Source: an uncultured bacterium (lineage in GTDB: Bacteria > Chloroflexota > UBA5177 > JANWHV01). Taken from it: DNA of 64,000 bases. Positions 1 through 64,000 of this stretch are shown piece by piece. The stretch lies in NCBI GenBank assembly GCA_963827235.1, contig CAWHAE010000012.1, forward strand, positions 672,001 through 736,000, read 5' to 3'. Position numbers and translations under genes: made by a program. A model generated the notes under the pieces. That model was not told where the DNA came from, did no database searches, and saw nothing but the letters and a program-made list of their open reading frames with translations. How positions within the stretch are numbered: position 1 is the first letter of the stretch; every line of letters begins with the position of its first letter.

Positions 1-376
1 CTCCCTGTTCACGGCCTACGGCGGCGTACTCTACATAACCCGTCCACGGGCGAGCCGGATGGTGAAACCGTGCTGGACTCACGGGTAGGTAGCCCGGCAG
101 ATCGGCAACATCTTTTCGCTGCACCGAGACATCGCCGATATCGCGGTGTCGACAGGCTGCGTACACCCACATCTGAAAGGCTCCCGGTAGTACGTCAAGG
201 AAATGGCTCCGCGCGATGCCGGCATGCTTCGCGGTGTCATGCGCCAGTCGGACACCATGTATGCTGACGCTCCAGGCGGCCGCAGCCACCAAACTGCTGC
301 TACGCCCGACCCGCCGCGGCGAGTTCCCCGGTCGCATGCCGGTCTCCTGCCGCTATGAATGCCTGGTGACAGGCCA

Positions 377-3376
377 CTAGAGAGATCCGGCGTGCCCGAT
401 CAACTGGAACGGAGCCCAGAAGAACGGCCCGCTCGCGTCTATCCCGGTATCGACCTCCTTTCGCAGTAGAGCGACCTGCGCCTGCCTCAAGGCCGCGGCC
501 TTGCTGCGACCGGCGCGCAACGCGGCGTAAAACTCGCGCATCAGGACCGCGGACGTCTGATCCTCGACCATCCAGAGCGAGAGCACGAGGGACGGCGCTC
601 CGGCATAGAGGAAGGCACGACTCAATCCCATCAGCTCGTCGCCGGCGCCGGAGACACCAAGCGCCGTCTCACAGGCGCTGAGCGTCACCAGAGAGCAGCG
701 CAGCTCCATGCTGAATACGTCGAGGGTTGTGAGTCGGCCGTCCGCGAGCTGGATCCAGGAGAGCATAGGCTCCTCCGGGTTGAACGCCGCGTGGGCGGCG
801 ATGTGCAGCAGTCGCGCCCGCGTCGCCTGCCCTTCGAGCGCCGATCTCGACGCGGCGGTGCCCGACAGCAGCTGGGCGCCCGACGCGCCGGCGACCCATC
901 GGCCTTCTGTCGCGACATGGGGCAGAGAACCTTCCGGCGCGTATGCCAGAACCACTCCGGCCGACATCGCCCCGGACGCTGAGTGCAAGTAGTCCCGCCG
1001 CCCGGCGAAATGGCGAAGCAGATCGGCGCTCGGCGAGTAAGAGATCTCGAAGCGCTCGATCAGGTAGCGGTCGCCGTCGTGCAGGGCGTGAAACGGCACG
1101 TGATGGGAAACACCGTGAGGCACGACGATTAGTCGCTCAATGCATGGCAACGAGTCCAGAGCATCGCCCAGCAGAGCGTGGTGAAGCTGCTGCAAGATCC
1201 CCCGCGCATTGACGGCCAGGGCGGCCAACGCCCGCGCATCCCGACCCACGAGCGAGACGCTCCGGCCGACGTTCAGGCGCAGAAAGCCTACCAGTCGCTG
1301 CACAGTGTCCCTGGCACCGGACAGCGTGATCACTTGCAGCGAGCCGTCGTGGAAGACGAAGAGCTGGAGATCGGGTCCAGTAGCGAAGTACTCCAGAAGC
1401 GCGGTGTCAGCCGGGCACTGGCTCGAGAGGCGGCTGATCAGGTCGGCGGCGGCGCCCTCTCTTGCATCGCCGCCCGAGTCCTGTGCATGCCCAACGCCAA
1501 GCGCCGCGGCCTCGCCGGCATACGCTGGGTTTGCCGCCTGCAGCTCCCGCCAGATTTCGGCTATGCGGCGCTGGATCTCATACGCCTCGGCACCCGCGGT
1601 CGGGCCGGCCGCGCGCACGAGCATGGAGCTCGGACCGAGCTGGGGCGAGCCGGCGTCGAGCACCGCCAGCCGGTCGCGCAGCGTCGACATCTCGTCGATC
1701 AGGGCGGCGGAGCGGGCATCGCGGGCGCGCGGCCGCACGTCTACTCCACCTTCCAGGTGCTCGGCCAGGGCGCGCGCTTTGGACATGTCGGCGTAATAGA
1801 GGGCGTGCCGAAGGTCACCGCTGCCGAGCGCCAGTTGCACGGCATCCTCGTAAAGTCGGAAACCCGTCCCGGCGAGCGAGGCGCGATCCTCCCAGGCAGT
1901 ACGCCGGTGCACGCGCGCCAGCCGGCTGATGGCACTGTCTAGCGTCTGGCGTGCGTCACTACGCTCGCCGCGATGGCTTTCCACGATGCCACGAATATGC
2001 AGAGCTCGAGCCGCCAGCCAGTCGAGACTCTCAAGCTCGGCCGTCTGTAGCACTTGGGAGGCGAACTGCAAGGCGTCGTCGTCGCGTCCCAGATCTAGGA
2101 GTATGGAACTGCTCAGAGCCCGTGCGGTGGCCAACTCGATGGTAAGGCCCGCTCGCTCCAGGGCAGGTATCACACTGCTGAGCAGCGCGTTTGCCGCATC
2201 CGGGCTGCCCAGAGTGCTGAGGAGCTGCGCCCGGGCCAGATCGACGATGGGCCACAGCCCGACGATATCCCCGTGATCCTTGACAAGGGAAGCAGCGCCG
2301 TCGAGCACGGCGATGCCTTCGAGCGGCTGCCCTCGGCCTGCATAGGCCAAGGCGAGCCAGACGGCAGCCGAAACTCTATCGGCTACGGCATCATACGGCG
2401 CTAAGTCCGCGTCGAGGTTGCCTGCGAGCGTGATTGCCTCGCGGTAGCGGCCCATCCTGACGTGGCATTCCAGTGCCAGAAGATCTGCGAGTGCCGCCCG
2501 ATACCGATCGCCTACGGCCAGCAGGCCGCGCCGCGCGGACGCCAGGGTTGACACCGCCTCGGCGAAATGTCCGAGGGCCATCAGCATGCCTCCCCGGGTA
2601 CCTTCCTCGCGGACCTCTTCCGGCTTGGCGCCGAGTACGGCGAAGCGGTCGCCCGCCAGCGCATTCGTGGACAGCGCTTCACGCACTCTCCCCAGCCGCC
2701 AGAGCAGCAGCGCGTGATTGCTTGTCGCCGCGGCGGCATAGTACGGTGGCCCGGCCGTCTCGTAGTAGTCCAGGGCCTTCCGGCTGTAGTCGAGGGCGTC
2801 AGCTGGGCAGTTGAAGCGTTCGAACAGCAGGGCCAGCATGGCGTCGAGCGCCGCAAGTCGAAGCAAGTCTCCGTGTTCGAGAAGAATGTCGCGCGCCGTG
2901 TGGGCCCGTTCCAGCGCCTCAGAGAAGCGACCGAGCATGGCGCACACGGCGGTGCGACAAATCTGCGCGCGAGCCCAGCCTGTCTCGTGACCATGGTGAC
3001 GAAAGAGCTCCGAAGATTCGTCGAGGCCGTGTAGGGCCTCGTGGAAACGGCCTTGATCGTATTGCACCGTGGCGGCGGTCATCCTGGCCAGGGCGACCAC
3101 GGTAGGCTCTCCGGCGATCGTTCCCAGCTGCTCGATCATGGCGCACCAGCGCAGCGCGAGCTCCTTGTCCTGGAAGCGCAGGCGGTCGGCCTCGTCCTTG
3201 AGCGCCTCGGCGGTCTCCCAGACGTCGCCGGCCTGCGCCGCCTCCGCGAGCAGCGCGGACCTCTCCTCCGCGTCGCGGCATGCCCGGAGCCGTTCGACCA
3301 GGCGCTCCCGGCTGAAGCCCGCGTCGCCGGCCGTCATCCGGCGCGCAGCAAGGAGGAGATCACTCGGCGTCTCCAA
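377..3376 (-). CDS. TPR-CHAT domain protein (caspase-like cysteine protease, C-terminal CHAT domain)
   Basis: Long helical TPR-like N-terminal region. The C-terminal CHAT domain has LIVVPHG, catalytic His (LLHIAAHA), catalytic Cys (LSACET), AFLYAGA..SLW.V.D and PFFWAPF motifs. The start overlaps the upstream anti-sigma stop. Confidence 0.92.
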   Translation of the reverse strand: METPSDLLLAARRMTAGDAGFSRERLVERLRACRDAEERSALLAEAAQAGDVWETAEALKDEADRLRFQDKELALRWCAMIEQLGTIAGEPTVVALARMTAATVQYDQGRFHEALHGLDESSELFRHHGHETGWARAQICRTAVCAMLGRFSEALERAHTARDILLEHGDLLRLAALDAMLALLFERFNCPADALDYSRKALDYYETAGPPYYAAAATSNHALLLWRLGRVREALSTNALAGDRFAVLGAKPEEVREEGTRGGMLMALGHFAEAVSTLASARRGLLAVGDRYRAALADLLALECHVRMGRYREAITLAGNLDADLAPYDAVADRVSAAVWLALAYAGRGQPLEGIAVLDGAASLVKDHGDIVGLWPIVDLARAQLLSTLGSPDAANALLSSVIPALERAGLTIELATARALSSSILLDLGRDDDALQFASQVLQTAELESLDWLAARALHIRGIVESHRGERSDARQTLDSAISRLARVHRRTAWEDRASLAGTGFRLYEDAVQLALGSGDLRHALYYADMSKARALAEHLEGGVDVRPRARDARSAALIDEMSTLRDRLAVLDAGSPQLGPSSMLVRAAGPTAGAEAYEIQRRIAEIWRELQAANPAYAGEAAALGVGHAQDSGGDAREGAAADLISRLSSQCPADTALLEYFATGPDLQLFVFHDGSLQVITLSGARDTVQRLVGFLRLNVGRSVSLVGRDARALAALAVNARGILQQLHHALLGDALDSLPCIERLIVVPHGVSHHVPFHALHDGDRYLIERFEISYSPSADLLRHFAGRRDYLHSASGAMSAGVVLAYAPEGSLPHVATEGRWVAGASGAQLLSGTAASRSALEGQATRARLLHIAAHAAFNPEEPMLSWIQLADGRLTTLDVFSMELRCSLVTLSACETALGVSGAGDELMGLSRAFLYAGAPSLVLSLWMVEDQTSAVLMREFYAALRAGRSKAAALRQAQVALLRKEVDTGIDASGPFFWAPFQLIGHAGSL

Positions 3377-4097
3377 CGCTCACACCCTCGACCACCAACT
3401 CACGGTCGGCGCAGCGCAGCTCCAGATCGTAGGTGCCTGCCGGCAAGCCCGGCACGGCAAAGCTGCCGAACTCGTCGACCGCGCCGCCGGCCACCACGTT
3501 GCCGCCGGCAACCGCGCGCACCTCGCATCCTGCCTCGGGCGGCACCCCGGCCAGGTCAACCAAGCCTAGAAGCGTCCACGATCGCGCGTCCCCGCTGCCC
3601 TCCGCCTGGGTGCTGAGCGATACCGTCATGCCATCCGCTTCGTAGGCCTGACCATCGTTCCGGCCGTCGCCTCGCAGGCCCGCCGCGGCCAACCCGGGTA
3701 CAGGCGCGGGCAGTAAGCGTGCGAGAAGCCGGCGGATCGGGCCGGGCGCGGGTACCGCGTCCGCCAAGGGATCGCCGGCCAGGTCGGCGCCGAGCTGGCG
3801 CAGCTCCTCGGCGCACATTCGACATTCGACCAGGTGGCCCCGGATTGCGAGCGCCTCTCCAGTCTCCAGCATGCCCAATACCAGCTCGCCCAGCGTCAGC
3901 GGTGAAGGGCACGCGCTGCGCAGCAGGAGTGGGCGCAGTCTGCGGTCGAGTCGTGAGTATTCGGCCACGATCTGTGCGCATTGGGCACACTGCCCGGCAT
4001 GCTGGCGTGCGGCCTCGATGTCCTCACCGGTAGCCAGGGCCATGAGCTGGTCGAGGTCGAAGTGCCCGGGCATCGTACTGTTCGGAATCCAGTCCAT
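3360..4097 (-). CDS. Putative zinc-finger (zf-HC2-type) anti-sigma factor with C-terminal beta-sandwich (carboxypeptidase-regulatory-like) domain
   Basis: Two HxxxCxxC motifs (HAGQCAQC, HLVECRMC). C-terminal DEFGSFAVPGLPAGTYDL motif. No TM segment. Lies directly downstream of the sigma factor. Confidence 0.75.
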   Translation of the reverse strand: MDWIPNSTMPGHFDLDQLMALATGEDIEAARQHAGQCAQCAQIVAEYSRLDRRLRPLLLRSACPSPLTLGELVLGMLETGEALAIRGHLVECRMCAEELRQLGADLAGDPLADAVPAPGPIRRLLARLLPAPVPGLAAAGLRGDGRNDGQAYEADGMTVSLSTQAEGSGDARSWTLLGLVDLAGVPPEAGCEVRAVAGGNVVAGGAVDEFGSFAVPGLPAGTYDLELRCADRELVVEGVSVGDAE

Positions 4098-4179
4098 GGC
4101 AGCTACGCCTCCAGGTTCCTATTCATCACATGGAAGTAAACGCAGGCCGGAGCATCAATTAGAGGATCGAGCCGGCCCA

Positions 4180-4830
4180 CTACTGCACTTCGCGAAAGAG
4201 CTCCGATCGCCGCAGCCGGTCGAGCGCGTTACGCTTCGCCTGGTACACGGCCTGTACGTCGGGAAACGAGTGTGGATACCTGGCAGAGATCTCGCGCGGA
4301 CTGAGGTCCACGGCATACGACAGGTAGAGCACATGGGCCGCCCGTTCGTCCTGCAGTACGATGCCGATGCGCTGCCACAGCGCCGCATCGTCCACCATCT
4401 CCGCCACGCTGCCCTCGACGTCGTCGCCGGCCGGCATGGCCTCGGCAGCGGCCGCCTGCTCGGTCTGGGCGCCCGCCTGCAGGGCGCGGGCGTGATCGAT
4501 CGCCACCGTGCGCACGCACATCTTGAGGTAGCCGAGCACAGCCGATAGGGAGGCGAAGCGGCCGAACTTCTCGCCGTCGACGGCCTGCCAGAAGCGCTCG
4601 AATGAGGCGGGCACCGCCTCGTCGGGATCCATCTTCGTGCCGAGCCAGCGCCGGACGAAGGCGGCGTACTGATTGTAGACCGCAGTCCACGCCTCCTCGC
4701 TGCGCAGGACTATGGCGCGGCGGAACAGTTCCAGGCAGAATTCGTCCCGCGACGGCTCGGCGCGCATGTAGCGCGCGGTCTGCTCGCTGCAGCTTCCCGA
4801 TAGCTCGTCCACGGTAAGGGCGTCAAGCAT
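4180..4830 (-). CDS. Divergent ECF-type sigma-70 factor
   Basis: Region-2-like (ELFRRAI..EEAWTAVYNQY..VRRWL; YLKMCVRTVAID) and region-4-like (LSPREIS..KRNALDRLRR) segments. AGGAG RBS before ATG 4830; alternative starts run up to 4908. Confidence 0.8.
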   Translation of the reverse strand: MLDALTVDELSGSCSEQTARYMRAEPSRDEFCLELFRRAIVLRSEEAWTAVYNQYAAFVRRWLGTKMDPDEAVPASFERFWQAVDGEKFGRFASLSAVLGYLKMCVRTVAIDHARALQAGAQTEQAAAAEAMPAGDDVEGSVAEMVDDAALWQRIGIVLQDERAAHVLYLSYAVDLSPREISARYPHSFPDVQAVYQAKRNALDRLRRSELFREVQ

Positions 4831-5021
4831 GACGGCGTGCTCCTGGGCGGTGGCTTGGGTTCTCCTCTGAGCCGTTTTCAGCATGATCATACAGTTCCCG
4901 GAAGTCAAGGCGTGTTGCCGCGACCAGGCAGCCGCTCAAACCGGCTGTGGTATTCTGAGCTGAATGGAGACGATCAGGCGTTCGAAGCACTTCGGGCGGC
5001 GCTACCTGAGCCGGCGATAGC

Positions 5022-7511
5022 ATGACGACGCGCGAAGCGAATGGTTTTGGCGCTCTGTTGCGGCGTTACCGCCTCCTTGCCAATCTGACGCAGGAAGGGC
5101 TAGCCTCGCGCGCCCAGCTCAGCGTAGAGGCAATCAGCGCTCTCGAGCGTGGGCGGCGCACGGCCCCGCGCGCTGAGACGATTGCCCTGCTGGCCACCGC
5201 CCTCGATCTACTGCCGGCCGAGCGGGCGGCCCTCGTTGGAGCGGCAAACGGTCTCGCGTCTTCCGCGGAGATCCCGGAGTCTCCCCAAGTATCCGCGGCC
5301 AGACCGCTCGATCCGGGCGGCAGCGGTATGCTCCCGGTCCCTCCCACGGAGCTCGTCAACCGCGAGCGCGACGTGCCAGCCGTGATCGGGCTACTCCGGC
5401 GCGGCGATCGGATGGCCGGCTCGCGCCTGGTCACCCTGACCGGCCCGGGTGGCGTGGGCAAGACTCGCCTGGCCCTGGTGGTCGGTGCGGCCTTGCGGGA
5501 GCACTACGCCGACGGCGTCGTGTTCGTCGACCTCAGCCCGGTGGGCGATCCCGAGCTGGTAGGCTCGGCGATCGTGCACGCACTGGGACTGCCAATCTCC
5601 GGCCCCCAGGGTGTCGCGGACCGCCTGCTCTCTCATTTCAGGGGGCGGCACCAGCTCCTCGTGCTGGATAACTTCGAGCACGTGATTCCTGCCGCGACGC
5701 TGGTTGCCTCGTTGCTCGCGACCTGCCCTCGGCTCTCCGTGCTAGCTACCAGTCGCGTCGCACTCCGCATCAGAGCTGAGCAGCGATATCCGGTGCCGCC
5801 GCTGGACATACCACAGGAGGGCACGCCCGCGACTGTCGAGGTGCTGCTGCACTTCCCGGCCGTGCGCCTTTTCGAGGCGCGCGCGCAGGCCGTGCGGCCC
5901 GCGTTCGCGCTCGACGCGGACAACGCCCCGGCGGTGGCCGCCATCTGCCGGAGGCTGGATGGCCTGCCGCTGGCCATCGAGCTTGCCGCGGCCCGGATCT
6001 CGCTGCTCTCGCCGCAGGCGCTGCTTGCTCGCCTGGAGCGTCTGCTGGGCGCACTGGTCGGGGGAGCGCACGATCTGCCCGCGCGTCAAAGGACCATTCG
6101 CGCCACCATCGACTGGAGTTACGAGCTGCTCGAGCCCGAGGAGCAGCTACTGTTTGCCCGCATCGCCGTGTTCGCGGGCGGCTGTACGCTCGAGGCGGTG
6201 GAGGCCGTGTGCGATGCCGAAGGCAGTGGCGCAGTGCTGGAGCGTGTCTCGTCGCTCGTGGACAAGAGCTTGCTTCGCCGGCTGGATAGCGAGGCCGGAA
6301 CTCGGCTCGTAGTCATGGACACGCTGCGTGAGTATGCCTGGGAGCGGTTGCAAGCTAGCGAGGAGACCGGCGCTACCCAGAGGCGTCACAGTGAGTATTT
6401 TCTCGCCGAGCTGGAAGCAAGCGAGGGCGACGTGATCGGCCCTCTGCAGCGCGCGTGGCTGGAGAGGTGGGAGCGGGAGCACGACAACCTGCGCGCAGCG
6501 TTGCGGTGGGCTCGTGACTCAGGCTCGCGCGAGATCGGCCTGCGCCTGGGAGGCATGATGTGGCGCCTGTGGCTGCTGCACGGTCATCTGAACGAGGGCC
6601 GAGCCTGGCTGGAATCGATGCTGGCCAGCTCCGAAGAGGTGCCGGCCGAGGTGCGAGCGCGCGCCGTGCGTGGCATGGCCGCCTTGACCGTGGAACAGCA
6701 CGACCTAGAGGCCGCGGCGAGGTGGTGTGAGTCAGGCCTGGGCCTCTACCGCGAGCTGGGGGATGAGCCGGGCGTGGGCGATATGCTGAACAGTCTGGGG
6801 ACCATCGCGCGCCTGCAGGGAGACTACGCGCGCTCGCGATGCTTCTACGAGGAGAGTCTTGCCGTGCGCGAGCGCGCGAGCGACACGTACGGACTGGCCG
6901 TAGCCCTGAACAACCTGGGTGCCACGGCCAGGCTGGAAGGAAACCTGGAGCTGGCGCGCGAGCTGCATCAGCGGAGTCTGCCGTTGCGGCGCGAGGCCGG
7001 GGACACGTGGGGCGTTGCCTACACGCTCCACAATCTGGCAGCCGTTGCCCTGGAAGAGGGTGATAACGCGACGTGCTCTGCCCTGATCGACGAGGCGATC
7101 GCCTTGAGGCGCAGTCTCGGCGATCGGCGTGGGATGGCGGACTCGCTGATCATCGCCGGGTCGGTGGCGCGGGCGCGCGGTGAATCGACGGTCGCCGCGG
7201 CCCTCTTTCGCGAGAGCCTGGCAACGCTGGCCAGCTTGGGCGACACCGCGGTGACTGCCGCGGCCCTGGAAGGGCTGGCGTCCGTGCTGGGCGTGCTGGG
7301 GCAGGCCCGTCAGGGCGCCCGGTGGCTCGGCGTGGCCGCCTCCCTGCGCGAGGCCGGCGGGTCGCCACCGTCTCCGGCGCAGCGGATGCTTGCCGAGCGC
7401 GTGCTGCAGGACGTACGAGACTCGATCGGCGCCGCGCTGGCCGACGCCGCCTGGAACGACGGGCGGCTGTTGCCCTTGGACCGCGCCCTCGCCGAAGCAA
7501 TCCGAGCCTGA
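5022..7511 (+). CDS. XRE-HTH + STAND (NB-ARC-like) ATPase + TPR transcriptional regulator
   Basis: N-terminal HTH_3 (LRRYRLLANLTQEGLA..ISALERG), Walker A GPGGVGKT, Walker B LLVLDNFE, GLPLAIELAAAR motif and C-terminal TPRs. Confidence 0.93.
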   Translation: MTTREANGFGALLRRYRLLANLTQEGLASRAQLSVEAISALERGRRTAPRAETIALLATALDLLPAERAALVGAANGLASSAEIPESPQVSAARPLDPGGSGMLPVPPTELVNRERDVPAVIGLLRRGDRMAGSRLVTLTGPGGVGKTRLALVVGAALREHYADGVVFVDLSPVGDPELVGSAIVHALGLPISGPQGVADRLLSHFRGRHQLLVLDNFEHVIPAATLVASLLATCPRLSVLATSRVALRIRAEQRYPVPPLDIPQEGTPATVEVLLHFPAVRLFEARAQAVRPAFALDADNAPAVAAICRRLDGLPLAIELAAARISLLSPQALLARLERLLGALVGGAHDLPARQRTIRATIDWSYELLEPEEQLLFARIAVFAGGCTLEAVEAVCDAEGSGAVLERVSSLVDKSLLRRLDSEAGTRLVVMDTLREYAWERLQASEETGATQRRHSEYFLAELEASEGDVIGPLQRAWLERWEREHDNLRAALRWARDSGSREIGLRLGGMMWRLWLLHGHLNEGRAWLESMLASSEEVPAEVRARAVRGMAALTVEQHDLEAAARWCESGLGLYRELGDEPGVGDMLNSLGTIARLQGDYARSRCFYEESLAVRERASDTYGLAVALNNLGATARLEGNLELARELHQRSLPLRREAGDTWGVAYTLHNLAAVALEEGDNATCSALIDEAIALRRSLGDRRGMADSLIIAGSVARARGESTVAAALFRESLATLASLGDTAVTAAALEGLASVLGVLGQARQGARWLGVAASLREAGGSPPSPAQRMLAERVLQDVRDSIGAALADAAWNDGRLLPLDRALAEAIRA

Positions 7512-7706
7512 GGCATCGGGTGGAGCAGCCGCGAGCGGGCAGCGCCGCGCCGCTGCGTCAGTGCGGGACGTCCCGCTACATAGCCTCCGCGCCCGCGCAC
7601 AGTAGACTGAGTTGGCCGCCGTGCCGGGCATCGTGGGTTCATGTTGGCGGAATGGTGGGTTCCTACGCACTCGACGGGGCAACCTATGCCTCTGAGCTCG
7701 GCGCGC

Positions 7707-10265
7707 CTACGAGCCTTTGCTCAAGCTATCTGGATTCGCCTGCAGGAGGTTCGGATCGAGATGTGATTGGCTGGCGCCTTTCGGGTACCGGCCGTGCACA
7801 CCCGATTGGAAGCTGAGCACATTGCCCGCATCAAGGGTTCGGCGATCGAGAACTGCTGCGCGTTCATCACGATCGCGCTCAGTAGCCTCGTGGGCAAGGC
7901 GCGAGCGCTTATCAGGGAAGTCGACGTCAGGAGCAGGTAGCGTCGAAGCGGTATCCGCGGTAGCGAGAACTGTCAGTGTTCCCTCGGCGATGGCCCGGTC
8001 GAACGCGTTTACCACCGAAGGATCGAACTGCGTATTCCGGCCTTCACGTACGCGGCGGATGGCCTCAGCCACAGGTAGCGCCGCTCTATATGTACGGCTG
8101 CTCGTCATCGCGTCGAACGAGTCCGCCACCATCAAGATCGCGGCATCTCGGGGGATGGCGTCCCCGGCTAGGCCGTCTGGATAGCCTTTGCCATCCCACC
8201 GCTCGTGATGGTGGCGCACGGCCGGGAGGATATCACGTAGAAACGGGACCTGACTGAGCATGCGCTCGCCGATCACGCTGTGCTGCTGAATGGCCGAGAA
8301 TTCCTCAGCGCTCAGTCTGCCCGCCTTCATCAGGATCGCATCGGGCGCGCCGATCTTGCCCACGTCGTGCAGCAGGCCTGCCAACCGGACGCGCGCCGGC
8401 TCCCCCGGGCCGAGGTCCATGGCCTGAGCCAGGATACCGGCATACGCGCTTACCCGCTGCGAATGCCCTCGAGTGTACGCATCTTTGGCGTCGACGGCGG
8501 CGGCCAGTGCTTCCACGGTCGCCAGGTTCGCGTGCTCCAGGCGTTTTGCCAGGGCCGCCGGGTCCTGGTCCACGGCGAGTGCAGCGTCCTCGGGCCGGCA
8601 TACCCTGCTCTTACCGGTTTGCTTGGCTGCATAGGCCGCGTGGTCCGCGGCTTGAATGAGCGCCTCACGCGTCTGCCCGTCCAGAGGGAACGCTGCCACG
8701 CCGATGCTGGCACCCACCGACACGGGCACACCTCCGGCTATCACACGAAGCGAGTTGATTGCAGCCAGCCCGCGCTCTGCCACCATCATACCCTCTTCAA
8801 GCGATGTCTCCGGCAGGATCACCGAGAACTCGTCACCGCCATACCGCGCCACGAGGTCGGTAGCACGGACGCTCTCACGTATGGCACCAGCCACTGCCAT
8901 GAGCATCGCGTCGCCATTTTGGTGGCCGTACGAGTTGTTGACGGACCTGAAGTCATCGAGATCAGCCATCATAACGACCAGAGGCTGACCGGAGCGCGCC
9001 GCTCGAGCCACTTCTTCGGCGAGTCGCGTTTGGAAGCTCCTGTGGTTGAGCAGTCCGGTCAGGCCGTCCGTCGACGCTTGCGCCAGCGCTCGTTCATGCA
9101 GCACCGCATTCTGCAATGCGATCGTCGCCTGGGTAGCCAGGATGGCCAGGGCATCCTGATCGTCCCTGTTGAAGTCCTCCGATATCCCGGCCAGCCGCAG
9201 CATGCCGGTCACGCCTTCGCCTTCCACCTCCAGCGGTACAAGCACTGTGCGCTCTGGTTCGCCCTCGGCTTCCCGAATGCCCCTGCCTACAGAGCTTACC
9301 GCGACATGGTGCGGACCATGGTCATCACTGTCGCCGGGCGCCAGCACCAGCCTCTCAAGCCGTGTCGGGTCCGCATGGTCTCGCAGATAGCCGGTCACGA
9401 CGCTGGCCCCGGCAAGGGTGCGGGCGGCGGTCGCCACGGTGAGCAGCAGGTCGGCTTGCGAATGCTTCAGGCGCATGCCCTGACCGGCTTGAAGCACGAC
9501 TTCCAGCTGTTCACTGCGGCGATGCAGCGCGGCGGCCCGCTCCTCCGCTTGGGAGATGGCGCGGAAGGCCACGCGGAGTGCGACAACAGGCAGGATCACC
9601 AGACTCAGGGCTGTCGCATCATACTGCCAGGCGATTGCCGCCAAGAAACCGATTGTGCTCGCTGCTAGCTCGGGTAGTATGGTGAGCCGGTACGTTTGCC
9701 ACCAGATCAGATAGAAGGGGCGGTGCTCTAGCAAGGATAAGACGCCAAGCATGAGCGCGACGTCGACGACGTAGTAGGTGGCCAGCAGCACGATGAGGTA
9801 CGGCAGGCACTGCAGGAAATGGCCACCTCGCAGGACCAGGTCGGATGCTGCCATGTGGGACCACAGGTAACTGCTCAGGCCGACCGTGAGCGTCGGATGA
9901 CAAACATTGAATGCGCGCTTGTACAGTTGCTTCCGTGAGGAGAATGCTTGCGAGATCAGGACTGCGACGAGGGCCACCAGAAGAGGATATGGTCCCGGAA
10001 GGAGCAGAATGGCGGCGATGTGGGTGGAGGTGGACAAGCTTTGCTGGACGGATCCCGTCAGGTTCAGAGTGGTGCGTTCACCCACGTAGCACAACGCTAC
10101 GAAGACGGCCGCGGATAGGAGGACGCTGTGCCGGACGAACAGTCCGTGGCTTCCAGTTGCTGCAGGCAGCACCATCGCTCCAAGCAGGACGCAGCCTACG
10201 TAGAGAAAGGTCGTGGCAAAGAACGCCCACAGGTACCATCGCAAGGCTCGGGGCAGGGTGCTCAT
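7707..10265 (-). CDS. Membrane-anchored diguanylate cyclase/phosphodiesterase: multi-TM sensor + GAF-like + GGDEF + HD-GYP
   Basis: About 6-7 hydrophobic segments in the N-terminal ~240 aa. Intact GGDEF with RxxD I-site (RATDLVARYGGDEF). HD-GYP motifs HDVGKIG and HHERWDGKGYP. Start at ATG 10265 (alternative 10319). Confidence 0.93.
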   Translation of the reverse strand: MSTLPRALRWYLWAFFATTFLYVGCVLLGAMVLPAATGSHGLFVRHSVLLSAAVFVALCYVGERTTLNLTGSVQQSLSTSTHIAAILLLPGPYPLLVALVAVLISQAFSSRKQLYKRAFNVCHPTLTVGLSSYLWSHMAASDLVLRGGHFLQCLPYLIVLLATYYVVDVALMLGVLSLLEHRPFYLIWWQTYRLTILPELAASTIGFLAAIAWQYDATALSLVILPVVALRVAFRAISQAEERAAALHRRSEQLEVVLQAGQGMRLKHSQADLLLTVATAARTLAGASVVTGYLRDHADPTRLERLVLAPGDSDDHGPHHVAVSSVGRGIREAEGEPERTVLVPLEVEGEGVTGMLRLAGISEDFNRDDQDALAILATQATIALQNAVLHERALAQASTDGLTGLLNHRSFQTRLAEEVARAARSGQPLVVMMADLDDFRSVNNSYGHQNGDAMLMAVAGAIRESVRATDLVARYGGDEFSVILPETSLEEGMMVAERGLAAINSLRVIAGGVPVSVGASIGVAAFPLDGQTREALIQAADHAAYAAKQTGKSRVCRPEDAALAVDQDPAALAKRLEHANLATVEALAAAVDAKDAYTRGHSQRVSAYAGILAQAMDLGPGEPARVRLAGLLHDVGKIGAPDAILMKAGRLSAEEFSAIQQHSVIGERMLSQVPFLRDILPAVRHHHERWDGKGYPDGLAGDAIPRDAAILMVADSFDAMTSSRTYRAALPVAEAIRRVREGRNTQFDPSVVNAFDRAIAEGTLTVLATADTASTLPAPDVDFPDKRSRLAHEATERDRDERAAVLDRRTLDAGNVLSFQSGVHGRYPKGASQSHLDPNLLQANPDSLSKGS

Positions 10266-10662
10266 GCCGATGCCCCGGCCGGCCCGATTGGTCGCGCGGG
10301 ACTCAGCCGCTCTCAACATGTCGTCCTTTTCGGCTTCACAGATGGTAAGCGTGTACCGACATCAGGCAGCGCGAAACGCCTTTCCCCGTCGTTTGGCATT
10401 ATGCACGCGTGACACGTCTTGTCCCACCTACCACTATCGACGGGAAGAGCCAAATAGGTCATAGCATGATCAGGCCTCCCCAACTTGGCTTCCCCGAATG
10501 AGTGATGCGTGCGGCAGCGACGCACCATAGGATGGTTGTGCGAGTTCTCCGACGCCCCTTCTCGATCGCAGTGCACGGCGATCGCGGGATCGTAGCTGTC
10601 TGGGGAACTGCGCGCTAACTGTTATCGGAATCCAGTGTCAAGCTCGAGGGAAAGGAGACAGC

Positions 10663-10794
10663 GTGAAACTCTTGGTGACAGCCAGCTCCAATGTGCCTGG
10701 ACTTCGCAACCACCGCCTTCTGCGCGTCGTTCTGGCAGCGTGTTCGCTGGCGAGCATGGTCCTTGCGTCCGGCGCCGGCAGTCAGTGGTTCTAG
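10663..10794 (+). CDS. Small prepeptide 1 (43 aa: MKLLVTASSNVPGLRNHRLLRVVLAACSLASMVLASGAGSQWF)
   Basis: Translated by hand; absent from the ORF track. AAAGGAG RBS just upstream of GTG. Paralogue of the adjacent 43-aa ORF with identical register. Confidence 0.85.
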   Translation: MKLLVTASSNVPGLRNHRLLRVVLAACSLASMVLASGAGSQWF

Positions 10795-10823
10795 CACGAG
10801 CCTGATATCGAAAGGTTCGGCGG

Positions 10824-10955
10824 ATGAAACTGTTGCGTCAATTCAGTCGCATGGCTCGCAGCAAGGGGCAGTATGTGGCGATCCGTGCGTTTGCCACGGG
10901 CGGCTCCGTGATTAGCATGGTGCTGGCGTCGGGTGCCGCCAGCCACTGGCGCTAG
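10824..10955 (+). CDS. Small prepeptide 2 (43 aa: MKLLRQFSRMARSKGQYVAIRAFATGGSVISMVLASGAASHWR)
   Basis: Translated by hand. GAAAGG RBS. Shares MKLL and SMVLASGAxSxWx with prepeptide 1, with synonymous codon differences. Confidence 0.85.
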   Translation: MKLLRQFSRMARSKGQYVAIRAFATGGSVISMVLASGAASHWR

Positions 10956-10969
10956 CCAGGACTACGGTG

Positions 10970-11012
10970 GGGTCGCGCCCGCGGACTGCACACCAGACCG
11001 CGGGCGTGTCCC
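10970..11012 (+). other. GC-rich stem-loop between the prepeptide genes and the DUF5317 gene
   Basis: GCGCCCGCGG (10975-84) pairs with CCGCGGGCGT (10998-11007). No U-tract, so possibly an mRNA-stabilising or attenuating hairpin. Confidence 0.5.
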
Positions 11013-11099
11013 GAGGTTGGCGAGCCGGCTCTCACGTCTCGGGCGTCTTGCGCGACCGCGGAGGCGCGGCCGAAGAACCATTCCTTCCATGGAGGCCTT

Positions 11100-11666
11100 G
11101 TGCTATTGCTCGTTCCTGGGCTCCTCGCCTGTGTCATCGCGCTGCTGCGAGGTGGCTCTCTGGGTAACCTGGCCGTACTCCAGATTCGCGCCGGCTATCT
11201 CATCGTGTTGTCGTTCGTCATTCAGCTGGTGATCTACTATCCGGCGTTACGCCACTCAGCGTTGGTGCTGCACTGGGCAGCCCCAATCTACGTGGGAGCG
11301 CTGGCACTGGCAGTTATGGGTATGCTGCAGAACGGGCATCTCGGACTTCCAGTGCGCCTCGCCACATTGGGATTGCTGCTGAATATGACTGCCATCGCGA
11401 TCAACGGCGGCCACATGCCGGTCAACGCGGCGGCCATCGGCGCCGTTCAGGGCCAGTGGAAAGTGCACGAGCTACAGGATCCGGACACATACGGAAACAC
11501 CCGCCTTGCCAGTCCGGACAGTCGCTTGCTACCCTTGACGGATGTCATCCCGGTCCAGCTACCGGGCGGACCCGGCAACGTCTACAGCGTCGGTGACCTC
11601 TTGATTACGTCCGGTGTGGCCGTGCTGGTGTACCGCGCGACGAGCAAATCGGTGGTGACCTGCTGA
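11100..11666 (+). CDS. DUF5317-family membrane protein (putative signal-peptidase-II-like aspartic peptidase)
   Basis: LLRGGSLGNL, GLLLN..AIAINGGHMPV and LxxLTDVI..VYSVGDLLI motifs recognised as DUF5317. GGAGG RBS. 4-5 TM segments. Confidence 0.85.
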   Translation: MLLLVPGLLACVIALLRGGSLGNLAVLQIRAGYLIVLSFVIQLVIYYPALRHSALVLHWAAPIYVGALALAVMGMLQNGHLGLPVRLATLGLLLNMTAIAINGGHMPVNAAAIGAVQGQWKVHELQDPDTYGNTRLASPDSRLLPLTDVIPVQLPGGPGNVYSVGDLLITSGVAVLVYRATSKSVVTC

Positions 11667-12085
11667 CGGCTTGATTGCCCTTGGTTGCCGCACCACCCGC
11701 ACACCTTTATCCATGTTGACCGCTACCGTGCTGTCGCCGGCTGCGTATGGGGCGGACCCCTGCACCAGCCGTGCCCGATCCTTCTCCGCCCTATCACCTG
11801 GGCCCGCCGGCCGGACCCGTGCTTGCCCTCCCAGACGGTGTGCGCGATGACACGCAGCATGATCGCTCCACCGGCGTGGCACGAGGCGTCTTGTGCGATT
11901 ACCGCAACTGGTGCCGGTACAGCTACACTTGAGGAAGGAAGAGGCCAGTGTGCAGGTCGAGCAGCGCTGCTCGACGGGAAGCCGCCGCGGTCGCCAGGAT
12001 TCCTCCTCGATTCGTCGAGGTGCCGGGTCATGTGACGCGTCCTGTGAGCCGGGAAAGCGCGACTTGGCCGTATCCAGGAGCTGGA

Positions 12086-12544
12086 ATGATGGATGAGACG
12101 GTCAAGGGCACTGCCGTCGGGCCGACGTGGTTCGCCGTGGCAGTGCGCGCGTTGGCGATGTTGGCGGCGCACGAGGGAACGTGTCCGAGCGCGGCCATCG
12201 CCGGCACGGTGAACACGCATGCTGTCTTTCTGCGCCGCGTGTTGGCCCAGCTGGCACGCGCAGGCATTGTCGAGGCCAGGGAGGGCCGCGACGGAGGCTA
12301 TCGGTTGCTCCGCCCTGCGGGCGAGATCTCACTGGGCGACGTGTATGAGGCGGTTACGGCGGCGAGCACGCTATCGTGCGGACCGGTTCACCTCGACACC
12401 ACGTGCCCCGGCGATGCCGCCATGCACAACGCCCTGGCAGAGGTCGTGCGCGAGGCAGAGCAGCAGGTGATCGAGGTGCTGCGCCGGCGCTCCGTGGCGG
12501 ACGTCATGCATCGCGCGGCCGGCCTCTGCGTCGCGAGCAGCTGA
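12086..12544 (+). CDS. Rrf2 family transcriptional regulator
   Basis: S..IA..VNTHAVFLRRVLAQL..AGIVEAREGRDGGYRL.RP..EISLGDVY Rrf2 signature. AGGAG RBS before ATG 12086. Confidence 0.9.
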   Translation: MMDETVKGTAVGPTWFAVAVRALAMLAAHEGTCPSAAIAGTVNTHAVFLRRVLAQLARAGIVEAREGRDGGYRLLRPAGEISLGDVYEAVTAASTLSCGPVHLDTTCPGDAAMHNALAEVVREAEQQVIEVLRRRSVADVMHRAAGLCVASS

Positions 12545-12734
12545 CCTCGATCGAGCGATGGCTCGCCTCCCACGAGCTCGACATTTCCCGGACCCAACGC
12601 CGTGCGCGGAGCGCGAGCCAAAGCTGCGAAACGATCTGCCAGTCGCTCGTACCATGTCGAGATGCGGGTAAACACGAACGCTGAAGCGCGGGACATCAGG
12701 TGCGACCCGCGGGCACGCCCCTCTGGAACAGCGG

Positions 12735-12784
12735 TTTGGCAAAGTGCGGTTAAGTGCTATACTGATACTGGATTTGAACAGTTA
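12735..12784 (+). promoter_or_regulatory. Sigma70-type promoter of the nitroreductase with adjacent imperfect palindrome (candidate Rrf2 operator)
   Basis: TTGGCA -35, extended -10 TGcTATACT (12755-63), followed by ATACTG-GATTTGAA-CAGTTA. Confidence 0.55.
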
Positions 12785-12806
12785 CCCGCGACAGGAGAAT
12801 TCGACG

Positions 12807-13430
12807 ATGCAGGCAGTATCCGAGATGCCCGCCATAAATCCCACTGCACATCCCGTCCACCATCTGATCGCCAAGCGCTGGAGCCCTCGCGCATTTGGCA
12901 GCCAGGCGGTGGAGCCGGCCGTGTTGCGCAGCATTCTGGAGGCGGCTCGCTGGGCACCCTCTGCGGCGAACGCGCAGCCGTGGCATTTCATCGTGGCCAC
13001 GAAGGACGATCCCGAGGCGCATGCGCGCGTGCTGAACACGCTCATGGATGGCAACATACGCTGGGCTATCAACGCTCCCGTGCTGATGCTCGTGATCGCC
13101 GAGCAGTACAAGAATCGGGAAGGGGCGCTGACCAGCCGCTCGCTCTACGATACCGGTCTGGCGGTGGGAGCTCTCACACTTGAAGCAGGCTCTCGCGGTC
13201 TGCTCGTGCACCAGATGGGCGGCTTCTACGAGGACAGGGTGCGCGAAGCATTTTCTGTCCCCGAGGGCTACGAGCCCGCGGCGGCGATCGCTCTAGGCTA
13301 TCCCGGCGACCCGGACAGCCTGCCTGAAGACCTGCGCAGTCGCGAAAAAGCTCCTCGCACCCGCAAGGAGCTTTCCGAGTTCGTCTTCGGCGAGCAATGG
13401 GGCAGGCCTGCCGGCATCGTCCTTCCGTGA
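12807..13430 (+). CDS. Nitroreductase family protein
   Basis: KRWSPRAF, EAARWAPSAANAQPW and HQMGGF motifs. AGGAG RBS. Confidence 0.93.
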   Translation: MQAVSEMPAINPTAHPVHHLIAKRWSPRAFGSQAVEPAVLRSILEAARWAPSAANAQPWHFIVATKDDPEAHARVLNTLMDGNIRWAINAPVLMLVIAEQYKNREGALTSRSLYDTGLAVGALTLEAGSRGLLVHQMGGFYEDRVREAFSVPEGYEPAAAIALGYPGDPDSLPEDLRSREKAPRTRKELSEFVFGEQWGRPAGIVLP

Positions 13431-13472
13431 TTGGCAGATGACCTCCGGCTGAGTTCGGAAGGAACGGATGTT

Positions 13473-13523
13473 GGGCCTCCGGCCGAAATCGGGTCGAACC
13501 ATGACCCGGAAGGCCGGAGGCCC
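13473..13523. terminator. Hairpin between convergent genes (possible bidirectional terminator)
   Basis: GGGCCTCCGGCC ... GGCCGGAGGCCC 12-bp perfect outer stem plus an inner stem. Confidence 0.55.
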
Positions 13524-13539
13524 TCGCATCAGCCGAACG

Positions 13540-16500
13540 TCACTCGGTAGTGATCAGCAGTGTGCGTACCTGCCACGGACGGAAGTGCAGCAGCAAGTCA
13601 CCGCCGTCCGCGTCGAGCGTCGCCAGGCGATCCTCCACGATGTTCGTCTCCGTCACCTGCGCACCAGCCGGCATACCGCTCAGCCTCACCTTGGCGGCGC
13701 GCCCGCCGAACTCGTAGAGGCGTATGACGCGGCCGTCGCCGCGATGAGCCGGCTTGAGCGCGGCTATGGCTACCGATCCGCCGGAGAGCCGTGGTCGCCA
13801 GAGCGAGCCATTCGCCTGCCGGCGCGAATCCGCCGATCCCGAGGACACGAGGCGCGCCAGCAGTGGCTGGTTGAATCCGGCGGCTTCCTGGACCACACGG
13901 GCCTCGCGCCAGTCGCCGGCGTGCGGCATCATGCTATAGCGGATCACGTGCGTGCCCTGGTCCGCGACCGTGTCGGGCTCATAGGCGCCGCGCAGTAGCG
14001 TCATGCGGAGACGATTGCCCAGCACATCATACCCGTAACGGCTGTCGTTGAGCACTGCCAGGCCGTAGGCAGCGCCACCGACGTCGGCCCAGCGCAATGC
14101 GGGCACCTCTTGCCCGCCGGCGGGGCGGCGCAAGGCACCAAAGGGACTCTCGAACCAGGCCTGGCATTCCTCGAGCTGCGTCGTGAACGCTACCTTGAGG
14201 TCGGCGATGCCGGCCTCACTGCCGCCCAGCTCATGCCATTCGACGACTGTCTCCACGTCCACACGGTCCAGATCGCGATAGAACGCCAGTTGCTGGGTGA
14301 TCGTGGAGGAGCGCATCTGATGCCGGACCTCGACGACGAGTCGAACCGATCCGGACTCCACCACCCGGCTGACTGCGCCGCGCAACAAGCTGGTCTCTCG
14401 CTGCACCTCGTCGAGGTGCCAGGCCGACATCTCGTGCGGCAGCTCGTCGAGGATCTGCAAGACGTTCAGGGCCAGGTCGGTCCTGGCCGCCTCCGGGTAG
14501 TCGCTGTACCTGCGCATGCCGAATCCGACCAGCTCGCGCGCCGCGCGCTTGTCGTACAGTGACACGATGATGCCCGAATCACGCCTGAGGTAGATCAGGA
14601 AGGCAGGAGTCTCGATGCGGTAGTAGGACCCCTCGCCGGGGTCGACCGTCGACCCGGACTGCACTGCCGCCGCTGCCACGGCGGGCGACACGGACGGCGC
14701 CGCCTCGATCGCCGGCGGAAGAGACTGTGTCGCCGCCCTCTCGACCCTGTACGCTGCAGTCCCGAACGCTTCCACGCTCGCCACGAAACACAGACCCTGC
14801 GGCGTGAACTGCCCGGGCGTGAGCGTGCCCGATCCGTCGCGGAGCCAGGTGCTGCCTTCGCCGGTGACGCCCGCCACGATCACCACGTCCCGGCGATCCC
14901 AGCCGATCGGATTGGTCACCGCGATGGCGCCGACTGCCGCCGAGCCCTCGAGCAGCGGCAGCGCCTGCTCGATCAGCGACTGCGCGGCGCCGGTCGCTGC
15001 CCTGAAGTCTTCTTCACTGGATTCGTAGGACTCGTGGATGGCCGAGCCGTCCAGTATGTCGTGGAACTGGTTGAACAGCACTTTGCGCCAGGCATCGTGC
15101 ATGGTGCCGGGATGCTGCAGCCCCGCGATCGCGGCCAGCGAGTCCGCCGTACACAGCGCGTTTTCGCCCGCGCGGTTGAACCGCTTCATCTCGCCTTGCG
15201 TCGTGTAGCAGCCCTCGAAGACCGTGCTGGACTCGCCCCTGTGTACAGGCAGAGCGGCTCCGGAGTGCAGCAGCTCGCGCGCGTAGGTTGCAATCGTGCT
15301 GCATCGCGCCGACAGGAACGCGGGCTCTCGCTGGATACGGCGCAGCGACTCGAGTCCTATCCGGCTCGGACCGCCTCCGTGGTCGCCCACGCCATGGAAC
15401 AGCAGGGAGACGGGCTGCCCTTGGTCGATGCGCCGCGAGCGCGGCCAGCGCCAGCGCTCCCGCCGTGATCTCGCCGTTGTAGCTGGGCGTGGAGATTGCC
15501 AGCAGGCGCGATCCATCCTGCCCCTCCCACCAATAGGCCGGCCACATCATGTGTTCAGGGGATGAGTAGCCGGGGTTGCACCGGTGATGGTAGTACACGG
15601 TGGCGCCAGCGGAAGTCGCGAGCTGGGGCAGCGTGCCGGCATGGCCAAACGTGTCGGGGGCCAGGAAGACTGCCGGCTGCACGCCGAGCTGGTCCCGTGA
15701 GTAGCTCACTGCCTCCAGAAGCTGGCGGGCCGTCGCCTCGCCCGAGGCCATGTTCGTGTCGCCTTCCACCCAGGTCATGGTTGCCGCTTCCCAGCGGCCC
15801 TCGCGTATGCGGTCCACCACGCGGGCGAAAAGGTCGGGCGCTTCCGCCTGCAGAACCGCATAGGTGGCGGGCTGGCTATGGGTGAACGTCATCTCCGGAT
15901 AGTCGTTCATCATCGCCAGGATGCTCTTCATGTCGCGCATGATCACTTCGCGCGTATCGGCCCAGGTCCACATCCAGTTCATGTCGATGTGGGAGTGCCC
16001 GATCACGTGCACCGTGAGTCCGGCCAACCGGGCAGCCAGCGGAGCGATCGCCTTGGCTACTCGCGACAACGGCCCGTCCAGTGCGGCGGTGCTCAGCGTT
16101 TCGAGATCGGAAGGGATGAGTGCCACGGCCCTTCGGACCGCCGCGCGCTCTTCGTCGGTGGCCGCGAGGCGCGAGGCCAGCAGGAGGCGAGCCCAGGCCG
16201 TGTCCAGCAGGGTAAACCGCTCCCGCAGGCGCGGCGTGCTGAAAGCGAGCTGGTGCCAGGCATTTATCTGGTTGGCAGGCGGGCGGACGGTCATGCGCAG
16301 CTCGCCGTTCCGACCGGCGCGCAGCTCGTCGCACACCCGGACGAGGGCGGGGCCAAGCGCGGCCGGCGGCAGCTCGTCCTCGAGAAGGGAGACACCGTTC
16401 CAGTACAGCGAGGTAGGGTACAGGCTGAACAGGGTACAGTCCAGGCTGTCGCCGGCCAGATCCGTGGCGGCGATTTCGTCCGGCAACGTGAGGTCACAGT

Positions 16501-16687
16501 CGAGCGATACCGGCTGTCCGGGCTTTAGCTCGAGGCCCCGAAAAACGCCGTCCACCAGTTCGACATCACCCGCCTCGGGGCCGGACGCGATCGTCCAGCG
16601 CGTGCCGGGCCATTTTCGCGCCGCCGTCGCCGCGGCACGCAAACTCGCCAGTGCAAGCTCGGTTCCAGCAGTAGGTTCACCGGACAT
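13540..16687 (-). CDS. Alpha-mannosidase (GH38), split by an apparent frameshift near 15430
   Basis: HSHIDMNWMW and PDTFGH in the N-terminal ORF; GVGDHGGGP, FNQFHDILDGS and LNDSRYGY in the C-terminal ORF. The two frames join near 15425-15435. Confidence 0.88.
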
Positions 16688-16874
16688 ACGCTAACCATCT
16701 TCCTTGTCGTGCACGGATTCTCGCCGGCCGGCAACTCTGCAGCGGCCAGTCGTGTTCCGTGCTTCAAGAGTAGGCATCTTTCCTTCGGTAACGCAAATGG
16801 CGGCGTCGAGTGCTGCCGGGAAGTCGGCTGCCTATGCGATAATGGTGGGGAGAGAGATTCCGGGCCGGAGAGAG

Positions 16875-18194
16875 ATGGCAGAGTCCTACCACGTGCGCCG
16901 GCTGGCGAGACCGCTCGAGGCGACGGTCGGAGTGCCGGGGTCCAAGAGCCAGACAAACAGAGCCCTCTTGCTGGCTGCCCTGGCTTCCGGCAGCTCGACG
17001 CTGCACGGCGCGTTGTCTAGCGACGATTCTCGGTACTTCGTGGAGTCCCTGTGCAGGCTTGGCCTGCGCGTTGAAGCCGGCGAGGCCGCGAGCACGATAG
17101 AGATCGAGGGAGCAGGCGGATCCGTACCCGCGCACACCGCCGAGCTGTTCGTGGGAAACGCAGGTACGGCGGCCCGCTTTCTGACGGCGTTCCTCACGCT
17201 CGGCCATGGCGACTACGTGCTGGATGGGGTGCCCCGGATGCGGCAGCGTCCGATCGGCGATCTGCTCGAAGCGCTCAACGCGCTCGGTGCCGACGTGGAA
17301 TCGATCACCAGAAACGGCTGCCCGCCGGTACGCGTGCGCGGCGCCGGACTCGCGGGCGGCGAGGCACTGGTCGACGCGCGGCGAAGCGGGCAATTCCTCT
17401 CGGCACTGCTGATGGTGGCGCCGTATGCCCGTCGTGATACTACCCTGCGGCTGGAAGGGCTTCTGGCGTCGGCGTCCTACGTCGAGATGACCCTGGCCAT
17501 GATGAGTGCCTGGGGAGTCGACGTCGCGGTGGCGGGCGACCCATTCACGGCCTCGCCGGAGCGGCCGGCCGCTTACCGGGTGCCTGCCGGGGCCCGTTAT
17601 CAGCCCTGCCAGTGCGAGATTGCTCCCGATGCCTCGAGTGCATCATACTTCCTCGCCGCCGCCGCCGTTACCGGCGGGTACGTTCGAGTGCGAAACCTGG
17701 CGCTGGCCCACGATCAGGGAGATTACGCCTTGATTCGCGTCCTGGAGGGAATGGGGTGCCGGGTGACCGTGGTGGGTAACGACGTGGAGCTGACGGGCCC
17801 GCCGCAGCTGGACGGCATCGACGTCGACCTCAATACCATGTCGGACACGACCATGACTCTCGCCGCCATTGCGCCGTTTGCCCGCGGCCCGGTTTCGCTC
17901 CGCAACATCGGCCATATTCGAGATAAGGAAACGGATCGCATCTCAGCCACCGTGACCGAGCTGCGGCGCCTGGGCGCGCAGGTAGAGGAGTCATCCGACG
18001 GTCTGGTGGTGCATCCATCGGCTCTGCATGGCGCTGAGGTCCAAACCTATGACGACCATCGCATGGCCATGGCGTTTGCCATCACGGGCCTGCTCGTGCC
18101 CGACCTCTCGATCGCGGACCCCGGCTGCGTGGCCAAGACCTTCCCGGATTTCTTCGCCAGGCTCGAAGCGGCGTGTGCCGGCTCGTCCGTCTGA
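16875..18194 (+). CDS. aroA: 3-phosphoshikimate 1-carboxyvinyltransferase (EPSP synthase)
   Basis: PGSKSQTNRALL, GNAGTAARFL, RDKETDR and TYDDHRMAMAF motifs. Confidence 0.97.
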   Translation: MAESYHVRRLARPLEATVGVPGSKSQTNRALLLAALASGSSTLHGALSSDDSRYFVESLCRLGLRVEAGEAASTIEIEGAGGSVPAHTAELFVGNAGTAARFLTAFLTLGHGDYVLDGVPRMRQRPIGDLLEALNALGADVESITRNGCPPVRVRGAGLAGGEALVDARRSGQFLSALLMVAPYARRDTTLRLEGLLASASYVEMTLAMMSAWGVDVAVAGDPFTASPERPAAYRVPAGARYQPCQCEIAPDASSASYFLAAAAVTGGYVRVRNLALAHDQGDYALIRVLEGMGCRVTVVGNDVELTGPPQLDGIDVDLNTMSDTTMTLAAIAPFARGPVSLRNIGHIRDKETDRISATVTELRRLGAQVEESSDGLVVHPSALHGAEVQTYDDHRMAMAFAITGLLVPDLSIADPGCVAKTFPDFFARLEAACAGSSV

Positions 18195-18289
18195 GATTGG
18201 GCACGGCACCTGGCTGAGCGTGCACCACGCCGAAAGCGCGGTCTCGGCGGTACCGGCTCTATTGGTCTTGAGGAAGGAAAGAGGATGCC

Positions 18290-19315
18290 ATGAAGGTGTT
18301 GTTCATCGGTGGCACCGGCTTCATCAGCACCGCGGTGAGCCGCCGGGCGCTGAGCATGGGGATAGAGTTGCATCTGATGCATCGAGGAGCCGACCGGGGC
18401 GAGCTGCCGGGCTCGCAACACCTCACGGCCGACATTCACGATCCCTCGGCCGTCCGGACCGCTCTTGCCGGCCGCGAGTTCGACGTCGTGGTGGATTGGG
18501 TGGCCTTCCTGGAGAGCGACGTCGAGCGTGACATTGCCCTTTTCCAGGGCCGCACCGGGCAGTATATCTTCATCAGCTCGGCTTCGGCGTATCAGAAGCC
18601 TCCGGCCGGCTACCGCATTACCGAGTCCACGCCCTTGCACAACCCGTACTGGCAGTATTCCCGAGACAAGATCGCCTGCGAGCTTCGCCTGTTGCAGGCA
18701 TATCGCGAATGCGGGTTTCCCGTCACCATCGTGCGGCCCTCGCTCACCTACGACACCAACTTTCCCATCGCCGTGGGCGGCTGGGGCTGCTACACGCTGG
18801 TAGACCGCTTGCTCAAGGGCCAGCCGATCATCGTCCATGGCGACGGCTCGTCGCTGTGGGTCGTCACGCACGCCGAGGACTTCGCCCGCGGCTTCGCCGG
18901 CCTGCTCGGCAATCCTCAGACACGGGGTCACGCCTTTCACATCACGACGGACGAGGTCCTGACCTGGAATGAGATCTACGACACGATTGCCCGCGCGCTG
19001 GGAGTGGAGGCAACGATCGTCCACATACCCTCGGATTTCATTGCCGGCGTAGAACCGGAGCTGGGTGCGAGTCTGTTAGGAGACAAGACATGGAGCGTTG
19101 TCTTCGACAACAGCAAGATCAAGGCCTTCGTACCGGAGTTCCGCGCATGTATACCCTACCGAGAAGGGATACGCCGCACGCTGGCCTGGTTCGACGCGGG
19201 CGAAGGGCGCAAGCGCGTGGACGAGCGCGTCAACGCCCAGATGGACCGCATTCTTGCCGCTTACTCCGGCTCAGGCCGAGGCAGCGCTGCCGCGAGCTGC
19301 CGCTCGCCGGCGTGA
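18290..19315 (+). CDS. NAD-dependent epimerase/dehydratase (atypical SDR)
   Basis: GGTGFIS Rossmann motif, YIFISSAS, YSRDK. Confidence 0.9.
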   Translation: MKVLFIGGTGFISTAVSRRALSMGIELHLMHRGADRGELPGSQHLTADIHDPSAVRTALAGREFDVVVDWVAFLESDVERDIALFQGRTGQYIFISSASAYQKPPAGYRITESTPLHNPYWQYSRDKIACELRLLQAYRECGFPVTIVRPSLTYDTNFPIAVGGWGCYTLVDRLLKGQPIIVHGDGSSLWVVTHAEDFARGFAGLLGNPQTRGHAFHITTDEVLTWNEIYDTIARALGVEATIVHIPSDFIAGVEPELGASLLGDKTWSVVFDNSKIKAFVPEFRACIPYREGIRRTLAWFDAGEGRKRVDERVNAQMDRILAAYSGSGRGSAAASCRSPA

Positions 19316-19448
19316 CCTTGGGTGCCGGATCACTCGCCTGCGCCCGTGCGATCGATTGACGCCATGGAGTTCCGAACGATGACACAGCGCTGCCGAACAG
19401 ACATGGAGGTCAGTCTCGACGTGCCACCGCTCCCGGTGCCGCGCCGGT

Positions 19449-21377
19449 TCAGGCCAGGTTGGCGATCTGCACGGGCTCGATCTCGTCCGCCGGCGCGTAG
19501 CCGAATACCCTGGCGTAGAAGTAGAACTCTGCTTCCAGCGCCCGCTTGATGTTCGCGGATATGCGGAATCCGTGCTGTTCGCCTTCGAACGGCAGATACG
19601 CCACCGGCAGACCCTTCGCCTTTACGGCCTCGAACATCGAGATTGCCTGCGAGGGCGGTACCACCTTGTCCTCGAGACCCTGGAACAGGATGAGCGGGCA
19701 GGCCAGTCGATCCACGTAGCCGATTGGTGATCGAGCCAGGTAGATGTCTCGCCGCGCGGGATACGGCCCGACCAGCCCATCGAGGTAACGCGACTCGAAT
19801 TTGTGCGTGTCCCGCGCCAGTCCCTCGAGGTCGGTCACGCCGTAGTAGCTGGCTCCCGCCTTGAAGGCATCGCGGAAGGTCAATACCGCCAGGGTGGTGA
19901 ATCCTCCGGCGCTGCCTCCATCGATCACAAGGCGGCCGCCGTCGACCAGCCCGCGGTCCGCCAGATACTTGGCGCCGTTCACACAGTCGTCGACATCAAC
20001 TATGCCCCATCGCCCGTTGAGCCGCTCGCGATAGGCACGGCCGTAGCCGCTGCTGCCGCCGTAGTTGACGTCCAGTATGGCGAAGCCGCGGCTAGTCCAG
20101 TACTGGTAGGTCGGGCTGAACGCGCCCACGGCGTGCCCCGTCGGGCCGCCGTGACTCTTCACCAGCAGGGGAGGCTTCTCCCCAGCCGGCGCCTCGTAGC
20201 CCGGATTACAGGGCAGGTACAGGTAGCCGTAGGCTGTAAGGCCATTCTCGGTCGGAAACTCGATGTGCTCGGGGCGGGACACGTAGCTCGGATCGAGCCG
20301 CTGCGATGACCCCGGGCGCACGATCTCCCAGGTATCCGCCGCCACATCGCAGCGGGCGAGCGCGGGGGCTTCCATGGCCGATCCGGCCACGGCCCAGGCG
20401 GTGCTGCCGGTCACTTTGAGATCGTCAAAGCTCGAGAACCGGGTACCGATAGGGCGCAGCGTGCGCGCCGCCGTGTCGAGCACGGCAAGATGCGACGCGC
20501 CGCCTTGCAGGTAGGCGCAGATCAGCGTCCCTTCGTCGACAAAGCCATAGCTCGTCAAGCCGAAGACCCACTGGGGCTCACCGAACTCAGCCTCGAGCGG
20601 ATACAGCGCTTCAGCCTTTTCGCCGTTCAGACGATACAGGTTCCACCAGCCTGTGCGGTCGGAGACCCAATACAGTATGCCCGCCGGCGACCACGAAGGC
20701 TGGAAGATGGATTCCCCGCCGCCGCCGGCCACCAGCCTGGGTTCGCCGAGTTCTCCCTGGTCGGAAACCGGCGCCATCCAAAGTTCCGACGAGGTCCACG
20801 GCATCTCGGGATGATTCCACGACTGCCAGACCAGTGAAGTGCCATCTGGATTGAGACGCGGCGACGAATAGAAGTCGTAGCCGGAGGCGAGGACGCGCTC
20901 GTCGCTGCCGTCCAGCGCCAGGGACACGATCGTGTTGACCGCCTCTCGGCCGTCGATCCGATGATCTTCGCGCACCGAGATCAAGCTCTGCCTGCGGCGG
21001 TCGACCTCGAAATCGGCGTAGCGCAGGCCCGGCGCGGTCAACGGCTCCGGCTCTCCGCCGGGTGCTATCGCATACAGTCGCTGGTCGGCGAAGTTGGCGA
21101 AGTAGACTGTCCCGGCTGAGACGGTGAAAGTGCCGCCGCCATACTCGTGTACCCTCGTGCGGGCGTTCCAGGGCATGGGTGTGACGTCCGCGATACTGCC
21201 GTCCGCCGCGCGGCATCGGATGGCATAGCGACCGCCTTCATCCGGCCGTCGCTCGGTCCAGTAGACGCGATCGCCATCCGGCACGATCTCTTGAAACTGT
21301 ACGGCTCCGGCAACCACGAAGTCGGAGGAGATTGGTGATTTCCAGGTTCCGTACGGCGCGGTATGTCGTTGCTGCAT
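19449..21377 (-). CDS. S9 family peptidase (acylaminoacyl/prolyl oligopeptidase)
   Basis: APYGTWKSPI N-terminus, HGGPT, GGSAGG nucleophile, QGLEDKVV, EGEQHGF. Confidence 0.95.
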   Translation of the reverse strand: MQQRHTAPYGTWKSPISSDFVVAGAVQFQEIVPDGDRVYWTERRPDEGGRYAIRCRAADGSIADVTPMPWNARTRVHEYGGGTFTVSAGTVYFANFADQRLYAIAPGGEPEPLTAPGLRYADFEVDRRRQSLISVREDHRIDGREAVNTIVSLALDGSDERVLASGYDFYSSPRLNPDGTSLVWQSWNHPEMPWTSSELWMAPVSDQGELGEPRLVAGGGGESIFQPSWSPAGILYWVSDRTGWWNLYRLNGEKAEALYPLEAEFGEPQWVFGLTSYGFVDEGTLICAYLQGGASHLAVLDTAARTLRPIGTRFSSFDDLKVTGSTAWAVAGSAMEAPALARCDVAADTWEIVRPGSSQRLDPSYVSRPEHIEFPTENGLTAYGYLYLPCNPGYEAPAGEKPPLLVKSHGGPTGHAVGAFSPTYQYWTSRGFAILDVNYGGSSGYGRAYRERLNGRWGIVDVDDCVNGAKYLADRGLVDGGRLVIDGGSAGGFTTLAVLTFRDAFKAGASYYGVTDLEGLARDTHKFESRYLDGLVGPYPARRDIYLARSPIGYVDRLACPLILFQGLEDKVVPPSQAISMFEAVKAKGLPVAYLPFEGEQHGFRISANIKRALEAEFYFYARVFGYAPADEIEPVQIANLA

Positions 21378-21570
21378 CTTGGCTCCTTCGGGTCAAATCG
21401 TGTCCGCCTACTGCACGCAGGCGGGCCGGCGAATACGGAGACGGAAGAGCCGGACAGCGTTCGCGATGTCACGACGCTGTCCGCTCGCGGGCCGGTCTCG
21501 TCTCACCGCTGCACGTCAGTGTTCGAAATACGATACCGAGGGTATCACAGGTGGAGCGGTTGCAAGCTGC

Positions 21571-23463
21571 TCACTGCAGGTGATATTTCGATTGTTCTTC
21601 CAGCATACGCCTGTTGAGCTCCTGGCGCGACGCGATCAGATCGCGCGTCGGGCCCAGCAGCTCGCGTGCGGTCTGGCTGTCCACCTGGTCGAGCAGCGCG
21701 CCTTGCTCGCGCAGGCGACGGCCCTGTTCCAGGCGCTCGAGCCGCGATCGGTACACCCTGATCGCAGTCGCGGCCTTGTGCCGCTCGACCGGAGGTGGGA
21801 GCGGACCCTCCAGTATGCTGTCGAGCACCTCTGCTACATCGGGGCCGAGCAGCCGCCTCACCTGTGCCACGGACGGGGCTTCCGATGACCCGTGCACTGC
21901 CAGCACGGCCTCGACGATGAGCCCGCGTTGGGTGGACTGGAACGGGAGGTTCTCCAGCGCCTGCAGTGCTTGAGCATCGAGCGGCATGTGCTGCAAGACG
22001 AAGGCGAGCAGCTCGCTCTCGATTGCCTCACGTGGATCGCGGTCCTTCACCGCCTGCCGCAAAGCCGCGATCTCGGATTGCCGGGTAGTAGGCTGGCGCG
22101 CGGAGCGCCGGGCCTCGCCGCGCAGCCTGGCCAGCTCGCCGCGCAGTGCCGCGGTCTCGATGTGCGTGATCGTCTGCAAGCGTTCGAGGTAGGGCTGCTG
22201 CTGGCCGACCGCCGGTAGCTGGCCGATCAGCGGCAACAACTGAGCCAGCAGGTCCTGCGTGAACGACGGCAGGCGGCGGTCGAGCCCGCCCAGCACCAGG
22301 TCGAAGAGGTGATCCATGGCCGGTTTCGCCGCGGCAATCGTCTGTCGCCAGCGCTCGGGACTCTCTGCGATCAGCTCGTCGGGATCGTAGCCCTCGGGCA
22401 ACGCGGCAATGCACAGATCGAGAGGAGCCGGCTGAGCTCGCCCGACCGTGGGTACGCCGGTCGTCTTCGGTGACCGCGTGGCCACCAGGGCGCGCACTCC
22501 CGCTTCGGCCGCCGCCCGGGCTCCAGCAGGATCCGCGTCCAGGGCCAGGACGGTGCGAATCGTCGCCGCGTCACGGCCGCGCAGCCGGCTCAGCAGCGTG
22601 AGCTGCCCGACCGTGATCGCGGTGCCGAGGCTGGCGATCACATTGGTGAAGCCATCCTGGTGGGCGCGCAGGGCGTCCATGTATCCTTCGACGATCACCG
22701 CTTCGTGTGCCGTGCGGATCGTCTCCGCGGCTCTGTCGATCGTGTAGAGCACGGCGCTCTTGTCAAAGAGCGCCGTCTGGCGCGAGTTGAGGTACTTCGG
22801 CTGTCCGTCGCCCAGAATACGCCCGCCGAAGCCGCACACCCGGCCGCGCTCGTCGCGGATCGGGAAGATCAGCCTGCCGTGGAATGCACAGAAGGGCTCG
22901 CGGCCTTGATCGGAAGCCACCAGAATACCGGAGCTGAGCAGATCCTCGACGCTGATGCCTCGAGCAGGCAAGTCGCGCCGCATCCCCTCTCCCCAGTCTG
23001 GCAGATAGCCCAACGCGAAGCGCTCGATGGTAGTCTGCGTGATACCGCGTCCGGCGAGGTAATCACGGGCATCCTTGCCCGGAGTTGCCATCAGGGCCTG
23101 CTGGAAGTAGAGACTGACGGCCTGCAGCACGTCGTAGGCACGCGCCTCGCTTGCCTTTCGCCTCGCTGCTTCCGGGTCGAGCTCGATGCCGGTGCGGGCC
23201 GCCAGCGCCTGCAGAGCCTCGGGGAACTCGACCTTGTTCAGCAGCATATAGAAGCGGAAGATATCGCCACCCGCGTTGCAGCCGAAACAGTGGAAAGTAC
23301 CGCGTTCGGGCGAAACCACGAACGACGGCGTCTTCTCTTTGTGGAACGGACACAGTCCCTTGAGATTGCGACCGGCGCGCTGCAGCGCGACGCGCTCGCC
23401 TACCAGCGTCTCGATCGGCAGGCGCTCCTTGATCTGCTCGCGCTCGTCCGCCACGCCGTTCAC
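21571..23463 (-). CDS. dnaG: DNA primase
   Basis: CHC2 zinc finger (CPFHKEKTPSF..CFGC), PKYLNS, TOPRIM VEGYMD and DAD motifs. Confidence 0.96.
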   Translation of the reverse strand: MNGVADEREQIKERLPIETLVGERVALQRAGRNLKGLCPFHKEKTPSFVVSPERGTFHCFGCNAGGDIFRFYMLLNKVEFPEALQALAARTGIELDPEAARRKASEARAYDVLQAVSLYFQQALMATPGKDARDYLAGRGITQTTIERFALGYLPDWGEGMRRDLPARGISVEDLLSSGILVASDQGREPFCAFHGRLIFPIRDERGRVCGFGGRILGDGQPKYLNSRQTALFDKSAVLYTIDRAAETIRTAHEAVIVEGYMDALRAHQDGFTNVIASLGTAITVGQLTLLSRLRGRDAATIRTVLALDADPAGARAAAEAGVRALVATRSPKTTGVPTVGRAQPAPLDLCIAALPEGYDPDELIAESPERWRQTIAAAKPAMDHLFDLVLGGLDRRLPSFTQDLLAQLLPLIGQLPAVGQQQPYLERLQTITHIETAALRGELARLRGEARRSARQPTTRQSEIAALRQAVKDRDPREAIESELLAFVLQHMPLDAQALQALENLPFQSTQRGLIVEAVLAVHGSSEAPSVAQVRRLLGPDVAEVLDSILEGPLPPPVERHKAATAIRVYRSRLERLEQGRRLREQGALLDQVDSQTARELLGPTRDLIASRQELNRRMLEEQSKYHLQ

Positions 23464-23682
23464 CCATTCCGTGTTGGCGGTGCTCAGCTACGCGCCTACA
23501 CTTGGGCCCGCTTTCCGCCGCTGACTTGTTCATACCATGTGCGGCAAGGCATCACAAGGGAGTTTTCAGATCCTTCCTCCGGTCCATGCAGGGTTGACCA
23601 CTCGGGCCGGGCGGGCCAGCGCGGTCGTGAGTTGCCGGCGCCGGCAAGCAAGGCCGGCCTTCGTCCGGGTATCCTGGTCAGC

Positions 23683-24501
23683 ATGAACACATTTCTCTTC
23701 GATCTGGACGGCGTGATCTACCGCGACCGCGAGCGCGTACCCTTCGCCGCGGAAGCGATCGCGACCCTTCGCGCCGCCGGGCACCGCATCCTGTTCGCCA
23801 CAAACAACGCCACCCGGAGTCGCACCGAATTCGCCGAGCGCATCGCGGCCGCTGGCGTCGCCGCGCGGCCTGAAGAAGTTGCGACATCCGCGTCGACTAC
23901 GGCGGAGTACCTGCGTACCCTGGAGAGCCCGCCCCGGACCGCGATGGTGGTCGGCTCGGCGGCACTGGTAGCCGAGCTCCGGGCGGTCGGCATACGCGCC
24001 GTCGACGCGGCCGTCGACTCCGACGACCGGCCGGACGTCGTGGTCGCTGGCCTCGACCAGCACTTCACCTACGACAAACTGGCACGGGCCCAGCACGCGG
24101 TGCTTCGCGGCGCCGCGCTGGTAGCTACGAACCGCGACCCTCAATTCCCGGGTGCCAACGGGCGAATCTGGCCGGGAGCCGGTGCCATCGTCGCTGCCCT
24201 GGAAGCGGCCTGCCGGCGCCCGGCAACAGCTATCGGCAAGCCCGGCCCACTACTCTACAAAATACTGCTTGCCTCCGCCGGTGCCGACCCGGCGCGAGCC
24301 ATTGTGGTCGGCGACAGTCTGGTCACGGATATTCCGGCCGCCGAGGCCATGGGTCTGGCCTCCGTGCTCGTGCTGACGGGCGTGACCACGCGCGCTGAGC
24401 TGGCCGACTCGCAGGTGAGGCCGTCGCTTGTCGTGGAGAATCTTGCCGAGCTGGCTGCCATGGACACCGATTCTTTGCTGCCGTCGCGCGGCGCGACCTG
24501 A
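23683..24501 (+). CDS. HAD-IIA family hydrolase (NagD-like phosphatase)
   Basis: FDLDGV motif I, TNN, GKP, VGDSLVTDI. True start ATG 23683; the upstream part of the listed ORF is antisense to dnaG. Confidence 0.92.
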   Translation: MNTFLFDLDGVIYRDRERVPFAAEAIATLRAAGHRILFATNNATRSRTEFAERIAAAGVAARPEEVATSASTTAEYLRTLESPPRTAMVVGSAALVAELRAVGIRAVDAAVDSDDRPDVVVAGLDQHFTYDKLARAQHAVLRGAALVATNRDPQFPGANGRIWPGAGAIVAALEAACRRPATAIGKPGPLLYKILLASAGADPARAIVVGDSLVTDIPAAEAMGLASVLVLTGVTTRAELADSQVRPSLVVENLAELAAMDTDSLLPSRGAT

Positions 24502-24745
24502 GCATAGTGGCAGATGCATGCCGGGTTCCGCTGCGAGTCCGGGAAGAGGCGATCTCCATTGGTCCGAGTTTCCCCGGTGAGGGTGGATGGATACGTGTCG
24601 AGCCCACGGCCGGCGCGAGGCTCCGTGTTGAAACGGTGCCGGGCGCCCGGTCAGCCCGCCGGCGCACGTGCGTCGGCGGGCTCTCGGCTCGCGGAGCCGG
24701 CGTACGCGGCCGCGGTGCGCATCGCTCCGCCGTACCGCACGTCTA

Positions 24746-26059
24746 TTACTTCTTCACCGGCAGCAGGACCAGGTGAATGGTTGAAGGCGAGATGGTGTAG
24801 CGACCGAGACTCGCCGGCAGCTCGATGGTCGGTCTCAGGTTGTAGGTGCCCTGTACGAGGCCGCTCGCATTCACGTGGGCGGTGAGCCCGCCTACTGCCT
24901 TGACGTCGGTGTATGACCCCTTGACCGTGACCGCTTCCCACTGAACGTTGGTCAGCGCGCGCAGACGCGACGGGAGATTGTCCACGATCACCCTGGCCGC
25001 GAGCGTGCTCGTCACCTGTTGCGGCGAGACGCTGATCAACACGTGCACGGTCGTCGCCGCGGAGCTCAGCGCGTTGGTATTGCGGCTATACAGACTGACG
25101 CTGGATCCGAGGGAAGCGATATTGAGCTGGGTGGTGACGGTCATGGTGTGGGTGATACCTTGCAGCGGTATGAGATTCGTGGGCACCGCGCTCAGGTAGT
25201 TGACGACGCTCGGCGAGCCGAAGACCGTGACGGTCGGCGGAGTGACCTGCACCCCGTTGAGGAGATATCCTTCGGGCAGCAAGCCCGAGATGCTGGGCGT
25301 TACGGCCAGGGTCTTGTAGGCGAAGAGGACGCCCACCTGCAGAGTCACGGTCAGCCGCGAGCTGGAGAGCACGAGCCCGTCCGAGGCGACCGTGTTCAGC
25401 TGCTTGTCCTGCAGGATGGGAACGGAGCTGAACTGGTACTTGAACGAGGAGGTGCCGGCCGAAGGGGACTGGATCGAGCTGGTGGGCGGCTGTACGGTAG
25501 CCGTCTTCACACGGTCCACCAGGTGAGAAGGACCTGATATGGTCAGCACTTTCGGCGAGATGTCCTGCCCGATCAGGTCCTCCGTAGCGGGCAAGAAGTT
25601 GGCCCCAGTGAACTGCACCGGCACGGTATGCGAAACGACTGCCTCCAGCTGCACCGTGATGGAGCTCGGCTCCACGGTGTAGTCCACGCCCGACCGGCCC
25701 CCCGTAATGGTGATAGGCACCGTCACGGCACCACCGCTCGACGACGCCTTGCCGAGGTCGGCCACCGGCACGATCTGCTGCGCGCTGTTGACGGTGTTTT
25801 GCAGACCGTGGGCCGTGACGGTGACCGTCTTGTTCGGCTCTTCCACGGTGAGCCCTTTGGGCGTGATGAAGTGCACCTGCAGCGTGAACGGCTGACTGCG
25901 GATCACCGGGTTCTCCTGGTCGGTGACGTAATACCAGAGGGCCAGAGACATGACCAGGGCGATCAGCATGCGGGTGATCAGCGTGCTGCGTGAGATTCGC
26001 ACCTCGCCGGCGCCGGGCGTGCGGCCAAATGCGATGGTACGCAAGAGGTACGTGAACAC
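24746..26059 (-). CDS. cdaR: CdaR/YbbR-domain protein (diadenylate cyclase regulator)
   Basis: TM segment IALVMSLALWYYV followed by repeated YbbR-like beta domains (P..VTVxG). Lies directly downstream of cdaA. Start uncertain. Confidence 0.8.
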   Translation of the reverse strand: MFTYLLRTIAFGRTPGAGEVRISRSTLITRMLIALVMSLALWYYVTDQENPVIRSQPFTLQVHFITPKGLTVEEPNKTVTVTAHGLQNTVNSAQQIVPVADLGKASSSGGAVTVPITITGGRSGVDYTVEPSSITVQLEAVVSHTVPVQFTGANFLPATEDLIGQDISPKVLTISGPSHLVDRVKTATVQPPTSSIQSPSAGTSSFKYQFSSVPILQDKQLNTVASDGLVLSSSRLTVTLQVGVLFAYKTLAVTPSISGLLPEGYLLNGVQVTPPTVTVFGSPSVVNYLSAVPTNLIPLQGITHTMTVTTQLNIASLGSSVSLYSRNTNALSSAATTVHVLISVSPQQVTSTLAARVIVDNLPSRLRALTNVQWEAVTVKGSYTDVKAVGGLTAHVNASGLVQGTYNLRPTIELPASLGRYTISPSTIHLVLLPVKK

Positions 26060-26117
26060 GCGTGCGCGCTCACGGCTCAGACGAGACTGGCGGAGATCGG
26101 AGAGGGTGGGAATCACC

Positions 26118-26918
26118 TTACGACACCACCTGCAGCTCGTCGGCACGGTAGAAGGCGATAAGCATGCGCCTCAGGCGATCGCCAGTCAGGCCCCGCACGA
26201 GCTTGCCGTTCATGGCCATGGATATCATGCCCGTCTCTTCCGACACCACCACCGCTACCGCGTCGGTCACCTCCGTCACACCGATCGCCGCGCGATGCCG
26301 TGTGCCCATGTGCACGGCGCTGCCCACGTTCTCGCTGAGAGGCAGCACACACTTTGCGGCCACCACGCGATCGCCCTGAATGATCACGGCGCCGTCGTGC
26401 AGAGCGGCATTCTTGAAGAAGATGGCCTCGAGCAGCTCGAAGGAGACGGCAGCCTCCAATCTGGTACCGGTGGCCACGTAGTCCTGCAATCCCGTCTTTC
26501 GCTCGAGAACGATCAGCGCTCCGAAGAGTTGCTGTGAGAGGTGTTCGCAGGCCGCTACTATCTGTCCCACAGTGAAATCGGCGGCGGGCGCCGTCAGCGA
26601 GGCAAGTGGATGGTTGATGATGCGTGCTGTGCGTCCCACCTGCTCCAGCAGACGTCGCAGCTCGGGCTGGAAGATGACCGGTATGGCGACGATCAGGAAG
26701 GGTACGGAGTGCACTACCAACCAGCCGAGGACGGTGAGCTGTAGTGTGGAGGCCAGTACCGCACAAGCGATGACGAGCACCGCAATTCCGCGCAGCACCT
26801 GGTCTGCACGAGTCTGGTATGTCATCACGAGGAACCAGAAGAAGACAAGTGTGACAATGGCAATGTCGAGGGCACTTGCCAAATCCAGCCGTGACAGCGT
26901 CCAGCGCAACGAATCCAT
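26118..26918 (-). CDS. cdaA: Diadenylate cyclase CdaA/DacA
   Basis: Three N-terminal TM segments, FQPELRR, catalytic HDGA and GTRHRAA motifs, VSEETG. Confidence 0.96.
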   Translation of the reverse strand: MDSLRWTLSRLDLASALDIAIVTLVFFWFLVMTYQTRADQVLRGIAVLVIACAVLASTLQLTVLGWLVVHSVPFLIVAIPVIFQPELRRLLEQVGRTARIINHPLASLTAPAADFTVGQIVAACEHLSQQLFGALIVLERKTGLQDYVATGTRLEAAVSFELLEAIFFKNAALHDGAVIIQGDRVVAAKCVLPLSENVGSAVHMGTRHRAAIGVTEVTDAVAVVVSEETGMISMAMNGKLVRGLTGDRLRRMLIAFYRADELQVVS

Positions 26919-27330
26919 CGTAATCCTGCCCGTCAGCGGGTGGCTCTCTCGAAAGTGTAACAGGTTAAGTGCGGACCTCTATCCCCCGTTGAGTGCACCG
27001 AGAGAGCCCTATATGTAGACAATGCCATAGCAGCCGGATAGTGACGGGTCGGCGTGGGAATCGATTCAACCGGGCGCCGCTACCCGGGCTCCTATCCCAA
27101 CTATAGACGGCTAGCCGCCAAATCCGCGCCCCCGCAAGATCGACCGGCGATGTCGGCGTGGACGACACTCGCTTGCGGCGCGCTAACTGCGCTCCTGCTA
27201 GCCTGAACATATGATAGGAATCTCGCTCCTACGCTTTGGCGTGGGAGCGCGAGTACCCGGCCGGCTCCTGACGCGCGGTCCCGGCGTGGATAATTCTGGT
27301 CCGATCCGGCAGCCTCCAGCGACGCAGATC

Positions 27331-27380
27331 CCAAACGAGCATGGTCCGCGCCCAGGTGCGCGAGGACCATGCTCGTTTGG
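27331..27380. repeat. 17-bp perfect inverted repeat
   Basis: CCAAACGAGCATGGTCC (27331-47) and GGACCATGCTCGTTTGG (27364-80). Confidence 0.85.
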
Positions 27381-27493
27381 AGACACCGGGCAGCGCCGGG
27401 CGATGTGTGGGACTCGCAAGAAGGATAACCCGGGAGGGCCGGCCGGCGATGCGGCCCGTACGGGGTTCGGTTGCCAACGTGCGAAGGGAAGGC

Positions 27494-28972
27494 ATGGGAC
27501 AAATGGCCGAGGTTCGGGACTACATTGGCGGCGCCTGGCGTTTGCCGTCGTCCGGAAGTGGTGTGGAGGTGCGGAATCCGGCGACGGACGAGCTGCTGGG
27601 TCGCTCGCCGATCGGCTCCGCCCAGGATGTGCAGGCGGCGGTCGCGGCCGCCTCGCAGGCGTTTCCCGAGTGGCGTGCCACGCCGGCACCCGAGCGCGTG
27701 CAATATCTGTTCCGGCTGAAGCAGGCGCTGGAGACGCACTTTGACGAGATAGCGAGGCTGATCACGCTGGAAAACGGGAAGACGGTTGCTGAGGCGCGCG
27801 GCGAGCTCCGGCGTGGCATCGAGAACGTCGAGGTTGCTTGCGGCATTCCCACTTTGATGCAGGGCTATAACCTCGAAGACGTGGCACGCGGCATCGACGA
27901 GACGATGATCCGCCAGCCGCTCGGCGTGGTCGCCGAGATCACGCCGTTCAACTTCCCGGCTATGATCCCATTGTGGTTTCTGCCCTACGCGATCGCCTGC
28001 GGCAACACCCTCGTCGTCAAGCCTTCCGATCGTGTGCCGTTCACGATGATGCGCATCACCGAGCTGGTCGACGAGATCGGGCTGCCGAAAGGTGTGCTGA
28101 ATCTGGTTAACGGCGGCAAGGCGTCGGTGGACGCGCTGCTCGATCATCCGGAGGTGCAGGCGATCAGCTTCGTGGGCTCGTCGCCGGTAGCGCGCTACAT
28201 CTATGCCAGGGCGGCGGGCAACGGGAAGCGGGTCCAGTGCCAGGGCGGAGCGAAGAACTACGTGGTCGTGTTGCCCGACGCCGAGCCGGAGACGACGACG
28301 CAGATTATCGCCGACAGCGCCTTCGGCTGCGCCGGTCAGCGCTGTCTGGCAGTGTCGGTTGCCGTGGCGGTGGGCGAGGCACGCTCGTGGTTCAGCAAGT
28401 CAATTGCCGACACGGCCGGATCCCTGAAAGTCGGTTTTGGTCTTGACGAGGGAGTTCAAATGGGTCCGGTGATCAGCGCGGCCAGCGGCGAGCGCATACG
28501 CGGGCTGATTGCCAAGGGCGCCGAGGAGGGTGCGGTCCCGGTGGTGGACGGCCGCGGCACGCGGGTCTCCGGACACGAGCAGGGCTTCTTTGTCGGGCCT
28601 ACCGTCCTGGACGGCGTGACGCCCTCCAGCGAGCTCATGGAGACCGAGATCTTCGGGCCTGTCCTCAGCCTCATCCGGGCCAACGACGCGGACGAAGCTA
28701 TAGATTTGCTCTCGCGGAGCACTTATGGCAACGCGGCTTCGATCTTTACCACCAGCGGAGCGGCGGCCCGCAAGTTCCGAAACCAGGTACCGACCGGCAA
28801 CGTCGGCGTGAACATCGGCGTTGCCGCTCCGCTGGCATACTTTCCTTTCAGCGGCTGGAAGGGCAGCTTCTTTGGCGCTCTCCACGCGCAGGGCCGGGAT
28901 GCGATCGAGTTCTACACCGAGAAGAAGGTCGTGATCGAGCGCTGGCCTAAGGCGTGGTCAAGGCGGTTCTAG
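27494..28972 (+). CDS. iolA: CoA-acylating methylmalonate/malonate-semialdehyde dehydrogenase
   Basis: ITPFNFPAMIPLW, SFVGS, GAKN, FGCAGQRC and EIFGP motifs of MmsA/IolA. Confidence 0.9.
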   Translation: MGQMAEVRDYIGGAWRLPSSGSGVEVRNPATDELLGRSPIGSAQDVQAAVAAASQAFPEWRATPAPERVQYLFRLKQALETHFDEIARLITLENGKTVAEARGELRRGIENVEVACGIPTLMQGYNLEDVARGIDETMIRQPLGVVAEITPFNFPAMIPLWFLPYAIACGNTLVVKPSDRVPFTMMRITELVDEIGLPKGVLNLVNGGKASVDALLDHPEVQAISFVGSSPVARYIYARAAGNGKRVQCQGGAKNYVVVLPDAEPETTTQIIADSAFGCAGQRCLAVSVAVAVGEARSWFSKSIADTAGSLKVGFGLDEGVQMGPVISAASGERIRGLIAKGAEEGAVPVVDGRGTRVSGHEQGFFVGPTVLDGVTPSSELMETEIFGPVLSLIRANDADEAIDLLSRSTYGNAASIFTTSGAAARKFRNQVPTGNVGVNIGVAAPLAYFPFSGWKGSFFGALHAQGRDAIEFYTEKKVVIERWPKAWSRRF

Positions 28973-29197
28973 CAGTCTTCGCGGCGGTCGAATCAAGGCA
29001 GGGGCCGGAGAGCTTCGCACACGTGTGCATAGCGCTGGGCCGCCGCACGGTCAACGCCTCGCGATCGGCATAGGCCGAGGCCGGGAGCAACCGGCCACTC
29101 GGACCAGTCGGGGAGCGCAGCCCAAGGGTACCGCGGGTCGACGCCGCGCACACCGCCCAGGCATCGACCGGCTTGGGCGGCGTCCCGATCAACCTGA

Positions 29198-30110
29198 CTA
29201 GAGACCGATCGATGCCAGGTAGTCCCGGTTGCGGCGAGCGCTCGCCATCGGAGTACCCAGGCCGGGAAGCATGTCCTGCTCGACCACTATCCACCCTTTG
29301 TAGCCGGCCGCCTGCAGGGCGTCGCGCACCGCCGGGAACGGCACGCCGCCCTTGCCCAGCTCGCAGAACACGCCGTGGGCGACGGAGGTGACGCCGTCCC
29401 AGAGCTCGGTGCGCGAGCGGGCTGCCAGGTCCGGGGCGCAGTCTTTGAAATGAACGTGCCAGATGCGTCCGGCGTAGGCTTCGATCGCTTTCACCGGATC
29501 TCCTCCGGCGAACATCCAGTGGCCGGTATCGAAGCAGAGCCCGACCAGGTCGGGATCCGTCAGCTCGAGCATGCGCTTTGTCTCCTGATCGGTCTCGACC
29601 CAGGTGCCGATGTGATGATGGAACACCGTGCGCAGCCCGGTTTCCTCACGGACTCGCCGAGCCAGTCGCATTGCACCCGTGGACAGAGCATCCCAGGCGC
29701 GTTCATCCATCGCCATGGCGGGCGTCACCCGGCCGGCGTTCTTGGTGCGCATCGGATCCGCGTAAGGGTCGTTGCCGAGCACAACCACACACTCAGGACC
29801 ACCTACCTCCGCTAGCTGCCGGGCGGTGCGCACGGCATCGCGGATACTCTCCTCGTGCCGTTGGGGGTCGTGCAGGAACACGCTCACCCAGGAGCCGATC
29901 AGGGTCAGGCCGCGGGCCCGCAGTTCCTCGCGCAGCCGCACCGGGTCGGTAGGCATGAAGCCCCAGTCGCCAAGCTCTGTGCCCGCGTAGCCGGTCTGCT
30001 GCATCTCGTCCAGTACTCTGGCATATTGGTCGTTGGCGCCCTCTGGCCCCGCCCTCGATGCCCTCGATGACACCCCATGAGCAGGGGGCATTCGCCACTC
30101 GAAACATCAT
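29198..30110 (-). CDS. iolE: Myo-inosose-2 dehydratase-like TIM-barrel protein (IolE), apparent frameshift near 30045-30055
   Basis: ANAPCSWG N-terminus in one frame; GTELG, FHHHIGT, DTGH, HVHFKD and WIVVEQD in another. Confidence 0.75.
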
Positions 30111-30285
30111 CTTTCCTTCTCGCTGCAGCGCCTACCCGATTATCGATCGTATGAACACGTGTGCAAAGCAGATCCTAGCATGTGCGTGGGTCGATGTCAA
30201 AGCTCAGGTCGCATGCACCGCTGCTGCGCGGTACACTATCTATTAGCCCAAACGTTCCAGATCGATCCCGGACACCGGGCGTGGC

Positions 30286-30299
30286 AGAACGGACGTGCT
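30286..30299. promoter_or_regulatory. Candidate LexA (SOS) box upstream of uvrB
   Basis: AGAACGGACGTGCT matches GAAC-N4-GTTC with one mismatch. A second one-mismatch copy (GAACACGTGTGC) lies at 30153-30164. Confidence 0.45.
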
Positions 30300-30322
30300 T
30301 ACCTCGAGCGGAGGTCGCCCAC

Positions 30323-32302
30323 ATGCCTGAGTTCAAGGTCGTCTCCGATTTCGTTCCGCGCGGCGACCAGGTTACCGCCATTCCGCAGCTCATCGAGGGA
30401 GTCCGCAACGGTGAGCGCCACCAGACCCTGCTCGGTGTGACGGGCAGCGGCAAGACGTTTACCGTCAGTCAGGTCGTGCAGGAGGTCCAGCGCCCTACGC
30501 TGGTGCTCGCGCCGAACAAGACGCTCGCGGCCCAGCTTTACAGCGAGTTTCGCGAGTTCTTCCCCAACAACGCGGTGGAGTACTTCGTCAGCTACTACGA
30601 CTACTACCAGCCTGAGGCCTATATTCCCCGGTCCGACGTCTATATCGAGAAGGAATCCACGCTGAACGAGGAGATCGAGAAGCTCCGCTTGTCGGCCACC
30701 CGGTCCCTCTTCGAGCGCCGCGACGTGCTGATCGTGGCCTCGGTCTCCTGTATCTACGGTCTTGGCTCGCCCGAGGACTACAACAACGTGGTGGTCAAGC
30801 TCCGCCGGGGCGAGATACATCGGCGCGACAAAGTACTGCGCCATTTGACGGAGATACTCTACGAGCGAAACGACATGGATTTCAATCGCGGCAAGTTCCG
30901 CGTGCGCGGCGACGTGCTGGAGATCTACCCGGCATACGAGGACCTTGCTTACCGTATAGAGTTCTTCGGGGACGAGATCGAGCGCATCAGTCAGGTGGAT
31001 CCGCTGACCGGCGAACTGCTTTCCAGCCAGGCGCAGATCGACATCTACCCGGCCAGGCACTTCGTCACACAGCAGGACAAGCTACTGCGCGCCATCGTGA
31101 CCATCGAGGAGGAGCTGGGCGAGCGAAGGTCCGAGCTGGAGTCGCAGGGCAAGCTGCTGGAGGCGCAGCGAATCCATCAGCGTACGAACTTCGACCTTGA
31201 GATGCTGCGGGAGACCGGAGTCTGCAACGGCATCGAGAATTACTCCCGCCACCTGGCCGGCCGCGGTGCCGGCGAGCGGCCCTGGACCTTGCTCGATTAC
31301 TTCCCCGACGACTTCCTCCTGATAGTCGATGAATCGCACGTCTCCTTGCCCCAGGTACGCGGTATGTACGGCGGGGATCGGTCCCGCAAGGAGATCCTAG
31401 TGGAGTACGGCTTCCGGCTGCCAAGTGCCCTAGACAACCGGCCGCTCACGTTTTCCGAGTTCGAGGCCACGGTGCACCAGGCGATCTACGTGTCGGCCAC
31501 GCCGGGGCCCTATGAGTACGAGCACAGCGCCCGGGTGGTCGAACAGATCATTCGGCCCACCGGGCTGATCGATCCCAGCGTGGAAGTCCGGCCGACCAAG
31601 GGACAAATAGACGCGCTGATCGAAGCCGTGCGCGACAGGGTGAGCCGGCATCAGCGGGTGCTGATCACCACCCTGACAAAGAAGATGGCGGAGGATCTCG
31701 CGGAGTATATGCGCGAGCTTGGCGTCAAGGTGCATTATCTGCACAGTGAGATGGACGTCATCGAGCGTGTCGACATCTTGCGCGACTTGCGGCTCGGCAC
31801 TTATGACGTCGTGGTCGGCATCAACCTGCTGCGCGAAGGACTGGATCTACCCGAGGTGAGCCTTATCGGCATTCTCGACGCCGATAAGGAAGGCTACCTG
31901 CGCTCAGAAACCTCGCTGATCCAGACGATCGGTCGCGCCGCGCGCCACATCGACGGGCATGTGATCATGTTTGCCGACACGGAGACGCACTCCATGCAGC
32001 GGGCGCTCGGGGAGACCAACCGCCGCCGAGCGAGGCAGATCGCATACAACGAGGCGCACAACATCGTGCCCGTGGGCATCACCAAGAGCATCCGTGATCT
32101 CGGCGATCGGGTGCGCGCGGTAGCCGAGAAGCCGGCTGCCTATCAAGTTGCCGCGGAGCTGCCCAGGGACGAGGTGACGCGCATCATGAAGGACCTCGAC
32201 TCCCAGATGAAATCGGCAGCGCGCCAGCTCGAGTTCGAGCGGGCGGCTGAGCTACGCGATCAGATCAGCCAACTCCGGCGGCAGCTCGAAGAGCGACGCT
32301 AG
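30323..32302 (+). CDS. uvrB: Excinuclease ABC subunit B
   Basis: [36 protein letters not shown] and C-terminal UVR domain. GGAGG RBS. Confidence 0.99.
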
Positions 32303-32333
32303 GTCTCCGGCTCAGCCTGCTGCCGGCCCCTTC

Positions 32334-34997
32334 TCATGCAGCAGGTTGCCGACCTAGCAGGTTGCCGACCTGTGAGAGCGCTTCGTCCAGTTTACCGGCG
32401 TCCTGTCCCCCTGCCTTCGCCATGTCGGGACGGCCGCCGCCACGGCCGCCCACCACCGCGGCCAACGTGTTGACGAGCGTGCCCGCGTGATAGCCGCGCT
32501 GGACTAGGTCCTTGGTGACCATCACCAGAAGCTGGGGCTTGTCCGCGAACACCGTGCCGAGGACGACGATGCCGGATCCGAGCTTGTCGCGCAGCCAGTC
32601 TCCCATTTCACCCAACGACTTCCCATCCGGCGCCTGCACGCGGCCGGCGACGAAGGCGACGCCGTTGCTGCGCTCGGCACGGCTCAGCAGCGACTCCAGG
32701 GCATTCCTGGCGCTGTTGGCACTCACCTGCTCCAACTGGCGCTGGACCTGCTTGAGCTCAGCCAGCAGTCCGTCCACGCGCTCGGCGACCTGATTCACCG
32801 GCGTACCGAGGCGCGCGGCAACCTCCTGCAGGCTGTCGACCTGGGCAGTTGCCCACGCATCGGCCCCGCGTCCGGTCAGCGCCTCGATCCGCCGGATGCC
32901 GCTCGAGCTGCTGCTCTCCTGCACGATGCGAAACAGCCCGATCTCGCCGGTCCTTGCCACGTGCGTGCCGCCGCACAGCTCACGTGAGCAATAGGGAGCG
33001 CCGTCGGCGCAGCCCGTGGTCACCATGCGCACGCTATCTCCGTATTTCTCGCCGAAGAGGGCGATGGCACCCTCTTGTAGAGCCTCCTGCTGGCCGAGCA
33101 CGCGCCAATCGACCGCCGTATCGGCGCGGATCCATTCGTTGATGCCCATTTCGATCCGGCGGATCTGATCCTGGCTGATCGACCGTGGATGCGTGAAGTC
33201 GAAACGCAGCCGATCGGGCGCTACCAAGGATCCGGCCTGTGCGGCGTGTTCTCCCAGCACGTTGCGCGCGACGCGATGGAGCATGTGCGTCGCCGTGTGG
33301 TTGCGCATGATGTCGTGCCGCCGCTCCACGTCCACGCTCGCCTGCACCGTCTCGCCGACCGACAGCGTGCCTGTTTCCACCGTGCCGTAGTGCACGATCA
33401 GTCCAGGTACCGGGCGCTGCGTATCCTCGACGCGCACCCTGCCATAGGGACCGGCAATGATGCCGGTGTCTCCCACCTGGCCCCCTCCCTGCGCGTAGAA
33501 CGGAGTGCTGTCCAGCACAATGCGCACGCTGTCCTCAGCCCCTGCCGCCGGAACGTTCTCGCCTTCGGCCAATACGGCAAGCACCGTACTTTGCCCCGCC
33601 ATGCTGCCGTAACCGATGAACTGAGTGGGTGGCAGATCCTGACCTGCCCACAGCTCGGCCTCCGCGTCCCGCTTGAACTTGGCGGCTTCCTTTCCGCGGC
33701 GCTTCTGCTCGGCCAGCTCATGGTCGAACTCGTCCTGATCGACCTCGATCTCCCGTCCGCCGGCGATCTTCTGCGTCAGATCCAGGGGGAAGCCGTGGGT
33801 ATCGTGCAGCAGGAATGCCGTCTTGCCGGATAGCCGCTCACCGGCCGGCAGCTCGGCCAGCGCCGCGTCGAGCAGTCGAAGTCCGCTTTCGATGGTGTGG
33901 CCGAAACGCCCCTCCTCGGCGGTCAGTGTCTCGAGGATGAACTCGCGACGTATCCTTAGCGCCGGGTAGGCATCGCCCATGCTCTCAATCACCACCGCGG
34001 CGGCGTCGGCGAGGAAGGGCTTGACCAACCCAATCGTCCGACCCTGATACGCGGCACGGCGCAGAATTCGCCGCAGGACATAGGAATGCTTGCCCTTGCC
34101 CGGGAGGATGCCGTCCGCTATGAGGTGCGTGCAGGCGCGGGCGTGGTCGGCAATGGCACGGTATGCGGCCAGGTGCTTCTGCAGGTGCTGCTCATCTCCA
34201 CCTGCCAGCTCCATGGTGCGGCGAATGATGGGCAGAAAGAGATCGGTATCGTACGTGGAGTGGACACCCTGAAGCACCATGGATATTCGCTCGAGGCCCA
34301 TGCCGGTGTCGATCGACGGCTTGGGCAGGGGACGCATGGTGGCGCGGTCGTATTGCATGAACACGAGGTTCCAGATCTCGACGTAGTCGGGATCGTCGCT
34401 GTTCACACCAGCACTCGTCATCTTCGACAGGTCGTCCCCGATGTACATGGTGATCTCGGAGCAGGGCCCGCAGGGCCCGGTGTCGCCCATCAGCCAGAAG
34501 TTGTCCTTGGCGCCAAAACGCAGGACGCGATCGCGAGCCGAGCCGGTTTCGAGCCACAGCTGTTCTGCTTCCTCGTCGGCCGGGACCTGATCGTCGCCCT
34601 CGAACACGGTGAACCACAGGCGCTCCACGGGCAACTCGAGCTCGTGGGTGAGAAGGTCCCACGCGAACCGGATGGCATCGCGCTTGAAGTAGTCGCCAAA
34701 GGAGAAGTTGCCCAGCATCTCGAAGAACGTATGGTGCCTGGGCGAGATACCTACCTCTTCCAGGTCATTGTGTTTGCCGGAGACGCGCAGTACGCGCTGC
34801 GATGTGGTCGCACGCACGTAAGGCCGCGACTCGAGGCCGAGAAACGTGTCTTTGAACGGGACCATGCCGGCGTTGGTGAAGAGCAAGGTCGGATCATTGC
34901 CGGGAATGAGCGAGCTGCTGGGTACCTCGGTGTGCCCTCGGCGCGCAAAAAAGTCGAGGAAGGCCCGACGTGTTTCATTGCCTGTCAGAGATTTCAT
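32334..34997 (-). CDS. alaS: Alanine--tRNA ligase
   Basis: DPTLLFTNAGM, FFEMLGNFSFGDYFK, IDTGMGLER, HTATH, ELCGGTH and GRGGGR motifs. Confidence 0.99.
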   Translation of the reverse strand: MKSLTGNETRRAFLDFFARRGHTEVPSSSLIPGNDPTLLFTNAGMVPFKDTFLGLESRPYVRATTSQRVLRVSGKHNDLEEVGISPRHHTFFEMLGNFSFGDYFKRDAIRFAWDLLTHELELPVERLWFTVFEGDDQVPADEEAEQLWLETGSARDRVLRFGAKDNFWLMGDTGPCGPCSEITMYIGDDLSKMTSAGVNSDDPDYVEIWNLVFMQYDRATMRPLPKPSIDTGMGLERISMVLQGVHSTYDTDLFLPIIRRTMELAGGDEQHLQKHLAAYRAIADHARACTHLIADGILPGKGKHSYVLRRILRRAAYQGRTIGLVKPFLADAAAVVIESMGDAYPALRIRREFILETLTAEEGRFGHTIESGLRLLDAALAELPAGERLSGKTAFLLHDTHGFPLDLTQKIAGGREIEVDQDEFDHELAEQKRRGKEAAKFKRDAEAELWAGQDLPPTQFIGYGSMAGQSTVLAVLAEGENVPAAGAEDSVRIVLDSTPFYAQGGGQVGDTGIIAGPYGRVRVEDTQRPVPGLIVHYGTVETGTLSVGETVQASVDVERRHDIMRNHTATHMLHRVARNVLGEHAAQAGSLVAPDRLRFDFTHPRSISQDQIRRIEMGINEWIRADTAVDWRVLGQQEALQEGAIALFGEKYGDSVRMVTTGCADGAPYCSRELCGGTHVARTGEIGLFRIVQESSSSSGIRRIEALTGRGADAWATAQVDSLQEVAARLGTPVNQVAERVDGLLAELKQVQRQLEQVSANSARNALESLLSRAERSNGVAFVAGRVQAPDGKSLGEMGDWLRDKLGSGIVVLGTVFADKPQLLVMVTKDLVQRGYHAGTLVNTLAAVVGGRGGGRPDMAKAGGQDAGKLDEALSQVGNLLGRQPAA

Positions 34998-35307
34998 AGA
35001 GTCCTTTGTTGCCTCCGCCCGGGTCTCCCTTGACGCTCGCCTCTGCATGCGAAGAGACGGCCGCGCGGTGGAAGGTTGCTGATAGCCCACTACTCTACAC
35101 TTTAACCGAAACCCATCCGGCACCGCCCATCGTGCACCTACCGGCGCCGCCCACACCGTTGGCTCAGTTCGCAGTACAGTAGCCAGTAGATACGCACGTG
35201 ATCTGCAGAGTGGCAGGTCATCGGCAAAAGCCTGTAGCCCGAGCAGGCTGCAGGCTCTCCGCATGCCTGACCGCGTGCTTTTGGTTCGGTTCTGCGGTGT
35301 AGGGAGC

Positions 35308-36138
35308 ATGGTAGGCGAGAATTCCGCGCTCTACGGCTTCAGTCCTCTAGCTGCCGGCTCGGCGGCCGCGTTCAGGCTGCGCGCGGCGGCCGACCGCTTG
35401 GCTCGGTATCCCTTGCTCAGCGCCATGCTCAGCGTGGCGAGCTTCGCGTTCTTGGGTCCGGTGGCAGCACTGATTCTGGTGGCCACGATCCTCGATCATG
35501 AGTTCGCCCATCGCTACATGATGCGCAGGCTGGGATATGCGCCGGGGCCGGTGAAGCTGCTGCCCATTATCGGCGCCTACGTACGGGCAGGCAGGCCGAT
35601 GTTATGCAGCGCGGACATCGCGCTGATCTACCTCGCCGGGCCGGTTGCCGGTATCCTGAGCGCTGAGTCGGCGGCCTTCGTGGCGTCGAAAACGTTGGCG
35701 GCGGGCATAGAGCAGCAGGTGTTCATCGGCGCGGCAGTGGCGATTGGCTTGAACCTGGTCAATCTCTTGCCCTACGAGCCGCTCGACGGTGGCTTGATCA
35801 GCCGCGCTCTACCGTATCCCGCCCTGCTCCTCTTCCCGGTGGGGCTGGCGGCATGGCTGTTTCAGGCCGGTTTGCTCGCGACGCGGGGCGGCGGCATGAC
35901 TATCGCTTTTGCCGTTGTGGTTGCCATGCATCGCGTGAACAAGTGGCGGCAGTACGCCCGAGGCCTGCGTGCGCGCATGGACGAAGGTGATACGGTCGCC
36001 CTCCAACAGTGGCAGCTGAGCTTCAACGTCCCTCTGGCGATCCGGATCCTCGTGGCCTGCGTCTACGGCTTGACGATCATCGGCGGGGCGGCGATGTTCG
36101 TAAACGTGGCCGCGGTCGCTTACCAAACCGTTCCTTGA
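35308..36138 (+). CDS. Site-2 protease family (M50) membrane metalloprotease
   Basis: HEFAH zinc motif, AGP, NLLPYEPLDGG; multiple TM segments. Confidence 0.85.
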   Translation: MVGENSALYGFSPLAAGSAAAFRLRAAADRLARYPLLSAMLSVASFAFLGPVAALILVATILDHEFAHRYMMRRLGYAPGPVKLLPIIGAYVRAGRPMLCSADIALIYLAGPVAGILSAESAAFVASKTLAAGIEQQVFIGAAVAIGLNLVNLLPYEPLDGGLISRALPYPALLLFPVGLAAWLFQAGLLATRGGGMTIAFAVVVAMHRVNKWRQYARGLRARMDEGDTVALQQWQLSFNVPLAIRILVACVYGLTIIGGAAMFVNVAAVAYQTVP

Positions 36139-36163
36139 CAACCGTGCGGAGGGCTGGTACGGT
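36135..36163 (+). promoter_or_regulatory. Sigma70-type promoter for microprotein 1 / amtB
   Basis: TTGACA-17 nt-TACGGT with an extended TG. Same architecture as the promoter at 38561. Confidence 0.65.
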
Positions 36164-36220
36164 TAACAGAAGGGGAGCGGGCACAGCGCTTTGGTGCATG
36201 TTTCCCCGAAGGTCTGGCAC

Positions 36221-36258
36221 AGGCGCCGTTCGTCGATACGACGAGGGCGCTTTGTATT
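36221..36258 (+). terminator. Intrinsic terminator-like hairpin (attenuator in the leader, or terminator of the M50 gene)
   Basis: AGGCGCC-G-TTCGTCG-ATA-CGACGAG-GGCGCTT stem (~14 bp) followed by TGTATT. Confidence 0.55.
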
Positions 36259-36315
36259 AATCTGGCGGCGTTGCCAACTCCCTCCGGCCCTCCGATCCGA
36301 GTGGCCCCTATCCGT

Positions 36316-36351
36316 GGCTCGGCGATTGAGCCAAGGCGCATTGCTGCACGG
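36316..36351 (+). ncRNA. Conserved leader motif copy 1 (candidate cis-regulatory RNA)
   Basis: GGCTC-7nt-GAGCC hairpin + AAGGCGCATTGCTGCACGG; near-identical to 38754-38789. Confidence 0.55.
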
Positions 36352-36480
36352 CTGGTCGTCTCTGGTTCCGCGATTTCGGGCGACACCCACGCGCTAATGG
36401 TGGATGAGTCGCTCCGGGCCCGCGGCCGCCTACAGCACACACCGGCGCTCGCCGGTGGCTCGACACGAATAGGAGATACT

Positions 36481-36606
36481 ATGATGGCCGTTCTCGTTTT
36501 CGCCCTTTTCGCCGCGCATGTCGTCGCCTGGGTGGCTCTTCCTGATCGCAAGAGCGAAGATAGCCGAACAGTGCAAGTGCCTGTCGCGGCCCCGGCTATG
36601 GCCTGA
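36481..36606 (+). CDS. Single-TM microprotein 1 (41 aa: MMAVLVFALFAAHVVAWVALPDRKSEDSRTVQVPVAAPAMA)
   Basis: AGGAG RBS. Paralogous to 38926-39063 (identical FAAHVVAWVALP). Confidence 0.85.
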   Translation: MMAVLVFALFAAHVVAWVALPDRKSEDSRTVQVPVAAPAMA

Positions 36607-36887
36607 TCCGGAGACGGCAAGCCTTCTATCTCTGGTGCCGGGAGCGAATCATATGCGGCAGAGCGGCACGGTCTATCCGTAGCGCCCTCGTCGCGCGGGT
36701 CGTGCCGCCGCCATTTCGGCAGAGCGCGGCAGCCGGTCCCGGCTGAGCATGTCCGGCCTTTGCTCCGTGCGGCCATTCTGATGGCCGGCTCGGTGCGTCA
36801 TTGGGTGGACTTCTCAGAACATCATCCTGCGTGGGACCGTCTGGACGGACGGATCCCGCATTGTAGTATTTTGGAGCAGATTCGCCG

Positions 36888-38249
36888 ATGAAGCGCATCC
36901 CTCTGCTAATCATGGCGGCAATGGTCTTCGGCTTCTCCATGGGTGCCTTGCCGAACGTCGTCCATGCCGCGACTGAGGCTGCTACCCGAGTTGCCTCGCA
37001 CGCCAGCGCATCGCCGCCGTGGACGCCTAGTGCCGGCGATACATCTTGGGTACTGGTATCGGCAGCGCTCGTCATGCTTATGACGCCTGCCCTCGGCTTC
37101 TTCTACGGCGGTTTGGTCCGTCCGAAGAATGCCCTGTCCACCATCATGCACAGTTTCTTCATTCTGTGTTTGATCAGCGTGCAGTGGGTACTCTGGGGTT
37201 ACTCGCTGGCCTTCGGTCCTGACCATGGACACCTCATAGGAGGTCTCGACTGGGCACTATTGAAGAACGTGAGTGCCTACAAGCCGGATCCATTCGGCTA
37301 TGCCCCGACTGTTCCTCACCAGGCATACATGGTCTTCCAGATGATGTTTGCGGTGATCACGCCGGCATTGATCACGGGTGCCTTCGCCGAGCGAAAGCGG
37401 TTCAAGGCCTACGTGTTGTTCAGCCTGCTGTGGGCGACGTTCATTTACGATCCTCTCGCTCACTGGGTGTGGGGCTACAACGGTTGGCTGCGCAATCTCG
37501 GCGCCCTGGACTTTGCCGGTGGCAGCGTCGTGCACATGAGTTCCGGTATTTCCGCCATCGTGGCAGCCAAGATGCTGGGTCCGCGTATTGGACTCGGCAA
37601 GGAGAAGATGGAGCCGCACGACGCGACGTACGTCGTGCTTGGCGCTTCACTGCTGTGGTTCGGCTGGTTCGGCTTCAACGCGGGTAGCGCGGTGGCTGCC
37701 GGAGGTCTGGCGACTTCGGCATTCGTGGTGACGAACACGGCAACGGCCATGGCTGGCCTCACATACCTGACGGTGAGCTGGTGGCACAAAGGCCAGCCGA
37801 GCGCGATCGGCGCTGCCGTGGGCGCGGTATGCGGCCTGGTCGCCATCACGCCGGCCTCCGGTTTCGTCGATGTCAGCGGCTCCGTGCTGATCGGTATCGG
37901 TGCCGGCACGATCTGCTACTTCAGTGGGCAGCTCAAGAACCTTATCAAGGCCGACGATGCACTCGACGTGTTCGCTTGCCACGGCATAGGCGGCACTTGG
38001 GGCGCCTTCGCAACCGGCATTTTCGCCACGACCGCCATCAACCCGGCCGGCTCCGGCGTGGTGGATGGGCACTGGCAGCAGATGCTCTACCAGCTCGCCG
38101 ACATCGGGGCCACGTGGGCGTACGCCGGCATCGGCACCTTTATCCTGCTCAAGATCGTCAACGCCGCGGTGGGACTGCGCGTGGACGAACGTGAAGAAGT
38201 ACTGGGTCTGGACGTGTCGCAGCACGGCGAGGCCGCCTATGGTATCTGA
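36888..38249 (+). CDS. amtB: Ammonium transporter
   Basis: LVMLMTPALGFFYGG, FQMMFA, DFAGGSVVH, LWFGWFGFNAGS, DDALDVF..HG and GLD..HGE.AY motifs; N-terminal signal peptide. Confidence 0.98.
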   Translation: MKRIPLLIMAAMVFGFSMGALPNVVHAATEAATRVASHASASPPWTPSAGDTSWVLVSAALVMLMTPALGFFYGGLVRPKNALSTIMHSFFILCLISVQWVLWGYSLAFGPDHGHLIGGLDWALLKNVSAYKPDPFGYAPTVPHQAYMVFQMMFAVITPALITGAFAERKRFKAYVLFSLLWATFIYDPLAHWVWGYNGWLRNLGALDFAGGSVVHMSSGISAIVAAKMLGPRIGLGKEKMEPHDATYVVLGASLLWFGWFGFNAGSAVAAGGLATSAFVVTNTATAMAGLTYLTVSWWHKGQPSAIGAAVGAVCGLVAITPASGFVDVSGSVLIGIGAGTICYFSGQLKNLIKADDALDVFACHGIGGTWGAFATGIFATTAINPAGSGVVDGHWQQMLYQLADIGATWAYAGIGTFILLKIVNAAVGLRVDEREEVLGLDVSQHGEAAYGI

Positions 38250-38560
38250 TCTCGCTTAAGCCTCGCAGGCGACGTGAGTTCGCCGTGCCGCCACTGCAGT
38301 CTGGCACTCGACCTCCCGCGGGCATCCAACCTTTAAGTGAAGGTGGGTTGCGATCGCGGGAGGTCGTCGCGTCTGAGGTCGTGAACAAACGTCCGGCATC
38401 GCACTGCCAAGCGCCGTGGCACATAGGGCGCGCAGCACATCTACCCGCCCAGGTGACTGCGAACAAATGCGGCTCGCCCCTACTCGGGCCGGCAGGGCGT
38501 CGCGGCGTGCTTTCGGCAGCATACCTCGCGACCACCCTGCGGACTGGACCATTCCTGTGG

Positions 38561-38589
38561 TTGACACCCCCTGGGGGCTTTGGTACTGT
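38561..38589 (+). promoter_or_regulatory. Sigma70-type promoter for microprotein 2
   Basis: TTGACA-17 nt-TACTGT with an extended TG. Confidence 0.65.
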
Positions 38590-38753
38590 GACTGCATCCG
38601 GCCGGGCATAAGGTGCCTTGGCCCGAGGGACCGGCCTGGAGTGCCGGTGTATCCGCAGCGCGCGTAGGAAGGGGGCGGTGGCCGGTCAGTCTCTTGGCGA
38701 CGTAGCCATGTATGCTTGGCCTGCCGCGAGAGTCGGCCGGCCCGGCAAGTCAA

Positions 38754-38801
38754 CGCTCGATGTTGGAGCGAAGGCGCATTGATGCACGGACCCTTCGGGG
38801 T
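38754..38801 (+). ncRNA. Conserved leader motif copy 2 (candidate cis-regulatory RNA)
   Basis: CGCTC-7nt-GAGCG hairpin + AAGGCGCATTGATGCACGG, then an ACCC-TTCG-GGGT (UUCG tetraloop) hairpin. Confidence 0.55.
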
Positions 38802-38925
38802 TGCTCGGTCGTAGTGGACCGGCAGTTGTGTGCCAGGATGGCGCGCAATCCCGTTTGTTACTCGCACATGTATTGCACGTTCGCCGGCGGGTTCCGGCGG
38901 ACCGACACATGAAAGAGAACGCACA

Positions 38926-39063
38926 ATGGCCGCTATCGTGTTCATAGCTTTTGCCGCGCACGTCGTGGCGTGGGTTGCACTCCCCGGCAGTAAGGTCACC
39001 ACCAAGGTCGTGCGGTCTGAGGCCGCACCTGCCCCAATCGTCGCCGTTGCGGCAACCGCGTAA
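38926..39063 (+). CDS. Single-TM microprotein 2 (45 aa: MAAIVFIAFAAHVVAWVALPGSKVTTKVVRSEAAPAPIVAVAATA)
   Basis: Purine-rich GAAAGAG upstream of ATG. Paralogue of 36481-36606. Confidence 0.85.
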   Translation: MAAIVFIAFAAHVVAWVALPGSKVTTKVVRSEAAPAPIVAVAATA

Positions 39064-39654
39064 GTGCGGCAGGTGCACGCGCGTATCCTGCAGGATCCCG
39101 TCCTACCAAGAGGGGCGGGCTTGTAGCGCACGTCAACACCCTGCTCGACGCCGAATGAGGTAATCTCCGCGTAGATATCGCCTGCACACGGCACGGAGTG
39201 TCGTGTGCAGGCGATAACGCGTTCTCGGCCTGCGGGCGACCGCTGCGAACGACAATATGGAAGCGCGGCCGCACAGAGTGCCTCGTGTGGCGGAATTCGT
39301 GGCACATTTGAGGCTGTACGAGTACGCTTTGCGTGTATCGCTCAGCCATTCGGGGGAGCAGCGGATCTGCCCAGACTGCGATGCTTGATCTGTCGGCTTC
39401 TGCTCCAATCGATCGGGTCTCGATTGCTCCAGGGCCGGCTTCCCATTTCCGGAGCGTCCGCTGTGGCGGCGCGCCACGCACTCGACAACGATCGACCGCT
39501 AGAATCAGTACGGCATATGCGCCGTGGCGGCGGTGCGGCAAGTAGTGACATTGCCCGGATGGCGCCGGCCCGCGGCCTCGACGCCGAAGCCCGGAGCCAG
39601 GGCACGGGTGCTACTGCCCGACGGCCGTGAGGGCGGTATGCCCGCGGAGGGTTA

Positions 39655-40638
39655 ATGGGTCTCGCAGGTGACACCCGAGCGGGGGTCAGACTGGCGCTGC
39701 GCGCCTTCTACAAGTTCAACAACGACTGGACGCTCAACCTCGCGGCCATGGTTGCGTACAACGCGCTTACTTCGTTCTTCCCGCTGGCGCTGGCGCTGAT
39801 CACCATCCTGGCGGCGGTGCCAAACGTAGCGGGCAGCCGGGATGCCGTGGCGAGGCAGCTGTATCTGATCCTGCCCTCGGACATTCAGTCACAGATCAAC
39901 ATCAGCAATGCGATCGCGCAGGTCAACGATCGATCGCTTCTACTCACGGTAGTCAGCATCGTGGGACTGCTCTGGGGCGGCAGCAACCTGTTCGGGTCGA
40001 TTGAAAGCGCGTTCGCGATCATCTTCAGAGTGAAGACACGTGACATCGTGCCGCAGAAAGCGATGGCGGTCGCCATGATCGTGGTGCTGGCCGTGCTCCT
40101 GCCCCTGTCGTTCATCTCTACATTCCTGGTCAGCGCGGCGACCACGACGCTGGGGAGGATACTTCCGTCTTACATGAACGGACCGCTGGCGGTAATCGTG
40201 GGTCTGTGCACGAGCTTCGCCGCGCTGTTTGTGCTGTTCTTGCTCATCTACACAACGGTGCCCAATCTGCCGATTCACTGGCGTTATGCCTGGCGAGGCG
40301 CACTGTTGGCGGCCGCGGTCATGACGGTTGTGAACAGCCTCTTTCCTGCTTATGCCGCCCATTTCCTGGGCAGCAGGCAGTACGGCACGGCTGCTCTTGC
40401 CACGGCGATCATTGCCATCACCTGGTTCTGGTTCTTTTCCGTCGTGTTGCTCGCGGGAGCGCAGGTGAACGCACTGCGCATGGGCATCGGCCATTGGCGC
40501 TACGATCTGCCTCGCACGCTGATGGACCAGAATATTCCGACCTTGGACGGCGCGCCCACGGCCATGGCCGCACTGCAGCAGTCGCGCGATGCCGATGTAT
40601 TCGATACTCCGGTGGGAATCATGCGAGACAAGCCTTAG
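39655..40638 (+). CDS. YihY/virulence factor BrkB family membrane protein
   Basis: AAMVAYNALTSFFP, LIYTTVPN, YG..A..I..WFW..SVVLLAGAQVN pattern. Confidence 0.9.
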   Translation: MGLAGDTRAGVRLALRAFYKFNNDWTLNLAAMVAYNALTSFFPLALALITILAAVPNVAGSRDAVARQLYLILPSDIQSQINISNAIAQVNDRSLLLTVVSIVGLLWGGSNLFGSIESAFAIIFRVKTRDIVPQKAMAVAMIVVLAVLLPLSFISTFLVSAATTTLGRILPSYMNGPLAVIVGLCTSFAALFVLFLLIYTTVPNLPIHWRYAWRGALLAAAVMTVVNSLFPAYAAHFLGSRQYGTAALATAIIAITWFWFFSVVLLAGAQVNALRMGIGHWRYDLPRTLMDQNIPTLDGAPTAMAALQQSRDADVFDTPVGIMRDKP

Positions 40639-40640
40639 CC

Positions 40641-41240
40641 GTGGCCGGCATTAGGGAGCGACTAGATGCCGCGGTGCTGCTCGATGCCTACGCGAACGGC
40701 ATCTTTCCCATGGCGGATATCTGGGGGCACGTCGACTGGTACACTGCCGATCCACGCGGCATCCTCGAGCACGAAAACCTCCAGGTGAGCCGTTCGCTGC
40801 GTGCCCTCGTGCGCAGCAACGTCTTCGACGTCCGCTTCGACACCGCGTTCGAAGACGTCATGCGTGCCTGCGCGGCGCCCAGGCCGGGTTCCGACGGCAC
40901 GTGGATCAGCGAGGAGCTGGTAACGGTCTACACGGCCCTGCACAGGCAGGGCTACGCCCATAGCGTCGAGGCGTGGCAGGGCGACCGGCTGGCGGGTGGG
41001 CTCTATGGCGTCGCCATCGGCGGCGCGTTCATGGGCGAGAGCATGTTCACGCGCGTGTCCAATGCCTCGAAAGTGTGCCTGGTGGCCCTGGTAGCGCGCC
41101 TGAAGGCCCGTGGTTACGTCCTGCACGATACACAGATGGTCACTCCTCACATGATGCGTCTCGGCGCTACACTCATCCCGGGAGCGGTGTACCTCGGGCG
41201 GTTGCGAGGGGCGCTGGCCCTTCGCTGCACGTTCGACTGA
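40641..41240 (+). CDS. aat: Leucyl/phenylalanyl-tRNA--protein transferase
   Basis: AYANGIFPM, TWIS, AHSVEAW, GGLYGV, GESMF and ASKV motifs. Confidence 0.95.
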   Translation: MAGIRERLDAAVLLDAYANGIFPMADIWGHVDWYTADPRGILEHENLQVSRSLRALVRSNVFDVRFDTAFEDVMRACAAPRPGSDGTWISEELVTVYTALHRQGYAHSVEAWQGDRLAGGLYGVAIGGAFMGESMFTRVSNASKVCLVALVARLKARGYVLHDTQMVTPHMMRLGATLIPGAVYLGRLRGALALRCTFD

Positions 41241-41381
41241 ACGGCCGGCGTTCTCGGGCCCACAGGAAGCGCTGCCGTCGCGTGAGTCAACATATACAGT
41301 ATGATCAGAACTCGGCCGGCACCGGCCGTGGCCTGCGGCCATAGTTCTTTAGGGCCAGGTTCTGGCCGGCCCGGGCGCGAA

Positions 41382-42005
41382 GTGCCGCGCAGATTAGTGG
41401 CGGTGGCGGAACTGGAACGATACCGGACCGTGGGCATGGACGAAGTGGGTCGCGGAGCGCTCGCCGGTCCTCTGGTGGCGGCTGCCGTGGCATGGCCGGA
41501 CGATCTCGAGCCGCCGGCCGGGATCCACCTGGCGGATTCGAAGAGCCTCGCGCGTGAGCAGCGGCAGACTGCGGCTGCCTGGATTCGCGAGCAGTCCATC
41601 TGCTTGGCTATCGAATCGGTCGGCGTGCCGGCCATCAACACGCTCGGCATGGGCTGGGCGAATCGAGCTATTTTCGGCAGGCTGATGTCGCGCATGCGGG
41701 CTCAGCGCTACCTGGTCGACGGCAACCTCCACCTGCACGGCCTCGCTCCCGAGGGCAGCGTGGTGATCTGCATCTGCGACGGAGACGTCCATGAGCCGGC
41801 TGTCGCCGCGGCTTCAATCGTTGCCAAGGTCTATCGGGACAGCTTGATGGAATCGCTCCACGACGACTACCCTTGCTATGGATGGAGCCACAACGCCGGG
41901 TACGCCACCGCGGAGCATCGCGGCGCACTCCTCTCGGCCGGAGCCTGCCCGCACCATAGAACGCTTTTCTTGCGACACCTTATCGACGAGGGGATCGGCC
42001 GGTGA
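41382..42005 (+). CDS. rnhB: Ribonuclease HII
   Basis: GMDEVGRGALAGP, DSK, VDG, AAASIVAKV and HHRTLF motifs. Start uncertain. Confidence 0.92.
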   Translation: MPRRLVAVAELERYRTVGMDEVGRGALAGPLVAAAVAWPDDLEPPAGIHLADSKSLAREQRQTAAAWIREQSICLAIESVGVPAINTLGMGWANRAIFGRLMSRMRAQRYLVDGNLHLHGLAPEGSVVICICDGDVHEPAVAAASIVAKVYRDSLMESLHDDYPCYGWSHNAGYATAEHRGALLSAGACPHHRTLFLRHLIDEGIGR

Positions 42006-42946
42006 CTGAGTTGCCGTCGGGGCCACGGGTGACGAACGATAGCCGCCGACCGGGGCGCTGGAAGGTTGAATACAGCCGGCGTCTGGGTGACAACGTGATA
42101 GGAGACTGGCAGGAGGCGTACCGCACCCGTCTGGCGATCGAGCGCAGCCCGGAGGCGTTGCACCGGCTCGGCATACTGGGAACCTGGCCGGTGGTGCTGG
42201 TGGATCTCATCCTGTTGCTCGTCGTCGAGTTCATGGCTTCCTTCGCGCTCCTGGCGGCCAGCGTGGCAGTAATCGGCTCCCACGATCGCGATTTCTCCCG
42301 TGGCCTATCCGCGAACGACGCCATGACGACCGTGCTCAACTCCGCGAAGGACTGGGCGCTCTCGCCCACCGGGCTGGCAATCGGCGAGCTCGTCACGGCA
42401 GCCGGTATCCTTCTGGTGTTGTTCCTGCGTGTCGTGCGGCCGCGCGCAATGACGTGGGCAGATCTGGGCATCGGACCGGCACTGCGCGACCGCCCGCTTC
42501 GCGCGCTGATCGCCGGCCTCGGCCTCGGTGTCGTGGCGCTGCTGGTGGGCGACCTGGTCGTCCTGATCGTGCACGGTATCGGTCTGAACACCAACGGTCA
42601 GGAGGATACGCTCAAGTCGGTGCGGCACTCGGCAATGGCGTCCTTCATACCATTTGCTCTGGCAGCCGCGGTGACCGCTCCGATCGTGGAGGAAACCTTC
42701 TTTCGCGGCTACGTGTTTCGTGCCATGACGGTGCGATATGGGTTGCCTGCTGGGATCATCTGCTCCTCGGTGACGTTTGCCGCGCTCCACCTCCTGGGTG
42801 GTGTCACGTGGGAGGCAACCGGACTGGTTGTCATCGGCGCTATTCTTGCCTACGGCTATTCCCGGACCGGCAACCCGCTGACGAATATGTCGGCGCATAT
42901 GCTGAACAATGTGATTAGCCTAATCCTCCTGTATTACTCTAGCTAG
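42002..42946 (+). CDS. CPBP (CAAX/Abi) family intramembrane glutamic protease
   Basis: APIVEETFFRG, FAALH and AHMLNN motifs. Confidence 0.92.
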   Translation: MTELPSGPRVTNDSRRPGRWKVEYSRRLGDNVIGDWQEAYRTRLAIERSPEALHRLGILGTWPVVLVDLILLLVVEFMASFALLAASVAVIGSHDRDFSRGLSANDAMTTVLNSAKDWALSPTGLAIGELVTAAGILLVLFLRVVRPRAMTWADLGIGPALRDRPLRALIAGLGLGVVALLVGDLVVLIVHGIGLNTNGQEDTLKSVRHSAMASFIPFALAAAVTAPIVEETFFRGYVFRAMTVRYGLPAGIICSSVTFAALHLLGGVTWEATGLVVIGAILAYGYSRTGNPLTNMSAHMLNNVISLILLYYSS

Positions 42947-42980
42947 CCGCGTGCGGCATGCACGCCGATGGAGGGACTCG

Positions 42981-44377
42981 ATGAATTCCAACCCGCAGAT
43001 CGGGCGCGGCTGGCCGGTATTCAGCGCCGATCGCAAGCGCGTTGGGGACGTCACCGAAGTGCATGGGCACTACATTCTGGTGAGCCGCGGCGTCTTCTTC
43101 GTGAAGGACATGTACCTGCCTCTCGGCACCGTCGATAAGGTAGACAATGCCACGGTAGTGCTCACGGTCACCTACGACGTCCTGCGCAAGATGAACCTGT
43201 CGCATGAGCCCCCGGTACCGGCTGAGCCAGCGGAGCCCCAGACCGACTACGGCAACTCCTCGCCCCGCTCGATGGCCCAGGAGAGCCTGTCCGATTACCC
43301 ATCTGAGGCCACGTCTAGGCTCCGAGCCTCTGGCCTTTCCCGGCGCCTGGAGCGGGGAGGACCGATGAGTACGAGGAGACGCCGACGTACAACCGGCCGC
43401 TGCCCAACGGACTGGTGGAGGTCGAGCACGCGCTGAACGTCGCCTACTCCGACCTCGGCTATGGCCTGCCTGCCGTGCTCATGCAGGGATGGCCCTTCGA
43501 CAGCACGATCTGGGAGCCCATGCCCTATGAGCTGGCAATCTTCAACCGCGTGGTCACATACGACATGCGGGGCACCGGAGAGTCCGACAAGCCCTGGGAC
43601 TTCTACTCCGTACAGACGATGAGCCAGGATCTGCACCGGCTGATCGTGGAACAGAGCCTGCACAACGTTACCCTGGTCGCCTGGTCCACGGCCGCGCAAG
43701 TAGCGCTCACCTACGCCCAGGATCACCCGAAGCGCGTGGAGCGCCTCGTGTTGATCTCGCCGCTCATTCCCGCATGGCTGACCGCCGAGGATACGCAGGA
43801 CTGGCTCGGAGACCGCGCGGCCCTCGATATCCCGGACTTCACGCAGTGGCAGGAGGGTCTGCTTCGCAACCGGCCCGCGGTCTTCGCGCAGATCCTGGAT
43901 CGCCTTGCGGCAGAGCCTCTGGAGAAGAACAGGCGCGGCTGGATGCTGTCGCGCATGATGCACGGGGCCCATCACGCTCAGGTGAAAATGCTCGACATGT
44001 TTCTGATTGAAGATCCTTCCTCCGCACTTGAGTACGTGAAGGCGCCGGTGACTATTCTGCAGGGTTTGCGGGACCGGATTACTCCTATGGCCGCCGCCGA
44101 ACGGCTGGCAAGTCTCCTGCCGGCGGCAACCGTCAAGTCCCTGGAGCACTGCGGCCACGCGCCGTTTCTCGACCGGCCGGAGCAGCTGGCCAAGATGCTG
44201 GGCGACCTGATCAGTCCATACACGGAACCCGCTTACGAGGACGCAGGTACCATTGAAAGTGATGATACGAACGAGCAGTTCGTGGTCGAGGATCAGGACT
44301 TGGTTGGCTTGGTTTCAGGCGACGCGCCGGAGCCCGGAGAACCGGTAGAGGCGCTGCCGGCTGCGGAGGGTGAGTGA
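42981..44377 (+). CDS. PRC-barrel/DUF2171-like domain + alpha/beta hydrolase, probably one protein interrupted by indels at ~43315-43362
   Basis: N-terminal GWPVFSADRKRVGDV..RGVFFVKDMYLP domain. Hydrolase with DMRGTGES, AWSTAA, QGLRD and GHAP. The hydrolase frame extends upstream of 43415 without its own RBS. Confidence 0.7.
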
Positions 44378-45387
44378 GCGGCGTTCGTCCGATCCATGTG
44401 ACTGGTGGCGACGCGACGGCAGAGCGTATCCGCCAGGCGGGCATACCCGGCCCGATAATCGTCTGGCGTGACGTGCTGCATACCGGTCCCGTGCCTGGTG
44501 ACGCCGCCCCCGAGGAGCTGCGGCGGCTTCGCGCCGAGCACATGTCCTCGATCGGGCTGGGGGACCGGGATGAGATCCTGGCACAGCTCGAGGCACGCGA
44601 CGCTTTGCTGTCGCAGGCGCCGTCCTACGGTCAGATCATCCTGTGGTTCGAGCACGATCTGTACGACCAGCTTCAGCTCATCCAGGTGCTGGGCTGGCTT
44701 GCCGCTCATGGTGGCGCCGACTTGCCCGCCTATCTCATCTGCATCGGCGCCTATCCGGGGATCGCCCGTTTCACCGGGTTGGCGCAGCTGACTGCCGCGC
44801 AGCTTCGCCCACTGCTCGATCGACGCCGTAAGGTGAAGTCGGAGGAGTTTCTGGCTGCTCGGGAGGCCTGGTCGGCGTTCACGTCGCCCGATCCCAAGCA
44901 GCTCGAGGCCTACGTACACAACGATAGCGGCGCGCTGCCCTTTCTGCGACCGGCCTTGGTTCGCCACTTGGAAGACTTTCCTCTGCTGCACAGCGGTCTA
45001 TCCCGTACCGAGAAGCAGCTCATCGAGGTCGTTCGCGACGGCATGCACACGCCGTTCGAGGTGTTCATAGCCTCCCAGGAACGCGAGATCGTGCCCTTTC
45101 ACAGCGATGCCATCGTCTGGACTGTCCTGGCGTATCTCTCCAGTGGACAGGCGCCGCTGCTGACCTGCAACGGCGAGGCCTTCGCGTTACCCGCCCGTGG
45201 CAAGCCTAACGACGCCTTCCTCAGGCAGTCGATCTCCCTCACCGACCTGGGCAAGCAGGTGGCAGTCGCTCGAGCCGACTGGATCGCCTACCGGGGCATA
45301 GACCGCTGGCTGGGCGGTGTCCATCTGGTGGGAGAAACGACGCCGTGGCGCTGGGATGAGCGCCGCGGGAGGCTCGTAGCCGGTTGA
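44374..45387 (+). CDS. DUF1835-family protein
   Basis: IHVTGGD, WRDVLHTGP, LWFEHDLYDQLQL, GLSRTE and DRWLGGV motifs. Confidence 0.8.
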   Translation: MSGVRPIHVTGGDATAERIRQAGIPGPIIVWRDVLHTGPVPGDAAPEELRRLRAEHMSSIGLGDRDEILAQLEARDALLSQAPSYGQIILWFEHDLYDQLQLIQVLGWLAAHGGADLPAYLICIGAYPGIARFTGLAQLTAAQLRPLLDRRRKVKSEEFLAAREAWSAFTSPDPKQLEAYVHNDSGALPFLRPALVRHLEDFPLLHSGLSRTEKQLIEVVRDGMHTPFEVFIASQEREIVPFHSDAIVWTVLAYLSSGQAPLLTCNGEAFALPARGKPNDAFLRQSISLTDLGKQVAVARADWIAYRGIDRWLGGVHLVGETTPWRWDERRGRLVAG

Positions 45388-45969
45388 GGCCGGCAGTCCG
45401 CCGGGCCGGGCGCGCGGCAGCGGCGTCCGGCGGTGCATCGCGACCTGTGCAGGCGGAAGCGCGGTCACCACGGCTCGCGCAGTGCCGCCGGCCTGCGCCC
45501 GGCGGCAAGTCGGCTCCTGATCGACTGTGCGGTGCGGCTGCATCGACCTGAGTGTATCCGCTCGGCCGACCACAGATGAATGCGGAATGCGCATATCGGC
45601 GAACGGATCTGGAGTGCTCCAGGCGCCGAGGGGCGATGCCCGCAGTGCGGTGCCTTATGCGTGCTGCCGAGGTACGTGCTCGGTCTCTTCTCGCCGCCGC
45701 TGGTGGTTTTGGGCGGGACGGAAGATCGGCGGCGACCGGTTCCTGCAGAGTGCCAGTGCTGTACCCTGCACAACGGCCACCAGCAGGCTGCTCCAGCGAT
45801 GTGCGCCGGTGTTTGGCCGGGACGAAGACCGCCGGCCGAACAGCCCGCACGCGCTAGGCGACTGCGTGGTATCATCCGCTAGCAATATCGCCATAAACAT
45901 GTCCATAGTCTGTTAATGCAGATCGTGGTAGGGTGAAACCAGGTAGGGCCGTTGGAGGAGTGGCACAGC

Positions 45970-46260
45970 GTGAAACATCTGATCGAGCAGCCTGTAAGGG
46001 TTCGGACGACCGTCGACCTGCCGCGGGAACTCCTTGATCGCTCCCGCGAGGTCGTTGATAGGGGTTTAGCGAAGAATCAGAACACGCTGTTTACCGCAGC
46101 GTTGGCAGACTACCTGGACCAGCTCGACAGGGAGCTGATTGACCGGCAGTTTGCTGCCATGGAGGCTGATGCAAGCTACAACGAGCTGAATAGGCAGGTC
46201 CTGCAGGAGTTTGCCGGATATGACAATCAGGTAGCGGAAGCAAGGGACCAATCGCCGTGA
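45970..46260 (+). CDS. Type II antitoxin (ribbon-helix-helix-like)
   Basis: VRTTVDLPRELL RHH-like start and acidic C-terminus. Overlaps the toxin start (GTGA). Confidence 0.75.
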   Translation: MKHLIEQPVRVRTTVDLPRELLDRSREVVDRGLAKNQNTLFTAALADYLDQLDRELIDRQFAAMEADASYNELNRQVLQEFAGYDNQVAEARDQSP

Positions 46261-46637
46261 AGCGTGGATCCGTCTATCTCGTGTCGCAAGGGCCAGCACA
46301 GCGCCGCGAGTGTGTGGGGAGGGAGGAACAGGAACGAGGGGAAGCCGCGTTCAGCACCCTTCGACCGGTCGTACTCGTCAGCCGTGAGGCAATCAACCGC
46401 CACAGTGCCGTGGTCATCGTCTGTCCACTCGTGGAGGTTGCGTCCGTGGGCCAGACGTATCCGAGCGACGTTCGCGTGACGGCGCCGGAGGGCGGCTTGA
46501 CTTCAGACGGTGTGGTCTTGACCGGCCAGCTTCGCGCCATCGCGCGCGAGCAATTGGTGCATCGCCTTGGGGAATTGAGTGAGTCGGCGATGCGCCAGGT
46601 CGATTTAGCGCTCCGCATCACGCTTGATCTGGAGTGA
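46257..46637 (+). CDS. PemK/MazF family endoribonuclease toxin
   Basis: KRGSVYLV..RPVVLVS..N..VIVCP..GL..D..V...Q.RAI..L..RLG.L....M..VD.AL...L pattern. Confidence 0.88.
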   Translation: MKRGSVYLVSQGPAQRRECVGREEQERGEAAFSTLRPVVLVSREAINRHSAVVIVCPLVEVASVGQTYPSDVRVTAPEGGLTSDGVVLTGQLRAIAREQLVHRLGELSESAMRQVDLALRITLDLE

Positions 46638-46653
46638 GGAAAGGGTTACGAGT

Positions 46654-48558
46654 TTGGACACTAGTGAAGTTAGAGCCCGCCTCGAAGCCTTCCGGCAGCA
46701 ACAGAAGGAACTGTCCTGGACCGGGACCTTCGAAGAGTATCTCGATATCGCGGTCAAGAACCCGCACGTGGCGCAGCTGGCACACGCTCGCGTACACGAC
46801 ATGGTCATGGAGGACGGCGTCGAGGAGGGGCCGCATGGCCAGCCCCGCTACAAGTTCTTCGGCAGACAGCTCTTTGGGCTCGAGAAGTCGATTGCCCAGG
46901 TGGTGGAGTACTTTAGCGCTGCCGCGGCACGGCTCGAGCCGCGAAAGCGCATCCTGCTTCTCATGGGACCGGTCGGCGGCGGCAAGTCCACGATCGCGAT
47001 CATGCTTCGGGAAGGTCTGGAGCGGTACACTCGCACCGCGCGCGGAGCACTCTACGGCATAAAGGGCTGCCCGATGCACGAGGAACCGCTGCACCTCATC
47101 CCGCGCGAGATGCGACCCGACCTGATGCGTGACTTCGGCCTTTACATCGAGGGATCGCTCTGCCCTGCCTGCGCGTTCAGCCTGCGCAACAAGTACGACG
47201 GCGACATTTACCAGGTCGCGGTCGAGCGAATCGTCTTCGACTCCGAGCATCGTGTCGGACTGGGCACGTTTGTGCCGAGCGATCCAAAGAGCCAGGACGT
47301 GTCCGAGCTCGTGGGCTCAATCGATCTTTCGACGATCGGCGACGTCGGCGTGGAGTCCGATCCGCGCGCTTACCGCTTCGACGGCGAGCTCAACGTGGCC
47401 AATCGAGGCATGGTCGAGCTGATCGAGGTGCTCAAGGCCGACGAGAAGCTGCTGTACGTGCTGCTGACGCTGACGCAGGAGCAGAACATCAAGACGGGGC
47501 GCTTCTCGCTGGTCTATGCCGACGAGGTCGTGCTTGGCCATACCAATGAGAACGAGTACAAGAGCTTCGTAGGCAACCCGAAGTCCGAAGCGCTGCAGGA
47601 CCGCATCATCCTGGTCCGCGTTCCCTACAATCTGCGTGTCTCCGAGGAGGAGCGGATTTACGAGAAGCTGCTCAAACAGAGCAACGTCAGCAACGTGCAC
47701 ATCGCGCCGCACACGCTGCGCGTGGCCTCCACGTTCGCCGTGCTCTCGCGCCTGGAGCCGTCTAAGAAGGCGAACATGAGCCTCGTCAAGAAGATGAAAA
47801 TCTACGACGGCGAGGAAGTGGAGGGCTGGAAGCTCAAGGACGTTCGCGAGCTGCAGGAGGAGGCGGTCCGCGAGGGCATGGAGGGCATCTCTCCGCGCTA
47901 CATTATCGACCGGTTGAGCAACGCGCTTATCAAGCAGGGAGTCACCTGCATCAACCCAATCAATGCCTTGCGCGCTTTGCGCGATGGATTTGATCAGCAC
48001 ACCGCCTTCAGCAAGGATGAGCGCGAGAAGTACCTCAACCTGCTGGCCGACGCAAGGCGGGAATACGACGAACTGGCGAAGAAAGAGATTCAGCGCGCCT
48101 TCGTCTATGCCTTCGAGGACTCGGCCCGCACGCTGCTCAACAACTACCTCGACAACGTGGAAGCCTTCTGCAGGAAAGAGAAGCTCAAGGACCCGCTCAC
48201 GGACGAGCCCATCGACGCCGACGAGAAGCTCATGCGGTCGATCGAGGAGCAGATCGGCGTCACGGACAACGCCAAGCAGACGTTCCGCGAGAGCGTCCTC
48301 ATGTCCATGGCAAGCCTTGCGCGTCGCGGCAAGGCGTTTGAGTACACGAGCGACGAGCGCCTGAAAGAAGCGATCGAGAAGAAGCTTTTCGCCGACCTAA
48401 AGGACGTTATCAAGATCACGACCTCGACCAAGACGCCGGATGCGGAACAGCTTCGCCGGATCAACGAGGTCGTGGACCGGCTAATGGCGGATCACGCGTA
48501 CTGCGCGGTTTGCGCGCGCGACCTGCTTGGCTACGTTGGCGCGCTGCTGAATCGCTAG
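46654..48558 (+). CDS. prkA: PrkA/YeaG family AAA+ serine kinase
   Basis: LLLMGPVGGGKS, CPMHEEPL, SDPRAYRFDGELNVANRG and GISPRY motifs. TTG start after GAGGAAAGGG. Confidence 0.96.
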   Translation: MDTSEVRARLEAFRQQQKELSWTGTFEEYLDIAVKNPHVAQLAHARVHDMVMEDGVEEGPHGQPRYKFFGRQLFGLEKSIAQVVEYFSAAAARLEPRKRILLLMGPVGGGKSTIAIMLREGLERYTRTARGALYGIKGCPMHEEPLHLIPREMRPDLMRDFGLYIEGSLCPACAFSLRNKYDGDIYQVAVERIVFDSEHRVGLGTFVPSDPKSQDVSELVGSIDLSTIGDVGVESDPRAYRFDGELNVANRGMVELIEVLKADEKLLYVLLTLTQEQNIKTGRFSLVYADEVVLGHTNENEYKSFVGNPKSEALQDRIILVRVPYNLRVSEEERIYEKLLKQSNVSNVHIAPHTLRVASTFAVLSRLEPSKKANMSLVKKMKIYDGEEVEGWKLKDVRELQEEAVREGMEGISPRYIIDRLSNALIKQGVTCINPINALRALRDGFDQHTAFSKDEREKYLNLLADARREYDELAKKEIQRAFVYAFEDSARTLLNNYLDNVEAFCRKEKLKDPLTDEPIDADEKLMRSIEEQIGVTDNAKQTFRESVLMSMASLARRGKAFEYTSDERLKEAIEKKLFADLKDVIKITTSTKTPDAEQLRRINEVVDRLMADHAYCAVCARDLLGYVGALLNR

Positions 48559-48745
48559 CGACTCGATCGGATTCGATCAGGGACGGGTCTCCGCCGGAGC
48601 GGTACCCCTGGCGGAGACCGCCCCGACGGCGGCTAAACCGAGTGCTGCCCTGGCGAGTGATCGTTGACAGGTGGAAGAGTTCAAGGCGAGGCGAAGGCGC
48701 AAAGCCGTCGCCGGGCCAGGGGACGATGGGGGCGAGGTCCGATCT

Positions 48746-49966
48746 ATGACAACGACCATGAGCATCAGCGAAAGCGACTGGAGCCTGCATCGGAAAGGCC
48801 CCAAGGATCAGGCCCGCCATCAGCAGAAGGTTCGGGAGGCAATCAAGGACCATCTGGGCGAGATCATCTCCAACGAATCGATCATAACCAGCGACGGCAC
48901 CAAGATTGTCAAGGTACCGGTGCGCTCCCTCGAGGAGTACAACTTTCGCTTCGATCCCTTCAAGAAGGGCGGCGTCGGCCAGGGCCAGGGCGACAGCAAA
49001 CCCGGCGACGTGATCGGACAGGTACCGCGACAGCAGCCCGGGCGCGGTAGGACGGCCGGTGACCAGCCGGGCATCGACTACTACGAAACCGAGTTTACGA
49101 TCGACGAGCTGGCGGAGATGATCTTTGCCGACCTCGGTCTGCCGAACCTCAAGGAGAAAGGCCAGCAAGAGGTCCTCTCCGACCGTCTCCGTTTCGACGA
49201 CGTGCGAAAAGTGGGCATCCTTCCCAATCTCGACAAGAAGCGATCCGTTCTGCAGGCGATGAAGCGCCAGGCGATGGGGAAGTCGTGGCAACCGTCGCTC
49301 AGAGATCAGGCAGAAGAAATAGGGGAGATTCGCTCCGACGAGAAGCAGGGGAGCAACCTCCGGATCACCAAGGACGATCTGCGGTACCGCACGTGGGACG
49401 TGACCCAGGAGTTGCAGCACAACGCCGTTGTGATCGCCATGCGCGATGTGTCCGGCAGCATGGGCGAATTCGAGAAGTACATCACTCGTGCCTTCTATTT
49501 CTGGATGGTGCGCTTCCTGCGCACGAAGTACTCCAGCGTGCAGATCGTCTTCATCACCCACCATACGGAGGCGAAGGAGGTGGACGAGCAGTCGTTCTTC
49601 AGCCTGGGCGAGGGCGGCGGCACGCGCGTCTCCTCCGCGTACAAGCTGTGTGACGAGATCATCCAGCAGCGGTACCCGGTCGAGCGATGGAACATCTATC
49701 CCTTCCATTTCAGCGACGGCGACAACTGGAGCGACGAGGATAACGCCGTATGCGTCAAGCTCGTCAAGTCCCTGATCGAGCGCTGCAACCTTTTCGGTTA
49801 CGGCGAGATCAAGGAGCAGTCGTACGGCCGGTGGTCGACCAGCACGCTGATGAGTGCGCTCTCGGAGGTCAAGGCGCCCGAGTTCGTGGCGGTGACTATC
49901 AAGGGCAAGGAAGACGTCTACTCTGCGCTGAAGAAGTTCTTCGCCAAGCCCGCGGGCACGGTCTGA
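48746..49966 (+). CDS. yeaH: YeaH/YhbH (DUF444) vWA-domain protein
   Basis: WSLHRKG..DQARH, DVSGSMG, GGTRVSSAY and HFSDGDNW motifs. Confidence 0.94.
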   Translation: MTTTMSISESDWSLHRKGPKDQARHQQKVREAIKDHLGEIISNESIITSDGTKIVKVPVRSLEEYNFRFDPFKKGGVGQGQGDSKPGDVIGQVPRQQPGRGRTAGDQPGIDYYETEFTIDELAEMIFADLGLPNLKEKGQQEVLSDRLRFDDVRKVGILPNLDKKRSVLQAMKRQAMGKSWQPSLRDQAEEIGEIRSDEKQGSNLRITKDDLRYRTWDVTQELQHNAVVIAMRDVSGSMGEFEKYITRAFYFWMVRFLRTKYSSVQIVFITHHTEAKEVDEQSFFSLGEGGGTRVSSAYKLCDEIIQQRYPVERWNIYPFHFSDGDNWSDEDNAVCVKLVKSLIERCNLFGYGEIKEQSYGRWSTSTLMSALSEVKAPEFVAVTIKGKEDVYSALKKFFAKPAGTV

Positions 49967-51375
49967 TGGCTAAACACGTCGACAGCCGGCCCGAAGCGAC
50001 CATGCAAGAGGTGTGGGACGTAGCCCGGTCGTTTGGGCTCGATCCGTTCCCCACGCACTTCGAAGTCGTGCCGGCATCCATGATGTACGAGTTCGGTGCC
50101 TACGGCATTCCCGGGCGCTTCAGCCACTGGTCCCATGGCAAGGCCTTCTACAACATGAAGACCATGTACGACTACGGTCTGTCCAAGATCTACGAGCTCG
50201 TGATCAATGCCGACCCCTCGCAGGCATTCCTGCTGGATACGAACGACGCGTTGGAGAATAAGATGGTCATGGCTCATGTACTGGGCCATACCGACTTCTT
50301 CAAGAACAACCTCCTCTTTGGCGGCACGAATCGGAAGATGCCGGAAACGGTGAGCGTGCACGCGGACCGTGTAGCGCGCTATGAGTTCGAGCACGGCTTG
50401 ATCGCCGTCGAGCAGTTCCTCGACGCGGCTCTGTCCCTCAAGGAGCACATCTCGCAACATCCCGACTCGCAGCCCCGGAGGCAAGAGCAGCCGGAGCGGG
50501 CGCCGGATACCGGTTCGGGATCGCCCTATCAGGACATCTTCTCCCTGGGCGAGCCACCAGTGGAGCCGGCAAAGACCGAGCGTGTGAGGAAGATTCCCGA
50601 ACAGCCTGAGCACGATCTGCTCTATTTCCTCGCCGCGCACGCTCAGGACCTGGAGGATTGGCAGCGCGACGTGCTGACTATCGTGCGCGAGGAGATGCTC
50701 TACTTCCTACCTCAAATGCAGACCAAGATCATCAACGAAGGTTGGGCCAGCTACTGGCACTACCACATCATGGAGGCGCTCGACCTTCCTCCGGCAGAAC
50801 ATGCCGCGTTCGCCCGCATGCACGCGGGCGTCGTCTCGCCCAGCGGACGGATGCGCGTGAATCCCTACTATCTCGGGTTCAAGGTCTTGGCGGACATCGA
50901 ACGTCGCTGGGACAGCCCCACCGCTGAGGAACGGGACCGGCTCGGCAGGTTGCCCGGCCAGGGACGAGCGAAGCTGTTTGAAGTGCGCGAGATGGAGAGC
51001 GACCAGACGCTACTGCGAAAGTATCTCACCGAAGACCTGGTGCGGGATCTCGATCTCTACACCTACAAGCTGGTGGACGACGAGTGGCAGGTGGCGGACA
51101 CCAACTGGCGCAACGTTCGCGACGCACTGGTGGCAGGGCTCGATAACTTCGGCCTTCCCGTGATCGTGGTCGTCGACGGCGACTATCACGGCAACCGGGA
51201 GCTGTATCTCGAACACCGCTACGAGGGCGTCGAGCTGGATATCCGCTACGCGGAAAAGACGCTTCAGCACAGCTTCGCGATTTGGAATCGCACGGTCCAC
51301 CTCGAAACTGTAATCGACGGCAAGAAGGTGCGCCTGTCGTTTGACGGGAAGCGCAATAGCAAGACGATAGCTTGA
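49966..51375 (+). CDS. spoVR: SpoVR/YcgB family protein
   Basis: RFSHWSHGK, KIYELVIN, AHVLGHTDFFKNN and TKIINEGWASYWH motifs. TGATG coupling with yeaH. Confidence 0.95.
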   Translation: MAKHVDSRPEATMQEVWDVARSFGLDPFPTHFEVVPASMMYEFGAYGIPGRFSHWSHGKAFYNMKTMYDYGLSKIYELVINADPSQAFLLDTNDALENKMVMAHVLGHTDFFKNNLLFGGTNRKMPETVSVHADRVARYEFEHGLIAVEQFLDAALSLKEHISQHPDSQPRRQEQPERAPDTGSGSPYQDIFSLGEPPVEPAKTERVRKIPEQPEHDLLYFLAAHAQDLEDWQRDVLTIVREEMLYFLPQMQTKIINEGWASYWHYHIMEALDLPPAEHAAFARMHAGVVSPSGRMRVNPYYLGFKVLADIERRWDSPTAEERDRLGRLPGQGRAKLFEVREMESDQTLLRKYLTEDLVRDLDLYTYKLVDDEWQVADTNWRNVRDALVAGLDNFGLPVIVVVDGDYHGNRELYLEHRYEGVELDIRYAEKTLQHSFAIWNRTVHLETVIDGKKVRLSFDGKRNSKTIA

Positions 51376-51422
51376 GCCGCCCCCAAGTCGCCAACAGATC
51401 TGCCTGCTTCCAATAATTGGCA

Positions 51423-51452
51423 TTGACGTCATTGCAGTTTAGTCGTAAACTG
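51423..51452 (+). promoter_or_regulatory. Sigma70 promoter of marR-yceI with overlapping palindromic operator
   Basis: TTGACG-17 nt-TAAACT. The perfect inverted repeat CAGTTTA-GTCG-TAAACTG (51435-52) covers the -10 element. Confidence 0.7.
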
Positions 51453-51476
51453 TGATTAGGGATTGGATGGCAGGAC

Positions 51477-52019
51477 ATGGGAATGGAGGCGAAGGCATCG
51501 CGTGCAGAGCTCGGCTTTCGCTCAACGGCCGCGGTGCTGGCATGGTTGCGCTTGGCCCGAGTGTTTCAACGCATCGCGCAACTCTCGAGTGAGCACCTCA
51601 AGCCCTGGAGCCTGAGCAGCGCTCAATTCGATGTGCTGGCGCAGGTCGGCAGAGCACAGGGAATCAACCAGCAGGACTTGGCTGCGGCGCTTCTGGTGAC
51701 CAAGGGTAATATCTGCCAGCTGCTCGATCGCATGGAGCGCGACGGACTGGTGCGCCGGGTTCCCGATGGGAGGTCAAACAAGCTGTTTCTCACCGAGCCG
51801 GGGCACATACTCTTTTCCAGGGTTGTCCCGGCTCAGGAAGCAGCAATCGACGACATGTTGTCGTCGCTGACTAGTATTGAGCAGCTCCAGCTATTCAGGC
51901 TGCTCGGCAAGTTGAACCGCTCACTCTCGAGCGGTAAAGACGTACGAGGGACCCAAGGGAGGAAGATCAGGGATGACGACTCAGGCAGAACCGCAGACTA
52001 TCACGTGGGTGATCGATAA
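51477..52019 (+). CDS. MarR family transcriptional regulator
   Basis: LSSAQFDVL..GINQQDLA..VTKGNI..LLDRMERDGLVRR..LTE.G pattern. Confidence 0.92.
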   Translation: MGMEAKASRAELGFRSTAAVLAWLRLARVFQRIAQLSSEHLKPWSLSSAQFDVLAQVGRAQGINQQDLAAALLVTKGNICQLLDRMERDGLVRRVPDGRSNKLFLTEPGHILFSRVVPAQEAAIDDMLSSLTSIEQLQLFRLLGKLNRSLSSGKDVRGTQGRKIRDDDSGRTADYHVGDR

Positions 52020-52524
52020 GGCACATTCGGAGATCGAGTTTGCCGTCAAACACATGATGTTCAGCACCGTGAAGGGCCAGTTCACGGAGTTCAGCGGCAC
52101 GATCGTCGAGGACACGTCGAATCCGTCGCGCTCCTCCGTAGACGTCACCATCGACGTTGCGAGTATCAGCACACGCGATGCGAAGCGCGACGAGCACCTT
52201 CGCTCGGGTGACTTCTTCCTGGCTGAGCAGCATCCGACCATCACCTTCAAGAGCACGGGCGTCTCTGCCCCGGCAAAAGACCGCCTGAGCGTAACCGGCG
52301 ACCTGTCAGTCCGTGGTACAACCCGCCCGGTCACCCTGGACGTCTCTCGGACCGGCTCGGGCAAGAATCCCTGGGGCCAGGAGGTCGCCGGATTCAGTGC
52401 TACGACGCAGATCAATCGCAAGGACTTCGGCCTGGAGTGGAACGTCGCCTTGGAAGCAGGCGGCGTGCTGGTGGGCGAGGCGGTCAAGATCTCGCTCGAG
52501 ATCGAAGCGACCAAGCAGGCATAG
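51973..52524 (+). CDS. YceI family polyisoprenoid-binding protein
   Basis: W.ID.AHS.I.F.VKHMM, RDEHLRS.DFF and INRKDFGLEWN motifs. Confidence 0.95.
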   Translation: MTTQAEPQTITWVIDKAHSEIEFAVKHMMFSTVKGQFTEFSGTIVEDTSNPSRSSVDVTIDVASISTRDAKRDEHLRSGDFFLAEQHPTITFKSTGVSAPAKDRLSVTGDLSVRGTTRPVTLDVSRTGSGKNPWGQEVAGFSATTQINRKDFGLEWNVALEAGGVLVGEAVKISLEIEATKQA

Positions 52525-52588
52525 GCTGATCGGGTCAGGCGCTCTGGGCCTGCTCAGGTCGTGACTGAATCGAGATGCGATAGCAGAG

Positions 52589-52622
52589 AGCCCTCCGGCA
52601 CCGTGCGCCGGAGGGCTTCTTC
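52589..52622 (+). terminator. Intrinsic terminator after yceI
   Basis: AGCCCTCCGGC-ACCGTGC-GCCGGAGGGCT followed by TCTTC. Confidence 0.6.
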
Positions 52623-53113
52623 GTCGTGCGTCGTCCTGCCCTCCGGTCCCCGAGTGGACGACGTGGCCTGCACGTGACCGTCGATGTCCAGCCGCGCGCG
52701 GCGGGGAGCCTGGCTGCCTCTTGCAGTCCAGCTTCGTTCGGCTGGTACGGAGCGCGGCGAGCGGCCGAATGGCAGGCGCTTTCGCCGCCAGACCCGCCCG
52801 TCCGCTACCACGAGGTGCCAGCTGTCGGGACTGCTCGGGCTCGGGCATCGTGCCGCGCCATCCCTCTGCACGAGGCGAGCGAGGCGCTCTCGGTGCCGGT
52901 GCGCCGCGAACCCTGGCGCGCCCGGCGTACTCACCGGCAGGACCGTTCATCGCCTGGTACGCTTGAGGGTCACTGCAAGGGCGGAGCTCACCTCGACGCC
53001 GCAGATCGTGCCTTGGCCCCAATACAGAGGCAGAAGGCAAGGGTCTGTCATAAACCTACCGGCGGCGGTGCCTAGAATGTAAGTGAGCGCAGAGCCGGGC
53101 GGGCAACACAGCG

Positions 53114-53671
53114 ATGGACAGCGCAGCGGTAGGGTACGGCTGGATGCAGCAGGCGGGGGCAGCCGACGCGTTTGAGTGCCTCTTCCTGGCTCAGTATTCG
53201 CGCGTCGTGGCTGTTGCATACCGTATCGTGAACGACGTCGACGAAGCCGAAGACGTGGCACAGGAGGTATTTGCCGATTTCTGTCGCCGCCATATGGCCG
53301 ACGCTCCCTATGCGCCTGCCTGGCTGTACCGCGCCGCCGTGCACAGGGCGTTCAACGCCCTGCGCGGGAATCGACGGCGCTCTCGCCGTGAGGCCGAGCA
53401 CGAGCGCGATGCCGGCCAGATCGCACCCGGTCGTCCGCAGTCCGCCGACCCGCTATGTCACGTCGAGGCGACGGAAGCGCGACGGGAGGTTCGCTCGGCG
53501 CTGGCGCGCTTGCCTGAGAGAAGCGCCGCGATTCTCGCCCTTCGCTACAGCGGCTTGAGCTACGCGGAAGTAGCGTGTGCGCTCGGCGTGAAGACGAACC
53601 AGATTGGAACGTTGCTTCGCCGGGCGGAAGTCGCGTTGCGGAAGGAGATCGAGCGTGAGACACCTGTCTGA
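53114..53671 (+). CDS. ECF sigma factor
   Basis: AEDVAQEVF, AWLYR, LRYSGLSYAEVA and GTLLRRA motifs. Confidence 0.92.
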   Translation: MDSAAVGYGWMQQAGAADAFECLFLAQYSRVVAVAYRIVNDVDEAEDVAQEVFADFCRRHMADAPYAPAWLYRAAVHRAFNALRGNRRRSRREAEHERDAGQIAPGRPQSADPLCHVEATEARREVRSALARLPERSAAILALRYSGLSYAEVACALGVKTNQIGTLLRRAEVALRKEIERETPV

Positions 53672-54782
53672 CGGTATTCTCAGGCGTCTGATCGACGAGC
53701 CGTTCGCGGTGCCGATAAGCGAGCGCGTTCACGTGGACACCTGTCTCTCATGCAAGGGCCGGCTGGACCAGATCGCTCATGACGCGCGGGCGGTCTCCGA
53801 GATTCTCGGCTCCCTGCCGCGGGTCAATCGTGCCGTTGCGCTGCACTCGTTTCACCGCGCGGTCACGGAGCCTGCTGGCGGCACGCTGCGCCGGCGCCTG
53901 TCTACTCTCCGCCCCAATGTGGCTGGCGGTGGCCAATTGAGCAGTCGACCATGGCGATTGCCCGCCGTATTTGCCATGGTGGCGGCAGCGGTGCTGATCT
54001 GCGCTCTCACGCCGGCTGGCTCGGTAGCGCATGACTTTCTCACGGCATTCCAGCCTACGTCCTACAGCCTGGTGCCGGTAACTACCAGCGAATTACAGGC
54101 ACTACCCAACCTCTCGGACTTCGGCCTGATGACCAGCGCGCCGAACAGCTCCCACCATCGCGCGGACAGCGCGGTTGCGGCCGGCCGGCTGGCGGGCATG
54201 CACGTGGCCGTTCCCGCCGGTCCTCCGCCTGGCGTACCCCTCAGCGTGACCTACGACGTGCTCCAGCCTACCTGGACCGCCTTTGAGTTCAGCTCTATCG
54301 TCGCGAGGGCCAGCGTGGCAAGGACGGGCCACGCGCTGCCGCCAATGCCGGCTCAGATCGATCACAGTAGCCTGCGCATAGCAGTCGGCCCCGTCGTGCT
54401 CACGAGATATGGTCCGCCGGCGCTGCGTGAGCACACCGTGCCCGCGCTTGTCGTCGTCCAGGCGCCGCGTCCGCTGCTCACGTCCTCCGGTGCGCCGGTC
54501 ACGGCGATCGAACAGTACCTGCTCGCACTGCCCGGCGTTTCGCCACAGCTTCGAGAGCAGATCAAAGCAATCGGCGACCCCAGCGTGACTCTGCCGATTC
54601 CCATCCCAATCGAAGCCTTCACTGCGGATAAGGTCACCGTCCAGGGCGTGCCGGGCCTGGCGTTCGGCGACTCCACCAACCTGGGCAGCGGCGTGCTTTG
54701 GCAGAAGAACGGCATGGTGTACGCCGTTGCCGGGGCCATGCCGGAGAGCCAGGTCGTGAGCATCGCGGAGTCTCTCCGGTGA
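53655..54782 (+). CDS. Membrane-anchored zinc-binding anti-sigma factor
   Basis: HL..G.LRR..HVDTCLSC ZAS motif, single TM segment, extracytoplasmic C-domain ending ..LSIAESLR-like. Confidence 0.8.
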   Translation: MRHLSDGILRRLIDEPFAVPISERVHVDTCLSCKGRLDQIAHDARAVSEILGSLPRVNRAVALHSFHRAVTEPAGGTLRRRLSTLRPNVAGGGQLSSRPWRLPAVFAMVAAAVLICALTPAGSVAHDFLTAFQPTSYSLVPVTTSELQALPNLSDFGLMTSAPNSSHHRADSAVAAGRLAGMHVAVPAGPPPGVPLSVTYDVLQPTWTAFEFSSIVARASVARTGHALPPMPAQIDHSSLRIAVGPVVLTRYGPPALREHTVPALVVVQAPRPLLTSSGAPVTAIEQYLLALPGVSPQLREQIKAIGDPSVTLPIPIPIEAFTADKVTVQGVPGLAFGDSTNLGSGVLWQKNGMVYAVAGAMPESQVVSIAESLR

Positions 54783-55789
54783 GCGGGGCCCGCGGCGCCT
54801 ATCCGCCGGCGAACTCAGGTGCGGCGCAGAACATCGGGACGGCGGATGCCGTGGCAGCAATTCACCTGATTGGCCTTGGCAAGCGCTATCGGCACGTAAC
54901 TGCGCTCTCCGGGCTCAGCATGACGGTAACCAGAGGCGAAGTCTTCGGCTTCCTGGGGCCAAACGGTGCCGGCAAGACGACGGCTGTGAAGCTTCTCCTT
55001 GGCCTTGCCTGCCCGAGCTCGGGCGAGGGGTACGTGCTCGGCGCTCCCCTGGGTGACCTGGCGGCCCGAAGGCGTATCGGCTACCTGCCCGAGCTGTTTC
55101 GCTACCAGGACTGGATGACGGCTCGCGAGGTGCTCGCCTTCCACTGCTCGCTGGCTCGCATTCCGCGAGTTCGGTGGGCACGCTGTGTCGATACCGCCCT
55201 GGGCCTGGTCGGGTTGATCGGGCGGGACAACGACCGCGTGGGCACCTTCTCGAAGGGCATGCAACAGCGCCTCGGACTAGGCGTGGCACTGCTCGGCGAG
55301 CCGGATCTCGTGCTTCTCGACGAGCCGACCTCGGCGCTCGACCCGGTCGGTCGGCACGATGTGCGCGAGATCATCCACGCGCTCAAGGCGCGTGGCGCCA
55401 CCGTCTTCCTCAACTCTCATCTGCTGACCGAAGTAGAGCACGTGTGCGATCGCGTGGCTATAGTCGACCGCGGCCGCCTGATCGCCATCAGCCGCGTCTC
55501 GGAGCTGACGGAGGACGCTCACGCAGTGCGCATCCGCTGTTCGTCTTTGGGCAGTGAGGAGCTCGGCCACCTGACCGGCTTCGGCGATGCCTCCCTGGAC
55601 AACGGCTGGTATGTCGTGCGCGGTGTGCCCGCCGCGGGCGTTCCCGATCTGGTGGTCGCGCTGGTCGCACTCGGTGCGCGCATCTACGCGGTTGAGCCGG
55701 TGAAACAGACGCTCGAGCAGAGCTTCCTTGAAGTGTTGAAGGGATCGCGGGATGCCGCTGCTGATCATCGCTCGCCTGACGCTGTTTGA
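54779..55789 (+). CDS. ABC transporter ATP-binding protein
   Basis: GPNGAGKTT, FSKGM, LLDEPT and SH motifs. Confidence 0.95.
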   Translation: MSGARGAYPPANSGAAQNIGTADAVAAIHLIGLGKRYRHVTALSGLSMTVTRGEVFGFLGPNGAGKTTAVKLLLGLACPSSGEGYVLGAPLGDLAARRRIGYLPELFRYQDWMTAREVLAFHCSLARIPRVRWARCVDTALGLVGLIGRDNDRVGTFSKGMQQRLGLGVALLGEPDLVLLDEPTSALDPVGRHDVREIIHALKARGATVFLNSHLLTEVEHVCDRVAIVDRGRLIAISRVSELTEDAHAVRIRCSSLGSEELGHLTGFGDASLDNGWYVVRGVPAAGVPDLVVALVALGARIYAVEPVKQTLEQSFLEVLKGSRDAAADHRSPDAV

Positions 55790-56594
55790 GGCGGTGCGCC
55801 GCCGGCTGGTGCTGGCCGTAATCGTTCTCACGCCGATCGTGGTCGGCGTCACCGGATGGGGCTTCGCCAGATTATCGGACCTCAAGGACGCCAACGGGAT
55901 TCCGTTGAGCGCAAGCGAGCTGACGCTGAACTATGCGCTGTTCGTCGTCCTGATAGCCTTCATGTTTAGCGTTGTGCTGGCGGTCGGATCGGTCTTCCTG
56001 GCGGCGCCGGCGATCGCTTCCGACCTGGAATCCGGCCTGGCGCTTGCCGTCTTTACGAGGCCGATCCGGCGGAGCTCCATCCTGCTGGGCAAGTGGCTGG
56101 GTCTCGGCATGCTGGTCTCCGTGTACGCGTCGAGTACCACGGCGCTGGAACTGGCGACGATCGACATGGCGACCGGATACGTGCCGCCGCACCCCGTCTA
56201 TGCAGTCATATTCATCATCTGGCAGAGCCTTGTCATGCTCACGCTCGCCATGGCCATCAGCACCCGCCTGGCCCCTATGACCTGCGGCGTGGTGCTGGTC
56301 GTGCTGTTCGGCGCCACGTGGATTATTGGCGTTGCGCAGGCAATCGGCTCGTCCTTCAACAACGATGCGATCGTCACCGCGGGCACCATCGTGAGCCTGA
56401 TCCTACCGACCGATGGGCTCTGGCGAGGCGCGGTGTACAACCTGGAGCCGGCGGTGGTGAGAGTGGTCGGACTGCGAGTCGATCCTCTGGGCGTGACGGG
56501 AGCGCCGACGCCCGCCTACCTGGCCTGGGCGCTTTGCTGGATCGGGCTGACTCTCCTGAGCGGCATCTGGAGCCTGAATCGACGAGACATCTGA
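55752..56594 (+). CDS. ABC-2 type permease
   Basis: About 6 TM segments; DLESG..RPIRR..ILLGKWLG motif. Confidence 0.9.
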   Translation: MPLLIIARLTLFEAVRRRLVLAVIVLTPIVVGVTGWGFARLSDLKDANGIPLSASELTLNYALFVVLIAFMFSVVLAVGSVFLAAPAIASDLESGLALAVFTRPIRRSSILLGKWLGLGMLVSVYASSTTALELATIDMATGYVPPHPVYAVIFIIWQSLVMLTLAMAISTRLAPMTCGVVLVVLFGATWIIGVAQAIGSSFNNDAIVTAGTIVSLILPTDGLWRGAVYNLEPAVVRVVGLRVDPLGVTGAPTPAYLAWALCWIGLTLLSGIWSLNRRDI

Positions 56595-56713
56595 GCTGCC
56601 CCTCGAGACCGACCGGACGGCCGCGCCTCGCTTGCAGTATCCTAGCCGGTGGCAATCCGCCTGGGCTTTGATCGGCGGGAGCGCGGTCTCCGATCGTGAT
56701 GGGAAGGTAAGCG

Positions 56714-58042
56714 ATGATATCTTCAGAACGGCCACATGCTGACGTGCTGCGGGACGTTGTGCGTCGGCACAAGAGCGGCGAGCTGATCGGCATCCACTCC
56801 ATCTGCTCCGCGCATCCGCAGGTACTGGAAGCGTGCATGGCGGAAGTCCGCGCGAGCAACGATCTGTTGCTGATCGAGGCGACGTCAAACCAGGTCAATC
56901 AGTTTGGCGGCTACACCGGCATGTCCCCGGCGCAGTTCGCCCGATACGTGCGTGATCTCGCAGCCACGACGGGCCTGGGGCCCGATCGCCTGATCCTGGG
57001 GGGCGACCATCTCGGGCCCAACGCCTGGCGCACCGAGCCCGCTGCCAGCGCCATGGAGAAGGCCTGCACGATGGTGCGCGACTACGTGCACTCCGGCTTT
57101 CACAAGATCCATCTGGACGCGAGCATGCGCTGCTCCGGCGACCCTGGAGACACGCACTCGGCGCTCCCGGAGGAGACTGTTGCCGCGCGCGCGGCGGAGC
57201 TTTGCGCCGCGGCAGAAGAGGCTCATACGGCGGCCGCCCGCGGCGGGCCTTCGCCGGCGTACGTGATCGGGACCGAGGTGCCTATTCCGGGCGGTACCCG
57301 CGAAGCCGGTGAAGCGCCCGCGGTGACCACGCCAGGGGCGATGAGGCAGACGATCGCAGTTACCAGAGAGGCGTTCAGGGCGCGCGACCTTCAGGCAGCC
57401 TGGGAGAGGGTGATTGCCGTGGTGGTGCAGCCGGGCGTCGAGTTTGGCGACGACTTCGTATTCGACTACCATCCGGACGGCGCTGCTTCCCTGTCGCGAG
57501 CGATCGAGGAAGAGCCAAACCTCGTGTTCGAGGCGCACTCCACCGACTACCAGCGTCCGGAGTCGTTGCGGAAGTTGGTCGTGGATCACTTTGCCGTGCT
57601 CAAGGTCGGCCCAGCGCTGACCTTCGCCTTCCGCGAAGCCGTATTCGCGCTCGAGCTAATCGAGCGTGAGTGGCTGGAAGGCAGGTCGCCCGTCGAGCTC
57701 TCGCACCTGCGCCGCACCCTGGAGCAGGCGATGCTCGAGGCTCCGTCAAACTGGAAGCCGTACTATCACGGCGACGAGGATGAGCAGCGGCTGGCCCGCG
57801 GGTTCAGCTTCTCGGACAGGATCCGGTACTACTGGCCCGATCCACGCGTGCAGGCGGCGCTGACGCGCCTGATCGCCAACCTTAGCGCGGGGCCGATTCC
57901 GGCGGTGCTGATCAGCCAGTTCCTGCCCCGGCAATTCGAAGCAGTGCGCGAAGGCACCCTGGCAAGCCAGCCGTTGGAGATGGTACGCCACAAGGTCAAC
58001 GAGGTCACGCAGACTTATGCGCGAGCGTGCGGCCGGCGGTGA
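56714..58042 (+). CDS. GatZ/KbaZ family (tagatose-bisphosphate aldolase accessory subunit / tagatose-6-phosphate 4-epimerase)
   Basis: SICSAHP, IEATSNQVNQFGGYTG, GGDHLGP, EAHSTDYQ and SDRIRYYW motifs. Confidence 0.93.
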   Translation: MISSERPHADVLRDVVRRHKSGELIGIHSICSAHPQVLEACMAEVRASNDLLLIEATSNQVNQFGGYTGMSPAQFARYVRDLAATTGLGPDRLILGGDHLGPNAWRTEPAASAMEKACTMVRDYVHSGFHKIHLDASMRCSGDPGDTHSALPEETVAARAAELCAAAEEAHTAAARGGPSPAYVIGTEVPIPGGTREAGEAPAVTTPGAMRQTIAVTREAFRARDLQAAWERVIAVVVQPGVEFGDDFVFDYHPDGAASLSRAIEEEPNLVFEAHSTDYQRPESLRKLVVDHFAVLKVGPALTFAFREAVFALELIEREWLEGRSPVELSHLRRTLEQAMLEAPSNWKPYYHGDEDEQRLARGFSFSDRIRYYWPDPRVQAALTRLIANLSAGPIPAVLISQFLPRQFEAVREGTLASQPLEMVRHKVNEVTQTYARACGRR

Positions 58043-58096
58043 GCCTCGCGGGTAGGCGGGCAGTGGCTGGCGCCTGAGCAAGGGTCCGCAACGTTC

Positions 58097-59251
58097 TCAC
58101 CCAACCCACGGCGCCGGCGGAGCTTCCCGCCTCCGCGGCAGCCGGAGACCGGCGGCGTACGTGGCGCGATTGACCAGTCGCACCGCGCCGCGCCGCGTCT
58201 GCGCCATCGTATCCTGAAACTCGAAGGGCCCCTCCTCGATCTCGAACACCGCGATGTCCGCCCTGGCACCAACGCCGAGGGTGCCGAGATCGTCGCGGCC
58301 GATTGCCCTTGCTGGGCGCACGGTGGCGCACGCGATCACGTCGTCCAAGCTCATGCCCAGGTTGAGGAACTTGGAGAGCGTGGTCGGCAGATCGCGTAGC
58401 GGTCCGCTCCGGCTGAGCTGATGGATGTCGCTGCTGATCACGTCGGGCGTGACCCCGGCGCCCAGAAGCGCTTCCGCGGAGGCAAAGCTGAAACTGCCGC
58501 CGCCGTGGCCGATATCCAGAAGCACGCCGCGCTCGCGCATGCGCTGCGCGACAGGACGCAACCCTCCGGATCCGTCCACCAGGCGATTGTCTTGCCCCGT
58601 GAAGCAATGGGTGAGAATGTCGCCGCCGTTCAGGTATGCAGCTATTTCCTCCAGGTGCGGAGGCGCCGTGGCGATGTGCACCATCAGCGGCAAGCCGGTG
58701 CGATCGGCAAGCGCCCGCGCTCGAGCAAGGCCTTCAAGGCCCGCCTCTCGTGTCGTCCACCTGTCGACGCGCGCCTTGATGCCCCGAATGCAGTCCCGGT
58801 TTGCTTCAACGGTGGCCTCGCCGGCTGCTACGTCGCAGTAGTCGAGGCTGGCGAGCTCGCCGGTGGGAGCGACGAGGCCTATCGTGCTGACGTTGAGGAA
58901 GGAGTAAACGAGGCTCGAGCTGGCCTCGACGACGTAGCGCCGGAACGCGGGAAAGTTGTAGGCACCCGCGCTGCCCGCGTCAACCCAGGTGGTGACGCCG
59001 GTGCGGGCAGCCACCGGATCCGGCTCGATGCCCCAATACGTGGCACCCCAGTAGCAATGTGTGTGCAGGTCGACCAGACCCGGAGTCACCAGCTTGCCAC
59101 GCAGGTCCACCACCCGGCCTGCTTCCGTGCCGGGCAACGCGCTGGCCACGGCCTCTATACGACCGTCACGCACAGCCACGTCCATCTGGCCGTGAACGGT
59201 GTGCGCCGGATCGACGACGGTTCCACCCTGCAACAGCAAGTCGTATGACAT
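58097..59251 (-). CDS. Amidohydrolase/deacetylase family metallohydrolase (dihydroorotase-like)
   Basis: PGLVDLHTH, DAGSAG, MVHI, GDILTH, DIGHG.GSF and ISSD.H motifs. Confidence 0.9.
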   Translation of the reverse strand: MSYDLLLQGGTVVDPAHTVHGQMDVAVRDGRIEAVASALPGTEAGRVVDLRGKLVTPGLVDLHTHCYWGATYWGIEPDPVAARTGVTTWVDAGSAGAYNFPAFRRYVVEASSSLVYSFLNVSTIGLVAPTGELASLDYCDVAAGEATVEANRDCIRGIKARVDRWTTREAGLEGLARARALADRTGLPLMVHIATAPPHLEEIAAYLNGGDILTHCFTGQDNRLVDGSGGLRPVAQRMRERGVLLDIGHGGGSFSFASAEALLGAGVTPDVISSDIHQLSRSGPLRDLPTTLSKFLNLGMSLDDVIACATVRPARAIGRDDLGTLGVGARADIAVFEIEEGPFEFQDTMAQTRRGAVRLVNRATYAAGLRLPRRREAPPAPWVG

Positions 59252-59606
59252 GATGTCTTGCTCTCTCCTCTCCCGACCAGTGGAGGAGATGGTACACCGC
59301 TCGGAAGGTAATCGCCGGCTCATTTGGCGCGGGCGTGCCGGCGGCTGCTCCCACCACGTGTGCACTGTAGCGCGGTGGCAACGCCTCGACCAGCACCGGC
59401 ACCTCACCCAGCACGCCTGCTGGCCGCGGTCCACACATCTTGTTCCGCGATCTCCCGTCGCTTCGGTCTGGGCTGCCATGCTCAAGAGACGGGGACACCA
59501 CCACCGCGCAATTCGCCGGGCGCTCCCACGGTGCCGTCGGAACGACGATCTGCGCTGCTCGAAGACGCGGAGCATCCGAGTACACTAGGTCAGGAGGTGT
59601 AGTCGC

Positions 59607-60377
59607 ATGCTACGCGGTCTGTCCAAAGATGCGCTTGCCGAGGCGCGAGAAATCGTGTGCGCCACGGAGAATCTACTTGTCATAACTGGCGCCGGCATGT
59701 CGGCCGAGTGCGGCATTCCGACCTTTCGCGACCCTGGTGGCGAGGAGGATTGGGACACCCTGGCACAGACGCTGGCCACGGCCGAAGGATTCGCCGCCGA
59801 TCCCCAGCGCGTTTGGTCCTGGTACGCCGACCGGCGTCGAACGGCGCTCGAAGCACCGCTCCATCCGGGCTACTCGGCGCTCGTGGAGTGGGAGCGACGG
59901 GCCTCGGTGCGTGTGGTGACGCAGAACGTGGACGGCCTGCACAGGCGAGCCGGCAACAGCACGGTCGTGGAGATGCACGGCAGCCTGCACCGGTTCATCT
60001 GCGCCGATCGCCGCCACGAGGTCACCGGTGTGGCGGACGCGCAGATCGTTCCCCGCTGCCCCCGCTGCGGGAGCTACGTACGGCCCGCAGTGGTATGGTT
60101 TGGCGAGATGCTGCCGGACGCTGCGGTTAGCGGGTCCGCCGCGGCGATCGACGGCGTGGGCGCGGTACTACTGGTGGGCACGTCGCTGCAGGTGTCGACC
60201 CCGACCGCTCTGCTCTGGCATGCCGACCGGCACGGTATCCCTATTGTCGAGGTCAATCCGGAGCCCGCTCTGCGATCGAACGGTTATGCGTGGCCGGGCT
60301 CCGGCATGCTTCACGCCGCGGTCACCCTGGCGGGCAGCGCCGGGACGGTGCTGCCCGCGCTGTTGGGTCAGCAGTAG
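59607..60377 (+). CDS. cobB: NAD-dependent protein deacylase (sirtuin)
   Basis: GAGMSAECGIPTFR, TQNVDGLH, HG, RPAVVWFGE and VGTS motifs. Confidence 0.9.
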   Translation: MLRGLSKDALAEAREIVCATENLLVITGAGMSAECGIPTFRDPGGEEDWDTLAQTLATAEGFAADPQRVWSWYADRRRTALEAPLHPGYSALVEWERRASVRVVTQNVDGLHRRAGNSTVVEMHGSLHRFICADRRHEVTGVADAQIVPRCPRCGSYVRPAVVWFGEMLPDAAVSGSAAAIDGVGAVLLVGTSLQVSTPTALLWHADRHGIPIVEVNPEPALRSNGYAWPGSGMLHAAVTLAGSAGTVLPALLGQQ

Positions 60378-60535
60378 ACGCTCCGCCGCCGGTAGTTGAC
60401 GACAGTGTTCGGGTGGTCGGCTCGATGGACGGCGGGGCGAACGAACCTTGCCTGTGGGAGACCGGCGGCATGGACAGGCCTCAGGTACCCTGGACGCAGA
60501 AGATGCGATGGAAGAATTCCACTGGGGTGATGCAC

Positions 60536-61309
60536 ATGAGTGATCAGCAGCAGGCGACGTATGCCGCTTTCTGGCTATACAAGACCCTTTCGGAGTGGCG
60601 CCGCATGGGTCACGCAGAGCGGGCTCGCATGAGGGACGGATTCGCCGCGGCACTGGACGCCGCGTCCGGCTCAGTGACCCTTCGAGGTGCCTACTCGCTG
60701 GCCGGCCTGCGCAGCGATGCGGACCTCATGCTCTGGGTGCACGGGCCCGATCTCGGGGATATGCAGGCGCTGGCCTTGGCTCTGCGCAGAAGTGACCTCG
60801 GCTCGTATCTGTCCGAGGCCTATTGCTATACGGGTATGGTGCCGGAATCGCAGTATGCGCCCGATCACAGGCCGGCTTTCACGAAGGGTCTGCCGCCGAG
60901 AACCTACCTGAGCATGTATCCATTCACCAAGACACATGAGTGGTACCGGCTGCCGTTCGAGCAACGCCGGCAACTGATGGCAGAACATGGCCGCATGGGA
61001 CGGAAGCATAGCGCTGTTCCGGAAGCGCGCCTCGATGGGCCGGCCCACGGTTCTTCGCAGGCGGGCATTGCCGTTGCCGCTCCGCCGGCCCCGGCCGCTC
61101 TGGGGCTCGTCCAGGCCAACACCATCCACTCCTTCGGTCTTGGCGACCAGGAGTTCGTGGTGGCGTTCGAGGCCGACGATCCGGCCGACATCATTCACAT
61201 GGTGGAGGATCTTAGGGCGGCAGAAGTGCGCCTCTATACCGCCGTGGACACTCCGATCTTCCTCGGGCGTCGCAAGGGCCTGCGAGAAGCGCTAGAGGAT
61301 CTGGGCTAG
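60536..61309 (+). CDS. chdC: Chlorite dismutase family / coproheme decarboxylase (ChdC/HemQ-like)
   Basis: GLRSDADLMLW, YPFTK..EWY.LP..R..LM.EHG and SFGLGDQEF motifs. Confidence 0.8.
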   Translation: MSDQQQATYAAFWLYKTLSEWRRMGHAERARMRDGFAAALDAASGSVTLRGAYSLAGLRSDADLMLWVHGPDLGDMQALALALRRSDLGSYLSEAYCYTGMVPESQYAPDHRPAFTKGLPPRTYLSMYPFTKTHEWYRLPFEQRRQLMAEHGRMGRKHSAVPEARLDGPAHGSSQAGIAVAAPPAPAALGLVQANTIHSFGLGDQEFVVAFEADDPADIIHMVEDLRAAEVRLYTAVDTPIFLGRRKGLREALEDLG

Positions 61310-63323
61310 CTCCTTCGCGCTCGTCACCGGCGCCTTGCAGGCGTAGTCGCGGCACAGGTAGGCAGTGGCACGACCCTCTCGCTGCTCGCGGCCCTGAAAG
61401 AGGGGCGACGCATCGAGGGCTGCCTCTCGCGGACCGGCAACGGCGACGACCAGGTTGGGGTCGAACCGCCGGTGCGCGGCCTGCAGAAGGCTGAGCGTCT
61501 CCGGCGAGTCCGGGTCGCCGACGATGGCCAGCTCGCGTTGAGGGCTGGTGGCCATGTCCGCTGCGCAGAGCAACCTGCCAAATGCAAGCGGCTCCTGTGC
61601 CGCGCTGCTCTGCAATGGAACGATGGCATGCAGCGCGTGCTCGTGGTAGATGTCCTGCCCGGTGTGCACGGCAAGGCGCAGCAGTACCTCGGCGGCTACC
61701 GAATTGCCGCTGGGCACGGCGTTGTCCACGATCTCACGCGGCCGGCTGATCAGTTGCTCGTGGTTGGCGCTCGTGCAGTAGAAGGGCCCGCCGTTGGGAT
61801 CGGCGAAGCGATCGATCATCGCGTTTGCCAGCCCAAGCGCCTCGTCCAGCCAGCGGCGATGGCCGGTGGCCTCGTACAGCGCGACGAGCCCGTCGGCGAG
61901 AAAGGCATAGTCGTCGAGGAAGGCGTCGATTCTTGCCTCGCCGTTGCTGTAGGTGCGGTAGAGGCTCCCGTCCCGACGAAGGGAGTCCAGCAGGAAGGCG
62001 GCGGTCTGTTCGGCCGCCTTCCGGTAGTCCCGGTTCTGGTAGGCGGCCGCGGCACCAGCGAGCGCCCGCAGCATCAAGCCGTTCCAAGCCGCTATCACCT
62101 TGTCGTCGCGACGTGGATGCACGCGTGCGACTCGGGCTTCCGCAAGCGTGCGGCGGCACAACGTCAGGCGACCGTCGAGCACATCCGTGGACAGGCCGGC
62201 TTCGGCGGCCAGCGCGCCGATTGGTTGCGCCACATACAGGATGTTGCTGCCTTCGAAGTTGCCTCGAGGAGTCACGCCGTAGGCGCGCATGAATAGCGTC
62301 GGCATCGTCGCCGAGCAGGTGCCGTATTTCCTGGGCACTCCAGAGGAAGTACTTGCCTTCTTCGCCCTCGCTGTCGGCATCTTGCGAGGAGTAGAAGGCG
62401 CCTTCGGGGGATCGCATCTCGTTCAGTGCGTAATCGATGGTTTCTTCCGCCGTGCGGCGGAATCCGGCGTTGCCGGTGAGCAGGTACGCCATGGTGTAGA
62501 GTCGCGCGAGCTGTGCATTGTCGTAGAGCATCTTCTCGAAGTGTGGCACGAGCCACTGGCGGTCGACGCTGTAGCGATGAAAGCCGCCGCCCAGCTGGTC
62601 GTAGATGCCGCCGCCCGCCATAGCGGTCAGTGTGTGCTCTGCCATGGTCAGGGCGCGAGGCGCTCCTATGGTGTGGGCGCGCAGGAGCAGCTCAACGGCC
62701 ATCGGCTGCGGGAACTTCGGCGCCATGCCGAATCCGCCGGACTGGTTGTCGTATCGTGCAGCCATGGCCATGGCTGCCTGCAGTAGGAGGTCGGCCTCCA
62801 GATCAAGGCGCTCCGGCACCGGAATCGACGTGCCGAGGCTGCGAAGAAAGTCACCCGCCCCTTGCTCGACCTCCGCGCGTCTTGTCTGATATGTTTCGGC
62901 AATCGCCGTGAGTACCGAGCTGAACGCCGGCAAGCCGTGCCGAGGCTCCGGCGGATAGTAGGTGCCGCCGAAAAACGGCCGGCAGTCGGGTGTCAGGAAC
63001 ATGGTCATGGGCCAGCCTCCCTGGCCCGTCAGGCGCTGCACTGCCTCCATGTAGATCATGTCGAGATCGGGTCGCTCCTCCCGATCGACTTTGATGCAGA
63101 TGAACAGCTTGTTCATCAGGCCGGCAGTCTCGCTATCCTCGAAGGACTCGCGTTCCATCACGTGGCACCAGTGGCAGGCCGAGTAGCCGATGCTCAGCAG
63201 GATGGGCTTGTCTTCCGCTTTCGCGCGTGCCAGGGCCTCGCTGCACCAGGGATACCAATCCACAGGATTGTCTTTGTGCTGGAGAAGGTAGGGGCTTGTC
63301 TCAGTCGCCAGTCGGTTGCTCAT
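61292..63323 (-). CDS. Thioredoxin-domain protein YyaL/DUF255 (SPATA20-like), apparent frameshift near 62300
   Basis: [19 protein letters not shown] and [11 protein letters not shown] in one frame; [20 protein letters not shown] and YLCRDYAC in the other. Confidence 0.88.
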
Positions 63324-63653
63324 GCATAGCACTCCTTGTCGCTGCAGCCTGCGAGTGGCGGGCACGTTCCGAGGGCCGAGGGGGCCAGGTGAGGGAGGCA
63401 GAATCCGGTCGGTGCGCGCAACTGCAGGTGCGGCGTTAGTATACTCCTCCCGATGGTAGGAGGTCCGTCTGGTCCACATTCCCGCTCGGCGTGGCGGTGC
63501 TGCTTTGCCGGCATCCAGGTTCTGTGATTGGCTGGAACTGATGGTGGTCCAGGGAGGTTGAGCATGACGTGCGCCTGGTGGCGAACGCACCGGCAGGTTG
63601 GCAGCTGGTTGTCGTATCATTCTCGACAGTGGGAGCCACCGACGGAGGTAACC

Positions 63654-63980
63654 ATGATCGTGACGACGACTGAGAAGATTGCCGGCTACCGGACTTCGGA
63701 GGTCCTGGGTGAAGTGGCCGGCGTGGTCGTGCGCAGCCGTGGTCTGGGCGGCAACCTCGTGGCAGGCATCCGTGCTATTGGTGGCGGTGAGATCACCGAG
63801 TACACGAGACTGCTCGAAGACACGCGCAGGCAAGCGATAGACAGAATGATTGCCAACGCGCAGGCGCGTGGCGCCAATGCTGTGAGCATGATGCGCTTCG
63901 ACTCCAGCGCCGCCGGAAAGGCGATGACCGAAGTGTGCGCTTTCGGCACGGCGATTGTGATCGAGAGAGAAGGGTTCTAG
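63654..63980 (+). CDS. YbjQ/UPF0145 family protein
   Basis: MIVTTT..G.VVRSR..GGE..YT.LL..R..A..RM..A...GANAV..MRFD..GTA pattern. GGAGG RBS. Confidence 0.93.
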
Positions 63981-64000
63981 GGCGTCGTGCTGCGAGTTGC

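Follow-up and report, generated by a model that had tools for sequence, protein, structure and literature searches.

A conserved motif in the leaders of two microprotein genes beside an ammonium transporter gene, a candidate RNA-level cis element

In the window, i.e. the whole 64-kb stretch of DNA analysed here, a short sequence motif occurs twice, each time in a long leader ahead of a microprotein gene. The motif is conserved, it stands behind a conserved promoter, it belongs to a set of hairpins with a few compensatory changes, and the genome encodes an ANTAR protein next to glnA. The aligned leaders show the motif to be genuine, an island of selective conservation within a long leader. It probably functions at the RNA level, perhaps as a docking site for an antiterminator-type regulator. 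Our best explanation, which we put forward tentatively, is that the motif is an RNA-level cis element, with an ANTAR-type protein-binding hairpin set as its most likely form, and that transcription of the leader carrying it would start at a conserved promoter of sigma-70 type.

The motif, its promoters and the gene units

Re-reading the window placed both motif copies, which lie on the + strand as do the other window features given with coordinates below, where the sequence-only reading had put them and with the same sequences: copy 1, GGCTC-GGCGATT-GAGCC-AAGGCGCATTGCTGCACGG, at 36316-36351 and copy 2, CGCTC-GATGTTG-GAGCG-AAGGCGCATTGATGCACGG, at 38754-38789. Each copy consists of a hairpin, H1, and a 19-nt tail that holds a mini-hairpin, H2. 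In copy 1, H1 (GGCUC-GGCGAUU-GAGCC, 36316..36332) is followed by the tail (36333..36351) with H2 (GCGC-AUUGCU-GC(A)C) at 36336-36349; in copy 2, H1 (CGCUC-GAUGUUG-GAGCG) spans 38754..38770 and the tail 38771..38789, with H2 (GCGC-AUUGAU-GC(A)C) at 38774-38787. The swap from G-C to C-G at the stem base, the unlike 7-nt loops and the tail identical at 18 of 19 positions were all as that reading had described them, and so were the ACCC-TTCG-GGGT sequence after copy 2 (38790-38801) and the GGTCGT after both copies (36355-36360 and 38807-38812). A search for the tail pattern AAGGCGCATTGMTGCACGG that tolerated up to 3 mismatches gave exactly 2 matches in the window, both being the motif copies, against a mean of 0.03 matches in shuffled sequences, where none of 100 shuffles reached 2. 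Outside the motif the two leaders have diverged, as had also been claimed, with 42% identity there against 81% within it.

Promoter 1, TTGACA-N17-TACGGT, lies at 36135..36163, where its -35 box overlaps the stop codon of an upstream M50-like gene, and promoter 2, TTGACA-N17-TACTGT, at 38561..38589. The recomputed distances agree with those given earlier, both from promoter end to motif (153 nt for promoter 1 and 165 nt for promoter 2) and from motif end to start codon (130 nt in copy 1, with its ATG at 36481, and 137 nt in copy 2, with its ATG at 38926). The matching TTGACA-N17-TAC(G/T)GT promoters reported ahead of both copies are present, and they are the only 2 matches to TTGACAN{17,18}TAMKGT in the window, a number that 0 of 100 shuffles reach. 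The same promoter type precedes 7/7 homologous leaders, in which the hexamers are conserved and the spacer is not, and genome-wide this promoter class counts 15 sites against 1 in the reversed control. All five motif copies known to us (see below) lie 153-165 nt past a TTGACA-N17/18-TAnnGT promoter, in leaders of roughly 320 nt that belong to microprotein-ammonium-transporter units.

Copy 1 is followed by microprotein 1 (36481..36606; 41 aa, one hydrophobic helix, homologues aligned) and, downstream of it, by an ammonium transporter gene, amt (36888..38249; Pfam PF00909, E 1.2e-120), and copy 2 by microprotein 2 (38926..39063; 45 aa). A protein search with the microprotein gave 4 matches only, and a search of a protein atlas gave no match at the level of at least 0.9. 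A metagenome scan with the microprotein alignment found 3 loci, all of which end at contig edges, so that no upstream leader was recovered from them. Our literature search found no paper on the leader or on the microprotein family. An amt paralogue on another contig, C9, has the promoter type in common and a different leader.

Distribution and structural conservation of the motif

Three further copies were found in two sister genomes, so that three of the five genomes in the genus carry the motif, with 5 copies in total: c1 and c2 in the genome of the window (G000), c1 and c2 in G001, and one in G002. In the remaining genomes, G003 and G004, promoter, microprotein and amt are kept and the motif is absent. 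Beyond the genus, nothing above ~25 bits came up when the class was searched by pattern and the phylum (150 genomes) by model. In the alignment of the five leaders, 22 of the 64 invariant columns fall in the motif, the most invariant part of the leader, and paralogous leaders share 42-45% identity overall against 75-81% in the motif. The Rfam check that the sequence-only reading had proposed left the motif outside every known family, since there was no match at gathering score in the window and a search of 35500-39800 at E up to 10 returned only three microRNA-model matches (E 0.08-0.5), far below gathering scores; Rfam gave nothing at five glnA loci either. A scan of genome contigs with the exact 19-mer returned 10 matches, all in unrelated phyla, which we read as chance because model R1 gives them 22-27 bits and the true copies 48-60. 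The third-best R1 match in the own genome (25.6 bits) lies in a coding region, and a tail with 2 mismatches on contig C9 is without H1 (15.4 bits); both were judged to be chance.

The H1 stem is kept in 5/5 copies, its base pair being G-C in 2, C-G in 2 and broken in 1, which is the one covarying pair in H1, and in the leader alignment the compensatory change claimed for this stem proved genuine. The H1 loop differs at 4 of 7 bases between the orthologous c2 copies of G000 and G001. The H2 loop, AYUGNU, has A1 and G4 in 5/5 copies, and the only variable positions of the core are loop positions 2 and 5. The closing pair of H2 is C-G in 3 alignment rows and U-A in 2 (G003 and G004, both without the motif).

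The motif is accompanied by other hairpins. An extra one, ACCC-UUCG-GGGU (38790..38801, with the loop UUUG in G001 c2), is found in copy-2-type leaders only. H3, CGGUC-GUAGUG-GACCG (38806..38821), includes the GGTCGT and is conserved in the c2 leaders of G000 and G001 and in G002, G003 and G004, with 96% of cells paired. H4 (38825..38859; -18.4 kcal/mol, z -2.57), a hairpin that has an 11-bp stem with CCCGUUUGUU after it and is terminator-like in G000 c2 alone, starts 36 nt past the tail; 2 of its top five pairs are changed on both sides, and the U-run after it is found in G000 c2 only. Over H2, H3 and H4 together, 96.9% of cells are paired and 8/500 shuffles reach the covariation score. Some 60-95 nt upstream of the motif lies T1 (36215..36258; -22.8 kcal/mol, z -3.45), a terminator-like hairpin with a U-rich tail (UUUGUAUU), whose equivalents have z -2.72 (G001 c1) and -5.17 (G002) and whose 5' arm has an alternative fold, UGGC-ACAGGC-GCCG (36215-36228), that forms an A1/G4 hexaloop hairpin. 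On the other side, where the ribosome-binding site is ~115 nt off, CACCGGCG-CU-CGCCGGUG (36440..36457) folds ~25 nt upstream of the ribosome-binding site for microprotein 1, with RNAalifold pairing 308-314 with 321-327, compensatory changes included, and CGCCGGCG-GGU-UCCGGCGG (38882..38900) precedes that of microprotein 2.

Folding energies compared with shuffles gave no signal for the motif alone (z = -0.34 to +0.29) or for the whole leaders (z -0.22 and -1.69), and the probability of P1 in single sequences ranged from 0.01 to 0.94. Pairing of the H1 loop with the tail in an alternative helix was no better than shuffles (282/500) and was rejected. Of the earlier claim of a structured, riboswitch-like RNA, then, the compensatory change in H1 stands and thermodynamic support is absent. 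The hairpins were selected after the sequences had been read, and the covariation is without statistical power since the copies number only 5 and come from 3 related genomes; we consider the structural support for the motif to be real but thin.

The REC-ANTAR gene and the comparison with known systems

The sequence-only reading had advised looking for ANTAR proteins in the genome, and one is encoded there, by a REC-ANTAR gene (PF00072 plus PF03861) directly upstream of glnA. The gene has the same place in G001, G003 and G004, and in G002 glnA follows too. The ANTAR family is found in 5/5 genomes of the genus and 0/16 other genomes of the class, and REC-ANTAR orthologues in 199 of 401 genomes of the phylum (with the unpublished G055 and G226 counted in). 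As REC-ANTAR is beside glnA in 0 of 30 other loci of the phylum, the nitrogen link rests on one genus. The glnA leaders carry A1/G4 hexaloop hairpins, e.g. CGCGCC-AAUGAU-GGCGCG and CGCGC-AAUGUU-GCGCG, and in the microprotein-amt leader of G003 a canonical dual A1/G4 hexaloop is formed by a 6-bp and a 5-bp stem separated by a 9-nt linker, where 0.0007 would be expected per 200 nt from the background. Genome-wide, the strict descriptor of the dual A1/G4 hexaloop was not enriched (690 matches against 736 in the reversed control), and the dual hexaloop is absent from 5 amt upstream regions of other families.

The leaders resemble the ANTAR dual-hexaloop leader RNAs, i.e. the targets of EutV, NasR and AmiR, in having small tandem hairpins in the 5' leader of a nitrogen-related transporter unit. 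Passages in PMC3369931 and PMC8164766 describe invariance of A1 and G4 with variable other positions as the ANTAR hexaloop pattern, and the H2 loop, in a genome that encodes a REC-ANTAR protein, resembles the targets they describe. PMC3369931 also reports ANTAR-type RNA matches upstream of ammonium transporters in other phyla. The tandem spacing of ANTAR targets (a linker of 2-25 nt) is found here as well, H1 and H2 being 3-5 nt apart in 5/5 copies and H2 and H3 ~2 to 23 nt apart in 5/5 rows. However, three closing pairs are described as obligatory for ANTAR hairpins in a passage of PMC8934654, and the H2 stem, unlike those of ANTAR targets, has 2 contiguous pairs, a conserved C.A mismatch and 1 pair in 5/5 copies, with 4 pairs in the H2 homologue of G004 only; the H1 stem has 4-5 pairs. 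Nor are both loops of the motif hexaloops, since the H1 loop is 7 nt in 5/5 copies and those of H2 and H3 are 6 nt. G4 is present in 5/5 for each of H1, H2 and H3, whereas A1, constant in H2, is missing in most loops of H1 (present in 2/5) and H3 (2/5). As for an overlap with a terminator or ribosome-binding site, no terminator overlaps H2, and T1 lies upstream of the motif. Thus the resemblance to ANTAR targets suggested earlier is borne out for the tail loop and the presence of an ANTAR gene and breaks down at H1 loop size, H2 stem length and terminator overlap.

GnfR of Geobacter sulfurreducens, a REC-ANTAR response regulator that acts by antitermination and is tied to nitrogen assimilation genes (PMC2995071), is a parallel from a different phylum; the nitrogen link here is the glnA neighbourhood alone, and the likeness lies in the type of regulator and its tie to nitrogen genes.

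In the explanation that we tentatively favor, the motif would be one part, and the most conserved, of a series of small hairpins, namely H1 (7-nt loop), H2 (AYUGNU), H3 (CGGUC-N6-GACCG) and H4, and this series would serve as a platform on which an RNA-binding regulator docks. Among candidates, the single REC-ANTAR response regulator, in this genus encoded directly upstream of glnA, would fit best, and its binding may govern, by nitrogen status, how far the microprotein-amt message is read through or translated. We infer the action as RNA, the binding of a protein, the ANTAR regulator as the binder and the direction of the effect. If the motif is a true RNA element, it would imply post-initiation control of ammonium uptake in a little-studied uncultured lineage, would either broaden what is accepted as the shape of an ANTAR-type target or represent a new class of leader, and would mark out the microprotein-amt pair as a regulated unit, with a small reach of five copies in one genus. 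The fuller claim, which we consider unlikely, makes the motif the core of a nitrogen-responsive leader RNA not described before, be it a new type of riboswitch or an ANTAR target of non-canonical form with a heptaloop and a minimal hexaloop hairpin, and has it switch an operon of amt and a dedicated single-helix microprotein.

With regard to the microproteins, a small protein of Methanosarcina mazei is described in PMC10714827 as inhibiting AmtB. In both cases a small protein is tied to an ammonium transporter, the microproteins here being single hydrophobic helices encoded beside amt. The M. mazei case is archaeal, and it bears on the microproteins and not on the motif.

Alternative explanations for the motif

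The alternative that survives best, though we judge it unlikely, is a ligand-sensing, riboswitch-like fold, which corresponds to the candidate new cis-regulatory RNA of the sequence-only reading and in which the tail would close a long-range helix with an upstream CYGGCR-N3-GCGCC and several hairpins would be enclosed. RNAalifold predicts this helix on the five leaders, with 89.4% of cells paired and 6/500 shuffles reaching the covariation score, and includes the pairs 62/206 (U-G, U-A, C-G, C-G, A.G) and 67/200 (C.C, A-U, U-A, A.A, A-U); as no known family matches, a new class could be envisioned. However, the helix has a probability of ~0 in every single sequence, and imposing it raises the energy by 7 to 25 kcal/mol over that of the minimum-energy fold. 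The two window leaders also differ from each other in their minimum-energy folds. That G003 and G004 have promoter, microprotein and amt without the motif, and that the motif is confined to one genus, also argue against a riboswitch. Glutamine riboswitches (the glnA RNA and the Downstream-peptide motif of Rfam) are leader RNAs of nitrogen genes, some of them before very small ORFs; unlike them, the motif region has no such Rfam match even at E up to 10.

Slightly less probable than such a fold is a DNA site, i.e. a palindromic operator GCTC-N7-GAGC with an adjacent half-palindrome GCGCA-N4-TGC(A)C that is bound by a transcription factor, which would act as a roadblock or serve an unrecognized promoter. 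An inverted repeat with a variable 7-bp spacer and strict identity across paralogues would fit such an operator, the swap at the stem base keeps the symmetry of the DNA too, and the folding energy shows no RNA signal. On the other hand, the conserved promoter is ~155-165 bp upstream of the motif and the start codon 130 bp past it, no -35/-10 pair follows the motif at a fixed distance because there is a 15-bp indel between motif and GGTCGT in copy 2 relative to copy 1, and the G-U pairs in H2 to H4 are strand-specific. A sigma-54 promoter was considered and rejected, since the GG/GC spacing is 9 bases and not 10 and G002 has AG for GG; the sigma-54 DNA-binding domain (PF04552) was not found in the genome, which is 95.9% complete.

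It is improbable that the tail pairs directly with the start-codon region of the microprotein and sequesters it without a protein. The CAUUG(A)UGC of copy-2-type leaders is complementary to GCACAAUG at the start codon, and the minimum-energy fold of G002 does pair the tail with leader positions 326-336, start codon included, but the start regions of copy-1-type leaders (CUAUGAUGG and CGCAUGAUGG) are weakly complementary and the tail is paired elsewhere in 4 of the 5 minimum-energy folds. We give the same slim chance to a non-regulatory RNA role, e.g. in processing or stability of the long leader, with which the lack of an expression platform tied to the motif would agree; it sits poorly with 19 nt strictly conserved across old paralogues and with G003 and G004 managing without the motif. 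The RNA-level docking site remains our preferred reading, and the least probable of all is a short upstream ORF that would begin in the tail, with AAGG for a weak Shine-Dalgarno and NUG seven nt later, and whose translation would modulate downstream structure: the variable N gives AUG, AUG, CUG, UUG and UUG, the 15-nt indel between copies 1 and 2 is in frame, and four synonymous Leu/Ser changes separate G000 c1 from G001 c1, but the peptides are conserved over 3-4 residues at most, with lengths of 18, 9, 11, 11 and 14 codons, G002 has AAAG in place of AAGG, the homologous region is open over 35 codons in G003 and over 3 codons (GUG GCG UGG UGA) in G004, in frames unrelated to these, and the changes at Y and N are tolerated equally by G-U pairing.

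Conservation and range of the leader element

The motif is a real element of the leader, selectively conserved and showing a few compensatory changes; it is confined to one genus and has no Rfam entry. Its two copies lie at 36316-36351 and 38754-38789, and each consists of a hairpin with a 7-nt loop (H1) followed by a 19-nt tail that holds a mini-hairpin (H2). When the window sequence was re-read, the sequence-only reading proved right on the position and sequence of both copies, on the promoter-to-motif (153 and 165 nt) and motif-to-start-codon (130 and 137 nt) distances, and on the presence of the ACCC-UUCG-GGGU hairpin and the GGTCGT words. With up to three mismatches, the tail pattern occurs at exactly two sites in the 64-kb window (shuffle mean 0.03, two reached in 0 of 100), and the matching promoters, TTGACA-N17-TAC(G/T)GT, are the sole two matches to their pattern within the window (two reached in 0 of 100 shuffles). 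The proposed Rfam check yielded no family at gathering score for the window, and on the motif region, with E values up to 10 allowed, no more than three weak matches to microRNA models, on other hairpins. MicroRNA models match, weakly (E 0.08-0.5) and by chance, two long near-perfect hairpins 3' of the ammonium transporter gene amt (38309-38366) and of the second microprotein gene (39176-39216), which are probably terminators.

Five copies were found in all, two in the window's own genome (G000), two in G001 and one in G002, while the two other genomes of the genus, G003 and G004, have the promoter, microprotein and amt but lack the motif. A covariance model of the motif gave nothing above about 25 bits outside the genus in 150 other genomes of the phylum, and a search of metagenomes with the microprotein recovered three loci, all ending at contig edges. 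Exact matches to the 19-mer in one genome per species (10, in unrelated phyla) were rejected as chance, because they score 22-27 bits with the model versus 48-60 for the five copies. The next-best match in the window's own genome (25.6 bits) lies inside a coding region and was also rejected. A tail with two mismatches on contig C9 of that genome (278531-278549; locus L003, 1501-1519), right after a promoter-like TTGACT-N17-TAGCAT site, has no H1 hairpin, scores 15.4 bits and is probably chance.

Of the 359 columns in the five-leader alignment, 64 are invariant, and the 37 columns of the motif hold 22 of them, more than any other such window. Paralogous leaders share 42-45% identity over their whole length versus 75-81% within the motif. 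The promoter hexamers are constant in all seven leaders and the spacer is variable, and this conservation favours a transcribed leader. Promoters of the type TTGACA-N17/18-TA(C/A)(G/T)GT number 15 in the G000 genome versus one in a reversed control, and thus form a real class. One such site (contig C9, 484747) precedes a paralogue of amt (36% identical) by 466 nt, and several others precede long-leader genes resembling secreted solute-binding proteins.

RNA structure and competing explanations

H1 (GCUC-N7-GAGC) is retained in 5/5 copies, and the compensatory swap reported at its base is real, with G-C in two copies and C-G in two, the pair being broken in G002. Between the orthologous second leaders of G000 and G001, the H1 stem is identical and the loop differs at four of seven bases. 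RNAalifold, given the motif alone, predicted H1 and the mini-hairpin in the tail. In an alignment of five rows (the second leaders of G000 and G001, with G002, G003 and G004), H2 (GCGC-hexaloop-GC in the tail) and two hairpins 3' of it, H3 (CGGUC-N6-GACCG, containing the GGTCGT word) and H4, are paired in 96.9% of cells. Three of their pairs vary on both sides; one is the pair that closes H2, with C-G in three rows and U-A in the rows of G003 and G004. The covariation score was matched by 8 of 500 shuffles, and since the hairpins were picked after the sequences had been read and the rows are related, it counts as support, not proof. As the family comprises five sequences from three related species, a statistical covariation test was ruled out. 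For whole leaders, RNAalifold proposed a long-range helix of the tail with an upstream CYGGCR-N3-GCGCC, two pairs of which vary on both sides; its probability is close to zero in each single sequence, and imposing it carries a penalty of 7-25 kcal/mol.

Folding energies are unremarkable for the motif alone (z = -0.34, 0.00, -0.85, +0.29, -0.50) and for whole leaders (z = -0.22, -1.69). What clearly stands out is a strong, terminator-like hairpin that ends in a U-rich tail (36215-36258 in the window). It sits within the leader, some 100 nt past the promoter, and occurs in the first leaders of G000 (z -3.45) and G001 (-2.72) and in G002 (-5.17). Its 5' arm can refold as a hairpin with an A1/G4 hexaloop (ACAGGC, AAGGGC, AAAGAC); the two copy-2 leaders have neither form.

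Among the other explanations, the palindrome GCTC-N7-GAGC may be a DNA operator, which is improbable: the promoter is distant, and none follows at a constant spacing downstream. Of lower probability again is an interaction in which the tail base-pairs with the start-codon region, which is plausible in G002 and in leaders of the copy-2 type but implausible in copy 1. Least probable of the three, the NUG codon of the tail may start an upstream ORF; this would account for the AAGG and the variable base of the tail, and the 15-nt indel between copies is in frame, but the peptides are unconserved and vary in length. A sigma-54 promoter was excluded by its spacing (9, not 10), by AG replacing GG in G002 and by the failure to find a sigma-54 domain in the genome.

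Relation to ANTAR targets

The most likely interpretation, held tentatively, is that the element is an RNA hairpin platform for an ANTAR-type regulator of the microprotein-amt unit: hairpins on the leader RNA would be bound by the regulator, which would in turn act on the unit. The evidence is contextual, and key features of the family are absent. Published work (PMC3369931, PMC8164766 and PMC8934654) describes ANTAR targets as paired hairpins, each with a stem of 3 bp or more and a hexaloop bearing A1 and G4, joined by a short linker, and reports matches of this type upstream of ammonium transporters. The resemblance seen earlier holds for the tail loops (AUUGCU, AUUGAU twice, ACUGUU, AUUGUU), where A1 and G4 are invariant and only positions 2 and 5 vary. 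It fails for H1, with a 7-nt loop and A1 in just two of five copies, and for the short stem of H2, in which two contiguous pairs are followed by a conserved C.A mismatch. H2 has no overlapping terminator, and H3 has A1 in two of five rows. In G003, the microprotein-amt leader carries a canonical dual hexaloop of the A1/G4 type: its stems measure 6 and 5 bp, its linker 9 nt, and the background expectation is 0.0007 per 200 nt. The strict dual-hexaloop descriptor is not enriched genome-wide (690 matches versus 736 in the control), and a dual hexaloop was seen in none of five amt upstream regions of other families. Given the lacking features and these counts, we do not class the motif among ANTAR targets, and working like one remains the leading mechanism. 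In two genomes of another family (G114 and G202; loci L115 and L116), a conserved GCUCGUGCA..UGCCUAA then ..GUUUUCGUG lies about 100 nt before amt, possibly a separate leader element.

The suggested check for ANTAR proteins found one in the genome, a 198-aa REC-ANTAR response regulator; in this region (locus L061, 1090-1892; contig C16 of G000) its gene lies immediately 5' of glnA, which encodes a type I glutamine synthetase. The ANTAR family is present in 5/5 genomes of the genus and 0/16 other genomes of the class, and each of the five has glnA after the ANTAR gene (L061-L065). Two counts speak against the ANTAR interpretation: orthologues of REC-ANTAR are present in 199 of 401 genomes from the phylum (with the unpublished G055 and G226 included in the tally), and at 30 other loci examined none is next to glnA. 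The glnA leaders contain conserved A1/G4 hexaloop hairpins, among them (CGCGCC-AAUGAU-GGCGCG; UGCC-AAGGAA-GGCG; CGCGC-AUCGUA/-AGAGUA/-AAUGUU-GCGCG) with a conserved CCUCCGCC immediately 3', a word complementary to the GGAGG ribosome-binding site that lies some 90 nt further downstream.

Microprotein-amt units

The source assembly comprises 7.98 Mb in 21 contigs (95.9% complete, 9% contamination). In the window, amt lies between two small ORFs, encoding microproteins 1 (36481-36606, 41 aa) and 2 (38926-39063, 45 aa), neither matching a Pfam family, with an M50-like peptidase gene upstream. Units in G001-G004 run promoter, leader, microprotein, amt, with two in tandem in G001 and one each in G002, G003 and G004; the second unit of the window genome has no amt after the microprotein. 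The microproteins (window pair; loci L033-L047) form part of a family whose members are about 40-50 aa long, with a single hydrophobic helix that ends in AW(V/I/L/M)xLP. Elsewhere in the phylum, related genes lie directly 3' of amt without a long leader, as read at seven loci of other families (G170, G202, G354, G114, G278, G388, G322). This phylum-wide association suggests that the microprotein is a candidate partner of the ammonium transporter. Tandems of amt, microprotein and amt occur in G001 and G388.
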